This document shows positions 1 through 64,000 of a stretch of 64,000 nt of DNA, piece after piece. Each line of letters begins with the position of its first letter. Positions within the stretch are counted from its first letter, which is position 1. The DNA comes from a virus (taxonomy: Duplodnaviria > Caudoviricetes). A model generated the notes under the pieces. That model did no database searches, was not told where the DNA came from, and saw nothing but the letters and a program-made list of their open reading frames with translations. Location of the stretch: the IMG/VR virus record IMGVR_UViG_3300021060_000040, positions 54,227 to 118,226 of that record; one strand, given 5' to 3'. Both the position numbers and the translations under genes were made by a program.

Positions 1-1
1 C

Positions 2-160
2 GGGGCCTTCCCGACGCTCACCGGCGGCGACGATGCCGAGTGGGCCGGCTGGGTGCCGATCGACCGCTTGGAGCGGTCCGAGATGGCCTTCGACCATTTC
101 AAGATCATCCGCTCGATGACGGCTCGACACGTCGTCGACACAACCCTCAAGGCTGCCTGA
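2..160 (+). CDS. 3' end of a Nudix-domain protein, probably bifunctional NadM-Nudix (partial)
   Basis: Frame from base 2 reads GGDDAEWAGWVP...EMAFDHFKII, typical of the ADP-ribose Nudix C-terminus; directly upstream of nadV. Confidence 0.7.
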   Translation, partial: GAFPTLTGGDDAEWAGWVPIDRLERSEMAFDHFKIIRSMTARHVVDTTLKAA

Positions 161-163
161 CCC

Positions 164-1573
164 TTGTTCATCAAAGACCTTAACCCGTGCCTCGTGGTCG
201 ATGGATATAAGCCCAGTCACTGGGCCCAGCTGCCGCCCGACATGAAGGCCGGCTTCGGCTACATCGAGAGCCGCGGCGGCCGCCACAGGGAGACGCTGTT
301 CTTCGGGCTCCAGGCGCAGCTGGCCTATCTTCGGCAGCGCATCACCCACGAGCACGTCGACGAGGCCAAGGCGTTCTACGCGCGGTACTACCCGCCAGCC
401 TACCCGGGCCTGTTCAACGAAGCCGGCTTCCGGCGCATCGTCGATGTCCACGGGGGCTACTGGCCGGTGAGGATCTGCGCGGCGCCCGAGGGCAGCCTGA
501 TCCCGACGGGCAACGTGCTCCTATCGATCTCGACGAGCGATGATCAGCTCCCTTGGGCCGGCGGCTACCTGGAGAACCGCCTGCTCCGCTCAGTCTGGTA
601 CCCCACGACTGTCTGCACCGAGTCGTTCATGATCAAGCGGGTGATCAAGCACTTCCTGGATCTGACCGCCGACGATCCGGACGCCGAGCTGCCGTTCAAG
701 CTGCACGATTTCGGCTCCCGTGCGGCGAGCTCAACGGAATCGGCCGGCCTCGGCGGCATGGCGCACCTGGTCAACTTCCGGGGCACCGACACGATCGAGG
801 GCATCCTGGCGGCGATGCGCTTCTACGGCGCCGACGTGTGCGGATCCTCGATCCCGGCCTCGGAGCACTCGACGATCACAGCCTGGGGCCGCGCCGGCGA
901 ATGCGACGCCTACGCCCACATGCTGGCGACCTTCGGCCGGCCGGACGGCATCTTCGCCTGCGTCTCGGACAGCTACGACATCGATAACGCCGTCACGAAC
1001 CTCTGGGGCGGCGAGCTGCGCCAGCGCGTGATCGACAGCGGCGCCACGGTGGTGATCCGGCCGGACTCGGGCGATCCGGTGAAGACCCCCTGCCAGACCG
1101 TCGAAGCCCTGGCCGAGAGCTTCGGGTTCACGCTCAACCGGAAGGGCTACAAGGTCCTGAAGAACGTGCGGGTGATCCAGGGCGACGGCGTCGACGCGGA
1201 GAACATCCGGTCGATCCTGTTCTGGCTGCAGATGGGCGGCTTTTCGGCCAGCAACATCGCCTTCGGCATGGGCGGGAAGCTCTTGCAGGCCGGCATCGAC
1301 CGGGACACCCAGCGCTTCGCCATGAAGCAGTCGGCGGTCTACCGCGGCGGCCGGTGGCTCGAGACCTACAAGGATCCGGTCGGGGATCCGGGCAAGGCCA
1401 GCAAGCGCGGCCTGCTCGCGCTGACGCACGATAATGACAACGGCTGGGAGACCGTCCCGCTGTTCGGCGAGCGGCTGCAGCCCAACCAGCTCCAGCCGAG
1501 CTACGACACGGGGTGGTTTGCGCCGCCTGTGTCGTTCGAAGCCGTCCAAAAACGCGCTGCCGCTGCCCTCTGA
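164..1573 (+). CDS. nadV: Nicotinamide phosphoribosyltransferase (NAMPT)
   Basis: DGYKPSH, VWYPTTV, KLHDFGSR, SIPASEHS, VSDSYD, IRPDSGDP, IQGDG, FGMGG and KxSKRG motifs. Confidence 0.95.
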   Translation: MFIKDLNPCLVVDGYKPSHWAQLPPDMKAGFGYIESRGGRHRETLFFGLQAQLAYLRQRITHEHVDEAKAFYARYYPPAYPGLFNEAGFRRIVDVHGGYWPVRICAAPEGSLIPTGNVLLSISTSDDQLPWAGGYLENRLLRSVWYPTTVCTESFMIKRVIKHFLDLTADDPDAELPFKLHDFGSRAASSTESAGLGGMAHLVNFRGTDTIEGILAAMRFYGADVCGSSIPASEHSTITAWGRAGECDAYAHMLATFGRPDGIFACVSDSYDIDNAVTNLWGGELRQRVIDSGATVVIRPDSGDPVKTPCQTVEALAESFGFTLNRKGYKVLKNVRVIQGDGVDAENIRSILFWLQMGGFSASNIAFGMGGKLLQAGIDRDTQRFAMKQSAVYRGGRWLETYKDPVGDPGKASKRGLLALTHDNDNGWETVPLFGERLQPNQLQPSYDTGWFAPPVSFEAVQKRAAAAL

Positions 1574-1587
1574 GGGCCTTGCTCTGT

Positions 1588-1622
1588 TTGCGCATTTGCG
1601 CTATTGCAAACGTTATGCAAAC
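1588..1622 (+). promoter_or_regulatory. TTGC-repeat motif copy (putative promoter/operator)
   Basis: TTGCGCAT TTGCGCTA TTGCAAAC-N5-GCAAAC. Confidence 0.65.
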
Positions 1623-2151
1623 GGAACGCGCGTTGGCCCCGGCACCCCCGCCAGGGTTTCGCAAGCCGATCCCCTTCCCGGTCAAAGTGGATGCGGTGAT
1701 CCGGCAGGCAGCCCGGTGCAAGGCATGCGGTGAGCTGCTGGTGTCCTACAGGGACACCCAGTTCGATCATGTCCCGGCCGTGCATCTGCGGACGTGGGAC
1801 CCGGTAGCCGAGGACGTCATCCCGTCCTCGAACGATCCGGATGCCATCCACGCCAAGCACAAGGACTGCCACGCGGTGAAGACCACGGGGCGCAAGGGCG
1901 AGAGCCGGCTCAACGCGGTCCACGGCGACGTGGCCGAGGTGGCCAAGCTCAAGCGCCTGACGAAGTCCGAGATCGCGTTCCGCCAGAGGCTGCTCGCCAA
2001 GGGCGAGCCGGAGCCCGAGCCCGACGACGCGCAGCCCAAGCCGCGCTCGCGCTGGCCCAAGCGTCCGTTCAATCGGAGTGCGCAACGTGGATCGACGACA
2101 GCGGGAAGTGAAGAGGGAGCTTCAGGCCATGGTGGCCAGTCGCTGCATTGA
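1615..2151 (+). CDS. HNH endonuclease-like protein
   Basis: CxxCG...QFDHVPA...SND...HKDCHAVKT; ATG at 1615 chosen as start. Confidence 0.7.
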   Translation: MQTERALAPAPPPGFRKPIPFPVKVDAVIRQAARCKACGELLVSYRDTQFDHVPAVHLRTWDPVAEDVIPSSNDPDAIHAKHKDCHAVKTTGRKGESRLNAVHGDVAEVAKLKRLTKSEIAFRQRLLAKGEPEPEPDDAQPKPRSRWPKRPFNRSAQRGSTTAGSEEGASGHGGQSLH

Positions 2152-2317
2152 AGAATACCGCTTCGAGCCCGGCAAAAAGCATCCCAAGATCAACATCAAG
2201 CATCACGGCCAGTGGCATTGTCTCCCGTATTCAATGTCTCCCCGGACATCGAATACCGGAGAAGAGACGGCAAAGCTCGTACGCCGCATCATCAAAGGCA
2301 AGATCAGTGTCAATTAA
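2078..2317 (+). CDS. Small basic hypothetical protein (possibly HicA-like fold)
   Basis: GKKHPKI...SP pattern; packed with neighbouring genes. Confidence 0.45.
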   Translation: MRNVDRRQREVKRELQAMVASRCIEEYRFEPGKKHPKINIKHHGQWHCLPYSMSPRTSNTGEETAKLVRRIIKGKISVN

Positions 2318-2756
2318 CAAGACCCACGAAGGCCTGATCAAGGCCGCCATGCAGCTCGCCTCCAGCGATCGGCGCAAGCCCAGCAAGTATCCGCGCTACA
2401 GCTACAGCGATGCCGGCTTCGGGGTGCATGCCAAGCGCTGCCTCTCCGGGCTGGAGCGGGCTCGGCTGGAGCTGGCGATGCTGAACATGCGCCTGGCGCA
2501 GCCGGGCTCGAGCGAGCGCCGGGCCGCCTACGAGGCCGTCCGGGCAATGCCGGTCACGATCGTGCCGGTGAAGTACGCCGAGCGCCTCGACCACTCCAAG
2601 TACCCGATCGAGCGGCTCGTCGCGATCCGGGCGGCCGGCGGCGGCAAGAAGGAGCAGGCCCGTGCGGCCCGCCGGGCGGCCGCGATCAAGGGCATGACCC
2701 CGGTCGCCGTCAACGACAACGCCGAGGGCACCAGCAATCAGGTCGAGGCAGCGTGA
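2307..2756 (+). CDS. Hypothetical protein with ssrA-like C-terminus
   Basis: GTG start overlapping the upstream gene; ends AVNDNAEGTSNQVEAA. Confidence 0.6.
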   Translation: MSINKTHEGLIKAAMQLASSDRRKPSKYPRYSYSDAGFGVHAKRCLSGLERARLELAMLNMRLAQPGSSERRAAYEAVRAMPVTIVPVKYAERLDHSKYPIERLVAIRAAGGGKKEQARAARRAAAIKGMTPVAVNDNAEGTSNQVEAA

Positions 2757-2983
2757 TGGCAACCGAGATCACAGCCACGCTCGAACGCGCGTCCAAGGCC
2801 TCCGGCGTAGGCGGGCGCTATCTGGTCGGCTTCGTCTTCGGCGACGCCCACGGCCGTTTCAAGGACGGCAGCTTCATACATACCAGCCAGCTGAAGGAAG
2901 AGGTCGCGCCGGACGTGTTCCTGACGCGCTCGGGCAACCTCTACCGGGTGAAGAGCTGGTCAGCGGCAGATCCCTCCGCCTGA
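2753..2983 (+). CDS. Small conserved-type phage protein
   Basis: GFVFGDAHGRFKDGSFIHTS...TRSGNLY; RBS and GTGA overlap. Confidence 0.65.
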   Translation: MMATEITATLERASKASGVGGRYLVGFVFGDAHGRFKDGSFIHTSQLKEEVAPDVFLTRSGNLYRVKSWSAADPSA

Positions 2984-3058
2984 CAATCCCGCGGCTCCCC
3001 ACGAGCCAGCCGCGGGCGGCGGCCGATCCGCCCGACACCATACCTGAGAGGCTCCACG

Positions 3059-6589
<3,531 letters not shown>

Positions 6590-6599
6590 CCTGAGAAAC

Positions 6600-6625
6600 A
6601 AGCCCCCGGGCGACTCTGGGGGCTT
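6600..6625 (+). terminator. GC hairpin after nrdJ
   Basis: AAGCCCCCGG...CTGGGGGCTT inverted repeat. Confidence 0.55.
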
Positions 6626-6658
6626 GCGCGTTTGCGCGATTGCAAATACAAAGCAAAC
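6624..6658 (+). promoter_or_regulatory. TTGC-repeat motif copy
   Basis: TTGCGCGT TTGCGCGA TTGCAAAT-N5-GCAAAC. Confidence 0.65.
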
Positions 6659-6684
6659 AGCAAACGCATTCGGCAGGTCAGGCC

Positions 6685-7131
6685 ATGGCAAGCGAATTCA
6701 AATGGTACGCCTCGCACGACCAGGAGAACTATACGATCGGCCCCTGCGACTCCCGTGAAGCGGTAATTGAGCAGGCCGTAAACGATGATCTTGGCCTGCG
6801 CCAGGGCCCGGAAGGACACTGGGACCGGCTGACCTTCCACATTCTGGAGGCCACCCAGGACCCGATCGACCTCTCGAACCACCTCGACGAAGACTCCGTC
6901 ATCGAGGGGCTCTGCGAGAGCGTCGACGAGAACCACGGCGATCCCGACGGCGCCCGCTGCCTGCTCGAGGATGCCTGGAACACTGAACAGGAGGAGGACC
7001 TCCGGGACCGCCTGCGCAAGGCGATCGCCGAGTGGCAGGCCCACCACGCGATCGTGGTCAGGCCCTGGACCTTCACCCGAACCCGCAACGCCGAGACGGT
7101 GGACGTCCAAGTCCCGCTCCCGGTCAACTGA
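6685..7131 (+). CDS. Acidic hypothetical phage protein
   Basis: ORF directly downstream of the motif. Confidence 0.65.
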   Translation: MASEFKWYASHDQENYTIGPCDSREAVIEQAVNDDLGLRQGPEGHWDRLTFHILEATQDPIDLSNHLDEDSVIEGLCESVDENHGDPDGARCLLEDAWNTEQEEDLRDRLRKAIAEWQAHHAIVVRPWTFTRTRNAETVDVQVPLPVN

Positions 7132-7139
7132 GCCCCGAC

Positions 7140-7583
7140 ATGAACGACAATTTCAAGCTGGACCCGGACGGGTTGGCGGCAGCCGGTGGGCTGCTTCAAA
7201 GCCAATGCCACGGCGCATCGCGCTCGGCCGGCTGGTGGAACCACAACGCGACCGGCCTCGACCTGCGCAGGATCGTGCGCAAGCCGGAAAGCGCGCTGGA
7301 GACCCTGCTCGCCGGCGCCCTGGTCGCGCAGAAGCTCTGCCTCAGCCACAGCGAGATCAGCGAAGCCATGGAAGGCCAGCGAAAGGGCCTGATGGACGAC
7401 AAGCTCCCGCACCGGCCGATGATCGAGGTCGAGATCGCCGACGGGATCATCCGCCTGTTCGACCTGGGCGGCGCGCTCAACCTCGATGTCGGCGGTGCCA
7501 TCGCCGAGAAGATGGCCTTCAACGCCGTCCGCCTCGACCACAAGGCAGAGGCCCGCGCAGCAGCCGGCGGCAAGGCCTTCTGA
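7140..7583 (+). CDS. MazG-like all-alpha NTP pyrophosphohydrolase
   Basis: AGWW...HSEISEAMEG.RK...EVEIADGIIRLFD...EKMAFN. Confidence 0.8.
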   Translation: MNDNFKLDPDGLAAAGGLLQSQCHGASRSAGWWNHNATGLDLRRIVRKPESALETLLAGALVAQKLCLSHSEISEAMEGQRKGLMDDKLPHRPMIEVEIADGIIRLFDLGGALNLDVGGAIAEKMAFNAVRLDHKAEARAAAGGKAF

Positions 7584-7585
7584 GC

Positions 7586-7819
7586 GTGAGCTCGCTGGCA
7601 TTCGTCATCGTCGCCTGCTCGGCGCTCGCCGGCAGTCCGCATCGCGACCAGTGCCGCGAGATCCACGTCCCCGTCACCGCGGACGCACCGCCCCTGGCCT
7701 GCATGGCTAGGGGCCAGGAATTCGTCGCGTCCCACCCCGAAGCCTTTGAGGGCGTCGACGTCATCGCCTTCGGCTGCGCCGAGCGCGCCCCGCAGGCCAA
7801 CACAGGACAGACTCAGTGA
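7586..7819 (+). CDS. Small exported Cys-containing protein
   Basis: Hydrophobic N-terminus, four Cys; GTGA overlap with the next gene. Confidence 0.55.
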   Translation: MSSLAFVIVACSALAGSPHRDQCREIHVPVTADAPPLACMARGQEFVASHPEAFEGVDVIAFGCAERAPQANTGQTQ

Positions 7820-8079
7820 GCAAAGACCCGAAGGAAGTCGCGACGAGTGGTGTCGCGGCCGATGAGCTGAAACAGTTCATCGAGCGCCTGGAGCGGCTTG
7901 AAGAGGAGAAAGCTGGCATCCTCGAAGATATCAAGCAGGTGTTCCTCGAGTTGAAGGGGCGCGGATTCGACGGCAAGGCGGTGAAAACCATCTTGCGCAT
8001 CCGCAAGCAGGACCGCAGCGAACGCCAGGAGCAGGAGGCGATCCTCGAGCTCTACATGCAGGCGCTGGGCCTCGAATGA
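7816..8079 (+). CDS. gapR: GapR/DUF2312 nucleoid-associated protein
   Basis: LKQFIERLERLEEEK...DIKQVF.ELKGRGFD.KAV..ILRIRK...EQEAILELYM.ALG. Confidence 0.92.
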   Translation: MSKDPKEVATSGVAADELKQFIERLERLEEEKAGILEDIKQVFLELKGRGFDGKAVKTILRIRKQDRSERQEQEAILELYMQALGLE

Positions 8080-8288
8080 TCGTCCAACTCCTCACCAGCA
8101 TCCGCCGGCTGCTCAGCAGCCCCGGGACGCACGCATCCTGGTCGGCCGGGCGTTCGGCTCCCCCAGGTGCCGGCTCCGAGCCCGAGGCGATCCTCCCCCT
8201 CGCCATCACCATGAACGCGGCTCTTGCCGGCCCGTTCGGCGTATTCATCGCGGCCAAGAGCTGCAAGAGCAAGGATATCGAAACATGA
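8076..8288 (+). CDS. Hypothetical protein
   Basis: ATGA overlaps at both ends. Confidence 0.45.
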   Translation: MIVQLLTSIRRLLSSPGTHASWSAGRSAPPGAGSEPEAILPLAITMNAALAGPFGVFIAAKSCKSKDIET

Positions 8289-8419
8289 TGTGGGCCCTCG
8301 TCTCCCGCGTTGGAGATCTTCTGCAGCTGATCGGGCTGCTCACCGTCGGACAATGGATCTGGAAGGCCTCGCGGAACTTCTCGACCGCTGTTGCAACCTT
8401 CAAGGCAAAGTTCGCCTGA
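8285..8419 (+). CDS. Small membrane peptide (44 aa)
   Basis: MMWALVSRVGDLLQLIGLLTVGQWIW...; ATGA/TGATG coupling; below the ORF-track cutoff. Confidence 0.5.
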   Translation: MMWALVSRVGDLLQLIGLLTVGQWIWKASRNFSTAVATFKAKFA

Positions 8420-8616
8420 TGCGCCAGATCCTCGTCCTCATCGCGCTCATCCTGGTCGGCACGTCGGCCGCCCTGATTACGCTGGCCGGCTACGCCCAGC
8501 ACATCATTACGTGCATCAAGAATGAGGCCATCGGCATGCTCGTGGTCGGCATGCTGGTGGCTCCGCTTGCCGTCCTGCACGGCTTTGGCATCTGGCTGGG
8601 CTTGTTCGCCCGCTAG
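8419..8616 (+). CDS. Small two-TM membrane protein
   Basis: Two hydrophobic segments; TGATG coupling. Confidence 0.6.
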   Translation: MRQILVLIALILVGTSAALITLAGYAQHIITCIKNEAIGMLVVGMLVAPLAVLHGFGIWLGLFAR

Positions 8617-8631
8617 CGCGTTTTTCTGTGT

Positions 8632-8668
8632 TTGCATGCTTGCGCGATTGCAAACGGTAAGCTAACAA
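8632..8668 (+). promoter_or_regulatory. TTGC-repeat motif copy
   Basis: TTGCATGC TTGCGCGA TTGCAAAC-N5-GCTAACAA; TTGCGC-N17-TAACAA spacing. Confidence 0.7.
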
Positions 8669-8796
8669 GATCTCACCAGCCGCGGCGCAGCCCGGGCGGT
8701 CCTCGGAACGAAAGACCTGAGCAACCGACGCGACCTCGTCGCGGCTGGACTGAATTCCTGCGTCTGAATGACGGGAATAACCTGAAAGAATTTAAG

Positions 8797-9081
8797 ATGA
8801 AGCGCAATTTCCTGATCGGCACCGGCTTCGTGTTCGCCGCTGCGCTCGGCCTCACCGTCGCCGCTTGCGACAGCACCCACGATCTGACCCAGCCCGAGAA
8901 GGCGGTCGCGGATCATGGCGGCCTCCTCTACGCGAACGCCGCCGGCGGCCAGTTCCTGCAGTGCTCGGGGCGCGACTCCGATGCCGACGGCTACGTCACC
9001 TGCCAGACTAAGCTGAACGGCCAGCTCTCCGAGATCCTCTGCGCCTACCGCGGCCAGCCGGGCTGCAAGGCTAAGCGCTGA
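8797..9081 (+). CDS. Small lipoprotein
   Basis: Signal peptide ending in lipobox VAAC; four further Cys. Confidence 0.7.
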   Translation: MKRNFLIGTGFVFAAALGLTVAACDSTHDLTQPEKAVADHGGLLYANAAGGQFLQCSGRDSDADGYVTCQTKLNGQLSEILCAYRGQPGCKAKR

Positions 9082-9138
9082 CCCCCCCCCTCCCCTGCTG
9101 ACCACCGGCCGGATGGCCAGGTAGACAAGGATATTTCG

Positions 9139-9579
9139 ATGATGGGCGCACTTGCCAAGAAGCTGTTCGGCGACGGCACGAAGAAGTTCCGCACCTATGT
9201 CGGTGACACCGCCTTCCTGAAGGCCGCCGCCGCAATCGCCGCCAACGTGACTGCGGCTGACGGCAAGATCGAGGACGCCGAGATCAAGGCATCCAAGAAG
9301 GTCATGCTCGCCAACCCAATCATCAAGCCGTCCTTTGACCCGTCGGCGATCGAGCGCGAGCTCAATGCCGCCCTGGACCGCGCCGAGACCCGCTCGGGCC
9401 GGCACGAGAACGCCCAGATCATCAAGGGCGTCGAGACCCGCGACCAAGCCGACCGCGATGCGCTGTTCCTGATCGGCGTCGACGTCGCCGACGTGGGCGA
9501 GGTCGGCGAGAAAGAAGACGCCGCGCTCACCAAGATCGCCGAGCTGCTGCTCGTCGACAAAGCGGCCCTGATGGCCTGA
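9139..9579 (+). CDS. terB: TerB-family protein
   Basis: AADGKIEDAE...VADVGEVGEKEDAALTKIAELL. Confidence 0.85.
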   Translation: MMGALAKKLFGDGTKKFRTYVGDTAFLKAAAAIAANVTAADGKIEDAEIKASKKVMLANPIIKPSFDPSAIERELNAALDRAETRSGRHENAQIIKGVETRDQADRDALFLIGVDVADVGEVGEKEDAALTKIAELLLVDKAALMA

Positions 9580-9653
9580 GCGCCCTCCCCTTCCGGCTTT
9601 CCCCCTCCCCAACGGCGGCCTTCGTGGCCGCCAATTTTTTAAGAGAGGCCCCC

Positions 9654-10370
9654 GTGGACCTGCACGCCATCACCAGTCTCCTCCAGATGATCTGGGTGGA
9701 CCTCCTTCTCTCCGGCGACAATGCCCTCGTGATCGCGATGGCGACCCGGAACCTGCCGCCCGCGCAGCAGCGCAAGGCGCTCATCGGCGGCCTCGGCATT
9801 GCCGTGGGCCTGCGCATGATCGGCGCCCTCGCCGCAACCGATATCCTCGCCACCCCGCTGCTCGCGGCCGCCGGCGGCGTCGTCCTGCTCTGGATCGCCT
9901 TCAAGTTGGTGGCGGCCAACGACGACAGCCGTGAGATCTCGGCCAAGGGCACGCTGTGGGCGGCGATCGCCACCATCGGCTGGGCAGATGCCTCAATGAG
10001 CCTGGACAACGTCATCGCCCTGGCCGGCATCTCGCACGGCAATTGGCCGCTGACGGTGCTTGGGATCTCCATCTCGATCCCGTTCGTGATCTTCGGTTCC
10101 GTCGTGATCTCGTGGGTCCTCAAGCGCCTCCCGGTGCTGGTGTGGGCCGGTGCTGCGCTCCTGGGCTGGGTCGCGGGCGAGATCATTGCCACGGACAAGG
10201 TCGTGTCGGATCTGGCGGGCGGCCAGTACATCTCCCTGCTGCTGGCGGCGCCGTTGGTCGGCGCGGTGCTCGTCCTGGTCGCCGGAAGCCTTGTGCGGGC
10301 CCTGCGCAAGTCGGAGTCGGAGGCGGCCTCGGCCGAGCCTGCGGCGATCGCCCCGGTCGCCACAGCATAG
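9654..10370 (+). CDS. terC: TerC-family (YjbE-like) membrane protein
   Basis: DLLLSGDNALVIAMA and ADASMSLDNVIALAG repeats; multiple TM helices. Confidence 0.9.
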   Translation: MDLHAITSLLQMIWVDLLLSGDNALVIAMATRNLPPAQQRKALIGGLGIAVGLRMIGALAATDILATPLLAAAGGVVLLWIAFKLVAANDDSREISAKGTLWAAIATIGWADASMSLDNVIALAGISHGNWPLTVLGISISIPFVIFGSVVISWVLKRLPVLVWAGAALLGWVAGEIIATDKVVSDLAGGQYISLLLAAPLVGAVLVLVAGSLVRALRKSESEAASAEPAAIAPVATA

Positions 10371-10439
10371 CTCTGCGGCAGTCGTGAACGCTCGAGCGGG
10401 TCGCCGCCTCGGCGGCCCGTCTCGGTGGGAGATGGCAGG

Positions 10440-11177
10440 ATGAGAACCCAAGTCCCGCTCAAAGTTCGTCAGGAAGCGCTGCGTCTTCAGCAGGGTGGTG
10501 GCCTGAACTTCGATGAGATCGGGCCGCGCCTCGGCTACGCTCCGAAAACTCTCGCCCGGGCGACCGGAGATTACCGGCGTGGCACGTTCCGGAACGCCGC
10601 GGAGACCAAGTGCGCGGAACGCATGGCGCTCGCCGATCTCGTGGAGGCCGGCGCGTCCGTCGAAGACGTCATGGCCCGCTACGGCTGGAAACGGCGCTCA
10701 GCGCTCCAGCGCCTGGCCCGAATGGGCTACGGCGCCGCTGAGAGAAAGGCGATACGCGTCCGGCTCGGGCTCTTGAAACTCGCCCCGACGAAGTCCGAGC
10801 AGCGAGCCGCGGCCCGGAAGGCCCTGCGTGAGGAGCGTGCCAGGGCCAAGGCCGAGCGTGAGGTGGCACGCCTGGCGAAGCGGCCGCCGCTGATGCTGTC
10901 CCCGCGTGTCCGGGCCGTGATCGAACCAATCGCTCGAGAGGCGGGCCTGAGCCTGGCGGACCTGACGGGCGGCCGACGGAAGCAGGCATTCGTCAAGGCT
11001 CGCCACAGGGCCATCCTGGCGCTTTACGGTACATTTCCGGACAAGAGCCTGTGCTGGCTCGGCCGCCCCTTCGGAATGCACCGGACGTCCATCCGGGACA
11101 TCCTCGTTGATTCCGGCGTCTACGTCCCGCGCCGCGATGACCAAGCGGCGGCCCCGGGCCAATCCGAAGCCGCATAG
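10440..11177 (+). CDS. Multi-HTH protein with C-terminal DnaA domain IV-like HTH
   Basis: IAREAGLSLADLTGGRR...VKARHRAI...SL..LGRPFGMHRTSI. Confidence 0.7.
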   Translation: MRTQVPLKVRQEALRLQQGGGLNFDEIGPRLGYAPKTLARATGDYRRGTFRNAAETKCAERMALADLVEAGASVEDVMARYGWKRRSALQRLARMGYGAAERKAIRVRLGLLKLAPTKSEQRAAARKALREERARAKAEREVARLAKRPPLMLSPRVRAVIEPIAREAGLSLADLTGGRRKQAFVKARHRAILALYGTFPDKSLCWLGRPFGMHRTSIRDILVDSGVYVPRRDDQAAAPGQSEAA

Positions 11178-11192
11178 CAACCCGTCATTCGT

Positions 11193-11229
11193 TTGCGCAC
11201 TTGCGCGATTGCAATTCAAAAGCTAACAA
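11193..11229 (+). promoter_or_regulatory. TTGC-repeat motif copy
   Basis: TTGCGCAC TTGCGCGA TTGCAATT-N5-GCTAACAA. Confidence 0.7.
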
Positions 11230-11236
11230 GGCGGCT

Positions 11237-11611
11237 ATGAACGTCTATCTGATCGCCGCCGTCGGGAAGCGCGGGCAGCTGGGTCTCAACGGCGAGATGC
11301 CGTGGCACGATCCAGAGGATCTGCGCTTCTTCAGGGCGATGACGCTCGGACGGCGGGTCGTTTTCGGCATGGCGACGCTCATCCGTCTGCCGGACCTGCC
11401 CGGGCGCGAGGTGATTGCCGACAACCCGCTGGTGAGCCCGGTGGAATTCCTGGCCCGTCACGGCGACGTCGACCAGATCTGGATCGGCGGGGGCGCCAAA
11501 ACCTACGCCAGGTACCTTCCCTTCGTGCGCAGGAGCTTTGTCACCCACGTCGATTACGACGGCCCGGCCGATGTCTGGATGCCGCAGCCGTGGGGTCAAA
11601 CCGCCGCCTGA
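11237..11611 (+). CDS. folA: Dihydrofolate reductase (short)
   Basis: LIAAV...[16 protein letters not shown]...LPGR...IWIGGG. Confidence 0.9.
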
Positions 11612-12588
11612 TGGCGAGCGTCGAGGAAATTCATAACATGGATCAGTATCAGGCCCTGCTGGGCCAAATTCTTGAGTCCGGTACGGTCAAGGGCGATCGG
11701 ACCGGCACCGGCACCAAGTCGATCTTCGGTCACCAGATGCGCTTCGACCTGACGAAGAGCTTTCCGCTGGTCACCGCCAAGCGGATCCATTTCAAGAGCG
11801 TCGTTCACGAGCTGCTCTGGATGCTGTCGGGCTTCACCAACGTGCAGCCGCTTCAGCGCGCCGGCGTCACGATCTGGGACGAATGGGCCGACGAGAACGG
11901 CGATCTGGGGCCGGTCTACGGCAAGCAGTGGCGCAGCTGGACCACCTACAAGCCCTGCATCGGCGGTGGCTTCCACCAGGACTCGATCGACCAGATCGGG
12001 GGTGTGGTTGCCGAGCTGAAGCGCAATCCGGACTCGCGCCGCCTGATTGTCTCTGCCTGGAACCCGGCCGACCTAGACCAGATGGCGTTGGCGCCGTGCC
12101 ACTGCCTGTTCCAGTTCAACACCCGGCCGATGACGCAAGATCAGCGCGTGGCTGAGCTGATCCGTCGACAGAATATTGGTCATAAGTGGAACGTGGCGTC
12201 CTTCAAGGCCCAGTATCCGCAGAGCACGGAGGTGGTGCTCGACTCCTACGATGTCCCGTCCCGCTACCTCGACTGCCAGCTCTACCAGCGCTCTGCCGAC
12301 GTGTTCCTGGGCGTCCCCTTCAACATCGCCTCGTACGCTCTGATGACCCACATGATCGCCGAGGTGACCGGCATGGTCGCGGGCGACTTCGTCTGGACCG
12401 GCGGCGACGTCCATCTCTATGCCAACCACTTCGAGCAGGCCCGGACCCTGCTCGAGCGTGAGCCCCGCGAGCCGCCGCAGATCCGGCTAACCCCGGGCGT
12501 GAAGGACCTGCTCGGCTTCCGGTACGAGGACATCGTCCTAGAGAAATACGATCCCCACCCGGCGATCGCCGCCCCCGTCGCGGTCTGA
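11611..12588 (+). CDS. thyA: Thymidylate synthase
   Basis: [40 protein letters not shown]; C-terminal VAV. Confidence 0.96.
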
Positions 12589-12642
12589 GGACCCGTCACC
12601 CTGCTTCTGCAGCCGGTCGACGGCACTCGTGTGCCTCACCGC

Positions 12643-12658
12643 TTGCGTGATTGCAAAC
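12643..12658 (+). promoter_or_regulatory. TTGC-repeat motif copy (partial)
   Basis: TTGCGTGA TTGCAAAC. Confidence 0.55.
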
Positions 12659-12661
12659 GGA

Positions 12662-13114
12662 ATGAAAATGAAAGCGTCATCTCTGCTGCTCGCCGGCACC
12701 CTGTTCGTCTCCGCGGCTCACGTCCCCGAGGCCCAGGCCGAGCCGATCCACCAGCAGGTCACCCGGGCCGCCCTGGCCCATGGTGTTCCGCCGGCCCTGG
12801 CCCACGGGGTCGTGCGCGTGGAGAGCAACTATCGCTGCCACATCCGGGCCTCCGACGGCCTGTCGAGCGGCATCATGCAGGTCCGGCCGGGCACCGCCCG
12901 CAGCGTCGGAGTCCGAGGGAACCTGAACAACTGCGCCAGCGGCCTGGAGGCCGGGATGCGGTACCTGCGCCAGGCCCTGTCGGCGGCCCATGGCGACTGG
13001 TGCGTGGCCGCGTCGCTCTACAACCGCGGCGTCGGCGCCGGCCGGCGCTGCACCGCCTACGGCCGGAAAGTCATCCGGCTGTCCCCGTCCCGCCGCTCAT
13101 CCAGGGCAGGCTGA
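12662..13114 (+). CDS. Secreted SLT-family lytic transglycosylase
   Basis: Signal peptide; VES, GIMQV, GMRYL and YN.G motifs. Confidence 0.9.
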   Translation: MKMKASSLLLAGTLFVSAAHVPEAQAEPIHQQVTRAALAHGVPPALAHGVVRVESNYRCHIRASDGLSSGIMQVRPGTARSVGVRGNLNNCASGLEAGMRYLRQALSAAHGDWCVAASLYNRGVGAGRRCTAYGRKVIRLSPSRRSSRAG

Positions 13115-13115
13115 G

Positions 13116-13340
13116 ATGGCCGAGACGATCATGCAATACCGCATGTGGGTGCTCCGTCATTTCGACGATGGCGCCTGGTCGATCCCGCGTGAGAGCGTGA
13201 TGGGCGCGAGCAAGGGCCGCTCGGCACTCGCCTGGCTGCGCAGGAAGGCGCTGCTCGAGGAGGATCCCCAGTACCTCGGGATGCACCGGATCACCGACGC
13301 CGGCCGCGACGCGCTCGCCCGGCTCGAGGAATCGATGTGA
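13116..13340 (+). CDS. Hypothetical (wHTH-like) protein
   Basis: RITDAGR.AL wing-like motif; coupled to the next gene. Confidence 0.5.
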   Translation: MAETIMQYRMWVLRHFDDGAWSIPRESVMGASKGRSALAWLRRKALLEEDPQYLGMHRITDAGRDALARLEESM

Positions 13341-13675
13341 GCACGCGGGCCGACCACCCTCCCCTCGCCGAGCCGAGGACGCTGGCCGAACTCATCCGGG
13401 CGATCGAGATCCGGAATGCCAGCTACCTGTCCAGCACACGCGGTCTGCCGCGTGCTGGCAGCCAGCAGCTCAAGGACCTGATGATCACACCCGGGAAGGT
13501 CCTGAGCGAGCTCCTTTTGGTGATCGAGGGCGTGCCGGGCGGTGCCTACCCCATCCGCGACTTCCTCGGAGGGATCGGCCTGATCACCCGCTTCGGATTC
13601 GAAGACACGATCACGGAGGCCGGACTCGCGCTGGTGGGCCCGCGGTCGAAAGCCTCCGAGAAGGCTGCACGATGA
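13337..13675 (+). CDS. Hypothetical protein
   Basis: GTGA/ATGA overlaps. Confidence 0.55.
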   Translation: MSTRADHPPLAEPRTLAELIRAIEIRNASYLSSTRGLPRAGSQQLKDLMITPGKVLSELLLVIEGVPGGAYPIRDFLGGIGLITRFGFEDTITEAGLALVGPRSKASEKAAR

Positions 13676-14070
13676 CGGACCATGAGATCGCCGATCTGAT
13701 CTCCCAGATCACCTACAAACCGGGTTGGACCTGGATCGTCGGATACGATGGCCGCCTCTTCGTCCAGGCTTCGGTGTCGACCGACAGCGACCTGACGATG
13801 GATCCTACCGGCAAGTCGGCCGAGCGCACCCCCTGGAAGTCCGGCAAGCGCTACCTGTCGCCTCACATGTGCCGGCAGGAAATCATCGGCGCCGTGTTTG
13901 GCCTGATCCAAGATGCCGAGATGCACGAGGTCCGGGAGTGGTTCCGGTACCGCGGCGCCTCGATCTTCAATCCGCACCTGGATCCCGATGTCCTCGTGGA
14001 GGTCGCGCGGCGCAAAGCCTCGTTCAACTGCCGCGTGAACGCAATGAGCATGGTCGAGCCGCCCATCTGA
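13672..14070 (+). CDS. Hypothetical phage protein
   Basis: YKPGW...EMHEVREWFRY.G..IFNPH. Confidence 0.65.
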   Translation: MTDHEIADLISQITYKPGWTWIVGYDGRLFVQASVSTDSDLTMDPTGKSAERTPWKSGKRYLSPHMCRQEIIGAVFGLIQDAEMHEVREWFRYRGASIFNPHLDPDVLVEVARRKASFNCRVNAMSMVEPPI

Positions 14071-14144
14071 GCCGCCGATAGCGCCCAGGTCCGTCTCCGC
14101 CGACCCCAGAACCGATCCTAGAAACGCCTGCCCGAAGATAAGCC

Positions 14145-14654
14145 ATGAAGATCCCGCCGTCGGTCGCCGACGCTTTCGCGCTCGCCTTCGCCGCCAAACC
14201 GAACCTTGTGGTCACCTCCCCTCCCCCGACGCCGGCGCGACCGATTCCGGGCGAGGTGGTCCGGATGCGCTACGAAAACTGGCGCGGCGAGGTTTCCGTG
14301 CGGACCGTGTTGGTCGAGACGGTCTGGTTCGGCTCCACTGAATGGCACCCACAGAAGCAGTGGATGTTCACGGCGCACGAGCCCAAGACTCGCAAGGAGC
14401 GCGACTTCGCGATCGCCGGCGTGCTCGAGTGGGACTTGCCGGAGAAGCCCGCCAAGGAGCCGCGCTTCTGGATCGTCTGGAATCCGGCGCATCCGACGAC
14501 GCCGACCCTGAAGCACAAGAAAAAGGTGTCGGCCGAGATCGCTGCGAAGAAGCTGTGTCGCAAGCACCCGGACCAGGCCGAGAGCATCTTCGTCATGCAG
14601 GCCACCTCGGCGTGGACGATGGGTGAGGAGCGTCCGAAGGGGCGGCACTTCTGA
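14145..14654 (+). CDS. WYL-like domain protein
   Basis: YENWRGE...R.V....WFGSTEWH...QW...A......RDFAI. Confidence 0.65.
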   Translation: MKIPPSVADAFALAFAAKPNLVVTSPPPTPARPIPGEVVRMRYENWRGEVSVRTVLVETVWFGSTEWHPQKQWMFTAHEPKTRKERDFAIAGVLEWDLPEKPAKEPRFWIVWNPAHPTTPTLKHKKKVSAEIAAKKLCRKHPDQAESIFVMQATSAWTMGEERPKGRHF

Positions 14655-14956
14655 TGGGCCCGATCGGATTCACGAACGAGGTCAGCACCGCGCTCGACGT
14701 GAGGCGGCCTGCCAGATGCCAGGAGTTGGCGCGACAGGACTTGGCTCGGCTCAGGGATGCCGCCAAGGCTGCTCACGCTCCCTTGCATCACGAATACGTC
14801 GACAGCGTCGCCGAGGACATCGTCTGCGCCGTCCTCGACGAGCTGATGAAGCCCAGCGAGCTGAGGCTCAACCTATCCATTGAGGCGATTATGGAGGGCG
14901 AGCCCCCGTCCAGCCTCATGGCCACCTATCTGCAGGCGCTGAAGGACGCAGCATGA
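14654..14956 (+). CDS. Hypothetical protein
   Basis: TGATG/ATGA coupling. Confidence 0.55.
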   Translation: MGPIGFTNEVSTALDVRRPARCQELARQDLARLRDAAKAAHAPLHHEYVDSVAEDIVCAVLDELMKPSELRLNLSIEAIMEGEPPSSLMATYLQALKDAA

Positions 14957-15237
14957 ACATCAACCACATCGCCGGCTGCACCAAGATTCTTGGCACGCCA
15001 CCCGATTGGAATCCGAGTGTACCCTGCAAGGGGCTGCCCGTCCGGCATCAGGAGGTCGACGGGATGCAGTGCGTGATCTCGTCCTGGCAGCCGACTGACG
15101 AAGAGCTGTGGCTTCTGGTGGAGGGCTATCCGGTCATCCTCTACGTCGCCGGTAACACCACACCGGCGGTATCTCTCCAAGTCGGAGACCGGTTTGCGCC
15201 TATTCAGGATGAAAAGCCCGATGCCGTCGCCGCGTGA
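14953..15237 (+). CDS. Hypothetical phage protein
   Basis: LG.P.DW....C..LPV...S.W.PT.EE pattern. Confidence 0.65.
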   Translation: MNINHIAGCTKILGTPPDWNPSVPCKGLPVRHQEVDGMQCVISSWQPTDEELWLLVEGYPVILYVAGNTTPAVSLQVGDRFAPIQDEKPDAVAA

Positions 15238-15580
15238 GATCGAGCGCGAGGCTCGCGCCTACTGCGAGAAATTCGGCCTGGATCCGGACGAGGACGTCGG
15301 TGGCTACTTCGACACGGGTGAGGGGCGTGCCGAGTGGACCCGAGCGCCGCGATGGAGCTGGTACAAAGGTGCGAATCTAAGCCAGGACGCCCCACTGACG
15401 GGGTTCCAAAAAGCCATCTTGGAGCAGCAGGCCGCGCGTGACGCTGCGCTCGCTCTGAGCCGGGCTCAGAAACGTGGACAGCCGCCAGCATTCGTTCGGG
15501 TCGACATACCCCTGAACGTTGGTGTTTACCTGGCGCGGATGGTTCCGAGAGAAGCTCTGGAAGGAACCCGGCTCAGCTGA
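15221..15580 (+). CDS. Hypothetical protein
   Basis: Last ORF of the + run; start uncertain. Confidence 0.5.
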   Translation: MPSPREIEREARAYCEKFGLDPDEDVGGYFDTGEGRAEWTRAPRWSWYKGANLSQDAPLTGFQKAILEQQAARDAALALSRAQKRGQPPAFVRVDIPLNVGVYLARMVPREALEGTRLS

Positions 15581-15584
15581 TGCG

Positions 15585-16286
15585 TCAGAAGGCGCTACGA
15601 AGCTCGACTTCGCGGCGCATTCTCCCGAATGCATCTCGCTTCAGCAGCCCGAACCTTTCCCCGTAGTTCTCCATATCTTCTGAATCTGACGTGGGGGGCG
15701 CGAATTGCCCCCGATTCGCAGCAAGGATGAGACCTCGGGCCGCGATCGCCCTCCCCGGCTTCGACAGGCGCATGCTCGCCAGCCACTCCGGCGACACGAT
15801 ACGGATGATGCTCGGGTCGTTGCGTCGGTGTCCTGTCTTGCGCTGCTCGACCGTGATCAAGCCGAGGGCCCGCGCTTCCCGGATCGTGCGCTTCACTGTG
15901 GTCTTCGACACCCCGGCGAGGGCGGCGACTTTCTCATGGCAAAGGCGGCACTCCCCTCCCCGGCTCACCTCTCGGGTGATCACTTGGAGGACAGCGCGCT
16001 CGGCTTGGGTGAACCGGCCAGCTATGGCGGTTGGAATCTCACCTGTGGACGAGAGCTGTCGACGCCTGATCATGCTCTCTGGAGTCCTCGGCCTGGAGCC
16101 GTTTCGAGAGCGGCGAGGCTGCGGTGCGACCCCGACCTGGACGATGTCGCACAGGCCCGACAGCTCGACGTACTGAGCTTCGGTGATGGCCTCGGAGCAG
16201 AAGGCCTGGTTGATCATGGCTCTGAACGTGGGCAGCCGGTCCCGCGGCGCGGCCGCGATGGCGCACCGAATCCCTTGAATATCCAT
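15585..16286 (-). CDS. wHTH DNA-binding protein, candidate replication initiator
   Basis: AERAVL...C.LCHEKVAALAGVSKTTVKRTIREARALGLITVEQR (HTH_36-like); divergent from parA; Rep function inferred from context only. Confidence 0.6.
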   Translation of the reverse strand: MDIQGIRCAIAAAPRDRLPTFRAMINQAFCSEAITEAQYVELSGLCDIVQVGVAPQPRRSRNGSRPRTPESMIRRRQLSSTGEIPTAIAGRFTQAERAVLQVITREVSRGGECRLCHEKVAALAGVSKTTVKRTIREARALGLITVEQRKTGHRRNDPSIIRIVSPEWLASMRLSKPGRAIAARGLILAANRGQFAPPTSDSEDMENYGERFGLLKRDAFGRMRREVELRSAF

Positions 16287-16420
16287 CCTTCGACCCTCTC
16301 GGGCCGTGCAGTCGACAGGCCAGCCGACATCGTTGCGAGAATTGGCGTTCTCGCTTGACATCGCGATGGCTGTCGCTAGGGTGGGGGTGTTGTTGGTCCC
16401 CGCGAAAGCGACTCGAATTC

Positions 16421-16452
16421 GAAGCCCTTCAGGTTGGCGCCTGGGGGGCTTC
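16421..16452. promoter_or_regulatory. Strong hairpin in the leader of the rep-like gene
   Basis: GAAGCCCTTCAGG-TTGGCG-CCTGGGGGGCTTC. Confidence 0.5.
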
Positions 16453-16604
16453 ATTCGTTTCTGGCGCCTGCTACGGCATCGGTTTCTCCTCGGCGGTCCC
16501 TCGAGATCGCGCAGAATCGCTGCTAATCTGGGACTGCATTGCGCACTGACGCACGATTCTTAACCGTCGTCAACTTGCACGCAAACGGAACGCAAACGGA
16601 TCGG

Positions 16605-17572
16605 CGCCCTGTTGGCCCTTCGGTTTTATGCCCTCTTGCCCCGTGATCCCACGGCTCCTAAGGGTCGTGGCACTTGCGGTCCTCAGTCCTTACGGATCAT
16701 AGGGTTGTGGGGCAAAAGGGCCGTTGCCCCGTTGGTTTTTGGGCCGCCGGACCCCCTGACCTTTGGGGTTAGCGGCCATTCGGGCCGAGGGACCATGGCC
16801 CTATCGCCTTGACGGCCGATCGGCCCATAGTGCAAACGGGCGCTCGACCCATAGGTATGGGGGGTCATCGGGCAACGGAAGCGTGGGGCGTTGGGGTTGG
16901 CGGCCTAAGGGCCAACCGATCTAACGGGTCACGGGTCCGTAGCCCAAAGATCTTGTAGGACAACGGGCCCGCTGCCCGGTAGGGTCAGGGTTCTGTAGGC
17001 CCATGGTGCCCAAGGGCTGTGGCCCGCTGGGGTTATGGGGCTCTGGTGCTGTAGGTTCATTGGCCATTGGCCCCTTTGTCCCGCGGGCCTAGCGGTAATT
17101 GGGTCCGAGGGATTGAAGGCCGAGTGGGTTGTTGACCCGTCGGGCCGTAGGCCAGCGAACCCGTAGGGCTAAAGGGCAGCGACCCGTGCGGGTCGAGGGA
17201 ACGGCGGTTTGTTGCCCTAGAGGCCTATGTGCCGCCAGGAGCGTTGGTCTGTAGGGCAATCGGGTGCTGGGCCGATGGCCCGATGGCCCGATGGCCCAAA
17301 AGACCCTTGGCCTTGTAGGGCGATAGGGTAACGGCCCCATCGATCCATCGGACTGTTGCCCGATGGGGCTAAAGGACGGTCGGTTCTTAGGTTTGAGGAT
17401 CTGTTGGAACGTTGGTCCGTAGGCGCGTGGGGCCATGGGAGTGAGGTGCGGAAACCCCGTTGCCCCACTGTCTCGTGGCCCTGTTGGTTTACGGCCCGTT
17501 GGGCTTTTCGGGCTAAAACACCACAACGCCGTTGGGTGTCGGCCCTACGACCACACAACCCACTAGGGCAGG
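16605..17572. repeat. ~121 in-register degenerate 8-bp units (putative parS/ori array)
   Basis: 8-mers counted from 16605 give NG(G/C)NYNN(T) units with no register break, e.g. GGCCCGAT GGCCCGAT GGCCCAAA. Confidence 0.9.
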
Positions 17573-17581
17573 AGGGCAGCG

Positions 17582-18241
17582 GTGCCGGTCATTAGCGTGT
17601 CATCTACGAAGGGCGGGGTCGGCAAAACGACCCTCGTAATCTGCCTCGCCGAGGCCGTGGCCCAGCAGGGCGGCAGCGTTGCCGTCCTGGATGCTGATCC
17701 GAACGGTCACGTCTCCACCTGGTACGATGTCGCGAAGGAAGAGACCGACACGAAGGTGAAGGTCATTCCCGGCGTGACCGAGGCAAACATCCACGACCAT
17801 ATCGACGCCGTCGTAGACGACTATTCCATCGTTCTGATCGATCTGGAGGGCGCTGCATCGCAGATCGTCACCTTCGCGATCGCCCGCAGCGACCTGGTGC
17901 TGATACCGACCAGAAGTTCCGCGATGGACCTGCAGGAGGTGTTCCGGACACACGATCAGGTCCGGCATGCCGAGCGGATGCTGAAGCGGCCGATCAAAGC
18001 CCGTGCCGTCTTCTGCCAGGTGCCTGGCCTAGTAAACAAGGTCCAGTCACACGCCGTCTCCGAGGTTGAGAGGAGGGGGGTGCCGTGCCTGAACGCGCAA
18101 GTGTTGATGCGCCCGGCTGCCTACGCTCAGATCCACTTCACCGGCGTAACCCCGGCACATCCTGAGGGCGATCCCAAGGCGCGACGCGAGATCCACAGCG
18201 TGCTCGAAGAAATTCTCACCATTTTCCGTGAGGATGCGTGA
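17582..18241 (+). CDS. parA: ParA-family Walker ATPase (short type Ib, no N-terminal HTH)
   Basis: KGGVGKTT, LDADPN, VLIDLEG, SDLVLIP; GGAGG RBS. Confidence 0.93.
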   Translation: MPVISVSSTKGGVGKTTLVICLAEAVAQQGGSVAVLDADPNGHVSTWYDVAKEETDTKVKVIPGVTEANIHDHIDAVVDDYSIVLIDLEGAASQIVTFAIARSDLVLIPTRSSAMDLQEVFRTHDQVRHAERMLKRPIKARAVFCQVPGLVNKVQSHAVSEVERRGVPCLNAQVLMRPAAYAQIHFTGVTPAHPEGDPKARREIHSVLEEILTIFREDA

Positions 18242-18741
18242 TGCGTCGCCCGTTCAAACCTGCTCCCGAACCAAAACCCGTGCCCGGGTCCGGCTCCGAG
18301 GAGTCGGCGCCCCGGCCGGCAATGCCTCTCCCTGGTTCTTCGGCACGCCGGGATCCGGAAGCGGAGAAGGAGCTTGTTCGCGCCACGGCCGATCTCGGGT
18401 TCTCCCGGGAAAGCCATGCAGCACGGACTTCGGCGCCGGAGCCGACGCCTCCGACTGAGCCCGTAACGCCGCCGGAACCGGAAGCGGAACCAGACCCCGC
18501 ACCGGCCCGTGCGCCAACGACAGCAAAGCGCGTCGCAAAGAAGCCACTGCCGGCCCCTGTGGTGTCGGAGTCGAGTTGGAGCATCAAGTTCGACGCTGAC
18601 GACACCCTCTATACCGAGCTGCTGCTCGAGTCGCGTAAGCGGCGCGTGACCTTGAAGTACCTGATTCTGGAGATCCTCAAGGCTCAGGGGTATACGGTCG
18701 ACCTCGACAAGGCCCAGCAAGACGGTCGGCGGAACAGGTAG
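18238..18741 (+). CDS. ParA partner, putative centromere-binding protein (RHH-like C-terminus)
   Basis: GTGA-coupled to parA; Pro-rich disordered N-terminus, then strand-helix-helix SIKFD...LYTELL...TLKYLILEILK. Confidence 0.65.
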   Translation: MMRRPFKPAPEPKPVPGSGSEESAPRPAMPLPGSSARRDPEAEKELVRATADLGFSRESHAARTSAPEPTPPTEPVTPPEPEAEPDPAPARAPTTAKRVAKKPLPAPVVSESSWSIKFDADDTLYTELLLESRKRRVTLKYLILEILKAQGYTVDLDKAQQDGRRNR

Positions 18742-18774
18742 GGGAGGGGGGGGCGAAGATCCGAGGACTAGGAC

Positions 18775-19062
18775 ATGGGTAGGCACATAGAGCTCAAAAC
18801 GACTGTCGGCGCTTCAAGTACGTTGATTGATCGGGATATGCTGTTTGTCATGACTGAGACGAATGTCATGGCGGAGCTGCACGAGTTGCTTGACGCCTTG
18901 GAGACTGAGGCTCAGCTGCGCGGTGAGATCCTCGACCGGCTCTCAAAGCGGATCAACGCGATCTCGGAGAGGATTGCGCGTGGGGTTGTCCGCGAAGTCG
19001 ATAATCTACTTGTAGGACGCCCCGAGTTGCCGGGTGCTTACATGTTGCCGGCTCGCGAATAG
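18775..19062 (+). CDS. Hypothetical protein
   Basis: ORF with coiled-coil character; start uncertain. Confidence 0.35.
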   Translation: MGRHIELKTTVGASSTLIDRDMLFVMTETNVMAELHELLDALETEAQLRGEILDRLSKRINAISERIARGVVREVDNLLVGRPELPGAYMLPARE

Positions 19063-19241
19063 CCGCGAGCGTCTCTGTAATAATTCCGACATAGAGCGGC
19101 ATTCTGCACAGGTCAAAAATATCTAAGTGACAACATTGTGCAAGGTCGCCATTTGCGCTTGCAAGCGGAGCGCAAATGCGGCATCCCGGCTCGATAGATC
19201 CGACGGCAGTCCGAGGATCAATCGCCTTCTGCTAGGGAGCA

Positions 19242-19658
19242 GTGGACGTCGCCATGAAATGGTACGCTACAGTTGTATTCCGGTCGGAGGAGTTTGGGTC
19301 TATCGACGTCGAGTTCTTCTTCAACAGTATGGGGGATCTGGAAGATCTAATCAAAAATCACCCGAGCGCAGAGTCCGTTTCGGAAGTGAGGATGATTCCG
19401 GCTGCGATCGCTGAGCTTCCGGACAGGCTGACACCGACACTGGAATCACTTGTTCGCCGCTTGGAGGCAGTTGATGTAATAAAAAATGCGGCGGTTGAAG
19501 GGGCTCGACAGGTCGTCGAACGCTCTAGATATGCCGAGCAACTTGTAGGAGATTATGCACATGGACAACCGCAAGTGTGTCAACTGGTTGGCCTGCTGCA
19601 ACTTTGCAGCCCTCTCTCTACTCCTGGGGATGTCGAACCCTTCGCTCGCGCAAGATAA
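19242..19658 (+). CDS. Hypothetical protein
   Basis: ORF; 3' end overlaps the next ORF. Confidence 0.4.
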   Translation: MDVAMKWYATVVFRSEEFGSIDVEFFFNSMGDLEDLIKNHPSAESVSEVRMIPAAIAELPDRLTPTLESLVRRLEAVDVIKNAAVEGARQVVERSRYAEQLVGDYAHGQPQVCQLVGLLQLCSPLSTPGDVEPFARAR

Positions 19659-19827
19659 CGTCCGCGAGCGGAATGCGCTCATCGACATCGCCATCGAACA
19701 GGCCAAGCAGAGCGAGATGATGCGGTTGCAGGAGCAGCGTGAACACGAGCGGGCTTGGCGTGAGTCGAACGACCGGGTCAACGCAGCGCGCGACGCTATC
19801 TCTGCCCGTCGATTCGACAAGAAATAG
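19561..19827 (+). CDS. Putative exported protein
   Basis: Signal-like N-terminus ending SLA-Q. Confidence 0.45.
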   Translation: MDNRKCVNWLACCNFAALSLLLGMSNPSLAQDNVRERNALIDIAIEQAKQSEMMRLQEQREHERAWRESNDRVNAARDAISARRFDKK

Positions 19828-19886
19828 ATATCAGGCCCCCGCCGCGGCCTTCGGCCAATCGAGGGCCGAGACTGGTTTACAATCCA

Positions 19887-20273
19887 ATGGGGTCACGGAT
19901 CTTCGTCTTCGGCTCGAACACCGAGGGGCGGCACGGCATAGGTGCCGCCAAGTTCGCTGTTGAGCACTACGGCGCGATCTACGGACAAGCCGAGGGCTTG
20001 CAGGGATCGTCATACGGCATCCCGACTCGAGACGGCCGCCCGCGCAAAATTACGAGCCTGCCGCTCTCGACCATCACGTTCCACGTCGTGCGCTTCATTC
20101 TGTTCGCGCGTTCGCGACCGGACCTGCGTTTCAACGTCACCCGGATCGGCTGCGGGAAGGCCGGCTTCCAGGATCTCGATATGGCGCCGCTGTTCTACGG
20201 TGCTCCCGACAATTGCGACCTGCCGGAAGGCTGGCGAGTGATCGCCGCCCAAACCCACGGGCGCGCAACGTAG
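19887..20273 (+). CDS. Macro-domain-like phage protein
   Basis: IFVFGSN..GRHG.GAA...G..EG..G.SY.IPT...VTRIGCG.AG. Confidence 0.75.
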   Translation: MGSRIFVFGSNTEGRHGIGAAKFAVEHYGAIYGQAEGLQGSSYGIPTRDGRPRKITSLPLSTITFHVVRFILFARSRPDLRFNVTRIGCGKAGFQDLDMAPLFYGAPDNCDLPEGWRVIAAQTHGRAT

Positions 20274-20291
20274 CTGGAGAAGGGGAGGGGG

Positions 20292-20669
20292 ATGCTACGC
20301 CCGGACAATGCCACTCAGGACGTGGACTGCGCTGGCTGCACGGCCTGCTGCCGGCGAGAGCTCGTTGTCCTGCAGCCGTTCGAGAGCCCGGTCGGCTATC
20401 GGACGAAGGAGAACATCAATCCGCTGAGCGGCAAGCCCGAGCGTGTCCTCGAGCACCGGGAGAACGGCGACTGCGTCTACCTGGGGGAGGGCGGTTGCAC
20501 CATCTACGAGCGGCGGCCGGCCATGTGCCGCGGCTTCTCCTGCGCCGGCCTGGTTCGCAGCCTTTCGGCGCAGATCCCCAGGCAGCTGCGCCGCAAAATG
20601 CTCCGGGACGGCCGGCTGGACGCGGCCGTTTGGGATGCCGGCAGCCGCCGGCTTCAGGCTCAGCCATGA
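20292..20669 (+). CDS. YkgJ-like Cys-cluster (Zn/Fe-chelating) protein
   Basis: CxGCxxCC...C.YL...GC.IY..RP..CR.F.C. Confidence 0.85.
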   Translation: MLRPDNATQDVDCAGCTACCRRELVVLQPFESPVGYRTKENINPLSGKPERVLEHRENGDCVYLGEGGCTIYERRPAMCRGFSCAGLVRSLSAQIPRQLRRKMLRDGRLDAAVWDAGSRRLQAQP

Positions 20670-20878
20670 GCGCTCGGCCGGGGCGGCCCTTCTCCCCCAA
20701 CGATGCGCAACGGGAGTGGCTGCGCCGCTTCGATGGCTCAAGCGCATACATTCCGGGCGCGAGGATCACGATCGCCGAGCTCCACGAGCTGCTGGACGCC
20801 GGACTCTTGGTGCTGTCCAAATCGCTCGCTGGCTACAGCCGGGCTCAGGCCGAGCCGGAGATGCGCGAGGCGGTCTGA
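20666..20878 (+). CDS. Hypothetical protein
   Basis: ATGA overlap. Confidence 0.45.
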   Translation: MSARPGRPFSPNDAQREWLRRFDGSSAYIPGARITIAELHELLDAGLLVLSKSLAGYSRAQAEPEMREAV

Positions 20879-21047
20879 AGGTGTGGAAATCGAACCCTCT
20901 CGGATTGACCGCGTCCGTGGGCACTGGCATCAAAATGGGGCTCCCGCCGGCTTCGGCCCTACGGGGGCACGAAGGCTCGAACGGGGATGAATCATTCCCC
21001 CGGCGGGCCTTCACCTTTTCGGCCCCCCGATCGTTAGGGGGGGCGCG

Positions 21048-21449
21048 ATGATCGTCATCGTCTGCGGCGGCCGAGACTACCTGGATCGCAACACCGTCTT
21101 CGCCGAGCTCGACCGGATCGACGAGTGGCTGATGATCAGCTGCCTCGTTGAAGGTGGCCAGCGCACCTTCGACCGGGACACCGGCAAATGCATCGGCGGC
21201 GCCGACTATCACGCCAACCGCTGGGCCTACAGCCGGAACATTCCCTGCAGCACGGTGAGGGCGGATTGGATGCGCTGGGGCGCGGCCGCCGGCAACATCC
21301 GCAACCAGCGCATGCTCGATCTCTGGAAGCCGGAGCGCGTGATCAGCTTCCCCGGCAAGAACGGCACGGCCGATATGATCGAACGGGCCGGACTAGCCGG
21401 TGTGAAGGTGATCCGCGCCGGCGTCCGCCTGGTGCCGGCCGTCGCGTAG
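21048..21449 (+). CDS. DUF2493/YspA-like SLOG protein
   Basis: IVCGGRDY...GGAD...ADW...G.AAG.IRN..M...FPG..GTADM. Confidence 0.85.
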   Translation: MIVIVCGGRDYLDRNTVFAELDRIDEWLMISCLVEGGQRTFDRDTGKCIGGADYHANRWAYSRNIPCSTVRADWMRWGAAAGNIRNQRMLDLWKPERVISFPGKNGTADMIERAGLAGVKVIRAGVRLVPAVA

Positions 21450-21451
21450 GC

Positions 21452-21856
21452 TTACGGGACCAAGCCGGCCTCGAACTTCTTGTACCAAGCGTCGACTGGG
21501 CCCCAGTGAATCCCCATGCGGAAGGCGGCCTGGTTGGGGATCGTCTTTTTCTGCCAAAGCGCGAACAGGAAGCGTTGCCCCTTAGGCGTGAGGTGCCGGT
21601 TCTTACCCTTGGTCCATTCTGGATCGATGTAGTTGTCGTCCTCAGGCTCCTGCTGCTCGTCCTGAGCCTGTTCGGGCTTCGGGTCGGAGTTCGGCTGCGG
21701 CTCGCTGCCACCAAACATCGCCGCGAACGCCGCCTTCACCCCATCCATCTGGCCGGGAAGCGGAGCATCGCCATCGATCATCGCCAAGCCCATGCCAATC
21801 ATGACGTGGCCGGCCCGAATGAGCGCGATGGCGTCGTTGAACTGCGTCTGAGACAT
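21452..21856 (-). CDS. Hypothetical protein with possible C-terminal HTH
   Basis: LTPKGQRFLFALW......AAFRMGI....V..W; lone - strand gene. Confidence 0.5.
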   Translation of the reverse strand: MSQTQFNDAIALIRAGHVMIGMGLAMIDGDAPLPGQMDGVKAAFAAMFGGSEPQPNSDPKPEQAQDEQQEPEDDNYIDPEWTKGKNRHLTPKGQRFLFALWQKKTIPNQAAFRMGIHWGPVDAWYKKFEAGLVP

Positions 21857-21955
21857 AAGGCTTCTCCGTGTCACGTCCGATGAGAGAAGCTAGATCCTTA
21901 CACTGAGGAGCGCAAGGGAAATCAGAGGATACGGAGGATACGCCGCTTGCCACGC

Positions 21956-21990
21956 TTGCGCATTTGCGCTATTGCAAGCGTAAAGCAAAC
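21956..21990 (+). promoter_or_regulatory. TTGC-repeat motif copy
   Basis: TTGCGCAT TTGCGCTA TTGCAAGC-N5-GCAAAC; 22 nt identical to the 1588 copy. Confidence 0.7.
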
Positions 21991-22051
21991 GAGGCCGCAG
22001 GATGGGCTGGGATATCGAAGTGCAGGGCGATCGCCACACCGGGGACCACCC

Positions 22052-22273
22052 GTGACGCTCGAGATCTGGAGCTACACGACCCTGTCGTGCCCGGACACCG
22101 TCTGGGACGAGCTGAACCGGCAGCGGGCGCAGTTTCTGCTGCTGATCGACCGGGAGATGCCGGCCGGGCTCAAGCTCTCGCGCCGCTCGCGCCGCCGCTG
22201 GCGGGGCAGGGGAGGGGTCTGGGCCTACGATCCCGAAATCCGTGAACTCGGCGAGAAGGCCGGCCTTCTGTGA
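22052..22273 (+). CDS. Hypothetical protein
   Basis: GGGGA RBS, GTG start, GTGA overlap. Confidence 0.5.
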   Translation: MTLEIWSYTTLSCPDTVWDELNRQRAQFLLLIDREMPAGLKLSRRSRRRWRGRGGVWAYDPEIRELGEKAGLL

Positions 22274-22869
22274 TCGCGGACAACGACAACACACCGTTCA
22301 GCGAGCTGACGGGCAGCTGGTACGACATGATCATGGCCGACCCACCATGGCTGTTCAAACTGAGGTCCGAAAAGAACCTGCTGAAGTCGCCGCAGGGCAA
22401 GTATCGCTGCATGCCGCTGCCGGAGATCAAGCGGCTGCCGGTCGCGGATCTCGCGGCTCGGGACAGCCTGCTCTGGCTCTGGACCACCAACCCGATGATC
22501 GACCAGGGCCTCGAGGTCCTGAAGCACTGGGGATTCACGTTCAAGACCGCCGGCCACTGGGCGAAGATCACGAAGACCGGCAAGCAGTCCTTCGGGCCGG
22601 GCTACATCCTGCGGTGCGCCGGCGAGCCGTTCCTGATCGGCACCCGCGGCAAGCCGAAGGCCACCAAGGCGGTCCGCTCCGTCATCCTGGGCCTCATCCG
22701 AGAGCACTCGCGCAAGCCCGAGGAGGCGTACCGCGAGGCTGAGAAGCTGATGCCCGACGCGCGACGGCTCGACCTCTTCACCAGGCAGACCCGCCAGGGT
22801 TGGACACCCTGGGGCGACGAGGCGACCAAGTTCGACGCACCCACCCTTCCATTTGCAGCAGCAGCATGA
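22270..22869 (+). CDS. MT-A70-family N6-adenine methyltransferase
   Basis: ADPPW, LWLWTT, W.K, G.GY..R...E, REHSRKPE, DLF.R. Confidence 0.9.
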   Translation: MIADNDNTPFSELTGSWYDMIMADPPWLFKLRSEKNLLKSPQGKYRCMPLPEIKRLPVADLAARDSLLWLWTTNPMIDQGLEVLKHWGFTFKTAGHWAKITKTGKQSFGPGYILRCAGEPFLIGTRGKPKATKAVRSVILGLIREHSRKPEEAYREAEKLMPDARRLDLFTRQTRQGWTPWGDEATKFDAPTLPFAAAA

Positions 22870-23894
22870 AGACGATCGTCCGAACATTGTTCGGCTCGCA
22901 CCTGTACGGCACGTCCACTCCAGACTCCGATACCGACTACAAGTCCGTCCACCTCCCGCGCGGCCGTGACGTCCTGCTCCACAAGACGAAGCCGGTCATC
23001 TCGATCAGGACGAAAATCGATAACAGGGCGAAGAATACCGCTCAGGACATCGACGACGAGTCGTTCACCCTTCACAAATACTTCGACCAGCTCCAAGAGG
23101 GCGATATCGTCGCCCTTGATATGCTCTTCGCCACCGAGAAATCGTTGGTGCTCAAAACCCCGGAATGGGAGGCGATCCAGGCCGTGCGGCCGCGACTGCT
23201 TCACCGGAGCCCGAAGGGCGCCATCGGCTACATGAAGCGGCAGGTCGCGAAGTACGGTGTGAAGGGCTCCCGGGTCGCCACGACGCGAGCCGCGCTCGGG
23301 CAGCTCAATGCCTGGATCGGCACCTATGGGTCACAAGCCAAGCTGTCGTTCTTCGAGGACGACGTCCGCACCTTCGCCGCGGCCCATGAACATTCATCGG
23401 TCATCGGGATCCAGCAGGTCGATGGCTCTCAGCTGCCGCACTGGGAGGTCTGCGACCGCAAGCTGCCGCTGACGGTCAGCCTGAAGGAGTGTCAGAACGT
23501 CCTCACCCGGTTGTTCGAGAATTACGGCGACCGGGCGTTGAGAGCCGAAAAAAACCAGGGCGTCGATTGGAAGGCGGTCAGCCACGCGGTGCGGGCTGGC
23601 TACCAAACGATCGAGCTCTTGAACTACGGCAACATCACCTTCCCGCGCCCTGAGGCCGACTACATCCTCAAGGTGAAGCGCGGCTTGCTCGATTACACAG
23701 ACGTCCAGCACGAGCTCGAATGGCTCCTCGATGGTGTCGAGCAGGCCTCCGCGACTTCGCCCCTCCCCGAATCCGTCGACCGCGATCTGATGAACAGCAT
23801 CGTGCTCGACCTCTACGAGAACCAGGTCCTCGACAGCCCTGGCTCCAACTCCGACTGGTGGCCCGGCCACCTTGCCGAAAGGGCGGCCGCATGA
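22866..23894 (+). CDS. Pol-beta-superfamily nucleotidyltransferase
   Basis: FGSHLYGT.TP.SDTDYK; C-terminal DWKA.SHAVR...I.FPRP. Confidence 0.85.
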   Translation: MKTIVRTLFGSHLYGTSTPDSDTDYKSVHLPRGRDVLLHKTKPVISIRTKIDNRAKNTAQDIDDESFTLHKYFDQLQEGDIVALDMLFATEKSLVLKTPEWEAIQAVRPRLLHRSPKGAIGYMKRQVAKYGVKGSRVATTRAALGQLNAWIGTYGSQAKLSFFEDDVRTFAAAHEHSSVIGIQQVDGSQLPHWEVCDRKLPLTVSLKECQNVLTRLFENYGDRALRAEKNQGVDWKAVSHAVRAGYQTIELLNYGNITFPRPEADYILKVKRGLLDYTDVQHELEWLLDGVEQASATSPLPESVDRDLMNSIVLDLYENQVLDSPGSNSDWWPGHLAERAAA

Positions 23895-24463
23895 ACGACA
23901 ATGACCCCAGGATCCGGCGCATCGTCGGGCCGACCATCAAGATCTTCGGCGGAAGCTACTACGACTTCCTCGACCCCGAGAGCTCCCGATACACGATCGA
24001 GGATGTCGCGCACGCGCTGTCGCAGATCTGCCGGTTCAACGGGCACACCGATCGGTTCTATTCTGTGGCGCAGCACAGCGTGCTGGCGAGCTTCCATGTC
24101 GCGCCGGGCTACGAATACGACGCGCTGATGCACGACGCCCCGGAATTCGTGGTCGGCGACGTGACCTCGCCGCTGGGCAGTCTGCTGCCCGACTACAAGG
24201 CGCTCAAGAAGCTGCACGAGACCGCGGTGTGTCGGCGCTTCGGCGTGACCTACCCATTCCCGGAGGCGGTCCACGAGATCGACATCCGGATGCTGCGCAC
24301 CGAGCAGGAGCAGCTGATGGATGCGGCCAACGACGATTGGGGGATCACCCACGGCGTCGAGCCGATCCCGGTCAGGCTGGCACCCTGGTCGCCGGCCGAA
24401 GCCAAGGACCGGTTCCTCGACCGCTACCACCAACTCCGCGCAGCCGCGGTGCTCGCCGCGTGA
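23891..24463 (+). CDS. HD-domain phosphohydrolase (YfbR/YfdR-like)
   Basis: AHALS..CRF.GH...FYSVAQHS...LMHDA.E...GD. Confidence 0.88.
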   Translation: MNDNDPRIRRIVGPTIKIFGGSYYDFLDPESSRYTIEDVAHALSQICRFNGHTDRFYSVAQHSVLASFHVAPGYEYDALMHDAPEFVVGDVTSPLGSLLPDYKALKKLHETAVCRRFGVTYPFPEAVHEIDIRMLRTEQEQLMDAANDDWGITHGVEPIPVRLAPWSPAEAKDRFLDRYHQLRAAAVLAA

Positions 24464-24465
24464 GC

Positions 24466-24732
24466 ATGGACCTGGTCAACGCCGCCTTCGAGCTTGGCGG
24501 CACGCTGCTGATGGTGCCGACGCTCATGCGGTCCTGGCGCCTCCGCGAGGTCCGCGGCGTCCACCTGTCCACGCCCCTGTTCTTCTGGGGCTGGGGCCTC
24601 TGGAACATCCTCTACTACCCGGCGCTCGGGCAGTCCTGGTCGTTCGCCGCCGGCTGCCTCCTCGCCCTCACCAACACGCTCTGGATCGGCACGGTCTGGG
24701 CGCTCACTCCGAAGGAGAGATCGGACGCATGA
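24466..24732 (+). CDS. Three-TM PQ-loop/SemiSWEET-like membrane protein
   Basis: 88 aa with three hydrophobic helices; ...P...R.W...EVRGVH...W..YY pattern. Confidence 0.55.
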   Translation: MDLVNAAFELGGTLLMVPTLMRSWRLREVRGVHLSTPLFFWGWGLWNILYYPALGQSWSFAAGCLLALTNTLWIGTVWALTPKERSDA

Positions 24733-26384
24733 AATCGAACCTGGCAACCGCCTACGACAACTGGTGGAACGAGCATCCGGACCCGGTGTTCGACGCCGCC
24801 GCCGCGGCGATGGAGCGGCACTTCCACGACGTCGTCGCGCGCTTCGACAAGAAGCTGTTCCTCGTCGACATCGGCGCGAGCAATCTGTTCGAGATCTACC
24901 TCAACAGCTTCCCGGCCGCCGACCGACAGTACCACAACTGCAATACCTGCAAGGGCTTCATCCGTAAGTACGGGCGCCTGGTCGCCGTCGATCCGGCCGG
25001 CCAGCTGGTCTCGGCGTGCTGGCCCGACAGCGATGCGGTGCCTCAGCTCTACCGGCCGGCCTTCGCTGCCATGCGCGCCGCGGTCCTGTCGGGCAAGATC
25101 GACCGGCAGTTCCTGTCCAGCCAGGATGAATGGGGCAAGCACGAGCTCGGCGGATGGAGCCACTTCGCGCTCTACCCGCCGCAGTCGATCCGCTACGACA
25201 AGAAGCCGGGCCTCAATGCCAACCAGGCCATGGCGCTGGCCAAGCAGAACTACGGCACGTTGAGCCACGGGCTCGCCGACTACCCGCGCGAGATCGTCGC
25301 CCAGGCGGTGAACCTCCTGCAGGCCGACGCGCTCTACCGGGCCGAGAAGGTGCTCGGGCCGGCGCAGTTCCTGCTGCAACTGCACGACGACATCGCGGCA
25401 GCCGGCCGTGACAGCCGCGCCCGGTCGAACCTGATCTGGCGGGCGGTCGTCAACGCGCCAAAGGGCTTCTGCACCCCGCGCGGCTCCATGGTCGGCACGC
25501 TGATGGACGACATCAAGGCCGGCAAGTCGGTGGACATGGTCGCCCGGGGCTTCGCCGCCAAGATGAATCCGAACCGCTATCAGCGCCCGACCGCGGCGCC
25601 GGCGGCCGGCAACATCCTCCAAGCCGAGAAGATCGTGGCCGAGCTGGGGATCGCCAACTCCCTGCGTCGGCGCTTCGCCCGACTCGAGGACCTCGATGCC
25701 CTGTGGCTGCCGAAGCCGCTCAACGACAACACGCCGGAGCCGGCCCTGTCGGTGTTCGCCGGCCTGATGCCGAAGAAGACCACCCCCAAGACCCCGGACC
25801 TCGAGGCACCCGTCCAGGCGATCACCTTCGAGAAATTCCGCCGGACGGTCCTGCCGAACGCCCTGCGGATCCAAGCCTACATGGAGAGCCAGATCTCGGG
25901 CATCGCGCTGCTGACCGCGGCCGACCCCGATGCGCCGCCGATCATCCAGTGGGACCTCCCGGAGCGCCGCAACCCGCTCTCTTGGTACGTCTACCCGACC
26001 CGCCTCGGCATCGCCGACGTTCCGTCGCGGTGGAACCTGCAAACCGGCACCTGGGTCGAGGTGAACGCGATCACCCTGCAGCCGTCGCTCTGGCGTGACG
26101 AGGAGGGCTTTGCCCATCAGGGCAAGAGCGCGATCCTGGTGCTCGCTGGCGCCCGAGACACGCACCCGACCGGCGGCAACGGGTTGTTCCCGGAGATCCT
26201 GAAGTCGGAGCTCCACCAAGTACGTGCCACGATCGAGGCGCATGCCCGCCGGACACCGGCCGAGGGGCAGATGCTGGCCACGGCCTGCGGCGTCCGGGTC
26301 GCCGGCGGTGGCACCCGCTCGCAAACGGTTTCGGTGACCACAGCGCTCGGCCGGGCGCGCTACCGCATCGACCGCTGGGACTAG
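24729..26384 (+). CDS. Large hypothetical phage protein with HxCxxC
   Basis: 551 aa; RQYHNCNTC; ATGA coupling. Confidence 0.75.
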   Translation: MKSNLATAYDNWWNEHPDPVFDAAAAAMERHFHDVVARFDKKLFLVDIGASNLFEIYLNSFPAADRQYHNCNTCKGFIRKYGRLVAVDPAGQLVSACWPDSDAVPQLYRPAFAAMRAAVLSGKIDRQFLSSQDEWGKHELGGWSHFALYPPQSIRYDKKPGLNANQAMALAKQNYGTLSHGLADYPREIVAQAVNLLQADALYRAEKVLGPAQFLLQLHDDIAAAGRDSRARSNLIWRAVVNAPKGFCTPRGSMVGTLMDDIKAGKSVDMVARGFAAKMNPNRYQRPTAAPAAGNILQAEKIVAELGIANSLRRRFARLEDLDALWLPKPLNDNTPEPALSVFAGLMPKKTTPKTPDLEAPVQAITFEKFRRTVLPNALRIQAYMESQISGIALLTAADPDAPPIIQWDLPERRNPLSWYVYPTRLGIADVPSRWNLQTGTWVEVNAITLQPSLWRDEEGFAHQGKSAILVLAGARDTHPTGGNGLFPEILKSELHQVRATIEAHARRTPAEGQMLATACGVRVAGGGTRSQTVSVTTALGRARYRIDRWD

Positions 26385-26386
26385 CG

Positions 26387-26605
26387 GTGTCGGCCGAGCA
26401 ACAGCAGGCGGAGGCGGCGAGAGCCGCCCTCGTCCAGGCGCTCCGCGCCGGCCGGGATACCTTCCAGATGCCGATCTTCCCGGGCGGATTCAGCAACGAG
26501 CTCGCCCAGGCGATTGAGCTGGTGGTCGAGGCTCGGATCGCCGTGCGCGAGCGCGAGATCCTCGCGCACCTGGATCGGATCTTCCCAGAAGAGGCAGCAT
26601 GCTGA
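26387..26605 (+). CDS. Hypothetical protein
   Basis: Packed ORF. Confidence 0.5.
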   Translation: MSAEQQQAEAARAALVQALRAGRDTFQMPIFPGGFSNELAQAIELVVEARIAVREREILAHLDRIFPEEAAC

Positions 26606-26874
26606 CGTGGACCAAGGTGCTGCCCGCCAAGGGCAAGAAGGAAGACGACCTTGAGCGCTGGGACGGGAGGCTCGGGTCGGTTCACTGTGCGCTGCTGACC
26701 AAGCTGGCGGCCTACACGCAACCCGAGTGCTGGCGCGTGATGGTCTGGCTGCACTGGAAGGACGCCAAGACGCTGTTTGGCCAAAGCCGGGAGGACGCCA
26801 TGACATTGGCCGACGCGGCGATCGCCGGCGAGCTTGAGGCGATGGGCCTGCAGCGCAAGCCCGCCGATGGGTGA
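26599..26874 (+). CDS. Hypothetical protein
   Basis: GAGG RBS; overlaps neighbours. Confidence 0.55.
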   Translation: MLTWTKVLPAKGKKEDDLERWDGRLGSVHCALLTKLAAYTQPECWRVMVWLHWKDAKTLFGQSREDAMTLADAAIAGELEAMGLQRKPADG

Positions 26875-27148
26875 GGTCCACGACTTCGAGCGCTTCTACG
26901 CGGCCAAATGCGCTGATCTCGGCCTGAAGGTCTCGCCCGACAGCGCGCTGGAGCTGATCGGCCAGATGCAGGGCGAGTACGTCCGGCAATTTCAGGTTCG
27001 CTGGGCGATCAACATGGAGCTTGCCGACGGCATCTTCCGGCCGGCCGCCGCGGCCGACGCCGAGAAGCTCAGGCAGCTGAGAGAGACGGACGAGCGCACC
27101 CGGATGTTCGATCCGCGAGTGCTGGGGGAGATGGTACAGGGACGATGA
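26867..27148 (+). CDS. Hypothetical protein
   Basis: Packed ORF. Confidence 0.5.
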   Translation: MGEVHDFERFYAAKCADLGLKVSPDSALELIGQMQGEYVRQFQVRWAINMELADGIFRPAAAADAEKLRQLRETDERTRMFDPRVLGEMVQGR

Positions 27149-27231
27149 GCGGACAGAAGATCATCACCGGGCTGGAGGAGGCGCTTGCCTACCTGACGCC
27201 GCACCCGCAGACGATGGCGCAGGCGGCGTGA
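27145..27231 (+). CDS. 28-aa peptide
   Basis: MSGQKIITGLEEALAYL...QAA; ATGA and GTGA overlaps on both sides. Confidence 0.45.
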   Translation: MSGQKIITGLEEALAYLTPHPQTMAQAA

Positions 27232-27434
27232 TGATCGGGCTTCAGGAGCGGATCGAGCTGATCAAGTCTCGGATCGAGAAAGCGCTCGGCATGCTCAACG
27301 TCCATTCCTACTCGGTCCTGATCGACGGGGAGGTCTGGCGCGCTTCCATCATGCGCAGCGAAGATGGGAAGCCGCTGACGGGCGTTGGCACGACGGCCGA
27401 TGCCGCGATCGACGCCGCTCTTGCGAATGCCTGA
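27228..27434 (+). CDS. Hypothetical protein
   Basis: Coupled ORF. Confidence 0.5.
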   Translation: MMIGLQERIELIKSRIEKALGMLNVHSYSVLIDGEVWRASIMRSEDGKPLTGVGTTADAAIDAALANA

Positions 27435-27494
27435 CGCTGCGGAGCATCACCCATTCCACCGCTGGTCCTAAACAAGCACTGCTGCGATCCCGAG

Positions 27495-27791
27495 GTGGAC
27501 GCCGTCTTCATCGGCCGCGGCAGCAAATGGGGCAATCCGTACAGGATCGGCCGCGACGGCGACCGCACCACCGTGATCGCGAAGCACGAGGCGTGGCTGC
27601 GCGATCAGCACCATCTCCTGCGCGATCTGAGCGAGCTGCGCGGCCGGCACCTCGTATGCTTCTGCGCTCCAGGGCCGTGCCACGGCGATACGCTCCTTCG
27701 GTTGGCAAACGGAACGCGCGCTGAGCTCGTCGCGTGGTGGCGAGGCGCAGATAAAACCGCTACGTGTTTCTCGGCATGCGCTTCAATCTAG
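27495..27791 (+). CDS. DUF4326 protein (start possibly damaged)
   Basis: IGRGSKWGNPY...L.G..L.CFCAP.PCHGD; the in-frame VLNKH motif lies upstream of the first start codon. Confidence 0.8.
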   Translation: MDAVFIGRGSKWGNPYRIGRDGDRTTVIAKHEAWLRDQHHLLRDLSELRGRHLVCFCAPGPCHGDTLLRLANGTRAELVAWWRGADKTATCFSACASI

Positions 27792-28631
27792 CCACGGGCC
27801 TTGGATGATTTTTTTGAGTCCCTCTTCGTCATCGCGCCTCTCGCTATGAATGAAGACGTAATTATGCTCCTCAATGCTTCCGAGCGGTTTGTAGCCATAG
27901 TCTTCTAAAATTGCCTGACAATCCTTACGCTCATGCGGAAACAGCTCGACGTACAAAACTGGCTTACAGTTGGTAAGAGTGGCGGGTGCGCCTTTCAGCA
28001 TTGCGAGGGTGTGGCACTCAACATCGATCTTAACAAAATCGACCTTCTTTATTTTGAAGGAGTCCAGCGTCCGGACAGGGACGGCGCCCTTTGCATCCTT
28101 GCGGGCAAGGACAGTCGCCTGCATGCGGTTATGGGGTTGGGAAACGGGATCGCCAGAGCCGTTCTCCGCCCCAAGCGCACAGGCATAAGCAATGACTCTT
28201 TTCCCGAGACTGTTGATGCGGATATTTTCCTTCAATATCGCAAACGTCTCCGGGATCGGCTCGAACGCTTTGATCGAAGCAGCACCCGAGATACATCCCC
28301 AAAAAACGGTGTGGTTTCCGACATTGGCGCCAATGTCGAGCACATGCCTTCCGGAAACAAATGTCGAAAGCAGCTCAAGCGTCTCCTGATCCCAAAATTT
28401 TTCGTTATAAAGCTGGTATGATTGGATGTGATCCATGTATCCTTTCGGAACATGGAAACTGATAGGAATCGTTCCCTTATAGTAAAAGGAAATGTTTTTG
28501 CTCGGTCCGAGCTGCAGCAGCTTCAGTTGTTTAATTTGATCGACAGAATAGTTGTGGGTCCATTCGATGAACGGCGAGATGTGCCGGATCAACTGGATTA
28601 ATTGATCCAGTTTCTCTTCAACATTGCTCAT
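27783..28631 (-). CDS. FkbM-family methyltransferase (AT-richer cargo gene)
   Basis: LDIGANVGNH, FEP, ALG, TLD, DFVKIDVE. Confidence 0.9.
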   Translation of the reverse strand: MSNVEEKLDQLIQLIRHISPFIEWTHNYSVDQIKQLKLLQLGPSKNISFYYKGTIPISFHVPKGYMDHIQSYQLYNEKFWDQETLELLSTFVSGRHVLDIGANVGNHTVFWGCISGAASIKAFEPIPETFAILKENIRINSLGKRVIAYACALGAENGSGDPVSQPHNRMQATVLARKDAKGAVPVRTLDSFKIKKVDFVKIDVECHTLAMLKGAPATLTNCKPVLYVELFPHERKDCQAILEDYGYKPLGSIEEHNYVFIHSERRDDEEGLKKIIQGPWLD

Positions 28632-28984
28632 GCCTAACGCCCGATCCGCACGCATAGTTAAGTCAATTGGCTTTATCAGCGACAGCCGTCGTTGTTAATG
28701 CTAAACAAACTCTTCCGTCGCTAAGCAGACGGCTACTAACAGACCGCAATTCGGCAGGCAAGAATGGCCAATTTCGCTGTTACGATCGCGATTGGTATGA
28801 TATAACCGAGCAGTTATAAAGCTTCAGACATATCAGATCGATCATCGAGTGACGGTTAGATTAGAGAATGCTTGAAGAAATAGTTTTCGAAAGCAACATT
28901 GAGGCCGAAGATCGTTGGGATTGCAGCCGATCACCGGAGCTGAAAGAGCTTCTGTATATGTCCTAGCTGAAGCAGAATGGCTTC

Positions 28985-29248
28985 TTGCGTCCGAAACCGC
29001 TTCTGGGAAGGCCTGGCTGGTGGGCGGCTATCATGCCGCTCATGTTCCACTACTCGATCCAGGGCGGTCGCATCGGCGACATGACCTCGATCGAGATCCG
29101 CTACTGCTACACGGACAATCTCGCCGAGGTCTCGGAGGCGTTCGAGGCTTGGGACGGCACCGGCGATCCTCAATGGTGGCAGATCGACAAGATGACCGGC
29201 CGGCGTCGCTGGGGCGGCAATCCGGAATTGGAGTACCACGAATGGTGA
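28985..29248 (+). CDS. Hypothetical phage protein (possibly 5'-truncated)
   Basis: RYCY...W.G.GDP..W pattern. Confidence 0.45.
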   Translation: MRPKPLLGRPGWWAAIMPLMFHYSIQGGRIGDMTSIEIRYCYTDNLAEVSEAFEAWDGTGDPQWWQIDKMTGRRRWGGNPELEYHEW

Positions 29249-29484
29249 CCAGCCAGGTGGAGTTCTGGTGGATCCACAGCCCTGAGGTCGAGTCGTGGGC
29301 CGGTCTCCGGATCGCGACATTCTTCGACATCGACGAGATGCCGTTCTTCATGATCCACAACGAGCCCATGGACCGGATGGGGCCGCGGGATTGGGCGGCG
29401 ATCAGCAAGCGCGAGGGCTGGCGCAAGGTCGAGCAAATCCCGCTGCCGGCCGGATTTAAGCACAGAGCACCGAGCGATGCGTGA
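29242..29484 (+). CDS. Hypothetical protein
   Basis: GGAG RBS; overlaps neighbours. Confidence 0.5.
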   Translation: MVTSQVEFWWIHSPEVESWAGLRIATFFDIDEMPFFMIHNEPMDRMGPRDWAAISKREGWRKVEQIPLPAGFKHRAPSDA

Positions 29485-29901
29485 GATCGACGAGGACAAG
29501 CAGGTCGTGCGCCGGCTGCTGCCGATGGTGCCGGCCGAGGCCCAGAAGGTTGGATCCCAGCATGCCGCCTGGGACCTGATCTTCGACGCGGAAGCGCTGC
29601 TCGCCGGCCGGCCGGCCGACCCTGTTGCAGTTCGAGTCCCGCGCCAAGGCGATGGAGGTGTTCCGCGGCATGCTGGAAAACAGCGCGCCGCGGGGTGTCG
29701 GATACGCCAGCGTGGAGTGACGAGGAAAACGATGATCGAGTGGAAGGATGTCCAGGTCGACCTCCAGCCAAGGACCGCCTTATTCTGGCGACGTCCGGCT
29801 GGGCATGGCGCCGAGAGGACATGCATACCGAGGCGAAGCTCATCAGGCGGACCGGGGCAGTCCTGCTAGACGGCGAGGTGCCGCGTCGGGGCCGCTTCTG
29901 A
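29477..29901 (+). pseudogene. Possibly frameshifted small genes
   Basis: Coding-like sense appears to switch frame at (GCCG)4 near 29603-29618. Confidence 0.3.
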
Positions 29902-29941
29902 CCGGAACGCATTGTCCCAGGTCAGGATATTGTCCTAGTCC

Positions 29942-31618
29942 TCAGGCGTGATTGTCCCATTCAGATGCGAAAGTAGCGGATTTACCCCTTTTAACGTTCT
30001 TCTGGTATCCCTTTTGTATCGTTTTCGTCAAATCTTTCACCCACTCAGCGCTCTTTACCTTGCGTCGGTAGTCAAAGTCTTCTTCGAATTCTTTGCTCTC
30101 TTCATTCAAGTCGATGATTATGTCGCCGATAAATAGAGTAACCGTTCTCGCGAACATATCTGAAGTGCCTTCGTCTCGAACATAATCCTCCGGGTGAAGT
30201 ATTATCTCATTGAACATTTCATCTTCGGACAGCATTTCTCTTAGAATGTACATTAGCATATACCGCGTAAGCATATACTGAGCAAGTAAATCCTCTTTAA
30301 TATTCACTAGCTGGGAACATATAACATTGTATATTATTCTAAGCATTACAATGCGGTCGGCGGTTACATAAGGTTTACCAAAAACATCTCCGTGCTTGTC
30401 TTCAAAAACTTCGTATTTCCTATGCGTTCCCCACGGCTCACGAAGATCGAAAGCCATCATATAAAGTCCAGCTTCTTCATTTGAAATTGCTTCGCCAGAT
30501 GTGGAGGTTTCGCCACGCTTGATTTCGAAGGAGTATCTTCCCTTATATATTTGCTCGAATTCTTTCCTGAGCCGGATCTGTATGGCATCGTTCGATTTAA
30601 AATCACGCGCACGCACACTGTTTTGGTTATTCGAGAATTCTGTGATCTGCTTAGCTTCTGCAGAAGTCGGATCCATTTGGATGAATTTTGTTAGAAGTTT
30701 TAAATCGTCGGTGATTGACGCCTTGTTGCCGTACAAAGAAGTAATGCTCTGGCAGCCGTTCACTACGTAGTAGCCGTCAATCTCTATCTTGTCTGGCTGC
30801 ACCCACAAATGCTTTGCGATGATCGTGATCCCGTTGTGGAATAGCGGAAAATGCTTATGGGTGCTTTTGTCGCGAATACTGCTAGTAAGATCTTTGTTGA
30901 CGCTAGTGCGCTCTAGCGGCCCTCTAACATTATAAGTAAAAAGTGATTGATCTTCAATTCCGTCGAGGGCGATAAGCTCTTTAGCTTTAATTGGAGCAAT
31001 GACGGCTTTTGTGTTAATATCTACGATATGCTCGGCACAACTTACACCAAAAACGTCAAAGGAGGCGACTCTCTGTATAGGGAGATCGCGCTCGTCGGAG
31101 ATGTGTTTGCTGGTAAGCTGTTTCTTGCCGATAAACGTTATCTGATTTTCGTAATGTCTTAAAAATTCTGCACCATTATGATCTAAGTCAATGTTTACAA
31201 CATACTCACCTCTGACATCGTAAGAAGCTAATTTTTCGATCAAACCAGAGTGCCTTATCAAATTTGAAACCTGAGCCCCACCAGCGCTCTGAAGTAGGTG
31301 CTCCACTGATGCGGCGGTACTGAATTGTTCTAGTGTTCCCAAAAAGTTGCGGAGCTGAGCATCCCCAACCGTCGTGTTTGTTTTATGTGATAACTTTGAC
31401 TGAAATATCGTTATGGTGCGATTGTTGTCATTTATAAATATTCCATCAACTCCTTTGTCGCCGCCTTGGTCACACACAGCATCTACTGCGTCTGTACTCT
31501 CAAGACGATAATACTGCTCAAGATACCAAATGAGAAAAGCTGCGCTCTCTGATCGCTTTGTCGATATGTATTCTGGAAAGTTGTTCAAAATATTTGGGTA
31601 ATCGACATCTACGGCCAT
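29942..31618 (-). CDS. AIPR-family protein with N-terminal PD-(D/E)xK-like domain (AT-rich cargo)
   Basis: D.GGDKGVDGI...IFQSK; NVRGPL, F..FHNGITI, VVNGCQS, I..FSN.QN.V...DF.SN. Confidence 0.88.
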   Translation of the reverse strand: MAVDVDYPNILNNFPEYISTKRSESAAFLIWYLEQYYRLESTDAVDAVCDQGGDKGVDGIFINDNNRTITIFQSKLSHKTNTTVGDAQLRNFLGTLEQFSTAASVEHLLQSAGGAQVSNLIRHSGLIEKLASYDVRGEYVVNIDLDHNGAEFLRHYENQITFIGKKQLTSKHISDERDLPIQRVASFDVFGVSCAEHIVDINTKAVIAPIKAKELIALDGIEDQSLFTYNVRGPLERTSVNKDLTSSIRDKSTHKHFPLFHNGITIIAKHLWVQPDKIEIDGYYVVNGCQSITSLYGNKASITDDLKLLTKFIQMDPTSAEAKQITEFSNNQNSVRARDFKSNDAIQIRLRKEFEQIYKGRYSFEIKRGETSTSGEAISNEEAGLYMMAFDLREPWGTHRKYEVFEDKHGDVFGKPYVTADRIVMLRIIYNVICSQLVNIKEDLLAQYMLTRYMLMYILREMLSEDEMFNEIILHPEDYVRDEGTSDMFARTVTLFIGDIIIDLNEESKEFEEDFDYRRKVKSAEWVKDLTKTIQKGYQKNVKRGKSATFASEWDNHA

Positions 31619-31847
31619 TGTCGGTTTACGCCAGTTCGTGGACAATGTCCCATTCTGTCATAGGGATAGTGAAGGCAGCAAGATGACATTGCAAAATAAT
31701 CAGCAGCCTTCGCGAAGGGGCGATTGATCCTGGCGCCAAAAATTTATGGCAGGTGCATAATCGCCAATATCATGGCCATCGACGCCATCGACGACCTTTC
31801 GCCTGCCTCGGCGCACGGGGAGGGCTCGGTGCGCCTTCTGGAGCTTC

Positions 31848-32519
31848 CTACGCGGCTGCGGCCAAGATCTCGTCGTTGTCGTTGGCTGCCTGGCCGGCGT
31901 AGCGCTGGTAGGCCTCTATGACGTCGTCGATCGCGGCGTAGAACTCCTCGAGCGTGCCGTCGTTGTCGATGATGGCCATCGGGTTCAGCCGGTCAGTGCG
32001 CTCGGAATCGTGGACGCCCCACATTATCCCCGTGAGGCGGTACAGCCATTTGCCGAGGGATAAGCCGAACGGGAGCTTCCACTTGAACGCGGCCGGACCT
32101 GTGCCCTTGCGCCGGATCAGGATGGTGATGCCGTCGTCCGCGTGGATCGCCCTCTCCTCGTTGGGGAATCGCACGGAGTCGTTCATGGCCCGCTCGCCCG
32201 GGCCAATGCCCCGATGCCAGGTGTCGACCCAGATGTCCGGGTGGATCATCTTGCGCCCGTATTCCGTGCCGGTCTTGATCTGCAGATAGCGCGAGGTGCG
32301 GCCGCCGAGCTCCGGGATCGGCACACCGTCCTTCAGATCGCCGACCAGGTACCTGTCGATCATATCCTCGGGGATCTTGTTGGCCCGCATCAGGACCGCG
32401 AGCATGGCCCGAAGCGGCTCGGCGATATGCCTGCGCTCGAAGCCGTACTTGGACGCGATGTACCGGGCGGCGGTGGTTTTCCCGGACTGGGCGAAGCCCG
32501 ACAAACCGATGGTCCTCAC
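31848..32519 (-). CDS. Deoxynucleotide monophosphate kinase
   Basis: IGLSG.AQSGKTT, AEPL, R..LQ..GTEYGR, VRFPNE, H.SE, NDGT. Confidence 0.88.
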   Translation of the reverse strand: MRTIGLSGFAQSGKTTAARYIASKYGFERRHIAEPLRAMLAVLMRANKIPEDMIDRYLVGDLKDGVPIPELGGRTSRYLQIKTGTEYGRKMIHPDIWVDTWHRGIGPGERAMNDSVRFPNEERAIHADDGITILIRRKGTGPAAFKWKLPFGLSLGKWLYRLTGIMWGVHDSERTDRLNPMAIIDNDGTLEEFYAAIDDVIEAYQRYAGQAANDNDEILAAAA

Positions 32520-32866
32520 GTTCGTGTCCTCTGCTTCTCGCGGTACAGTCTGCGCTGCTCGCGCCGGCGTTCGACGCCGGCTTCCGTCTTCTCGGCCTGG
32601 ATGGCCGCCTTGGAGTCGGGCAGGTACAGGCCCTCTTCCGGCAGGTATTTGCTCACCGTCACCCGCTGGCCGAACGCGGTGCGCCAACACTCGGTGATTC
32701 CCAGCGGGATCATGGCCTCGGGTAGGTCGGCATCCACCAAGACGGAGACGACCTCTTCCGGAGGAACCGAGGCAAGCACAGGCTCGACCAGGGCGGCGGC
32801 TCGCAGGGCTGTGAGCTGTGCCGGATGGCAGCGCAGCTCGGGTATCGGCTGTGCGAAACCGAACAT
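32516..32866 (-). CDS. Hypothetical protein
   Basis: Coupled on both sides. Confidence 0.55.
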   Translation of the reverse strand: MFGFAQPIPELRCHPAQLTALRAAALVEPVLASVPPEEVVSVLVDADLPEAMIPLGITECWRTAFGQRVTVSKYLPEEGLYLPDSKAAIQAEKTEAGVERRREQRRLYREKQRTRT

Positions 32867-33114
32867 CAGTCCAGGCCCATCGGTGTTTTCGATCCGGCGG
32901 AGGTTCGGCAGCTCGCGGATTCCAGCCGTGCGACCAGGCCGTGGCTATAAGTGCTGGTGGTGCCGTCCAGCTGGATGACCAGCAGGCAGGGGTCACCCTG
33001 AACCCGGCCGACAGTGGCCTTTACGGTGTCGCCTTTGTCGAAATCCTGGCACGCACCGAGGGCGGCCAGGAGCGCAGCGGCGCCCGCGGAAACCCATAGA
33101 CGACGCGGGCTCAT
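32866..33114 (-). CDS. Small lipoprotein
   Basis: Signal peptide with LGAC lipobox. Confidence 0.6.
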   Translation of the reverse strand: MSPRRLWVSAGAAALLAALGACQDFDKGDTVKATVGRVQGDPCLLVIQLDGTTSTYSHGLVARLESASCRTSAGSKTPMGLD

Positions 33115-34526
33115 CAGGCGGCCATCGCGTAGGCCATCTCGGCCGGGACGATCGACGACAGGCCCGCAGGGGCACCAGGGTCCTGCAGCTTGATCTCACA
33201 GCGCTCGCGCACGCCCCAGCGCTCGTGGACCAAGAAGAGCCACTGCTGGGCGGGCTCAAGGCCGGCTCGCAGGCCGTGCCCGTATTCGGAGTAGCCCGGG
33301 AAGGCCCCATTCGAGAACACGTTCCCCGGGTTGGCCGAATGGTGATAGTGCCCGTGGCAGATGATGTCGGGTCGACGTCCCGCGCGGGACTGCTGGGCCT
33401 CCACCTTCTTGGTGCCGCGCACGATCGGCAGGAGCGGACCAGCAAAACCCTGGCCGCCGCCTGTACCCATCTTGTCGCCGTGGGTCAGCAGCAGGGTGCG
33501 GCCGAGCACGGGCACATGCGCGTCGGGTGCGGTGCCGATCTGGAAGGTCACCCGGTCGTCATCGCGGAACCGGTCGGCGATCATCTGAGCGATGAGCGTA
33601 TCGTAGGACAGGCGGCTGTAGAGCTTCGCCGTCGGCTTGAAAGTCGTGCGTGCGTGATTGCCGGGGACGCTCGCGACGTGGACGCGCGGGTAGACCTTCA
33701 GCAGCTGGACGATGCCGGCGACGATCAGCGCCACCGCCTCGCGGACCTGCTCGTGGGCGGTCAGCCCGTTGGTGATCCGCAGCTCCTCGTGGATGTCGCC
33801 GGAGATCAGGTCTCCGCCGAGGAGCAGCAGCAGGCCCTTCACTTCGGTGTCGGAGGCCCATCGCGGACCGATGGCGCAGCTCGCATTGAAGAAGCGGCGC
33901 ACCCGCTGGCCGGCGATCTCGACGTTGTAGGCGTTAAGGCCCAGGATCTCGTCCGGGTCGATGACCTCGCCCATATGGAGATCGGTGAACAGCATCGTCA
34001 GCACAGAGCCGCTGCGGCCGGTCTCGGTAGCCTCGGCAAGCCAGCGCACCGGTGCGACGTTCATCTGGCGGATGCCGCCGACTTCCTCGAGCATGTGCTC
34101 GACGGTGGCGAGTTCTTTCCTGAGGCCGACGGCCTGGGCCTTCCAGAAGCCGTGGTCGTGGATCTCGCGGCGCTCGGTCCTGGGGTCGACGTCGTTGTCG
34201 TTGTCGTGTGGGGGAGGGGAGGGCGCGGCAAGGGGCGGCGCCTGGTCGCTCGGACCCGAGGCTTCGTCGGGGAGCTCTTCGCTCTGGGCCGTGGAGGCCT
34301 CGGAGCGGTACAATGTCCAATCGGGGACGTAGTGGGGCAGGCCGAGCTTACGGGCTCTGATTTCGCCGGTCACCCAATGGTGAAGGTTCTTTCGGCCGCG
34401 GATGAGTGCCTGGTGTAAGGCTCGGCCCTTGGGGCTATCCACGCCGGGTGGCGCATAGCCCTCGAGCAGGAGGGACTCGACCAGAGCCTTGCGGCGCTGG
34501 CGCTCCTCCGTGGGGGTGTTGGGCAT
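33114..34526 (-). CDS. Calcineurin-like metallophosphoesterase
   Basis: TDLH.GE, GGD..SG, PGNH, THGD, GHYH; start uncertain. Confidence 0.85.
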   Translation of the reverse strand: MPNTPTEERQRRKALVESLLLEGYAPPGVDSPKGRALHQALIRGRKNLHHWVTGEIRARKLGLPHYVPDWTLYRSEASTAQSEELPDEASGPSDQAPPLAAPSPPPHDNDNDVDPRTERREIHDHGFWKAQAVGLRKELATVEHMLEEVGGIRQMNVAPVRWLAEATETGRSGSVLTMLFTDLHMGEVIDPDEILGLNAYNVEIAGQRVRRFFNASCAIGPRWASDTEVKGLLLLLGGDLISGDIHEELRITNGLTAHEQVREAVALIVAGIVQLLKVYPRVHVASVPGNHARTTFKPTAKLYSRLSYDTLIAQMIADRFRDDDRVTFQIGTAPDAHVPVLGRTLLLTHGDKMGTGGGQGFAGPLLPIVRGTKKVEAQQSRAGRRPDIICHGHYHHSANPGNVFSNGAFPGYSEYGHGLRAGLEPAQQWLFLVHERWGVRERCEIKLQDPGAPAGLSSIVPAEMAYAMAA

Positions 34527-34557
34527 AACGGATCCCAGTTGAAGATACTCGGGGTCC

Positions 34558-34592
34558 ATTAGCATTCTGTTTGCAATCGCGCAATCGTGCAA
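34558..34592 (-). promoter_or_regulatory. TTGC-repeat motif copy
   Basis: Minus strand TTGCACGA TTGCGCGA TTGCAAAC-N5-GCTAAT. Confidence 0.7.
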
Positions 34593-34634
34593 ACGAGTGG
34601 GGTGTCGGTGAGGGGCCACCGGCACCCCGGTGTC

Positions 34635-34937
34635 TCAGAAGCCGAACTTCTTGCTGGTCAGGCCGAGCACATTGGCGACCACGGTGGCCGCTGTACCCAG
34701 CAGCGCCCAGACAACACGGGCCTGGTTTGACTCGAGCTGGGCGATCCGAGCGCTCAGATCCCCCTTCGTGCTCGCAAGCTTTTCGTTGACCGTCTCAACC
34801 TCCTTTTTCGTCGCCATGCCCTCGATGGACAGCTTGAGATTGGTGTGTCGATGTTCGGCAGCGTCCTGCATTGCCGAGAGCCGCTCCTCGATGCGGGCCG
34901 TCTGGATCTTGATGATGGTGGCGTCGTCGTCGGTCAT
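34635..34937 (-). CDS. Coiled-coil protein with C-terminal TM (holin/XhlA-like candidate)
   Basis: Lies in the lysis cassette; single C-terminal TM and basic tail. Confidence 0.55.
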   Translation of the reverse strand: MTDDDATIIKIQTARIEERLSAMQDAAEHRHTNLKLSIEGMATKKEVETVNEKLASTKGDLSARIAQLESNQARVVWALLGTAATVVANVLGLTSKKFGF

Positions 34938-35269
34938 CGCTTCTTCTTCGGGGTGTCGCCGCAGGCGGCGGTCGCCCCCCGGTCGATGGCTTCGGGTGAG
35001 AGCCGGCCGGCGTAGGACGCGCGGACGCGGCCGTACCACTCGGAGGTGCTTTCGATGATGCAGTTCGCGCGGGCCTTGGCCGCCCGCTCGCGAGCAGCCA
35101 CGATGAGGGCCGATTCCCCGGCCCTGGGGTCAGGTGTATCGACCCGCCTGACGTAAGAGGGCAGACCCGGCAGCTCGCGATTAAGTGCGCTACCGGATGT
35201 GGAGCAACCGGCGAGCAGCGTCAGGATTGAGGCTGCAATCGCCGTTCGGAGGGTGCTTCTGGAGGTCAT
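34934..35269 (-). CDS. o-spanin-like lipoprotein
   Basis: LLAGC lipobox, Pro-rich; overlaps the upstream TM/coiled-coil gene. Confidence 0.7.
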   Translation of the reverse strand: MTSRSTLRTAIAASILTLLAGCSTSGSALNRELPGLPSYVRRVDTPDPRAGESALIVAARERAAKARANCIIESTSEWYGRVRASYAGRLSPEAIDRGATAACGDTPKKKR

Positions 35270-35546
35270 TGACCCGCTCCTGGTTCTTGGTGAGCTTGGC
35301 CTCGATCTCGGAAGCCTGCCGGGCCGCCAGGGCCGCGGCGCCGGTGTTGGTATCCAGATCACGCCGGACGATCGCGATCTGGTCCCGAGCCGCCCTTAGG
35401 TCGGCCCGGTGTTCGGCGGTCTGAAACCCGAACCCGAAGCCGACGGCAGCTGCGATGATCGCGACCCCGACGGTCGAGGTGAGGAAGCGCAGAATGGCGG
35501 TAGCCGGCCCGGCGCCCGGGATGAGGAGGGACAGGAGCCACCTCAT
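35190..35546 (-). CDS. i-spanin-like protein
   Basis: N-terminal TM, coiled coil, C-terminal Cys; follows the endolysin. Confidence 0.7.
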   Translation of the reverse strand: MRWLLSLLIPGAGPATAILRFLTSTVGVAIIAAAVGFGFGFQTAEHRADLRAARDQIAIVRRDLDTNTGAAALAARQASEIEAKLTKNQERVNDLQKHPPNGDCSLNPDAARRLLHIR

Positions 35547-36709
35547 GCCGAAGCGCCCGACAGGTGGTCGTCGATGCGGGCACGCTCGATGTTCCGGCCG
35601 ACGAGGAATACCCCGACGCCGGCCGCGGCGACCGCCATCAGCCAGTGTTGAGCCACGAAATCGGTCAGCGCCGTGAACGGCGAGAGCGCGTTCTTGGCCC
35701 GCTCGAGGTAAGCCTTCGCCGCCTCGATCTGGGTAAGCGGGTCGGCCGAGGCGGAGATGCCGGCGGTTCCCATCACCGCCAGCGCACCCTTCTTCAGGGT
35801 GGCGGCTTGGGCCATGATGCGCGAACCCACCGGGGTGACGCTCGAGCGCACGATCTCGCGCGGCGAAGCGTAGGGAAGGTGCGCCTGGGTCTCGGCATCG
35901 AACCGCCCGTTCACCTCGAGGCCGTTCTCAGCCTGAAACGAGGAGATCGCGCCGATCGTCATGGATCCGATGTAGCCGTCAGCTTCGCCCAGCTGGCTGT
36001 AGCCCAGCTTGATCAGCTGCTGCTGGAGGGCTTTGATCTGGTCCTTCGAGAGCTCGGCCGGCGCGCTGTCGGAGGCCGGAGCGGCATCAAGCGCCGTGCT
36101 GGCCAAATCAGGGGCGCCGACGAAGCAGCGCTTGGCCTTGGTGAGGTAGTTCCGGGCCTCGGCGAGCCCATTGGTGCCGCCATTGACGCGCTTGCGCAGC
36201 GCCGGCAGGTCGTCGGCATCCGCAAGCTGGTTGCAGTTGTTGTCGGTCCAGAACTTGAGGGCCGAGGTCAACGCACCCGAGGGCGTGCGCAGGACCTCCG
36301 GGTTGTCCGCGTAGCCGGCGGCCTCAAAATTCGACTTGCCGGTGGTCTCGAGCAGCCCGGAGCCTCTGTAGACATAGGCATCGCCGGGCTTCGTGTTGCC
36401 CATCCTGCCGCCATAGACCTTCTCGGCGAGCTTCTTCGGGTTGCGCTCGTAGGGCCGGGCGTCCGCGACGCTGGGGAAGCGGTTCGGCCACACGGCATGC
36501 AGCCGCTCGGCTGAGTAGGTCAGGTTCTCCTCAAGGAGCCGCAGCCCGCCCGACTCCACGGCGATTTCGGCCATGAAGTGCTGGAACCGGAGCGGGGTAT
36601 CGATCTTGGCAGCCGCGATCTCGTCCGCTCCGGTGACCAGGGCGTCGACGATGTCGGCCCGGGCCATCGGGGCGAACGCCCGCAGCTGCTCGCGCGTGAA
36701 CGCGAACAT
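35543..36709 (-). CDS. Endolysin: GH19-like domain, peptidoglycan-binding domain and C-terminal hydrophobic segments
   Basis: HF.A....ESG....EENL.YS, YRG.G....TGK.N, VNGGTNGL..; LQ..L..LGY....ADG..G..T..AI..FQ...GL...G. Confidence 0.88.
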   Translation of the reverse strand: MFAFTREQLRAFAPMARADIVDALVTGADEIAAAKIDTPLRFQHFMAEIAVESGGLRLLEENLTYSAERLHAVWPNRFPSVADARPYERNPKKLAEKVYGGRMGNTKPGDAYVYRGSGLLETTGKSNFEAAGYADNPEVLRTPSGALTSALKFWTDNNCNQLADADDLPALRKRVNGGTNGLAEARNYLTKAKRCFVGAPDLASTALDAAPASDSAPAELSKDQIKALQQQLIKLGYSQLGEADGYIGSMTIGAISSFQAENGLEVNGRFDAETQAHLPYASPREIVRSSVTPVGSRIMAQAATLKKGALAVMGTAGISASADPLTQIEAAKAYLERAKNALSPFTALTDFVAQHWLMAVAAAGVGVFLVGRNIERARIDDHLSGASA

Positions 36710-36732
36710 GGTCATCTCCAAAAATGAGCGGA

Positions 36733-36750
36733 TTGCGCGAAATCGCGCAA
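36733..36750. promoter_or_regulatory. Palindromic TTGCGCGA motif
   Basis: TTGCGCGA-AA-TCGCGCAA. Confidence 0.6.
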
Positions 36751-36751
36751 A

Positions 36752-37900
36752 TCAAGTGCGGTACTGAATCGTCCCGCCAGTGGTCACCGGGTCGAGCTGG
36801 TTTGGATCCAGATTGTGCAGACTCAAAGGATCGTCTGGATCGACCAGCGTGAACGGCTTATTTGTGTTGGGTTGACGCGCCAGGATCGAGGTATGGATGC
36901 CGTCGTTCTTGACGTAATCATGGGTTACGGTGTCAGCGACGTAGGGGCCGTTGACGGGGTCGAAAAGCTTGCGAACCAGGATCGGCATCTGGTCGCGGAT
37001 CCACGGATCACCCTTCGCGAGCTTGAAATGAGCTTCGCAACGTTGCCGGCGCAGCATGTCCATCACGGAATTGGCCTGTCTCTCGGCCTCCTCCTTGGAG
37101 TTCATCTGCTTTTCGTAGAGGTACGTCTTGGTCGGATCGCCCTTGGAAAGATCGATTGGACCGCCATGCTTCTCAGTATTGTCGTTCGTCACCCAGCGCT
37201 GTTTTTGCGTGGTCTTCTCGAGGTAAGGAACGACGACCCGGGCGTAGGCGGTACGCTCGGAGAAGCGCACCGAATAGCCGTCTTGCGCCGCAAGCATATG
37301 CGGCTCGAGGACCAGGACGGGCTGACTCCCCCCAGTGAACTTGTCGCCATCGCCGCGCTGCTTGAAGATCAAGAAGCCGTTCTCGAACTTGGCGATCGCA
37401 CCGAAACGCCGCTCGAGCTCGTGCAGCATGTGCAGCGGGCTCATGGTCTGATTGAAGAACGGCACCTTGAGGTCGCGAAGTTCACTGGTCACTCGGGGGA
37501 TTACACCTCCCTTGCCGGCAATCTCGTCGATGATCTCGCCGAGCGTGCGATTGTCGTGAGCTTGAATCGCCGGGGCCTTCAGGGCGCCCATGAACCCTAT
37601 CGATGTCCCGGTGATGGTCAGGCTATGCGGGCCGCCTTTGTAATCGTAAGTGTTGATTTGATATACACCCGCGTCCGCAAGCCCAACTTCCTGATATCCA
37701 AGATACAACCGAAGCAAAGCTCCGGTATCCGGCGTCGCGAGCTTGAAATCCCGGTTGTCCAGCGTGATCGACATTGTGTCGCTCTTGCCGCCAGCGGAAG
37801 TCAGCTGGACCTGGATTGACGTCGTCCGATCGTTGAACCGATCGGTAATATCGGCGTCGTCCTTCATGATCTTATAGATCGGGGTATAGCCGATCGGCAT
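36752..37900 (-). CDS. P2 GpD-like late control/baseplate hub protein
   Basis: DIT.R...SD...I.LD...L.LGY; position after GpX. Confidence 0.85.
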   Translation of the reverse strand: MPIGYTPIYKIMKDDADITDRFNDRTTSIQVQLTSAGGKSDTMSITLDNRDFKLATPDTGALLRLYLGYQEVGLADAGVYQINTYDYKGGPHSLTITGTSIGFMGALKAPAIQAHDNRTLGEIIDEIAGKGGVIPRVTSELRDLKVPFFNQTMSPLHMLHELERRFGAIAKFENGFLIFKQRGDGDKFTGGSQPVLVLEPHMLAAQDGYSVRFSERTAYARVVVPYLEKTTQKQRWVTNDNTEKHGGPIDLSKGDPTKTYLYEKQMNSKEEAERQANSVMDMLRRQRCEAHFKLAKGDPWIRDQMPILVRKLFDPVNGPYVADTVTHDYVKNDGIHTSILARQPNTNKPFTLVDPDDPLSLHNLDPNQLDPVTTGGTIQYRT

Positions 37901-37916
37901 TACGGGCCTCGGAAAT

Positions 37917-37945
37917 AAAAAAAGCCGCCCTGGGTGGGGCGGCTT
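37917..37945 (-). terminator. Intrinsic terminator-like hairpin
   Basis: AAGCCGCCC/GGGCGGCTT followed by a T-tract on the minus strand. Confidence 0.65.
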
Positions 37946-37963
37946 GGCATCTGGATGAGCCTC

Positions 37964-38188
37964 TCAATCCCAGAGGCGGACCTGCCGGATGACGGGCGTC
38001 GAGGGCGTTGTGCTGGCCGGACGCTCGGGCAAGTGGATCCTGAGACCTCTCGGCAGCACGAGATCACGCGCCTCAAGACCGGGATTATGTTCGATCACGT
38101 ATTCGACGATGCCGTTCTCAGTGTCGCCGTATCGTTCGTTGACGATATGATCGAGCACTTCGTACATCTTGGTGATGTAATGCGCCAT
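37964..38188 (-). CDS. P2 GpX-like tail protein
   Basis: Y.T....LD.I....YG...NPGL...LP.G..I.LP...V.LWD. Confidence 0.9.
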   Translation of the reverse strand: MAHYITKMYEVLDHIVNERYGDTENGIVEYVIEHNPGLEARDLVLPRGLRIHLPERPASTTPSTPVIRQVRLWD

Positions 38189-38766
38189 CAGGACTCAGTC
38201 TGCTTCTTGTAGCCTTCGCGGGCGCCGAAGAAGAATTCGTTGGCGGCACCATCGCCCGGGTCTTCGCCGAGCATCACGAGTTCGATGTGGAATTCGACGA
38301 CGTCGGGCAGGCCGGCCGCGCCGATCTTCAATTCGCCCTGTTTGACATTCCTGACGCCCCAGGGGCCTGGGATCACACCGGAATTGTATTGGTAGGCACC
38401 GGTCGGCGTGCCATCCTGGCTGTATTCGGCCTCGACCCAAAAACGCGTTAGGATAAAGCGCTGCCCTTTCGTGGCTTGGCGCAGACGATCGAGAGTTTTC
38501 AGGCCGCCGAACAGATGGGGATAAAGCCGCCCCTCAATTATGATCGTCTCTTCGCTGTTGCCGGTCCATTGAAAGGCCGGGTCGCGACCAAGCCGACCCT
38601 GGGAAACCCAGCTTCCATTGGTGCTGCGCGTGAGCGTGTTGAAACCCGGGGAGGCGATACCGGGGCGGGGCGAGTAGAAGTTGATCGTGAGATCGAGCCC
38701 GGAGACTTGGGAGCCTGCGGGCAGGTCTATGCGATGCAGCCCCAGGAGGGTCTGCGCCTGTTCCAT
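38188..38766 (-). CDS. P2 GpU-like tail protein
   Basis: W....R.GR.PA.Q.TG...E.I...G...P; synteny. Confidence 0.8.
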   Translation of the reverse strand: MEQAQTLLGLHRIDLPAGSQVSGLDLTINFYSPRPGIASPGFNTLTRSTNGSWVSQGRLGRDPAFQWTGNSEETIIIEGRLYPHLFGGLKTLDRLRQATKGQRFILTRFWVEAEYSQDGTPTGAYQYNSGVIPGPWGVRNVKQGELKIGAAGLPDVVEFHIELVMLGEDPGDGAANEFFFGAREGYKKQTES

Positions 38767-38857
38767 TTGCTATGTCCTTGCAATCGCGCAAGCATCCGCG
38801 CACGGCTAGGCGGCCCGGCACCCCGAAGGGTCCAGGCGCGCCTCATGCTGTGCTCGT

Positions 38858-41800
38858 TCAGGTGAGTTCCGGCTCCATATCATGCGCCCGAAAGTTGCGG
38901 GCTTCGGACACATGCCGCTGGAGGAGGTTCGCGATCTCCTGCGGAGACTGGTTTCCGGCGTGGATGGTGACCGGTGCGTGGATGGTCGTGGTGTTGCCGC
39001 CGTCACCCGCGCCATCCTGTGAGCGGGATGGCTTGCCGGATGCTGGCTTCATCTGATCGGCGAGACCCTCGGCCGAAGGTTTGCTGCCACCGGCTCCGGC
39101 CAAGGCTTCTGGCGATGGCTTCAGGGCGGAGGTCGGATTGGCTGAGCCGCCGAACTTCCTTGCAAATCCCTCGGCCAGGGCGCCGCGCTTGGCCCGCTCA
39201 TCCAGTTTGGGCCGCTCGAAGTTCTTGACGAAGGCGCCCCCGGCCTCGCGGGCCGAGATGCCCGGCGTCTGCAGGATCTTGAGTGCCCGCCGCGCTCCGG
39301 CGTCCCCGTGGTTCATCTCCCACCAGGCGCCTTCGAGCTGCTTCTCGAAGCTGGCCGTGCTCATGTTGATGCCGGTGGCGGCCAGGATCTGGGCGCGCCG
39401 ATCGGCATGGTGCTGGAACAGGCCGTGCGCCTTGCCGCCGTCGCCGCGGGAGTTCGGCGTGAAGTTCGACTCGACTTTCATCGACGCCAGGATGCCGGCA
39501 GTCGCCTCCTCGCTCAGGCCCTTCGACCTGAAGAAGTCATGCGCCGCCTTGGCCCGCGCCGCCACGTCGCCTTTCATCGCCGGATCGGTGACACCGTCGC
39601 CGATGCCATCACCGAAGCGGTTGCTCCCGGAGCCGTACCAGCCCGGCACTTCCATGCCGGCATGGCCGCCGCCGCCGGCGCCGCCGCCGGCGATCGCGCC
39701 GTCCGGTGCCGTCAGGCCGCCGAACCCCGCCAAGCCGCCGAAGCTGGCGAGCTGAGCGCGAGTTCCGCTATCCAGCGCGGTGGCGGTCCGGGCGGTGTTG
39801 CGCACCACCTCGTCGAGCGGATTGAAGGCTGCGTTGTGGAGGAGCTTTTGATAGGCCCCGGCCGGGTTGCCGTCAGGGCTGTTGTAGCTCTGGCGATGGA
39901 TGGTGGCCGGCGAGTCCTGGCTCGATGATTGTTCCTTATCCCGCTGCGCCTTCGCCCATTCGCCGAGCTGCCGCATCATCCGATCTTTGTCCTCCTTGGA
40001 CTGATCCATGGTGAGCGGCATGGCGATCGCGGGCAGGTACCGGAGAAGGCCGCGGAGCCAGCCTGTCGCACCACCTGCCGGTGCGCCTGGTTTCGGGAGG
40101 CCTTCACTGGGGGCGGCATCTGTCGGAGAGGCCGGCGGCTTCCCGGCGATCCGTCCAGCGACCTCCTTGAGGCCGCCGAAGCCGAAGTACTTGAGGACAT
40201 TGTCCAGCAAGCCCACAGCAGCCAAGAGACCTCCGATGCCGTCCTTGACGAAGTCGAAGACCGAGAGGGCCGGCTTCAGCGCGAGAAGCGCCAACGAGAA
40301 GCCGATGATTTCACCCACGAGCTTGCCGATCGCTTTGGCGCTCGACGTATCGTAGCCGAATACCTTCAGCACACGGGCGATCCCCTCGAAGATCCCCTTC
40401 ACGACCTCCCAGGTGGTCTTGAGACCTTCGGCCAAGCCCTGGCCGAAGTCGCCGGCAGCTTGGATGTGTTTGACAAAACCGTCGCCGTTCCCGAACGCGT
40501 CCGCGAGCAGGTCGCCAAGGTGGTTGTAGCCGAAGCCCTTGATCGCACCCGTCAGGAAGGAGTCGACGTACTTGGAGAATCCGCCCTCTCGCAGGTGATC
40601 GGCAAAGCCGGCGAACCAATGTTCGAACTCGTCAGCGAAGGGCTTGAACGCGTCGCCGATCGTAGCCTGAAGCGCCTTCCAGGAGGCATTGATCACATCG
40701 ATGACGTGCAGCCAGCCCTCAAGGTGAATGTCCCACTTCTCATCGGTGAACCGATGGCCCTCGGACTTGTCGCTTTCTAAATTGGCAACGCGCCGGGCTT
40801 CGTCCATCGTATGCGGCTTACCGCCCATGCCGGCATAGATCTGTCCGAATTGGGCACCGAAGAACGCATTCGCGATCTGCGCCTGCGTCATCTTATTTGG
40901 AATTGCACCGAGACGTTTATTGAACTCAAATATTTCTTCTGGGTTCTTATCGAATTTAGCAATGATAGCTTCAAGAGAACCGTACTTGAGAAGACGGGGC
41001 GCTTCGTCCTGGAGGAATCTTTCATCCTCGGTCAGCCGGTGGCCGGGACGTTCCATATGCCGAAGGGTCTTCGGAAGCAGATAGATCATGTCCATCTGGT
41101 GCTTGAGCGCGTGGACAGCCTGCTGCGCTTCGGCGCCGGCGCCGATCGCCGAGGCACCGTAGGCGAGCGAGGCCTGAGGGCTGAGGCCGAACTTGCCGCC
41201 GGTTTCAATGCCTGTCCGTGCGAACGACATCATCGCCTGTGAGGTCGCGACCGATTTGCCGCCGAGCGCGGCGGCAATGTTGGCCTGGCGCTCGAACTCG
41301 GCGAAGGCTTCTTTGGGCTTATCCTTGAATCTAGGGTCGCCGAACACCCTCGTGCCGAGATAACCAAGATCCTGCGTGGTCTCCTTGACATTCAGACCCA
41401 TCAGCGTCGCGATTTTGGTAGACAGAACCGCGGAGTTGAGCATCTGCTCTTTCGGAATACCTGTCTTCGCTGCCTCTTTCGCCGAATCGATCATCGTTGC
41501 CGGATCGACGCCCAGCTCGATGCCTTTGCGGGTCGCCTCAGTCCGAAGCTTTTTCGCTTCCTCCTTGGTCATGTCGCCGTTGATCCGAGCGTCGATCAGG
41601 GCGGTATCGACCGCGACGGCGTCCCGGATCGCAGAACGCGCGGCTACGGTCGCAGCGCCCCCGACCCCGGCCGCCATGAAAGCCGGCGATGACATAAAGC
41701 CGCGCTGAGCAGCACGGTTAATCATCCTTCCGGGCGTATTCGCCAAATCGCGAGCGTGCTGTAGCGCCTCTTTCCGCGCACGCTTGTAGTGTCGATCCAG

Positions 41801-42361
41801 GTTATCCAGCCGACGCTTCTCTCTCTTATCCTCGCGTTCGGATTCCTGTGCGAGATCGCGGGCCGCCCGCATCTTCACCCGCATGATGCGATCTTGGAGA
41901 TCGTAGACGCGGCGCTCTGCCGATTCCCGCTGATTGCTGCTACGGGCCCAGACGCGCTCGACCGCCGTCATGCGGGCAATCGTCTCTTGGAGGCCCTTGA
42001 CCTGGCCCTTGCTGAGCGACTCGCCGGCCTTGGCAGCTTCCCGCATCTGCAGGAGGTAGCCGCCCAGCCGCTTGTTCAGTTTGTCCCAGCCATCGAGGCT
42101 GAGGCGGTTGCTACGATACTCCGCGTTGGCCCAGGTGCGAGCTCGAGCCTGAGCTGCCTGCATGCCCCGGGAGTACTTTTCGATAGCATCCGTTGTCTCC
42201 TTCGAGAACAGCCGCTGGGTATCCAGGGGGTTCTTGAATTTGGACAGCTTCTCGATGGTTTTCTGGGCGTCTTCGAGGCTCCGCTTCAGTCGAGCGACAG
42301 CTTCCGCGGCGCGACCCTCGACGGTCAGGAGGATCTTCGCCTCGGTGGTCTGTTCGGACAT
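38858..42361 (-). CDS. Tape measure protein with C-terminal tail-lysozyme domain
   Basis: Long helical ORF after the chaperone; GLS..ATAGIL.....ES.F.P...GD.G.AHGLFQ...R...FERP. Confidence 0.9.
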   Translation of the reverse strand: MSEQTTEAKILLTVEGRAAEAVARLKRSLEDAQKTIEKLSKFKNPLDTQRLFSKETTDAIEKYSRGMQAAQARARTWANAEYRSNRLSLDGWDKLNKRLGGYLLQMREAAKAGESLSKGQVKGLQETIARMTAVERVWARSSNQRESAERRVYDLQDRIMRVKMRAARDLAQESEREDKREKRRLDNLDRHYKRARKEALQHARDLANTPGRMINRAAQRGFMSSPAFMAAGVGGAATVAARSAIRDAVAVDTALIDARINGDMTKEEAKKLRTEATRKGIELGVDPATMIDSAKEAAKTGIPKEQMLNSAVLSTKIATLMGLNVKETTQDLGYLGTRVFGDPRFKDKPKEAFAEFERQANIAAALGGKSVATSQAMMSFARTGIETGGKFGLSPQASLAYGASAIGAGAEAQQAVHALKHQMDMIYLLPKTLRHMERPGHRLTEDERFLQDEAPRLLKYGSLEAIIAKFDKNPEEIFEFNKRLGAIPNKMTQAQIANAFFGAQFGQIYAGMGGKPHTMDEARRVANLESDKSEGHRFTDEKWDIHLEGWLHVIDVINASWKALQATIGDAFKPFADEFEHWFAGFADHLREGGFSKYVDSFLTGAIKGFGYNHLGDLLADAFGNGDGFVKHIQAAGDFGQGLAEGLKTTWEVVKGIFEGIARVLKVFGYDTSSAKAIGKLVGEIIGFSLALLALKPALSVFDFVKDGIGGLLAAVGLLDNVLKYFGFGGLKEVAGRIAGKPPASPTDAAPSEGLPKPGAPAGGATGWLRGLLRYLPAIAMPLTMDQSKEDKDRMMRQLGEWAKAQRDKEQSSSQDSPATIHRQSYNSPDGNPAGAYQKLLHNAAFNPLDEVVRNTARTATALDSGTRAQLASFGGLAGFGGLTAPDGAIAGGGAGGGGHAGMEVPGWYGSGSNRFGDGIGDGVTDPAMKGDVAARAKAAHDFFRSKGLSEEATAGILASMKVESNFTPNSRGDGGKAHGLFQHHADRRAQILAATGINMSTASFEKQLEGAWWEMNHGDAGARRALKILQTPGISAREAGGAFVKNFERPKLDERAKRGALAEGFARKFGGSANPTSALKPSPEALAGAGGSKPSAEGLADQMKPASGKPSRSQDGAGDGGNTTTIHAPVTIHAGNQSPQEIANLLQRHVSEARNFRAHDMEPELT

Positions 42362-42398
42362 ACCTCTCTCCGCCTTCGGCACAAAGAGGCGGTCGGAA

Positions 42399-42578
42399 TT
42401 ACTTGTTCCGACGCGCCTCAGCTTCTCTTTTGGTCGTAATCTCTATTGTGTCGGCAAGCAGACAGAATTCATCGAAATCGAGATCGTCGACGTCCTGCAT
42501 CGACCAGTGCCAACGCTCGAACATCGGGATTGCGTCGATCAGGATTCGCTGGAGGCGCTCGCCATTTCCTGCAAAAAA
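42399..42578 (-). CDS. -1 frameshift extension (GpE'-like)
   Basis: Slippery T-TTT-TTG at 42572-42578; the -1 frame reads ...IDAIPMFERWHWSMQDVDDLDFDEF...RRNK*. Confidence 0.8.
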   Translation of the reverse strand, partial: FFAGNGERLQRILIDAIPMFERWHWSMQDVDDLDFDEFCLLADTIEITTKREAEARRNK

Positions 42579-42823
42579 GCCTCGAAGCGATCCTTCATCG
42601 GGCCGAAGTCAGCGAGGTCGAGCTCCTGGACAACCTTTTCGTCCACCTCACAGAGGTCGGCGACGGCGCGCTCCATTGCGACGATGGTGTCCTTCTCGAC
42701 TTCCTTCGAAAACTTCTTCAGGTCTCGCAGCTTGGGGCGGCGCATCTCGAACTTTTCGTAGCGGTCGCCGCGGAACTCGAACGGGTACTTGAGTTCAAAA
42801 ACGGTGTTGGTATCGTTGGTCAC
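42539..42823 (-). CDS. Tail assembly chaperone (GpE-like)
   Basis: L.YP...MRRPK.RD...LDLADF; between tube and tape measure. Confidence 0.85.
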   Translation of the reverse strand: MTNDTNTVFELKYPFEFRGDRYEKFEMRRPKLRDLKKFSKEVEKDTIVAMERAVADLCEVDEKVVQELDLADFGPMKDRFEAFLQEMASASSES

Positions 42824-42852
42824 GGTTATTCTTCTTGTTGTTGTTTAAAATG

Positions 42853-42880
42853 AAAAAGGCCCGGCGCTGTGGCCGGGCCT
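42853..42880 (-). terminator. Intrinsic terminator after the tail tube gene
   Basis: AGGCCCGGC/GCCGGGCCT followed by a T-tract. Confidence 0.7.
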
Positions 42881-42907
42881 CGAAATCGATTGATCAGCGG
42901 CGCTCGA

Positions 42908-43438
42908 TTAGAGCGTCATTCCAAGGTATTGCCGGGCCTGCTTGGTCTTGGAGACGCCGTTGATCCGGTATTCCTTGTCGAAGACCGAGACATACTCGAT
43001 CTCCTTGTCGTTGACGTAGTGGCCGTAGGTGTGGGCCACGCAGTGAACGGTGAGATCGGTTTTCTTGCCGACCGCGACCTTGGCGGGCTGGATCTGCTTG
43101 ATCAGCGACAGCGTCTTGATCTTGACGCTACCCTCATTCATGAATGGAGTTTTCAGGTAGCCCTTGAACTCGATGGGACAGTCGAGTTCGCCGGGACCGT
43201 AGCCCATGTTCTGGAAGATCTCGGCGTCCCAGGTATGGAGCTCGAAATCAAACTCGATTTTTTCGATGCCGAACGGGATTTCGACGGTGCCGTCCATGCC
43301 GCCGCCGCGGAAATCCTCGACCTGCAGCTTGATGTTGGGGGGCTGGAAGCCGGGAGACTCGCCGATCTTGCCCTTACCATTGATCCACACGGTAAAGTCC
43401 GTGAGGATGTATGAATCCCTCAGATACGTGCTGGCCAT
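42908..43438 (-). CDS. Major tail tube protein (P2 FII-like)
   Basis: PP.I....EDFRGGGMDG...G.EK.E...NGV. Confidence 0.92.
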   Translation of the reverse strand: MASTYLRDSYILTDFTVWINGKGKIGESPGFQPPNIKLQVEDFRGGGMDGTVEIPFGIEKIEFDFELHTWDAEIFQNMGYGPGELDCPIEFKGYLKTPFMNEGSVKIKTLSLIKQIQPAKVAVGKKTDLTVHCVAHTYGHYVNDKEIEYVSVFDKEYRINGVSKTKQARQYLGMTL

Positions 43439-43522
43439 TTTCTTTTCTTGTTATTGGCGCAACGCAGACAGGCCGGGGATTTAAGCCCGGCCTGTCGTTG
43501 CTTGATGCTTGATGCTTGCTGA

Positions 43523-43540
43523 TTGCGCGAAGTCGCGCAA
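43523..43540. promoter_or_regulatory. Palindromic TTGCGCGA motif
   Basis: TTGCGCGA-AG-TCGCGCAA; adjacent 11-bp-stem hairpin at 43467-43496. Confidence 0.6.
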
Positions 43541-43543
43541 ACG

Positions 43544-44983
43544 TCAGTTGTTGACGCCCGACACCTGCGAGGCAAAATCCTCGATGAAGTCGGTGTAGTA
43601 GGCGGGGTTGCGCCGGGCCTGGAAGATCAGGTGCTCCAGCGGCGCCGGCGGTTCGAGGTCGAAGTCGACGTACAGCTCACCGGCCAGGAGCGTGTCCTTC
43701 GTGTTGACGTAGGGATCGATCTTGCACTTGCCGCCGATCAGGGCGCCGCGGCGCTTCAGGGTCAGCAGGTAGGCGTTGACCGAGTCCTCGATCGAGGACA
43801 GCAGCGTCGAGCCGAAGGGCTTGTCCAGGAACGCTCTATGCGCCTGCTCGAGGCTCTCGTAGATGGCGTCGGCGGTGCGGCGGACTGCCAGGAACGACCA
43901 CTGGAGATCCTGCGCCGTGGACCGCAGGCCCCAGAAGCGGAAGCCATCATCATGGATGATGGTCGTGATCTCGTTCTCGTTGAGCTGGTTGGCCTCGGCG
44001 TCCGCGTCCGAGTACATGAAGTCGACGGGCCGCGAGGGGCCACCGATGTTCAGGATCTCGTGGTTCGAGAACGAGAACCAGAAGCCCTCTTCACGATCGA
44101 TGCGGGCCTGGAGGCCGGCGGCATAGGCAGAGGCGGGCCGGACCACATAGTCGGAGATGGCGCTGTCGTAGACGAGCACCCCCGGATCCAGGATCATGAC
44201 CCGGTCGGAGCCGAAGTCGTTGCGGTAGGCGACGGCGTCTTCGTAGGAGGTGCCCGGGCCATCCACGAACGCCACGGCGCGGAGGCGCTTGGTCACCGCC
44301 TCGATCGCCTTGGCGACCGGGTTGGGTACGGTGCCGAGCGTGGTCTTGACCGTCGCACCGGTACCGGCACCGGAGATCGTACCGGCGGGCGCCGTCTTGT
44401 ACCCGTAGCCCGGGTCAGTGATGGTGATGCCGGTCACTTGGCCGCCAACCACTTGGACGGTACCCTGAGCGGTGCGCCCGCCAGCCGGCGCGGCCTCGAA
44501 GTCGAGCTTGGTGGTTCCGGCGGCGTAGTTGGCGCCTTGGGTGGCCACCACGGCCGACACGATGCCGTTGCCCGGCCGGGCGGCGGTCAAGCCGGGAGCC
44601 GCGAGCAGCTTCGGGACGACCTTGAGCATCGCCCGGGCTTTGAGCAGCGCCCAGACGCCGGTTTTCGCAGTGACGGAGCCGACGGCGTTGGACCAGGTCT
44701 CGCGCTCGTTGGCACCTTCCGCGACGCGCACGACCACGACGGTGGCCGAACCCTGCGAGTAGACGGCGTTCACTGCGTCGAGCAGGGTACCCTTGATGCC
44801 GAGCTTCTGTGCCTTGGCCGGATCGGCGAACAGGGCGACCGGGGTATTGAGGGGAAAGAGGTTCGCGTCGGCGAGAGGCGCGGTGCCGACGAGGCCGATG
44901 ACCGAGGTCTTGATCGTCCGAACAGGACGCAGGCCATCGGAGAGCTCGATGGTCTCGAGCCCGTGCAGGTAGTGAACAGCCAC
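43544..44983 (-). CDS. Tail sheath protein (P2 FI-like)
   Basis: YLHG.E..E...G.RP...TSVIGLVGTAP, GFW.S.SN, GFR.WG.R, P.E.L.F. Confidence 0.95.
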   Translation of the reverse strand: MAVHYLHGLETIELSDGLRPVRTIKTSVIGLVGTAPLADANLFPLNTPVALFADPAKAQKLGIKGTLLDAVNAVYSQGSATVVVVRVAEGANERETWSNAVGSVTAKTGVWALLKARAMLKVVPKLLAAPGLTAARPGNGIVSAVVATQGANYAAGTTKLDFEAAPAGGRTAQGTVQVVGGQVTGITITDPGYGYKTAPAGTISGAGTGATVKTTLGTVPNPVAKAIEAVTKRLRAVAFVDGPGTSYEDAVAYRNDFGSDRVMILDPGVLVYDSAISDYVVRPASAYAAGLQARIDREEGFWFSFSNHEILNIGGPSRPVDFMYSDADAEANQLNENEITTIIHDDGFRFWGLRSTAQDLQWSFLAVRRTADAIYESLEQAHRAFLDKPFGSTLLSSIEDSVNAYLLTLKRRGALIGGKCKIDPYVNTKDTLLAGELYVDFDLEPPAPLEHLIFQARRNPAYYTDFIEDFASQVSGVNN

Positions 44984-45014
44984 TTTTTCTTCTTTCTTAT
45001 TGGCCGAAAACGAC

Positions 45015-45041
45015 AAAAGCCGCCTTGGCTGGGGCGGCTTT
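45015..45041 (-). terminator. Terminator-like hairpin (possibly bidirectional)
   Basis: AAAAGCCGCC...GGCGGCTTT. Confidence 0.6.
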
Positions 45042-45152
45042 CTGGAGTTTTACAGGTGGTATAGGCTTAGATTTCCGACAATTTGGCCGGATTTAAGTGT
45101 TGATCAGGATCGCGACACCTTTTGTGGAGGGGTCTTTTTTGTGCTCTCATCA

Positions 45153-47483
45153 CTAAGATGCGGCGCCACAAGTCACCCACCCTTGATTGGCGAAGTACAG
45201 TTGAAATCCGCGGTACCGAAGAAAACCCGGGGCGCCACCGGTTTGACCATCCGCAGTTTGGAAGCGCCAAGTCCAGTAATCGCAGCTCATGGAGTGGGGG
45301 CCGAACGGGCTAATGAAGCCGCCTGATCCGGGTCTGTCGTTGCAGGATATGTCGCCCGCATGGACCCACCGGCCACTTGTGGCGCACTGATTGCGGCCCC
45401 ACTCGGCCCAAGCCTGCCCTCGTGCCTCGATGCGGCTGTTCAGGCTGCCACCCAGGATCGGGACATTTATGTCGCCCCCCGTGGTGAAGCCGAAGTATTT
45501 GTCCGCGGTCACATTGTGGATGTAGAACGTCGCATCACCACCGACGACCAGCCGGCTCGTGCCGACCTTGTTCCGGGTGATGTACAGGTTCCGATCTCCA
45601 TCGCCGACCAGGGTGAGATCGCCGGTCATCGTACCGCCGGCGATCGGCACGGCGGCGCTGTTGGCGGCCTTGTTGTCGATGTATGTCTTCAGATCCCCGA
45701 GCTGACCGGTCGCGACATCGCCGGACGGGCCGATGCTAAGCATCGAAGCAGCGTCGGATCCCCGCAGGAAATGGAAACGCGCGTCTTCCCTGACCTGCTG
45801 GTACCAATTGTACTTGTTCGGATACTGAAAATTGATCGTCGGGTAGTCGTAGTTTATATTGAGGCGACCACTCATCGCCCCGCCGGCCGTCGGCACAGCC
45901 GTTCCGACCCCGCTGTCGATGTAGGTCTTCAGGTCGCCGAACTGCTTGGTCCAGATATCGCCAGCGATACCAACGCTGAATTTATCCTCGTTGACCCAGT
46001 AGCGAAGCCGATCATCAACGTTGTAGGTGAGGAAGGTGTTTTTGCCGTTTCTGGAGTTGTATGCCACATAGCCATCGGCGCCAGCAGCGACAAAATGCTC
46101 GACAGTAACGCTTCCAGTGAATGTGCCACCCGACTTCGGCATGAGGCCGGTGAGGTCGAGGTTGCCGGCATGCCAGATCTGGTTGCCGTTGATCGTCGGG
46201 AAATTTCCAATGAAGTCGAAATGGCCAATCTCGGCGGATATGGCGATCGTCGTCCCATCGCCCCAGCCGAGATACCCATGGCGCTGGCCGTCCTTGTTTC
46301 TGAACTCGACGTAGCCCGACTTGTCTTTTGTGCCTCCTATGAGCGCAGACCAGCCGCTGCCTGCATCCGGCCGTACGGCAATACCGCCGGTGAACGTGGC
46401 CCCGGCAAGCTGCGCCGCGCCGACGATGCGGGCGTCGTCGCCGGCGGCGAAGGTCCCCGAGGCCGTCCCTGCGAGCACGCCGATATTCTTGCGGGCGCGG
46501 GCCTTGTCGACACTCCCTAGCGCCTGATCCTTGTCGTAAACGACAGCGCCCATTGGCTCACCCATATCACCGCGCGGGATGACGAAGCTGAGCTTCTGGT
46601 TCGGAGCCGAGCCGTCGATGGTGACGCTCGCATTCGATCCGGGCACACCCGTAAGAACCGAGTCGATGGTGAGCGTGTTGGCGGGGCCGGTCTGCCCAGT
46701 GGGGCCGATGGGGCCTCTGGGTCCTGTCTCGCCCGTGGGCCCCTGTTCGCCCCTCGCGCCGGTGTCGCCCTTGAGCCCTCTTTCGCCCTGGATGCCTTGG
46801 ATGCCCTGGATACCTTGGATGCCCTGGATCCCTGGCTCACCCCTGGCGACGATCAGCACCCACTTGCCGGCCTTGAAATCGTCGGCGAAGACGGCTGCAA
46901 TGTGAGGCTTGACGCAGAGGTAGGAGGCGCCGTCGATGCTCGCGACCGACGCCGGAGCGTCCGACTGATAGGGAAGGTTGGCAGCCCAGGGACGAGGGAC
47001 ACCCCAGGAGCTGGGGCCGGGCGGGCCCTGCTTGCCTTCCGGCCCTTGGTCACCCTTCGCCCCGGTAGCACCTGGCTCCCCCGGTTTTCCGGGTTGGCCT
47101 GGATCACCCTTCTGGCCTTGCGACCCGCGAAGGCCGGGTTCGCCCTGGGGCCCGGGATTCCCGGTTGCGCCGACCGGTCCGACGGAACCTGTCTTGCCGG
47201 GCATTCCCATCAGCGCGGGGAACAGATTGATCAGCTCGGCGATCGTGACGGTCCGCTCCACCTTGCCGATGGTCAAGGTGACGGTCGTGTTGCCTTCGGT
47301 GATCGGGATCGTGGCCGGCGCCACCACGGGTTCCGAGTTCTGAGACGCATCCTCGATCTGCTCGGCATGCAGCAAATACTTGGCCTGAGCGCCCGACAGA
47401 TAGAGGATCGCGTTTCGGGAGTAATGATCCTCGCCGATGTAAATTCCGTGCGCCGACAGCACCTTGTAGGGCTTGATAGCCAA
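45153..47483 (-). CDS. Tail fibre with collagen-like repeats
   Basis: Two GXY tracts, GGTMTGDL-type repeats, C-terminal tip domain. Confidence 0.88.
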   Translation of the reverse strand: MAIKPYKVLSAHGIYIGEDHYSRNAILYLSGAQAKYLLHAEQIEDASQNSEPVVAPATIPITEGNTTVTLTIGKVERTVTIAELINLFPALMGMPGKTGSVGPVGATGNPGPQGEPGLRGSQGQKGDPGQPGKPGEPGATGAKGDQGPEGKQGPPGPSSWGVPRPWAANLPYQSDAPASVASIDGASYLCVKPHIAAVFADDFKAGKWVLIVARGEPGIQGIQGIQGIQGIQGERGLKGDTGARGEQGPTGETGPRGPIGPTGQTGPANTLTIDSVLTGVPGSNASVTIDGSAPNQKLSFVIPRGDMGEPMGAVVYDKDQALGSVDKARARKNIGVLAGTASGTFAAGDDARIVGAAQLAGATFTGGIAVRPDAGSGWSALIGGTKDKSGYVEFRNKDGQRHGYLGWGDGTTIAISAEIGHFDFIGNFPTINGNQIWHAGNLDLTGLMPKSGGTFTGSVTVEHFVAAGADGYVAYNSRNGKNTFLTYNVDDRLRYWVNEDKFSVGIAGDIWTKQFGDLKTYIDSGVGTAVPTAGGAMSGRLNINYDYPTINFQYPNKYNWYQQVREDARFHFLRGSDAASMLSIGPSGDVATGQLGDLKTYIDNKAANSAAVPIAGGTMTGDLTLVGDGDRNLYITRNKVGTSRLVVGGDATFYIHNVTADKYFGFTTGGDINVPILGGSLNSRIEARGQAWAEWGRNQCATSGRWVHAGDISCNDRPGSGGFISPFGPHSMSCDYWTWRFQTADGQTGGAPGFLRYRGFQLYFANQGWVTCGAAS

Positions 47484-47557
47484 GAGTTCCTCCGCACGAA
47501 TGCGCTGACCGTCGGCTTTAACCGCGAGCCAGATCGTTATTATTTGTTTTTTGGGCC

Positions 47558-48226
47558 CTAGATTTTTGCCGCGGCGTCAAACAAAGCATCGAAACCGTTG
47601 TCGATTTCGTTGTGATTGCTGTCTAATTTCAGCAGATCGAGCTCCGTAGCGATGGCCCGCACGTACGGATCTTTCTTCAGCCAGTTGTTGGCGTTCTCGT
47701 AAAAGATCTTCACCGGTCGATACGGGTAGGCGGAGATGACGGACTCGACTTTGTCGAGCAGAGTTTTTCCGTCTGAGGTTTTGGTGTTGAACAGTGCGGT
47801 TTTGGCCTGCGCAGCGCTCACCATAACACCCATGCTTGGGAGTTGCGGCGGCTGCGGCTGACCGGAGAATGTCAACGTGTCCGGGTGAAATGTGAGCCAC
47901 GCGAGGAGGTTGTGTGGCTTCTTTTCCGCAGGGTCGATCCCCAGGACTTCGATGAGCCGCTGATTGAACGGAAAAATCATCGTCGGATCCCGGAATACCG
48001 ATCCGACAGTCTCCACCGCGGTATCCGGAGCAGCAATAGTATTGGCGACAATTGCGTCCTTGCCGAATGGCTTTGTCTTCAAATACTCGTAGAAATCGAC
48101 CCCATCGTTGTCACGCCGAAGAAAGACGATCGCGCCACCGATTACGGAAGCGGATATGGCCCATTCAGGCATCGGGTCTGGGGTGTATGGCTTCCAGACG
48201 CCATGATCCTTAATCGTGTATGTCAT
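47558..48226 (-). CDS. Tail fibre assembly/associated protein
   Basis: Between the two fibres; VS..Q...AL...D.LF..AA.I C-terminal pattern. Confidence 0.65.
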   Translation of the reverse strand: MTYTIKDHGVWKPYTPDPMPEWAISASVIGGAIVFLRRDNDGVDFYEYLKTKPFGKDAIVANTIAAPDTAVETVGSVFRDPTMIFPFNQRLIEVLGIDPAEKKPHNLLAWLTFHPDTLTFSGQPQPPQLPSMGVMVSAAQAKTALFNTKTSDGKTLLDKVESVISAYPYRPVKIFYENANNWLKKDPYVRAIATELDLLKLDSNHNEIDNGFDALFDAAAKI

Positions 48227-48240
48227 TTATTTGTTATTTC

Positions 48241-49590
48241 TCAGGAAGCTGCACCACAGGTTACCCAGCCATGAGTTGCGATAAATATTTGGAATGCACG
48301 GTAACGAAGAAATCCCGGCGCGCCCCAAACAAGGCCATCGGCGCTCGTGACCCGCCAAGTCCAGTAATCGCAGCTCATGGTGTGAGGTCCGAGAGGGCTG
48401 ATGAAGCCGCCGGATCCAGGCTTCTCGTTGCAAGAGATCTCCCCGGCGTAGACCCATCGGCCGCTCGTGACACTTTGATTGCGGCCCCACTCGCCCCACG
48501 CTTGTCCGCGTGCTTCGATGCGCCCGTTCAGGTCGCCGAACTGCTTGGTCCAAACTCCTCCACCCGGAGTAACGTAGAAGAAGTTGTCACCGTTATCGCC
48601 GTTTCGCAGGATCCAGTTGCCGTTGCCATCGACGATCTGGCGGGCGCGCATGACGTTCCCGTAGACCAAGTCGAGGTATGGCGCGGCGAAATTGATCTCG
48701 AGCGGCGCTCCCTGTATCGTGAGCTTGCCCGTCATCGTGTCGCCGGCCTTGGCAACTCGGCTGTTCTGAGCATCAGCGGCCGCACTGGCTGCGGCAGCCA
48801 CATCGGCCTTGGATGGCACATCGAGAAGAGCGCGCGCTGAGGGGGCATCGGCCCTGGCGAGCAAGTCTTTGATGTAGTCGGAAACACCGAGGTTGGAGAG
48901 AGCCTGGCGCTGCGCGGCCGTGCTGAGGTTTTGGGGCGAGTCGATCTGTAGGCGATTGCCGACTGCCTCCGCGATCTTCTGATCGGACTGCGCCACGGCG
49001 TTTGCGATCTTCTGATCGGACTGCGCCGCCACTTCGGCGATCTTCTGATCGGACTGGGCTTGGGAATAGACACCGAGTTTGGTGGCGCTGGTGTTGAGGT
49101 CCGGAGCCGCGGCTGCCGAGATTGTCCAATCACTCATCACGGCATCGTCGGTGCCGCGAGATTGGTCGACTGCGACCACCAAAACGCCGGTATTCTCGTT
49201 GTAGCTTACAGTGGCCCCGAACATCGACTTGGTGTTGTCTTTGTTCGAGAGGATCTGGAGATACGCGCTCGGCGCGAACGTCTTGCGCCGATCCTCCGGC
49301 ACCACGAAGGTCTTCTCGCCTTTTCCGATGCGGTTGGGCGTCGTGCTCACGACCGTGAAGACCATGCCGACCCGCGAGATGGTCATCAGGCGCTCGTAGA
49401 CCGGCTGCACGGCCTCGTTGAGCCTGAGCAGCCCGTACCGGTTGAGCGTATCGACCGCCTCCTCGTACGAGATCTTGAGCGACTCCTGGGCGCGCAGCCG
49501 GGCGTCGATCGTCGCCATCGCCCGATTCAGGCGGTCTGCCGTAAAGTCGTCGACGGGATTGAAGACCAGTTCAGGGAAATCGCTCGCCAT
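48241..49590 (-). CDS. Second tail fibre
   Basis: Q.L..AQ..A..NLG, AR..L, VAKAGDTMTG.L; tip shared with 45153-47483. Confidence 0.85.
   Translation of the reverse strand: MASDFPELVFNPVDDFTADRLNRAMATIDARLRAQESLKISYEEAVDTLNRYGLLRLNEAVQPVYERLMTISRVGMVFTVVSTTPNRIGKGEKTFVVPEDRRKTFAPSAYLQILSNKDNTKSMFGATVSYNENTGVLVVAVDQSRGTDDAVMSDWTISAAAAPDLNTSATKLGVYSQAQSDQKIAEVAAQSDQKIANAVAQSDQKIAEAVGNRLQIDSPQNLSTAAQRQALSNLGVSDYIKDLLARADAPSARALLDVPSKADVAAAASAAADAQNSRVAKAGDTMTGKLTIQGAPLEINFAAPYLDLVYGNVMRARQIVDGNGNWILRNGDNGDNFFYVTPGGGVWTKQFGDLNGRIEARGQAWGEWGRNQSVTSGRWVYAGEISCNEKPGSGGFISPLGPHTMSCDYWTWRVTSADGLVWGAPGFLRYRAFQIFIATHGWVTCGAAS
48971..49056. repeat. Three 33-bp in-frame tandem repeats (AQSDQKIAxxx)
   Basis: GCGATCTTCTGATCGGACTG at 48971, 49004 and 49037. 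Confidence 0.9.
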
Positions 49591-49596
49591 GGCGGC

Positions 49597-49773
49597 TTAC
49601 TCCTTGAGCTTCTTCTCCGCGACCGCGTCGCCGAGCGCATCGAGCGTGGCTTGATCCACGACGTGGACAATGCCCGGCTTATAGGTGAAGCCGTAGAGAT
49701 CCTTGCGACTGGCAAGAACAATTTCAAAATAGACGGGCGCCTTTTCGGAGCCCGTCGCGTTGGTGTTAGCCAT
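49597..49773 (-). CDS. Small hypothetical protein (58 aa)
   Basis: MANTNATG...KKLKE fills the gap between genes. Confidence 0.55.
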   Translation of the reverse strand: MANTNATGSEKAPVYFEIVLASRKDLYGFTYKPGIVHVVDQATLDALGDAVAEKKLKE

Positions 49774-49807
49774 TATTGTCCTCGGAAGGTACAGAGGACT
49801 ACGAGTT

Positions 49808-52117
49808 TCAGAGCTCGTAGTCCTTTTCGAATGCGACGTGGAACTGCAGCCGGTTCGACTGGGTAGCCATATTCGTCTGGGCGCAGAAGCTCGTCACAGC
49901 ATTCGGAAGATTGAAGACGTAGTGCCGCTCGACATACATACCCGCGATCTGATCCACGCCCGGGGTATCGGTGTAGCTCGACGGATTGACCAACGTGCCG
50001 TAGCTCTTCGCGCCGTCGGCCGGCGTCCCGCCGGTGCGCAGCTGCAAGCTGGCCGTGTGGTAATCCTTGCTCCAGTTCTCGTAGCGCTGGATCACGTGGA
50101 TCTGGCTGGTCGAAGGGACCGAGACCGGCTGGGTCACGCAGACCGCGACCGTACCCGGCCGGGAGAGCTTCACTTCCGACCCCGACAGCGTGACCGCGGG
50201 CATCATGTCGGCCGAGCCGATGAACGTGATCCGGAACGGCAGCAGCGGCAGAACCGCGCCACCCTGGCCGAGCTTGTACTTGTCGACGTCCTCGAGGGCG
50301 TACCACCGGCCGTCGACCTGGATCTCATAGGCCAGCGAACACTGGCTCGGGATCACTGCGTCGGCGTTGATCTTGATGCCGAGGATGCCGCCGTCGAGCG
50401 ACAAGGGGTTGAGCTGGATCGAGGACCGGGTCGCGTTCGGCACGGCCCGGTAGAGCCGCATCGCCAGATCCTTCGTGCCGTCGCCCTGGGCGTAGGCGCC
50501 GTCGAGGATGTAGAAGAAGGTGCCGGCGGTGAACTGTTCGCCGGGCACGGTCGCGAGCCAGTGATCGGCCGTGGTGACCACGAAGACAGCGTAGCGCTTG
50601 CCGGCCTCGAGGAAGGTCGGCGTGATGGGGATCACCGTCTCCACGCCCGCGTTCATGTTGGCGCGGGTGAGGGTCGTGATGCCGATCACGGAGGAGACGT
50701 CAGGCAGGCCGTTCTGCTTCGACACTTCCATGACGCCGATGGTGGCGTCGCCGCTGTCGGCGAGCTTGGTGAAGGTCAGGCCGATCGCGTCGAGCCAGAT
50801 ATCCTGGCCCTGGAGGAAGCTCTCGGCGACGAATGCGCCGTTGACCGGGTGATCGACCTTGACCGTGTCCCAGTATGTGTCCTGGACCGTATCGACCCAA
50901 TACTGCTGCACCCGCATCGGGACGTGCATAAAGCCGTCCGCGCTGTAGATGTACGGCATGCCGTTGAGGTCGAGCTGCGCCTTGAACTTCTCGCCGTTAC
51001 GCGTGAAGACGCCTGCGATCGGGTCGTAGTTACCGCTCTGCCAGAATGCCGAGTTGGTGCAGACATCGAAGGCCGCGCCGTACTGCACGACCTGGCGGCT
51101 CATGGTCTTCTGGACGAGGTTGTTGGTCTGGTAGCTGAACCCGGCGATCCGGACCTGATCCGAAGGCGTGCCCGTGCTCATCCAGAGCTTGCGGGTGTAG
51201 TTCGGGAACAGGACGCCGTTGATGACCTTGGCGCCGACGTCGATCGGGTTCAGGAGGCCGAGCTGCGAGTAGTTCGCATTGGCATCCGGAAATCGAATGC
51301 CCTCCTTGATCTTGCAATTCGACAGAGGGTGGGTCAGATCGACCTTGTCGGCCGTCAGGTAGTAATCGGCGTGGCTCGATGAATTCGTGGTCGGAATACC
51401 GGTCTTGGCTTCCAGCGTCGCCAGCCGCATCAGCACCTGGGCCAAGGTGTTGTTCGAAGCACTCTGCGCCAGCTGCGAGGAGACCGAGGCCAGGTCGGAG
51501 CTCAGCGACGTGACCTTCGGGCCGACGGCGGTCTCGAAGCTCTCGAGACCCGAGATCCGGCTGCCCAGGCCATCGATGCTTGACAGCGCGTTGGCGGAGC
51601 GCATCACCACCTGGCCTACGCCGGTGGTGGTGAGCAGGATGTCGGCGATGGCCGTGTAACCGGCGTCGATCAGCGGGACCGTCGGCGACGGCGCCTCCTG
51701 ACCCTCAGCGAACTGAATGTTGGCGATCCGGGTCGTGCGAGTGGCGACCGGCTTCGGCTGGGACTGTCCCGTCTCTTCGTTGATGAGGAATTCGCGGGCG
51801 GTGACGTCGGTATCCTGGGTCGTGCCGTAGGCGACGACGGTGACGTACTTCTTGCCCGCGGTGGGCAGCTTGGTAAGAAAGTCCTGGGGGACGATGTTCT
51901 TCGAGACGAACATCTTGCCGCTCGAGTAGAGGCGCCCGGCAGCGACGTTCACCCCTGTGGTGCCACTCTTCGTGACCTGCATTCCCGCGTAGCGCTGGGT
52001 GGGGCTGACCGCGTCGTAGACCAGGTCATCGAAGGTCTGGGCGGCATAGTCCTGAAGGTCGTTGAAGTCGGTTGGATCGATGTCCTGACCGTCCCGAAAG
52101 ATCTTTTTATTTTGCAT
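49808..52117 (-). CDS. Large virion/baseplate-associated protein
   Basis: Position after tail protein I; beta-rich sequence. Confidence 0.75.
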   Translation of the reverse strand: MQNKKIFRDGQDIDPTDFNDLQDYAAQTFDDLVYDAVSPTQRYAGMQVTKSGTTGVNVAAGRLYSSGKMFVSKNIVPQDFLTKLPTAGKKYVTVVAYGTTQDTDVTAREFLINEETGQSQPKPVATRTTRIANIQFAEGQEAPSPTVPLIDAGYTAIADILLTTTGVGQVVMRSANALSSIDGLGSRISGLESFETAVGPKVTSLSSDLASVSSQLAQSASNNTLAQVLMRLATLEAKTGIPTTNSSSHADYYLTADKVDLTHPLSNCKIKEGIRFPDANANYSQLGLLNPIDVGAKVINGVLFPNYTRKLWMSTGTPSDQVRIAGFSYQTNNLVQKTMSRQVVQYGAAFDVCTNSAFWQSGNYDPIAGVFTRNGEKFKAQLDLNGMPYIYSADGFMHVPMRVQQYWVDTVQDTYWDTVKVDHPVNGAFVAESFLQGQDIWLDAIGLTFTKLADSGDATIGVMEVSKQNGLPDVSSVIGITTLTRANMNAGVETVIPITPTFLEAGKRYAVFVVTTADHWLATVPGEQFTAGTFFYILDGAYAQGDGTKDLAMRLYRAVPNATRSSIQLNPLSLDGGILGIKINADAVIPSQCSLAYEIQVDGRWYALEDVDKYKLGQGGAVLPLLPFRITFIGSADMMPAVTLSGSEVKLSRPGTVAVCVTQPVSVPSTSQIHVIQRYENWSKDYHTASLQLRTGGTPADGAKSYGTLVNPSSYTDTPGVDQIAGMYVERHYVFNLPNAVTSFCAQTNMATQSNRLQFHVAFEKDYEL

Positions 52118-52130
52118 TTTCTTATTCTTT

Positions 52131-53396
52131 TCAGGTACGTCTTGGTTTGATCTCCCCGAGCTTGAAAGTTCCAAGCTTAGGCTTGTCGCCCAGCCGCACG
52201 ACGCGGTAGTTCTCGGGATCGATGAGGACGGTGTCTGTGAGGCCGCGGGCCCGGCCGATCGCCTCGCGGGCGTGATCGAGCGCGGTCATGTCGGCTCGCT
52301 TGATGAAGCCGGTCATGAAGGCTCGTCGGCCGACGCCGGCGCGCCAGCGCTGGCGTTTCATCGGCAGTTCGACGCGCAGCTCGGCCGTGAACGGCTCGAT
52401 GCCGAACCGGCTGAAGCCCATGAACGAGTGGCCATGCTTGATGGCCGGATCGATACCCGGCACGATCAGCGCGAAGCGGTCGTAGATCAGCCGTGGACCG
52501 TAGCTCTCCAGCATGCGGCCGCGGGCGCCCATGAAGTCCCGGCCGATGAATCCGCGGGTCTTTGGGGGCTTGCGCTTCTGCTGGATCTGAGCCGGGACGA
52601 CGTCCTGGAGCTGCAGGCCGGAGGTGGCGAGGTATCGGGGGCCTTCAGTCGCCGAGAGGTTGACCCTGACGACGCGCTGGCTGGCGCGGCTCGTCTGGAT
52701 GAACCCGTGGCGCATGTGGGCATGGCCCAGGTATGCGCGCTTCGACTTGCCGAAACCGACCTGCACGATCTCGGACGGGGCCTGGCCGTAGGCGGCCTGC
52801 TCCGTGACTTTCGCCTCGACTTCCGGTTGGCCAAACTGCTGGAACGTGGCGCGGCGGCCGTAGAGGCTGGGCCCGTGCGAGCGTTGGGCGAAGCTCCGCC
52901 TCGCCCTGCGGGAGAGGAAGCTCTGCGAGCCGGCGGATCCGTTGAGGAAATTCCGACGCAGGGGCGCCCGGCGCCGGGTGAGGTATGGATAGATCCGGAT
53001 CTGCGGCAGGTGCGCGATCCAGGCCTCGCGGGCCGCGGGCGTGATCCCCTCCACAGAGAATGGCTGGGCGGGGGGCAGGACGGCCTTGCGGATCGGCGTG
53101 TCACGATAACCGAGGTACTTCTCGATGGCCGCCAGGGTGCCCTTGATCTTGTGATCCTTGAGGGCGTTTGCCGTGACCGCTCGCTTCTTGGCCTCGGGCC
53201 AGTCCTGATCCCAGATGTCGACCGAGAGCGCCCATGCGAGGTAAGGCAGGTCGCTGAGATCGCAGGTCCAGGGATTCCAGAGCGCACGGATCCGATCGGG
53301 ATCGAGGGCGAGCAGCCGATCGACGTTGTGGGCCAGGACGCGCTCGAACTGGGTCGCGTTCTTCGGTAGGACGTTGTCGAGGATGATCTGGCTCAT
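52131..53396 (-). CDS. P2 GpI-like baseplate protein with Arg-rich extension
   Basis: LP.NAT.FER...LWNP.TC....LPYLAWALSVD.W...H..KGT..A. Confidence 0.9.
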   Translation of the reverse strand: MSQIILDNVLPKNATQFERVLAHNVDRLLALDPDRIRALWNPWTCDLSDLPYLAWALSVDIWDQDWPEAKKRAVTANALKDHKIKGTLAAIEKYLGYRDTPIRKAVLPPAQPFSVEGITPAAREAWIAHLPQIRIYPYLTRRRAPLRRNFLNGSAGSQSFLSRRARRSFAQRSHGPSLYGRRATFQQFGQPEVEAKVTEQAAYGQAPSEIVQVGFGKSKRAYLGHAHMRHGFIQTSRASQRVVRVNLSATEGPRYLATSGLQLQDVVPAQIQQKRKPPKTRGFIGRDFMGARGRMLESYGPRLIYDRFALIVPGIDPAIKHGHSFMGFSRFGIEPFTAELRVELPMKRQRWRAGVGRRAFMTGFIKRADMTALDHAREAIGRARGLTDTVLIDPENYRVVRLGDKPKLGTFKLGEIKPRRT

Positions 53397-53399
53397 CGC

Positions 53400-54344
53400 T
53401 CAGTCCATCCGGTCCGAGGCGACGCTGATCGCGGCGCTGCGCATGAACACGCAGGCTTCTCGGCCGACGATGATGTCGCCATCCGACGGCGAGACGATCC
53501 GGACGTTCTGGACGCCCTCCTGGTAGAGGGCCCCCATCAGCGCGGCGACGGTCATGTCCCGGCCGAGCATCGCCAATCGCGCTCGCAGGGCCGTCAGCGC
53601 CGTCTGGACGCTTGCGAGCACCAGGGACTGGTCCGGCCCCGGATACAGGACCAGGACCGCTTCGAGATCGACGTAACGGACTGTGCAGCCGACCACCGAA
53701 GGGACGTCGGTCAGGGGGCGGATGTTCTTGCGATGAAGCCGTTCGCTGACGGCGGCGATCTGGTCGGCGGTCGCCTCTGGCGTGCTGCCACGGCTCATCA
53801 GGGCGACGCGGACGCCGCCGCGATTGCCGAGCCGCTCCGCTGAGGCGTCGCGCAGCGTGGTCGGCGCGGCCTTGAGGGCGTGGTAGATGTAGGCTCCCTC
53901 GCTGCCCGCCGTCGAGAACGCCTCGGGGGAAAGCTGGACGATCCGGCGAAAGCTGGCGTCGTCGAGCCAGTCGTCGGGGAACTGATCGACGGTCCCGCGC
54001 GGCGTCTCGACGAGAGCGGGGCGGACCTCGCCGTAGAAGGCGGCCAGGACGTCGAGATCCGAGCCCCTGGCGAACGGCAGCATTACGGCCCGGGCGGCCG
54101 CGTTGATGCGGGCCCGGACCATCATCTCGCCGTAGGCTTCGGTCTGGAGAATGACGTTGGTTGGCGACTGCTCGAGCCCGACGGCACGCGAGAGCGCCGG
54201 CATCTTATCGACGACGCGGGCCTGGTAGAGCTTGAGGAGCGACGGATAGTCGATCTCCTCGATTACTTTTGGGGGCGGCAGTCGCGAGAAATCGATGTAG
54301 AGCGACGGGCTCTCGAAATACGACGTGCGATCATAACTGGGCAT
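53400..54344 (-). CDS. Baseplate J-like protein
   Basis: IDFSRLP.P.VIE, A.GSDLD, STAGS.GAY.YHA, RPLTD. Confidence 0.93.
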   Translation of the reverse strand: MPSYDRTSYFESPSLYIDFSRLPPPKVIEEIDYPSLLKLYQARVVDKMPALSRAVGLEQSPTNVILQTEAYGEMMVRARINAAARAVMLPFARGSDLDVLAAFYGEVRPALVETPRGTVDQFPDDWLDDASFRRIVQLSPEAFSTAGSEGAYIYHALKAAPTTLRDASAERLGNRGGVRVALMSRGSTPEATADQIAAVSERLHRKNIRPLTDVPSVVGCTVRYVDLEAVLVLYPGPDQSLVLASVQTALTALRARLAMLGRDMTVAALMGALYQEGVQNVRIVSPSDGDIIVGREACVFMRSAAISVASDRMD

Positions 54345-54385
54345 TGCGCGGCCTCTTGTTTGTTTTTCGTTTGAAATCGCGCAAG

Positions 54386-54742
54386 TCAGATGGTAGCGGT
54401 CACCTGTCGGGAGGTCGCGTCGGGCAGGTAGATCCCAACGACCGTGATGGTGACCTCACCGTTCACGATCGGGCCCTGAATCGAGACCCGCGTGATCTTG
54501 AACTCGGGTTCGTAGGTGTTGATCGCGACGATCGCCTGCCCAAGGGATGCTGCGAATACCAAGTCGTTGCCTGGTTTATCTTGCAGCTCCATGAAATCTG
54601 ACCCGAACCAGCGCCGCATGACCCTGGTGCGCAGTCTGGTAGACAGGATGACCAGGATCGATTGCTTGCAGCGCGGCCAGCCCTGGATCAGCTCACCGGT
54701 CAGACGGTCGATGTCGACGATCGGGCTAGTCGGCGTCGCCAT
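54386..54742 (-). CDS. GpW/gp25-like baseplate protein
   Basis: DR.TG...QSI..IL.T...TRVMRR.FGS...L.D...EP. Confidence 0.9.
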   Translation of the reverse strand: MATPTSPIVDIDRLTGELIQGWPRCKQSILVILSTRLRTRVMRRWFGSDFMELQDKPGNDLVFAASLGQAIVAINTYEPEFKITRVSIQGPIVNGEVTITVVGIYLPDATSRQVTATI

Positions 54743-55013
54743 GGGTGGCCACGACCGTGTCGGTATGCGCATTGGAAGCGGACGTCGCCGCGGTCGCCTC
54801 GGCCGCAGAAGCGGTTTGGCCCTGTTCGACCGGAGCTTGCGCCGGCATCACGCCCAACGTCAGCCGCTCGAGGACGTGAGAGAGGTACTTGGCCTCGTCT
54901 TCCGCCATCATCACGGCATCGGGGGCCTCGATCAGCACACCCTTGAGCCAAAACGACCTGGTCACGAGGTAAGGGAACCGCTCGACCTGCGGTGTATCAT
55001 CAGTATCCGACAT
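54726..55013 (-). CDS. Hypothetical protein
   Basis: Y.V....W...G.........EAKYL resembles the N-terminus of the 45153-47483 fibre. Confidence 0.55.
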   Translation of the reverse strand: MSDTDDTPQVERFPYLVTRSFWLKGVLIEAPDAVMMAEDEAKYLSHVLERLTLGVMPAQAPVEQGQTASAAEATAATSASNAHTDTVVATHGDAD

Positions 55014-55076
55014 AGCTTTTTCTTTTTGTTGGACCCACGGGTCGGTAATATTCAGGCTTGCAGGCTTGTGTGCCGA

Positions 55077-55919
55077 TCAGCTCCAATCGCGGTCGTCGCC
55101 GTGGCTGATATCGGTCGGGAGCTCCGCGGGACGGACCTGCTCGGCCATAGCCGCAGAGATCTGGCCCGCGAATTCAGGCCGGATCAGCATGGCGGCGATC
55201 GGCGCGAAGGCGGCCGGCCCGGACGTGATCAGGGAGACCGCGCCGGCGGCCTGGGCGATGTTCACCGCCGCACCCTGGATGGTGGAGAAGGCGTTATGGG
55301 AGGCGTCGAGCACGTCGTTGATCGAGCGCGTCATGCCGGTCACCCGGAGAGCGGCCGCGACAGGGTCGATCGTCCCCGCGCCGACGGCGGCGGCCATCGA
55401 GGCGACCTGGCCCGACATGCTGGAGAGGGCCGAATTCTGGAGGAGCGGGCCGAGGGCCTGCTCGATGCCGAGGCCGGCCGGCAGGTGCTCGCCGAGCATG
55501 GAAACGATGTTGGCGTGGCCGATGGCGTCCATCAGGCCGAAGGCGCCCTGCAGGGGCTGCGTGAGCCCGGAGAGCGCGCTGGTGACGCTGCTGAGGCTTC
55601 CCAGGGCCCCTTGGAGGCCGGTGGTACCGGAGATCGCGCTGATCAGGCCGTCGAAATTCCCGTTGGCGATGCCCTGGACCTGAGAGAGTAGGCCTCCGAG
55701 CTGTCCTTGCAGTTGGCCGGTGATCGCGGCCATCGGGTTCTGGAGCAGGGCGCCGGGCCCGTCCGTCAGGATCTGGGCGAAGATGCCGCCCATCTCCCCC
55801 GGGATCATGCTCTTGGCAGCCCGTAGGTTCTCGATGATGGTCTTGGCGCCGGCGGGCATCACCGGCGCACCGCCGACGACGTTCATGATCGCCTGCGCCT
55901 GCGTGATGAAGCCGAGCAT
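55077..55919 (-). CDS. Ala/Gly-rich helical hypothetical protein
   Basis: TGATG coupling to the spike gene. Confidence 0.65.
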   Translation of the reverse strand: MLGFITQAQAIMNVVGGAPVMPAGAKTIIENLRAAKSMIPGEMGGIFAQILTDGPGALLQNPMAAITGQLQGQLGGLLSQVQGIANGNFDGLISAISGTTGLQGALGSLSSVTSALSGLTQPLQGAFGLMDAIGHANIVSMLGEHLPAGLGIEQALGPLLQNSALSSMSGQVASMAAAVGAGTIDPVAAALRVTGMTRSINDVLDASHNAFSTIQGAAVNIAQAAGAVSLITSGPAAFAPIAAMLIRPEFAGQISAAMAEQVRPAELPTDISHGDDRDWS

Positions 55920-56563
55920 CAGGCGGTCCCGCAGTTGATGAGGACTTTGCCGCCCAGCGCGTAGGAGTCGCTCTTCACGGTCGTCTGGACCGCCGTAACG
56001 GTCCGTTTCTTGGTCACGAGCTCGGTGCTCTTCGAGGCCTTCGTCGATTGCGTCTCGGTCTCGACCCTGTCGTGCTTCGTGACGATCGACTGGGCGTCCT
56101 TTGTGAGCTTGTGCGTCGTGGCCCCGATCTTCATGGTCGGGCCGTCCTTCGTCAGGTGGATGTCGAAGGTCTGATCCTTGTCGGTCGCGGTCTTCCCGCT
56201 CTCTGACGGCTTCTCGATCCGGATGAAGATCTCGTCCGGTTTGTCGTGCGGGGCGACGTTGTCGGGATCGTAGTGGTGCGGCTCGAGCCAGCCCTGCTCA
56301 GGCTGCCCCTGGGGACAGTTGAGCTTGACGAGCTGCCCCTTCCGGGGCGGCACCGACATCTTGATCGTCCCGTGGGAGAAGGACCCCCAGGGAAGCCAGT
56401 CGCTCTTGAAGATCTGGGGCTCTTCGCCCTGCTCCATCCTGGCGAGCCAGCCGTTGTGCTGCTTGTCGAACTTGACGTCGACGATTTTGCCGATGCGACC
56501 CTGATTACGGTGAGCGTGCTCGAGGTCCTGCACCCGGCGCTGGAGTGCGAGGAGCTCGCGCAT
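55919..56563 (-). CDS. Baseplate spike (GpV-like)
   Basis: R.G.I..V...SDWLPW......PP..G..V. Confidence 0.8.
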   Translation of the reverse strand: MRELLALQRRVQDLEHAHRNQGRIGKIVDVKFDKQHNGWLARMEQGEEPQIFKSDWLPWGSFSHGTIKMSVPPRKGQLVKLNCPQGQPEQGWLEPHHYDPDNVAPHDKPDEIFIRIEKPSESGKTATDKDQTFDIHLTKDGPTMKIGATTHKLTKDAQSIVTKHDRVETETQSTKASKSTELVTKKRTVTAVQTTVKSDSYALGGKVLINCGTA

Positions 56564-57198
56564 CAGTCAGGGTATTCCGCATGTTCGAAGAAGCCGCGGG
56601 AGCCCGGCGGCAGTTCGGTAGGTTGGAAATCGTCCGGGTCGGAGAAGGAGTTGTAGGTCTCGCCGTCGCGAACGCTCTCGCCGATGGCCAGGTAGACCGG
56701 GACCTTCTGAATCGGATTGCCGTCAGGGCCGAGGATCTGGTCGCGCTCGCGGGCGCGGTTCGTGCCGACGGTGACGGCGCTCTTCCAGGTGACCACGCCG
56801 AAGGCGACGCCTTCGCGCCGGATCACCGGGTCCATCAAGCGCCTGGCGCGCACCCTCCAGGCCGCGCTCGCGTTCGGATCGCCGAAGCTCTGGAGGCGAA
56901 AATCAACGACGCACCGCTCCAGGATCTCCCAGACGCGGCGGTCGGCGTCGCGGCCTCGCGTCTTGTCCTGGTCGACGACGACCATGATGCAATCGAGGTC
57001 GATCTGGCTCTCGCCGGTGACCACGAGCTCTTCCGTGCCCGTCGAGGTGGCGATGAAGGCGCTCGGCGGCTTGGCCGTCCAGTTGCGCAGGTCGGCGATG
57101 TCGAATTGGCCGTCGTACCAGTCGACCTCGCGCAGCTCAGGACAGAGCGTCTTGACGTGCTGGAGGACGTTGTCGCGGAAATCGAGGATGCGGCTCAT
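56563..57198 (-). CDS. Tail completion/terminator-like protein (Mu gp37-like)
   Basis: Synteny; V..Y.GQF...DL pattern. Confidence 0.65.
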   Translation of the reverse strand: MSRILDFRDNVLQHVKTLCPELREVDWYDGQFDIADLRNWTAKPPSAFIATSTGTEELVVTGESQIDLDCIMVVVDQDKTRGRDADRRVWEILERCVVDFRLQSFGDPNASAAWRVRARRLMDPVIRREGVAFGVVTWKSAVTVGTNRARERDQILGPDGNPIQKVPVYLAIGESVRDGETYNSFSDPDDFQPTELPPGSRGFFEHAEYPD

Positions 57199-57701
57199 GG
57201 TTTGAACTTCAGGACGTGCTCCGCAAGCATCCGCTCGAGCCGGCGGAGGTTCTCTTCGGAGAAGCCGAGGAAGGGACGCTCGGGCGCGGGCGTCTTGGGG
57301 CGGACCAGGCGCCCGTCCGGCGTCTTCGCCACACCGCGCTGGACGCGATTGCCGAACTGCAGGGAGGGCGCGTAGTCGTAGCCTCTGCCGCTGCGCGGGT
57401 CGGCGCGGACCACGAAACCTTCGTTGGTGACGTGGTCCTTATGGATGCTGTCGTAGAGCTGCCCGGAGGCGTAGAGCGGCTTGTCGTGCCCCTTGATGAG
57501 GCGGGTCAGCTCGGAGAGTGCCTGGAACGGCTCGCCATTGGGCGACGTCCGACCCTGGCGGACCCGGTATTTGGTCGAGCGGACCATGTAGTCGGCGGCC
57601 GCATTCATGAAGGGCCGCAGGTCCTGGATTTGATCGAGCATCTGGGCGAAGCGCGCCGACGCGGCCCGCATCCCGGTCTCGGTGGCCTTCAGGCTGATCA
57701 C
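57195..57701 (-). CDS. Virion morphogenesis protein (Mu gpG/P2 S-like)
   Basis: SP.G..F..LS..T...L..SG.L..SI...YA...QFG...P.RPFLG.S. Confidence 0.9.
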   Translation of the reverse strand: MISLKATETGMRAASARFAQMLDQIQDLRPFMNAAADYMVRSTKYRVRQGRTSPNGEPFQALSELTRLIKGHDKPLYASGQLYDSIHKDHVTNEGFVVRADPRSGRGYDYAPSLQFGNRVQRGVAKTPDGRLVRPKTPAPERPFLGFSEENLRRLERMLAEHVLKFKP

Positions 57702-57703
57702 GG

Positions 57704-58129
57704 TCAGATCCGGGAAACGGTGATGATCCGGGCGCTCTTGCGCATGTTCGGATTGCTGTCGGGGATGCCGTCGCCGTCGTTGTCGACGGGAGGCAGGCCA
57801 AGGCCGATCGAGCCGGCGGCCATGAGCTTGAGCATGGCCAGGGCGTCCTCGTAGCGCCGCCGCATTTCCTCAGTGCGCGAGGTCACCTCCTGGGCCATCG
57901 TGTAGATGCCGATGTCGATGGCGCACTTGCGCAGCGCCCCAGACACGCTGGTGACCGGCACCGTGTATTTGGCCGACAGGTAGGCGTTGATGATATCGTC
58001 GGCGGCCTGGAGGCCGGCTTCGACGACATCGGGGTCGGGCTGGTCGTCATGGTCGAGGTCCGCCACGCGGACCAGGAGCTCGCTCCCGTAAAGGGCGACG
58101 ACATCCCGTTGGAGCGCGTAGTGGGCCAT
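57704..58129 (-). CDS. Head-tail adaptor (Mu gp36/DUF1320-like)
   Basis: YA...D...A...I..YL..KY.VP...DI..Y...RYEDA...L...A.G...LG. Confidence 0.9.
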   Translation of the reverse strand: MAHYALQRDVVALYGSELLVRVADLDHDDQPDPDVVEAGLQAADDIINAYLSAKYTVPVTSVSGALRKCAIDIGIYTMAQEVTSRTEEMRRRYEDALAMLKLMAAGSIGLGLPPVDNDGDGIPDSNPNMRKSARIITVSRI

Positions 58130-58132
58130 CGA

Positions 58133-58429
58133 TTAGCCCTTGGGGGTGGTCTTGGCGGCCGAGCCGTCGGCCGACGCCTGGGAGGTAGGCGTCGAGGGCT
58201 GGTCCGTGGTCGCGCTGGCAGCCGCGGGTGCGGCAGTCGCGGCGATGGTCGCAACCGTAACGATGCTCACGGGTGCAGACTGTCGGGCAGCTTCACTCGC
58301 TTCGATTTTGGCTTCACGCTCGGCGTGGAATTGAGCCAGGGCCTCTTCGACCTCGGGGTTAATTTGCTGGCTTGAAAATCGCGAGCGAGCGCTGTCCTCG
58401 CGGGTGCGCCAGCCTTTGGGCGGAATCAT
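58133..58429 (-). CDS. Low-complexity hypothetical protein
   Basis: Between capsid and adaptor genes. Confidence 0.5.
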   Translation of the reverse strand: MIPPKGWRTREDSARSRFSSQQINPEVEEALAQFHAEREAKIEASEAARQSAPVSIVTVATIAATAAPAAASATTDQPSTPTSQASADGSAAKTTPKG

Positions 58430-58515
58430 GCGGATGTCCTAAACTGGGGAAGGGGCACGCGAGAGGGATGTCGCCCTCTCGCTTGTTTTTCATGCGCAAT
58501 CGCGCAAGCGTTCGC

Positions 58516-59502
58516 TCAAAGCTTATGATCGAACTTCACGATGCGGATGAGCTTTTTGTCGTAGACCCGCTCCCAGTTCGCCGGGTTGGCATACTCGGCA
58601 TTGGTCGGGCCGGAGGCGGCGGCGGCCACACCCTTCCACCGAATGCCGCGCGGGTGCATGACCCACTGCTTCCGGTTGACGATCCACTCCTGGCCCATCA
58701 ATTTTAGCGAGTCGCGGTCGGTCTCGACCGGTACCTTCGGGGAGCCGCTGGCGTAGCCGATGGCTCCCGGACCGAAGAGGTACGAGGTGAAAACGCGGTC
58801 CGTGCCCGAGCCGCTTACGGGCATGTTGTCGTCGACGATGACGCGCTTGCCCATGTAGGTCGGGATGACCTCGTCAGTGTCACTGGCCTTGATGGTATCG
58901 ATCAGATCCAGCTTCACCATGGTTTTCAGGGTGGCCGAATGGACAGCCAGCGCGGTCAGGCCCCCGCTCATGTCGCCCAGGAGGAACGAGGCGTCGATGA
59001 ACGAGGAAGTCGAGAACTTCGCCGCGTTGGAGTCCTTCAGCCCCGAGATGTCCATGACGTTGCCTTCCATGCCAGCCGAGGTCAGCGACCCCTTCAGGAT
59101 GGAGAGCAGGCAGATCTGGTATCGGCGCACCCACCAGTCCGCGAAGCGGTTCTGAATGGCGGTGAGCGGGTCGGCCGACGCGAGTTCGCCCGAGAGGTCG
59201 GTGGCGCCGAAGGACTTGCCACGCAGGGTCTTAACCGCGATGTCCTTGTCGACGGTGATGCCGTCGACGGTCAGGTCCTGTGTATCGTCGAGCTGCACCT
59301 CGCCGTGAACGTCGCTGGCGTCGAGATCCTTGAAAAACGGCATGATGACCGTCGGACCGTGGAGCTGGGTACCGAGCTCGGCCGACATGTCGGCGATGAT
59401 GCCGGACCGGAACAGCTCGCTTTTCTCGGTGGTGTGGACCTCAATATAGGCGTTCCACTCGGACGGCTCGGGGAGCATATCCGCAAATCTCGTGGTGGTC
59501 AT
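58516..59502 (-). CDS. Major capsid protein
   Basis: TTR.AD...PE...SGI...MPFF.DL...DP..AI...HS.....L...TYMG..VIVDD.MP...HP.G..W...NW.RV. Confidence 0.9.
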   Translation of the reverse strand: MTTTRFADMLPEPSEWNAYIEVHTTEKSELFRSGIIADMSAELGTQLHGPTVIMPFFKDLDASDVHGEVQLDDTQDLTVDGITVDKDIAVKTLRGKSFGATDLSGELASADPLTAIQNRFADWWVRRYQICLLSILKGSLTSAGMEGNVMDISGLKDSNAAKFSTSSFIDASFLLGDMSGGLTALAVHSATLKTMVKLDLIDTIKASDTDEVIPTYMGKRVIVDDNMPVSGSGTDRVFTSYLFGPGAIGYASGSPKVPVETDRDSLKLMGQEWIVNRKQWVMHPRGIRWKGVAAAASGPTNAEYANPANWERVYDKKLIRIVKFDHKL

Positions 59503-59584
59503 TTCTTTTCTTCTTGCTTTTTATTTTTGCTTTTGTTTTTACTTTTGGCCCACCACGAGTTTTTTTACGGGTGGTTAGGCAGAA

Positions 59585-60478
59585 TCAGGCCGCTGCGCCC
59601 GCTGCCTGCATCAGCTGAGCCGCGAGCCGCGGGTCTTTCTTCTTCAACAGAACCTGCTCGGTTCGGTTGATCGTCTCCTTGGCCCAGGGGTTCTTGATGC
59701 CCGGAGCGATCGGAGCAGGTAGGCCCGGCGCAATCCCGGTTCCCGAAAGAGCGTCGGGTGCGAACAAGGCCGGCATGGTGGTTTTGAGCTCGCCAACGAG
59801 GTCGGCGACCGACATGGGCACGAGGCTTGTCCCCTCGAGTTTGAACCGGGGCTCGCCGGCGGCGTCGACAACGACACGCTGGAGTCGCCCGTCCTTCTCG
59901 ATGGTCTGTATTGATTTCGAAAGCAGCATCTCGGCGGCCGGCTGCACGCCGTCCACGAGCTTGACCTTGCCGAGCTCGGTCTTGATGTCGTTGTCTACCA
60001 GCAGGATCTTCAGTTGGGCACGTAGGGCAACGGCGGCGGCCTTCTCAGCCTCCAATTGCGTCTGCCACTGCGTCTTCTCACTCCCAAGGGCGTGCTCCCA
60101 CCCCGCTTTGGCAGCCGTGACCGCACTTGATATCTGCTCCTCGAGCTTGGCGCCCTTCGGCAGAGCCTTGAGGCCGTCGAGCTCGGTCTTCAGCGCCTTG
60201 GCCTCGGCCGGCGTCAGCCCCTCGAATTCAGCGAGCTGAACCACGGCGGTACGGGCGGTCGTAGGATCGAGATCCTTGAACGGAGCGAGTTGCCGCTCGA
60301 GTTGGGTCTTCAGGTTGCGCTCGGCCTTCAGCGAGTTCGTGAGGCCGCCGATGTCCTGGAGGTCCCACCCATCGACAGGCTTAACCTGAAGGAAGAACTT
60401 CCCGTCCTTCTCCACGTATTCGCCCTGCAGAGGCTCAGGAACGGTGGTGATGTCGTTAACAATTGCGTCGAGTGCCAT
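59585..60478 (-). CDS. Scaffolding protein
   Basis: Y.EKDGKF.L.V...L...L..ER; coiled coil; C-terminal NPW.K...N.TEQ; upstream of the capsid gene. Confidence 0.8.
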   Translation of the reverse strand: MALDAIVNDITTVPEPLQGEYVEKDGKFFLQVKPVDGWDLQDIGGLTNSLKAERNLKTQLERQLAPFKDLDPTTARTAVVQLAEFEGLTPAEAKALKTELDGLKALPKGAKLEEQISSAVTAAKAGWEHALGSEKTQWQTQLEAEKAAAVALRAQLKILLVDNDIKTELGKVKLVDGVQPAAEMLLSKSIQTIEKDGRLQRVVVDAAGEPRFKLEGTSLVPMSVADLVGELKTTMPALFAPDALSGTGIAPGLPAPIAPGIKNPWAKETINRTEQVLLKKKDPRLAAQLMQAAGAAA

Positions 60479-60512
60479 ATCCATCCCGGATATTGCGGGG
60501 CATCCCGCCCCT

Positions 60513-60550
60513 AAAACAAAAAAAGACCCGGGGCATCGCGCCCGCGGGTC
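60513..60550 (-). terminator. Intrinsic terminator upstream of the scaffold gene
   Basis: GACCCG...CGGGTC hairpin followed by TTTTTTTGTTTT. Confidence 0.7.
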
Positions 60551-60730
60551 CGAGGTATTTCCCCAAGCTGGGGCTGATCGCAGGTTGATCAGTGCTGTTG
60601 TTGGTCTTGACCTGCGAATTCTATGCGGCGGCACCCGGCATGGCCGGAGCTCTTGAGCATCCCTTCTCGACCGTGCTGCGAGGTGGGACCGCGAAGGCTC
60701 AACCGGATGGGAGAGGCATCCGGGAGCTGA
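60551..60730 (-). ncRNA. Candidate structured RNA
   Basis: Several nested and adjacent perfect helices in a non-coding gap; no family recognised. Confidence 0.35.
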
Positions 60731-60735
60731 TGGGA

Positions 60736-60957
60736 TCAGAAGCCCGAGGCGGGCGTGGCGATCGTGATGGGCGCCTTGGTCGCGGCCCGAGCCTTCACCT
60801 CGAGCACGAGGCTCGGGTTACTCGAACCCTCTTCGGGATCGCCAAGGAACCGGATCGAGCGCACGTAGCCACTCGAGGTCTTGAAGATGTCCGAAACGAC
60901 GATCGCGACCACGTCGGCGATCTCGATCTTGGAGGTGGAATTGGTGGCGACGGTCAT
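60736..60957 (-). CDS. Hypothetical protein
   Basis: 73-aa beta-rich ORF after tRNA-Phe. Confidence 0.55.
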   Translation of the reverse strand: MTVATNSTSKIEIADVVAIVVSDIFKTSSGYVRSIRFLGDPEEGSSNPSLVLEVKARAATKAPITIATPASGF

Positions 60958-61009
60958 GACGCTCTCTTGGGCGCCGGCCCGCGCGGGCGCAGGCGCGAGA
61001 TGATGAATC

Positions 61010-61085
61010 TGGCCGGGGAGACAGGTCTCGAACCTGTGACGCGCAGCTCTTCAGGCTGCCGCTCTACCTTCTGAGCTACTCCCCA
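61010..61085 (-). tRNA. tRNA-Phe(GAA), atypical
   Basis: 76-nt cloverleaf, anticodon arm GCAGC-CUGAAGA-GCUGC, encoded CCA. Confidence 0.85.
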
Positions 61086-61104
61086 GCGGGAGGCGCCCGC
61101 GACT

Positions 61105-62088
61105 TCAGAAGTCGCTGAGTGCCGAACGCTTCCAGTGGTTGGTCGAGACGCAGCGGTACTCGTAGCCCTGGTCCCAGGCGTGCTCGCCAGTCACACAGGC
61201 CGAGCCTGAGGAGCCAGGGGCATGCGGGAAGGTCTCGGCGAAACGGCCGGCCGTAACCAGGCCGGTATCATCGATCCGGAGCATCCAGCCGCCCGGCGAC
61301 AGGTAACCGAGCTGACCATCGTAGTAGCCCAGGTAATGCCCCGCACCGCCGTTGCCGTCGCCATCGAGGGCGATCCAGTTGTTGGCGGGGATCGCGATTG
61401 CCTGCTTCGAGTACGTGCCGCCCGACAGATCGAGGCCGATGCCGAACGAGGCGCCGACATTGCCGGTCGAAAAGGCCCGGTCGAAGGTGACGCCCGGAGT
61501 ACCGGACACCACGACGCCATAGCCCACATGGGTGCCGTTGGGGCCGCTGGCTGCGATATGGGCGCCGACACGCTGACGGTTCGGATCGCCGCCGCCAGCC
61601 GATGCGGACACGTCCAGCTCGGCTGCGATGCAGCCGGCCGTTGGATTGGTCTCGCCCGAGGTGTCGACGCAGTTGCCGTTCAGGGCCCAGGAAGGCCCGG
61701 TCGGAGAAACCCCGTTCGACTCGCGGAAGATCGTGCCGTTCACGGCGACGTTCTGCGATCCGGTGCTGGCGCGGCTCTTGTTGTGCAGTTCACCCGTGAT
61801 CGTCCACTCGAAGCCGGCGTTGTCCGCTCCCGAGCTGCCGAGGACCCAAAGGCCCTTGTAGGTGTTCCACTTTTGCCCGGAGCCGTGATCGACGTGCCGG
61901 TCGATGCGCAGCGTCGGCGCGTCCTCGAAGTTCCCCGGGGCGTTCCAGAGCATCAGGTGGGCGCCGCCATTGAGGCCGGGCATTCCGGTCCCTTCGACGT
62001 TGGTCACCCACGGCGGGTTGTAGGGATCGGCGACGGCGGCCGGCGCGGCAAGCAGCAGCGCGGCCAGCACAGCGAGTGTACGGCGCAT
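61105..62088 (-). CDS. Secreted Gly-rich beta protein with fibre-like C-terminus
   Basis: Signal MRRTLAVLAALLLAAPAAVA; C-terminal P.SS...C..G..AWD..Y.Y.C...N.WKR.AL. Confidence 0.75.
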   Translation of the reverse strand: MRRTLAVLAALLLAAPAAVADPYNPPWVTNVEGTGMPGLNGGAHLMLWNAPGNFEDAPTLRIDRHVDHGSGQKWNTYKGLWVLGSSGADNAGFEWTITGELHNKSRASTGSQNVAVNGTIFRESNGVSPTGPSWALNGNCVDTSGETNPTAGCIAAELDVSASAGGGDPNRQRVGAHIAASGPNGTHVGYGVVVSGTPGVTFDRAFSTGNVGASFGIGLDLSGGTYSKQAIAIPANNWIALDGDGNGGAGHYLGYYDGQLGYLSPGGWMLRIDDTGLVTAGRFAETFPHAPGSSGSACVTGEHAWDQGYEYRCVSTNHWKRSALSDF

Positions 62089-62116
62089 TCTCTTCCTGAT
62101 GTCGGTTATGAATTGT

Positions 62117-62203
62117 TGGCGGAGCGCTGAGGGCTCGAACCCCTGACCTTGCGGTCCCCTCGGTTTTCGAGACCGATTGCCAGCCGCCCCGGCGGCGCGC
62201 TCC
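62117..62203 (-). tRNA. tRNA-Ser(CGA), non-canonical fold
   Basis: Anticodon arm UCGGU-CUCGAAA-ACCGA, long V-arm, G73, CCA. Confidence 0.8.
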
Positions 62204-62204
62204 T

Positions 62205-62291
62205 TGGCGGAGGGACGAGGGATCGAACCTCGGCGGCCTTTCGGCCTCGCCGGCTTAGCAAGCCGGTGCTTTACCACTCAGCCACCCCTCC
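62205..62291 (-). tRNA. tRNA-Ser(GCT)
   Basis: Canonical type II cloverleaf, loop UUGCUAA, G73, CCA. Confidence 0.92.
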
Positions 62292-62334
62292 GCGGGCGCG
62301 AGCGCATTGGTGTTGCCCGTTCGGGCGAAAGCTT

Positions 62335-62418
62335 TGGTGCGCGACCCAGGATTTGAAACTGGACGCCCGTAGGCGCTGAGGCCTGAGCTCAGTGCGTCTG
62401 CCGTTCCGCCAGCCGCGC
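62335..62418 (-). tRNA. tRNA-Leu(CAG)
   Basis: Loop CUCAGGC, V-arm, A73, CCA; U53-C61 mismatch in the T-stem. Confidence 0.88.
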
Positions 62419-62459
62419 ATCAGGGTGTTTAGCCCTGCGCCCGCAGGCCAGGGGCCGTC

Positions 62460-62741
62460 TCAATGGACGGCGGCGTCCTCGGGGCGCTCGAAGACGAGCG
62501 TGTCGTCGGGCATGAGCCGGACGATGTCCCCCGCGACGCAGGATCGCGCGGTGTCGACGCCCTGGACGGTAAAGCCGCCCAGGCCGTTGAGCACGATCTC
62601 GCCGGAGAGCATCCGATCGACGATCCAGGCCGGCGCCGCTTCAGAGGCAGCCTGCCCGAGTACGGGGAGCTGCCAGGTGCCCGTCGTGGGCGGTGCGGGG
62701 GCCGAAGGGTCCATCGGGGTGCAGAACTCCAACTTGCCCAA
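62460..62741 (-). CDS. Hypothetical protein
   Basis: P.W...G..........GD.V pattern. Confidence 0.45.
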   Translation of the reverse strand: MGKLEFCTPMDPSAPAPPTTGTWQLPVLGQAASEAAPAWIVDRMLSGEIVLNGLGGFTVQGVDTARSCVAGDIVRLMPDDTLVFERPEDAAVH

Positions 62742-62807
62742 ACCGTATACCCCAACCGTCCGGGTTTGTCAAGTCGCGATCAGAGTTTCAATGGAAAGTC
62801 AACCCGT

Positions 62808-63227
62808 TCAATCGGGAAAATCGCCTCGGTCCAGCCTTTTCTTGTCGCTGTCCGACAGCACCCGCGCGGACACGACCCGCATGCCTGGGATCTCCTCGCC
62901 CTGGGTCTTGATCACCGCGATGTGCTCGTCCTTCCAGTAGACGAACCCACACTGCGCCAGACCGGAGCCCGAGCAGTACCGGGTCTCGTGCGGAAACGTC
63001 TTGCAGACGTCCTCCCGGCCCGGCGAGCACTTGTTCGGGTCGTTCGTTGTCGGCCCCTGACCCCAACCGGTCGCGAGCAGGCGATCCCGGGCGTCCATGA
63101 AGCTCTTGCCGCGCAGGTCGGGCAGCGTCGGAGTTGGCGTGGGGGCCGCTTTCGGCGTGGATTTCTCGTAGGCCGAGGCGAGGGTAGGGGCCGTGATCAG
63201 AACGAGGGCGAACAGGGCAGCGCGCAT
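62808..63227 (-). CDS. Exported Cys-containing protein
   Basis: Signal peptide; AR..L...GW...C...PE...CSG.G...C.F.W. Confidence 0.65.
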   Translation of the reverse strand: MRAALFALVLITAPTLASAYEKSTPKAAPTPTPTLPDLRGKSFMDARDRLLATGWGQGPTTNDPNKCSPGREDVCKTFPHETRYCSGSGLAQCGFVYWKDEHIAVIKTQGEEIPGMRVVSARVLSDSDKKRLDRGDFPD

Positions 63228-63388
63228 AGGTTCTCCGCATGGCAAATGGCCAAGCTTCAACTACAAGTGCGCAGCCCGGATTCGCAACAGCTTTAAGCGA
63301 CACCAATCATCGCCCGCTCGCCGTACGGCAACCTCACGTTCACACCGCGCTCCTAAAAAGGCGGACCTCGGCTCGGGAAGCGGCGAAG

Positions 63389-64000
63389 ATGGCCTTTACT
63401 GCAAAGCTTTTCCATAACTTGACAAAGAGACCGGATAGAAAATGGCCGTTTCGGCTTTGCATGGCCTGCAGTGTTTTAGCGGTATGCATAATTGTGGGGT
63501 CTATCGATAAGACCTCCCAAAACAGCTGCGGTTTAAAGGGCCGCGCTTTCCCTCCATATCAGGGGGAGATAGCTGAACGCCACCGCACCCTCAAAAGCAG
63601 CGAGATGTGGACCGAGACAGAGCGCACGGTGTTCGAGTATATCTCGTATTATCCGGACCCGTATGAGGCATGGTGCATGTCAAAAACCGACCGCCGCGTC
63701 AGACCCGACAAAATGACCTACGCCGAAGTCGACCGGAATGCTGAACACGCCCTATTCATCAGGCACCTAATAATCAACATCAGCGAATATATACCCTACA
63801 CGCGCTACGCAGTGGGCGCTGCAGCGGGCGTAGTCACAGTATTGTACTCGGCGTTCAAGGGGGTCAGACACTTGCACCGCATGCTGATCTGCGAGAAGGA
63901 CCCAAGCCCCCCGACTATCGCTGAGTTGGTGGCGGCCTTGCGGGCCGTCGGATACACGACAAACCAATCCAATGGATGGATTTCCGAGCCCAATCTATGA
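63389..64000 (+). CDS. Membrane hypothetical protein (AT-richer, opposite strand)
   Basis: Two hydrophobic segments; stop codon at the window end. Confidence 0.45.
   Translation: MAFTAKLFHNLTKRPDRKWPFRLCMACSVLAVCIIVGSIDKTSQNSCGLKGRAFPPYQGEIAERHRTLKSSEMWTETERTVFEYISYYPDPYEAWCMSKTDRRVRPDKMTYAEVDRNAEHALFIRHLIINISEYIPYTRYAVGAAAGVVTVLYSAFKGVRHLHRMLICEKDPSPPTIAELVAALRAVGYTTNQSNGWISEPNL

Follow-up and report, generated by a model that had tools for sequence, protein, structure and literature searches.

The array described here lies on IMGVR_UViG_3300021060_000040, a record of 118,226 bp from a tailed phage with plasmid-type replication and partition genes. In the window, the whole stretch of 64 kb that was analyzed, the array is found together with a rep-like gene, a spacer, parA, and the gene for a candidate centromere-binding protein (CBP) (Table 1).

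Table 1. Features of the rep/par region, in window coordinates
Feature	Coordinates	Strand	Description	Basis
rep-like gene	15585..16286	-	Winged-HTH product, divergent, 233 aa from ATG at 16286	PHROG/Pfam
rep-array spacer	16287..16594		Non-periodic	Conservation, motifs
Array	16595..17586	+	124 in-phase degenerate octamers, nTnGSSYn	PWM, Fourier
parA	17582..18241	+	Walker-type partition ATPase, 219 aa, GTG start, ParF/type Ib kind	Pfam/PHROG/PDB
CBP gene	18241..18741	+	Candidate centromere-binding protein, 166 aa	Family alignment, AF2 model

Type Ib partition systems have a small Walker-type ParA of ~200 to 220 aa without an N-terminal HTH domain. The phage ParA conforms to this description, as it lacks such a domain and is close in length to ParF of TP228 (206 aa). 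It matches the Pfam families AAA_31, VirC1, CbiA, and ParA over residues 1 to 184 or more and PHROG 164 (ParA-like partition protein), and its best solved relatives are TP228 ParA/ParF (5u1g and 4dzz), which match over the full length at an E value of ~1e-14.

The CBP gene starts in overlap with the parA stop. Its product belongs to one family with the proteins encoded beside parA at 13 other loci and consists of a conserved, arginine-containing N-terminal motif (PAPxPxP...DLGFxR), a proline-rich, disordered linker modeled at low confidence, and an RHH-like C-terminal domain (~110 to 152). The AF2 model, a monomer built from only eight sequences in which the ribbon beta-strand is unformed, has a pLDDT of ~90 for residues 121 to 150 and shows two confident helices within 110 to 152. 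Nearly all of the top VIA-align matches to this model are RHH proteins (PutA at Z 4.4, CopA, TacA, NikR, Arc, and omega), aligned over 41 to 43 residues at an rmsd of 2.0 to 2.8 Å; ParG (1p94) gave a looser fit (Z 4.1, 65 residues at an rmsd of 7.5 Å), and the leads in the ESM Atlas were RHH and ParG clusters. The 166-aa protein is thus predicted to carry a C-terminal RHH domain, as in type Ib systems, a call that concerns a domain of 42 residues at a modest Z score of only 4.4. No Pfam family was matched at an E value of <= 0.01, hence not ParG (PF09274) either, and no PHROG; a PDB sequence-profile search with 14 members of the CBP family returned no RHH chain, and the sole PDB match from Foldseek, to MatP, was non-significant. 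By analogy, the CBP may work like ParG and yet stand outside the ParG family at the sequence level. Type Ia ParABS systems, in turn, use an HTH ParB with a ParB_N domain, CTP-dependent spreading, and a 16-bp palindromic parS; the partner found here has no ParB_N or HTH match, and the site is an array of 8-bp direct repeats.

On the other side of the array, the rep-like protein matches PHROG 15967 (E value of 7e-44) and, weakly, the replication-initiation PHROGs 4617, 270, and 391 as well as HTH families of Pfam, and its homologues adjoin parA on Methylobacterium plasmids. Judged by these sequence matches, it is probably a plasmid-type replication initiator; it neighbors the array, and any role in the partition system is only putative. 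The spacer can be aligned with that of plasmid pMRAD06 and is conserved in a related phage (see below). It contains a TTGACA-N17-TAGGGT sequence that resembles a promoter, a hairpin with a trailing T-run on the + strand (16421-16452), and two ACGCAAACGGA repeats (16579-16600), and Rfam gave no match within 15000-19500. Probably, the spacer represents replication-control or origin DNA that is located outside the array.

The limits of the array were set with a PWM and a maximal-segment search, which yielded an uninterrupted, in-phase segment of 352 to 373 bits. Within it, 116 of the 124 units score above 0, not a single indel breaks the phase, and the mean unit score is +3.4 bits in phase versus -1.8 to -7.2 bits in the seven other phases. 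An earlier sequence-only reading had counted some 121 units by hand, and cutting 16605-17572 into 8-mers does give exactly 121 in one register. The base preferences that it had listed were reproduced as well, with G at position 2 in 111 units, a pyrimidine at position 5 in 112 (C in 85 and T in 27), and T favored at position 8 (69 units), and so was the scarcity of identical units, only two octamers occurring twice. Fourier analysis returned the sharp period-8 peak, limited to the array, that had been anticipated: the power is 43.0 at period 8 with a harmonic of 21 at period 4, compared with a mean of 0.74 (sd, 0.42; maximum, 2.4) in 500 shuffles, and already at periods 7.9 and 8.1 is down to 1.9 and 2.05, respectively. 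At periods 16 and 24 the array has no Fourier power. It is the sole tract of high period-8 power in the window and in the whole 118,226-bp record, and no additional arrays beyond shuffled expectation were found elsewhere in the 118 kb. Downstream, it reaches into the parA RBS and the GTG start at 17582, in keeping with the end point first proposed. We also considered protein-coding DNA as an explanation and rejected it, given the lack of a period-3 signal (power of 0.39) and the presence of only short, incidental ORFs.

The near-palindromic 5-bp core GGNCC that had been suggested needs correction, the core being a 4-bp box, G-S-S-Y, most commonly GCCC (19), GGGC (18), GGCC (15), or GGGT (13). 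A T two bases upstream of the box is favored with every core, which makes the units direct repeats, nTnGSSYn. The alternative that the boxes point in two orientations (GGGC versus GCCC) was rejected, since the upstream T is retained with both and neighboring units show no correlation. As many as 118 of the 124 units are distinct, the mean unit-to-unit identity is 43%, and at shifts of 1 to 60 units the identity never rises above chance (maximum z, 2.2). Neither higher-order repeats nor a 4-unit modulation matching one superhelical turn was seen, and this lack of higher-order repeats is all that the data show with regard to the avoidance of recombination that had been conjectured. The expectation that ordinary repeat finders would miss the array proved right in that Tandem Repeats Finder sees little of it: besides a weak 24-mer it reports only 3.8 copies of TGGCCCGA in the interval 17268-17297, which holds a short run of near-identical units, ATGGCCCG x3. 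A weak 24-bp repeat occupies 17134-17199.

If the array serves partition, it should accompany related par genes, and the sequence-only reading had named its lack at homologous par loci as one of the findings that would speak against a centromere. We find an in-phase 8-bp array beside the parA start at all 17 homologous par loci examined, an outcome that favors the centromere reading. These loci sit on plasmids and metagenome contigs and have ~15 to 47 units each. At 16 of them, on plasmids or plasmid-like contigs, the arrays (15 to 47 units) reach 31 to 141 bits versus at most 27.8 bits at 40 random genome positions; in 15 of these 16 scored loci the array ends within ~26 bp of the parA start, the distance being 70 bp at the weakest, L145. 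At locus L223, ~26 units were counted by eye, with a period-8 power of 6.2. What lies upstream of parA differs from locus to locus (recombinase, IS630 transposase, ParDE, MazF, DUF1612, DnaG-type primase, or rep-like) while the array stays, which indicates that the array travels with parA and the CBP gene.

The named relatives are plasmids of Methylobacterium, Lichenihabitans, and Caulobacter, for example, pMRAD06 (NC_010502), pMaq22A_4p/5p, and CBMB27-p2, on which the genes are annotated only as "ParA family protein" and "hypothetical protein." Like the phage, these plasmids encode a CBP of the same family and a ParA that is 55 to 61% identical to that of the phage, and an 8-bp array of the TTG(G/C)(G/C)C type abuts parA; in pMRAD06, the resemblance extends to the divergent rep-like gene and to the conserved spacer. 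They differ in array length, with 15 to 47 units versus the 124 of the phage. The plasmid arrays appear to be neither annotated nor described, and in our literature searches neither RHH centromeres on the kilobase scale nor the par family of Methylobacterium turned up. When ParA by itself was used to look for related loci, viral contigs yielded none and genome contigs only three, all of them distant; among 400 genomes sampled from the class to which one of these belongs, no match reached an E value of <= 1e-35, which is uninformative. A pattern scan of viral contigs, (GNNY N4 / GNNC N4)x5, yielded mostly simple tandem repeats among the matches listed, the sole degenerate array among these being an unrelated GTAC-box array (L056).

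A second giant array is present in L136, a related, syntenic phage contig, where 86 strictly phased units score 210 bits. Its motif is different, with G at position 7 in 66 of 88 and C at position 8 in 58 of 88, and its ParA-adjacent RHH protein has diverged (31% identity). The arrays of the two phages align at chance level only (48%), whereas the rep-array spacer is 75% identical. Such conservation of an array whose sequence is free is what would be expected if it coevolves with its binding protein. L136 encodes three RHH paralogues, each a candidate reader of its array. In the ParA tree, which was consulted for signs that the two giant arrays arose independently, both phage proteins are on long branches.

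Type Ib centromeres studied so far have about 10 to 20 repeats, and the exceptional size ascribed to the phage array stands when its 124 units are set against the 15 to 47 in homologues and the 20 in TP228, the best-studied centromere of its type, which it exceeds about sixfold. The system itself had been put forward as undescribed, a claim that we do not maintain, since the architecture is that of TP228 ParF/ParG/parH (4-bp box plus 4-bp spacer) on a larger scale. TP228 has 20 degenerate tetramer boxes with 4-bp spacers, each bound by one ParG dimer, which serve as both centromere and operator and the activity of which falls progressively as boxes are removed (PMC3130281). Both systems have a small Walker ParA, a partner that combines a flexible N-terminal tail with an RHH domain (predicted from the model for the phage protein), and, upstream of parA, degenerate 4-bp boxes with 4-bp spacers that are mostly direct. 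In the phage array, box position 1 is G in 111 of 121 units and box position 4 a pyrimidine in 112 of 121, at a period of exactly 8. The two differ in that TP228 has 12 plus 8 boxes, parH and OF being set apart by a short gap, whereas the register of the 124 phage boxes is uninterrupted; in composition (ACTC boxes and AT-rich spacers versus GC-rich G-S-S-Y boxes and mixed spacers); in the size of the partner (76 aa for ParG versus 166 aa for the phage CBP, which has a long Pro-rich linker and no detectable ParG sequence match); and in the carrier, an enterobacterial resistance plasmid as opposed to a 118-kb tailed phage. In the delta/omega system of pSM19035, an RHH ParB likewise occupies short repeats that follow one another directly, forming a left-handed protein spiral around DNA that stays nearly straight (2bnw and 1irq), and a gap-free run of at least 4 repeats is needed for it to activate ParA (PMC9499535). 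The pSM19035 sites double as operators, as may by analogy be the case for the phage array, but they have a 7-bp period, 7 to 10 repeats per site, and several dispersed sites, in contrast to the single 8-bp array of ~124 units. In pCXC100, RHH ParB binds weakly conserved, unspaced direct repeats successively and cooperatively (PMC3074162); there, too, the direct repeats are detectable mainly by their periodicity, but they are nine in number, 9 bp long, and found in an actinobacterial host.

Taken together, we consider it likely that the tract is a type Ib centromere resembling that of TP228 ParF/ParG/parH and plausibly also an autoregulatory operator. On this view, the phage carries a plasmid centromere of a familiar kind that is set apart by its unusual size and by its occurrence in a phage. 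Of the three roles combined in the sequence-only reading, that of a centromere is upheld by the type Ib ParA, the RHH-type partner predicted from the model, and the homologous arrays. The operator role is plausible by analogy, as the array would cover the parA promoter/RBS region: it overlaps the parA RBS and start in the window, and the homologous arrays adjoin parA in 17 loci. A sigma-70 consensus scan of 16200-17700 found no promoter, and as the parA promoter could thus not be placed within the array, it is the analogy that suggests operator function. The origin role is not supported, because the arrays stay with parA where the upstream neighbor is a recombinase, an IS element, a toxin-antitoxin gene, or a primase and not rep. 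The record is labeled a provirus in IMG/VR and has a tyrosine recombinase at its left end, so that the element may be integrated, and a partition site this large would then be harder to explain.

In the mechanism that we infer for this centromere, each dimer of the RHH protein would read one G-S-S-Y box, with T favored two bases upstream, every 8 bp. Some 124 dimers binding cooperatively side by side would coat ~990 bp (~340 nm) as one continuous filament, and the 8-bp step, equivalent to ~-86 degrees per dimer, would generate a left-handed spiral of ~4.2 dimers per turn. The N-terminal tails could then present a dense set of ParA-stimulating peptides to nucleoid-bound ParA-ATP and so bring about partition of the element, while the promoter-proximal boxes would repress transcription of parA and the CBP gene. 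We know of no RHH partition protein that spreads from its site, unlike the CTP-dependent ParB, and where proteins do not spread, the size of the partition complex must be written into the DNA. On this reading, large phages would possess a far longer hard-wired array than the 14- to 230-kb plasmids with the same par family. Array length goes up with the size of the replicon or contig across 15 loci (Spearman rho, 0.61; p, 0.017), the contig sizes being lower bounds; upon removal of the window's phage the correlation, subject to the same lower bounds, is marginal (rho, 0.53; p, 0.052). The need for gap-free repeats in pSM19035 gives a reason for the strict register (PMC9499535).

Conceivably, array length is also adaptive and tunable, such that large single-copy replicons like this phage hard-wire a complex of the size of a ParB condensate (~124 dimers, ~340 nm). 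We offer this tentatively and with less than even confidence.

Other explanations for the length, or for the array as a whole, have to be weighed against these proposals. It could be a sponge or incompatibility device, in which the RHH protein does bind but the extra ~100 boxes mainly titrate, without a gain in partition, either to buffer free repressor and expression of parA and the CBP gene or to capture the partition proteins of coresident Methylobacterium plasmids. The phage boxes, nTnGSSYn, are of the same class as those of the plasmid arrays (TTGGGC/TTGCCC), Methylobacterium strains hold several plasmids of this par family (two in M. aquaticum MA-22A), and in TP228 the same boxes act as operator (PMC3130281). 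The giant array of L136, however, departs from this motif and would not cross-titrate with the plasmid type that is common, and strict register over 1 kb is a requirement of a continuous filament but not of a sink. We regard titration as the main function as unlikely.

We deem it very improbable that the array is a replication element, serving the Rep-like protein as origin, iteron, or handcuffing field with or without a centromere role. It begins 310 bp from the start of the rep-like gene, and the cumulative GC skew, computed over all 118 kb of the record, reaches its minimum at genome position 68,474, ~1.3 kb past the 3' end of that gene and 2.3 kb from the array. Yet the usual iterons measure 17 to 22 bp and are unlike a period of 8 bp with a 4-bp core, and homologous arrays abut parA at loci without a rep-like neighbor. 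The non-periodic spacer 16287-16594, conserved in the phages and pMRAD06, is the better candidate for origin or control DNA; the array is not conserved.

Very little credence is due, too, to neutral expansion, by which a centromere of ~20 to 40 boxes would have grown by replication slippage and the surplus units would have no role. That slippage occurs is evident from the ATGGCCCG x3 run and the weak 24-bp repeat, but any expansion must be old, considering the number of distinct units, their low mean identity, and the lack of an above-chance shift; neutral DNA of such age should have lost both its boxes and its phase, while 116 of 124 units still score as boxes in unbroken phase and L136 independently keeps 86 units. 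Finally, a lattice for another protein, a host nucleoid-associated protein or another phage regulator next to parA by accident, could be entertained in that the 166-aa protein is only a candidate binder and the three RHH paralogues of L136 complicate the assignment, but we find this hardly credible, as the motif changes by locus with the ParA-adjacent protein where a host factor would impose one motif, and the 118 kb hold no further arrays beyond chance, unlike what a global regulator would require.

If the length of the centromere array is indeed tunable, selection would be confined almost entirely to phase and to three base positions in each unit, and the sequence could drift or change its specificity in step with the protein, as between the two phages. 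Cutting the array to 20 to 40 boxes or breaking its phase would then measurably destabilize the element. This bears on how the size of RHH partition complexes is set and how it scales with cargo size and copy number, for which one homologous family offers a natural length series of 15 to 47 boxes on plasmids and 86 and 124 on two phages; a continuous RHH filament of 124 dimers would also suit AFM or cryo-EM. Furthermore, kilobase-scale functional repeat arrays can escape standard repeat finders, and it was Fourier and phase analysis that found this one. The analysis also adds evidence that a large alphaproteobacterial (Methylobacterium-type) tailed phage possesses a complete rep/par module in the style of plasmids, which is relevant to phage-plasmid biology.

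Cutting 16605-17572 into octamers gives exactly 121 units, and the hand counts of the sequence-only reading were reproduced: position 2 is G in 111 units, position 5 is a pyrimidine in 112 (C in 85, T in 27) and position 8 is T in 69, while only two octamers are present twice. As that reading had expected, Fourier analysis gave a sharp period-8 peak confined to the array, with a power of 43.0 versus a maximum of 2.4 in 500 shuffles (mean, 0.74; sd, 0.42). The power was about 2 at periods 7.9 and 8.1 and 21 at the period-4 harmonic. No period-3 signal was found in the array (power, 0.39), and the tract is therefore non-coding. In 160-bp sliding windows, period-8 power exceeded 6 within the 64-kb window only between 16601 and 17440, and the sole such tract of the whole 118,226-bp record lies at 70821-71801 (window 16595-17575). 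A position weight matrix with a maximal-segment search returned a single unbroken in-phase segment of 124 units (352 bits), of which 116 scored above zero; the mean unit score was +3.4 bits in phase versus -1.8 to -7.2 bits in the seven remaining phases. Tandem Repeats Finder reported only 3.8 copies of TGGCCCGA plus a weak 24-mer.

Coordinates of the features discussed (window positions unless a contig or record is named)
Feature	Coordinates	Strand	Remarks
Tyrosine recombinase gene	whole record (G000) 355-894		extreme left end, outside window; PF00589, 50 bits
Rep-like winged-HTH gene	15585-16286	-	divergent, upstream of array; PHROG 15967, weak matches to replication-initiator PHROGs
Conserved non-periodic spacer	16287-16594
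Promoter-plus-terminator element	16355-16462	+	promoter-like TTGACA-N17-TAGGGT, then hairpin with 14-bp stem and T-run (16421-16452)
Two direct ACGCAAACGGA repeats	16579-16600		directly 5' of array
Octamer array	16595-17586
parA	17582-18241		downstream of array; 219 aa, no N-terminal HTH domain
Gene for 166-aa protein	18241-18741		directly after parA
Promoter-plus-terminator element, related phage	L136 3985-4098
Partly conserved repeats, related phage	L136 about 4213-4236		CGCAAACGC...GCAAACGA
Octamer array, related phage	L136 4256-4943
Three tandem RHH paralogues, related phage	L136 5606-6004, 6001-6291, 6301-6609		after parA
Second period-8 signal, plasmid homologues	L001 3793-3928, L013 3785-3928, L004 3745-3856		power 4.9-5.3
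Region after parA, metagenomic homologue	L137 4660-5889		no CBP gene called in 1.2 kb
Weak period-8 tract, metagenomic homologue	L137 5065-5176
Two adjacent arrays, unrelated viral contig	L056 1499-1660, 1739-1995

Rephasing gives the unit nTnGSSYn, in which a 4-bp box alternates with a 4-bp spacer; the spacer prefers a purine and then T. The most frequent boxes are GCCC (19), GGGC (18), GGCC (15) and GGGT (13), and covariation links the two central bases of the box (0.28 bits versus a null 99th percentile of 0.145). The T two bases 5' of the box is favoured with GG and CC cores alike, so the units are direct repeats, and an arrangement of boxes in two orientations is ruled out by the same preference. 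Higher-order repeats were not found in the array: shifts of 1 to 60 units never gave above-chance identity (maximum z, 2.2), and neighbouring units were uncorrelated in box quality and core type. Likewise, 118 of the 124 units are distinct. Any duplication-driven expansion must therefore be old, although register and boxes are undecayed.

The nearest solved relatives of the ParA are TP228 ParA/ParF (5u1g and 4dzz; full length, E about 1e-14). The 166-aa candidate centromere-binding protein (CBP) had no match in Pfam, PHROG or PDB sequence searches, and it groups in a single family with proteins encoded next to ParA at 13 further loci. Common to the members are an N-terminal motif (PAPRPRPR...DLGFxR) and a C-terminal segment of about 50 residues, both conserved, with a variable linker rich in proline between them. 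In an AlphaFold model built from eight sequences, two helices are confident (residues 121-148; pLDDT about 90), and over residues 110-152 an all-against-representatives structure search matched almost only ribbon-helix-helix (RHH) domains, namely, PutA RHH (Z, 4.4), ParG (1p94; Z, 4.1), CopA, TacA, NikR, AmrZ, Arc and omega. The Z scores are modest, as expected for a domain of only about 42 residues, and the ribbon strand is not formed in this monomer model. Leads from the ESM Atlas (RHH_10, Antitox_RHH, CopG and ParG clusters) concur. Since a ParF-like ParA is paired with a protein carrying an RHH-like domain, we class the cassette as a type Ib system of the ParF/ParG kind, the RHH fold being a prediction of modest Z.

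The sequence-only reading had named absence of the array from homologous par loci as grounds for its refutation, and the opposite was found: such an array is present in all 17 loci fetched. These loci, whose ParA homologues are 55 to 61% identical, come from plasmids of Methylobacterium, Lichenihabitans and Caulobacter and from plasmid-like contigs of metagenomes. With a self-trained 8-mer matrix anchored at parA, 16 of these loci showed 15 to 47 in-phase units scoring 31 to 141 bits, versus a background of at most 27.8 bits at 40 random genome positions. In 15 of them the gap between the end of the array and the start of parA is about 26 bp at most, and in the weakest (L145) it is 70 bp. The seventeenth (L223) has about 26 units in a register print-out and a period-8 power of 6.2. 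A box class, TTG(G/C)(G/C)C, is common to most homologous arrays and the window. The gene 5' of parA differs between loci (recombinase, IS630 transposase, ParDE, MazF, DUF1612, DnaG-type primase or rep-like); thus, the array accompanies parA and the CBP gene, not rep. In another 76 viral contigs, whose ParA relatives are more distant, period-8 tracts did not exceed about 140 bp.

Three plasmid homologues have a second, weaker period-8 signal 3' of parA, within or just after the CBP gene, which may reflect either a further cluster of boxes or an effect of the coding sequence. In a metagenomic homologue (L137; 139-kb and 38.9-kb contigs), the partner gene may be uncalled or the locus organised differently.

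The 29.8-kb contig L136 stems from a syntenic phage that shares with the window the rep-like gene, the conserved spacer, parA and, after parA, YAcAr, MT-A70, RlaP and DUF8224. Its 1-kb gap 5' of parA holds 86 octamers in strict register (210 bits) with a different motif: position 7 is G in 66 of 88, position 8 is C in 58 of 88, and position 1 is a purine. While the rep-array spacers are 75% identical and the ParAs 52%, the ParA-adjacent RHH proteins share 31% identity, and the arrays align at 48%, only the level of unit-shuffled controls. Phase and great length are preserved while the array sequence is free, as co-evolution with a binding protein would predict. Of the three RHH paralogues in this phage, the first combines the ParA-tail motif with a diverged RHH, and the second (P0002) lacks the tail and has an RHH almost the same as that of the window CBP; these sequences suggest domain shuffling or specificity switching among partition/regulator RHH proteins. 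Octamer arrays also occur in an unrelated, AT-rich viral contig of 95 kb (L056; IMGVR_UViG_3300045988_151554), with about 20 and about 32 units in which GTAC boxes and 4-bp A/T-rich spacers keep strictly to an 8-bp period; of the 29 units scored, 26 are distinct.

In TP228, 20 degenerate ACTC boxes with 4-bp spacers each bind one ParG dimer and serve as centromere and operator, and activity falls progressively with box deletion (PMC3130281). In pSM19035, the RHH ParB forms a left-handed spiral around DNA that stays nearly straight, and ParA activation requires at least four contiguous gap-free repeats (PMC9499535). The pCXC100 centromere, nine weakly conserved 9-bp repeats, is recognised mainly by periodicity (PMC3074162). 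By analogy with these systems we propose a model for the array, in which binding itself, its stoichiometry and geometry, the operator role and any advantage of length are all inferred. About 124 RHH dimers would coat the array side by side. With a turn of about -86 degrees from one dimer to the next, they would form a left-handed spiral of about 4.2 dimers per turn and a filament of about 340 nm. Their N-terminal tails would contact nucleoid-bound ParA-ATP, and promoter-proximal boxes would mediate repression of parA. A requirement for contiguity would explain the strict register.

Alternatively, the array might act as a titration or incompatibility sink, which is compatible with the box class common to the window and the plasmid homologues. 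We consider this unlikely, since a sink needs no strict register and leaves the different L136 motif unexplained. An origin role, which the sequence-only reading had also raised, or a role as an iteron element is very improbable. The Rep-like gene adjoins the array and the global GC-skew minimum is near (genome 68,474; window 14,248; about 1.3 kb past the 3' end of that gene), but the arrays go with parA rather than rep, iterons do not have an 8-bp period, and a better origin/control candidate is the non-periodic spacer, which is conserved. Neutral slippage is equally hard to credit, as internal similarity is absent while phase and boxes are intact and a second giant array exists in L136. Binding by another protein is barely probable, fitting poorly with locus-specific motifs and a genome devoid of further arrays.

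The promoter-plus-terminator element runs antisense to the Rep-like gene's leader, is kept in L136 and can be aligned with the locus of plasmid pMRAD06 (L015, about 2500-2620). Its fold z-score is -2.3 (-3.1 in L136), it has no match in Rfam, and it is similar to the counter-transcripts (ctRNAs) by which plasmids control copy number. The ACGCAAACGGA repeats may serve as sites for Rep or for a host factor at the border of the origin/control region. The cumulative GC skew of the record is V-shaped and centred on the rep/par module, and genes on both arms are directed towards the minimum, consistent with long-term bidirectional replication from this module. Other genes of the record specify thymidylate synthase and a class II ribonucleotide reductase, a fibre protein of collagen-like type and a tape-measure protein that contains a tail lysozyme domain. 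In IMG/VR the record is labelled a provirus, 97% complete, and it has a left-end tyrosine recombinase, yet it carries a complete plasmid-type rep/par module. This enzyme may act as an integrase, in dimer resolution or in some other recombination. The Rep-like gene, antisense element, par cassette and V-shaped skew point to plasmid-type maintenance, while integration is possible given the provirus label and the terminal recombinase.

In conclusion, the octamer tract is confirmed and its interpretation partly supported: the centromere reading is supported by the arrays of homologous par loci, whereas the origin role is not. Nor is the reading as an undescribed system, since components and box-spacer architecture are of a known kind, type Ib and TP228-like. 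The box count is about 6 times that of TP228 and 2.6 to 8 times that of the 17 homologous loci. New here are the scale, the single uninterrupted register, a phage as host element and a second example in a related phage; the literature searched held no description of such arrays or of the Methylobacterium par family. Arrays tend to be longer on larger replicons or contigs (n = 15; Spearman rho, 0.61; p, 0.017; without the window, rho, 0.53, and p, 0.052); the correlation is no more than suggestive, contig sizes being minimum values. ParB spreading is CTP-dependent, and no RHH partition protein is known to spread from its sites. Hence, we infer that the great length of the array may compensate for this lack of known spreading.
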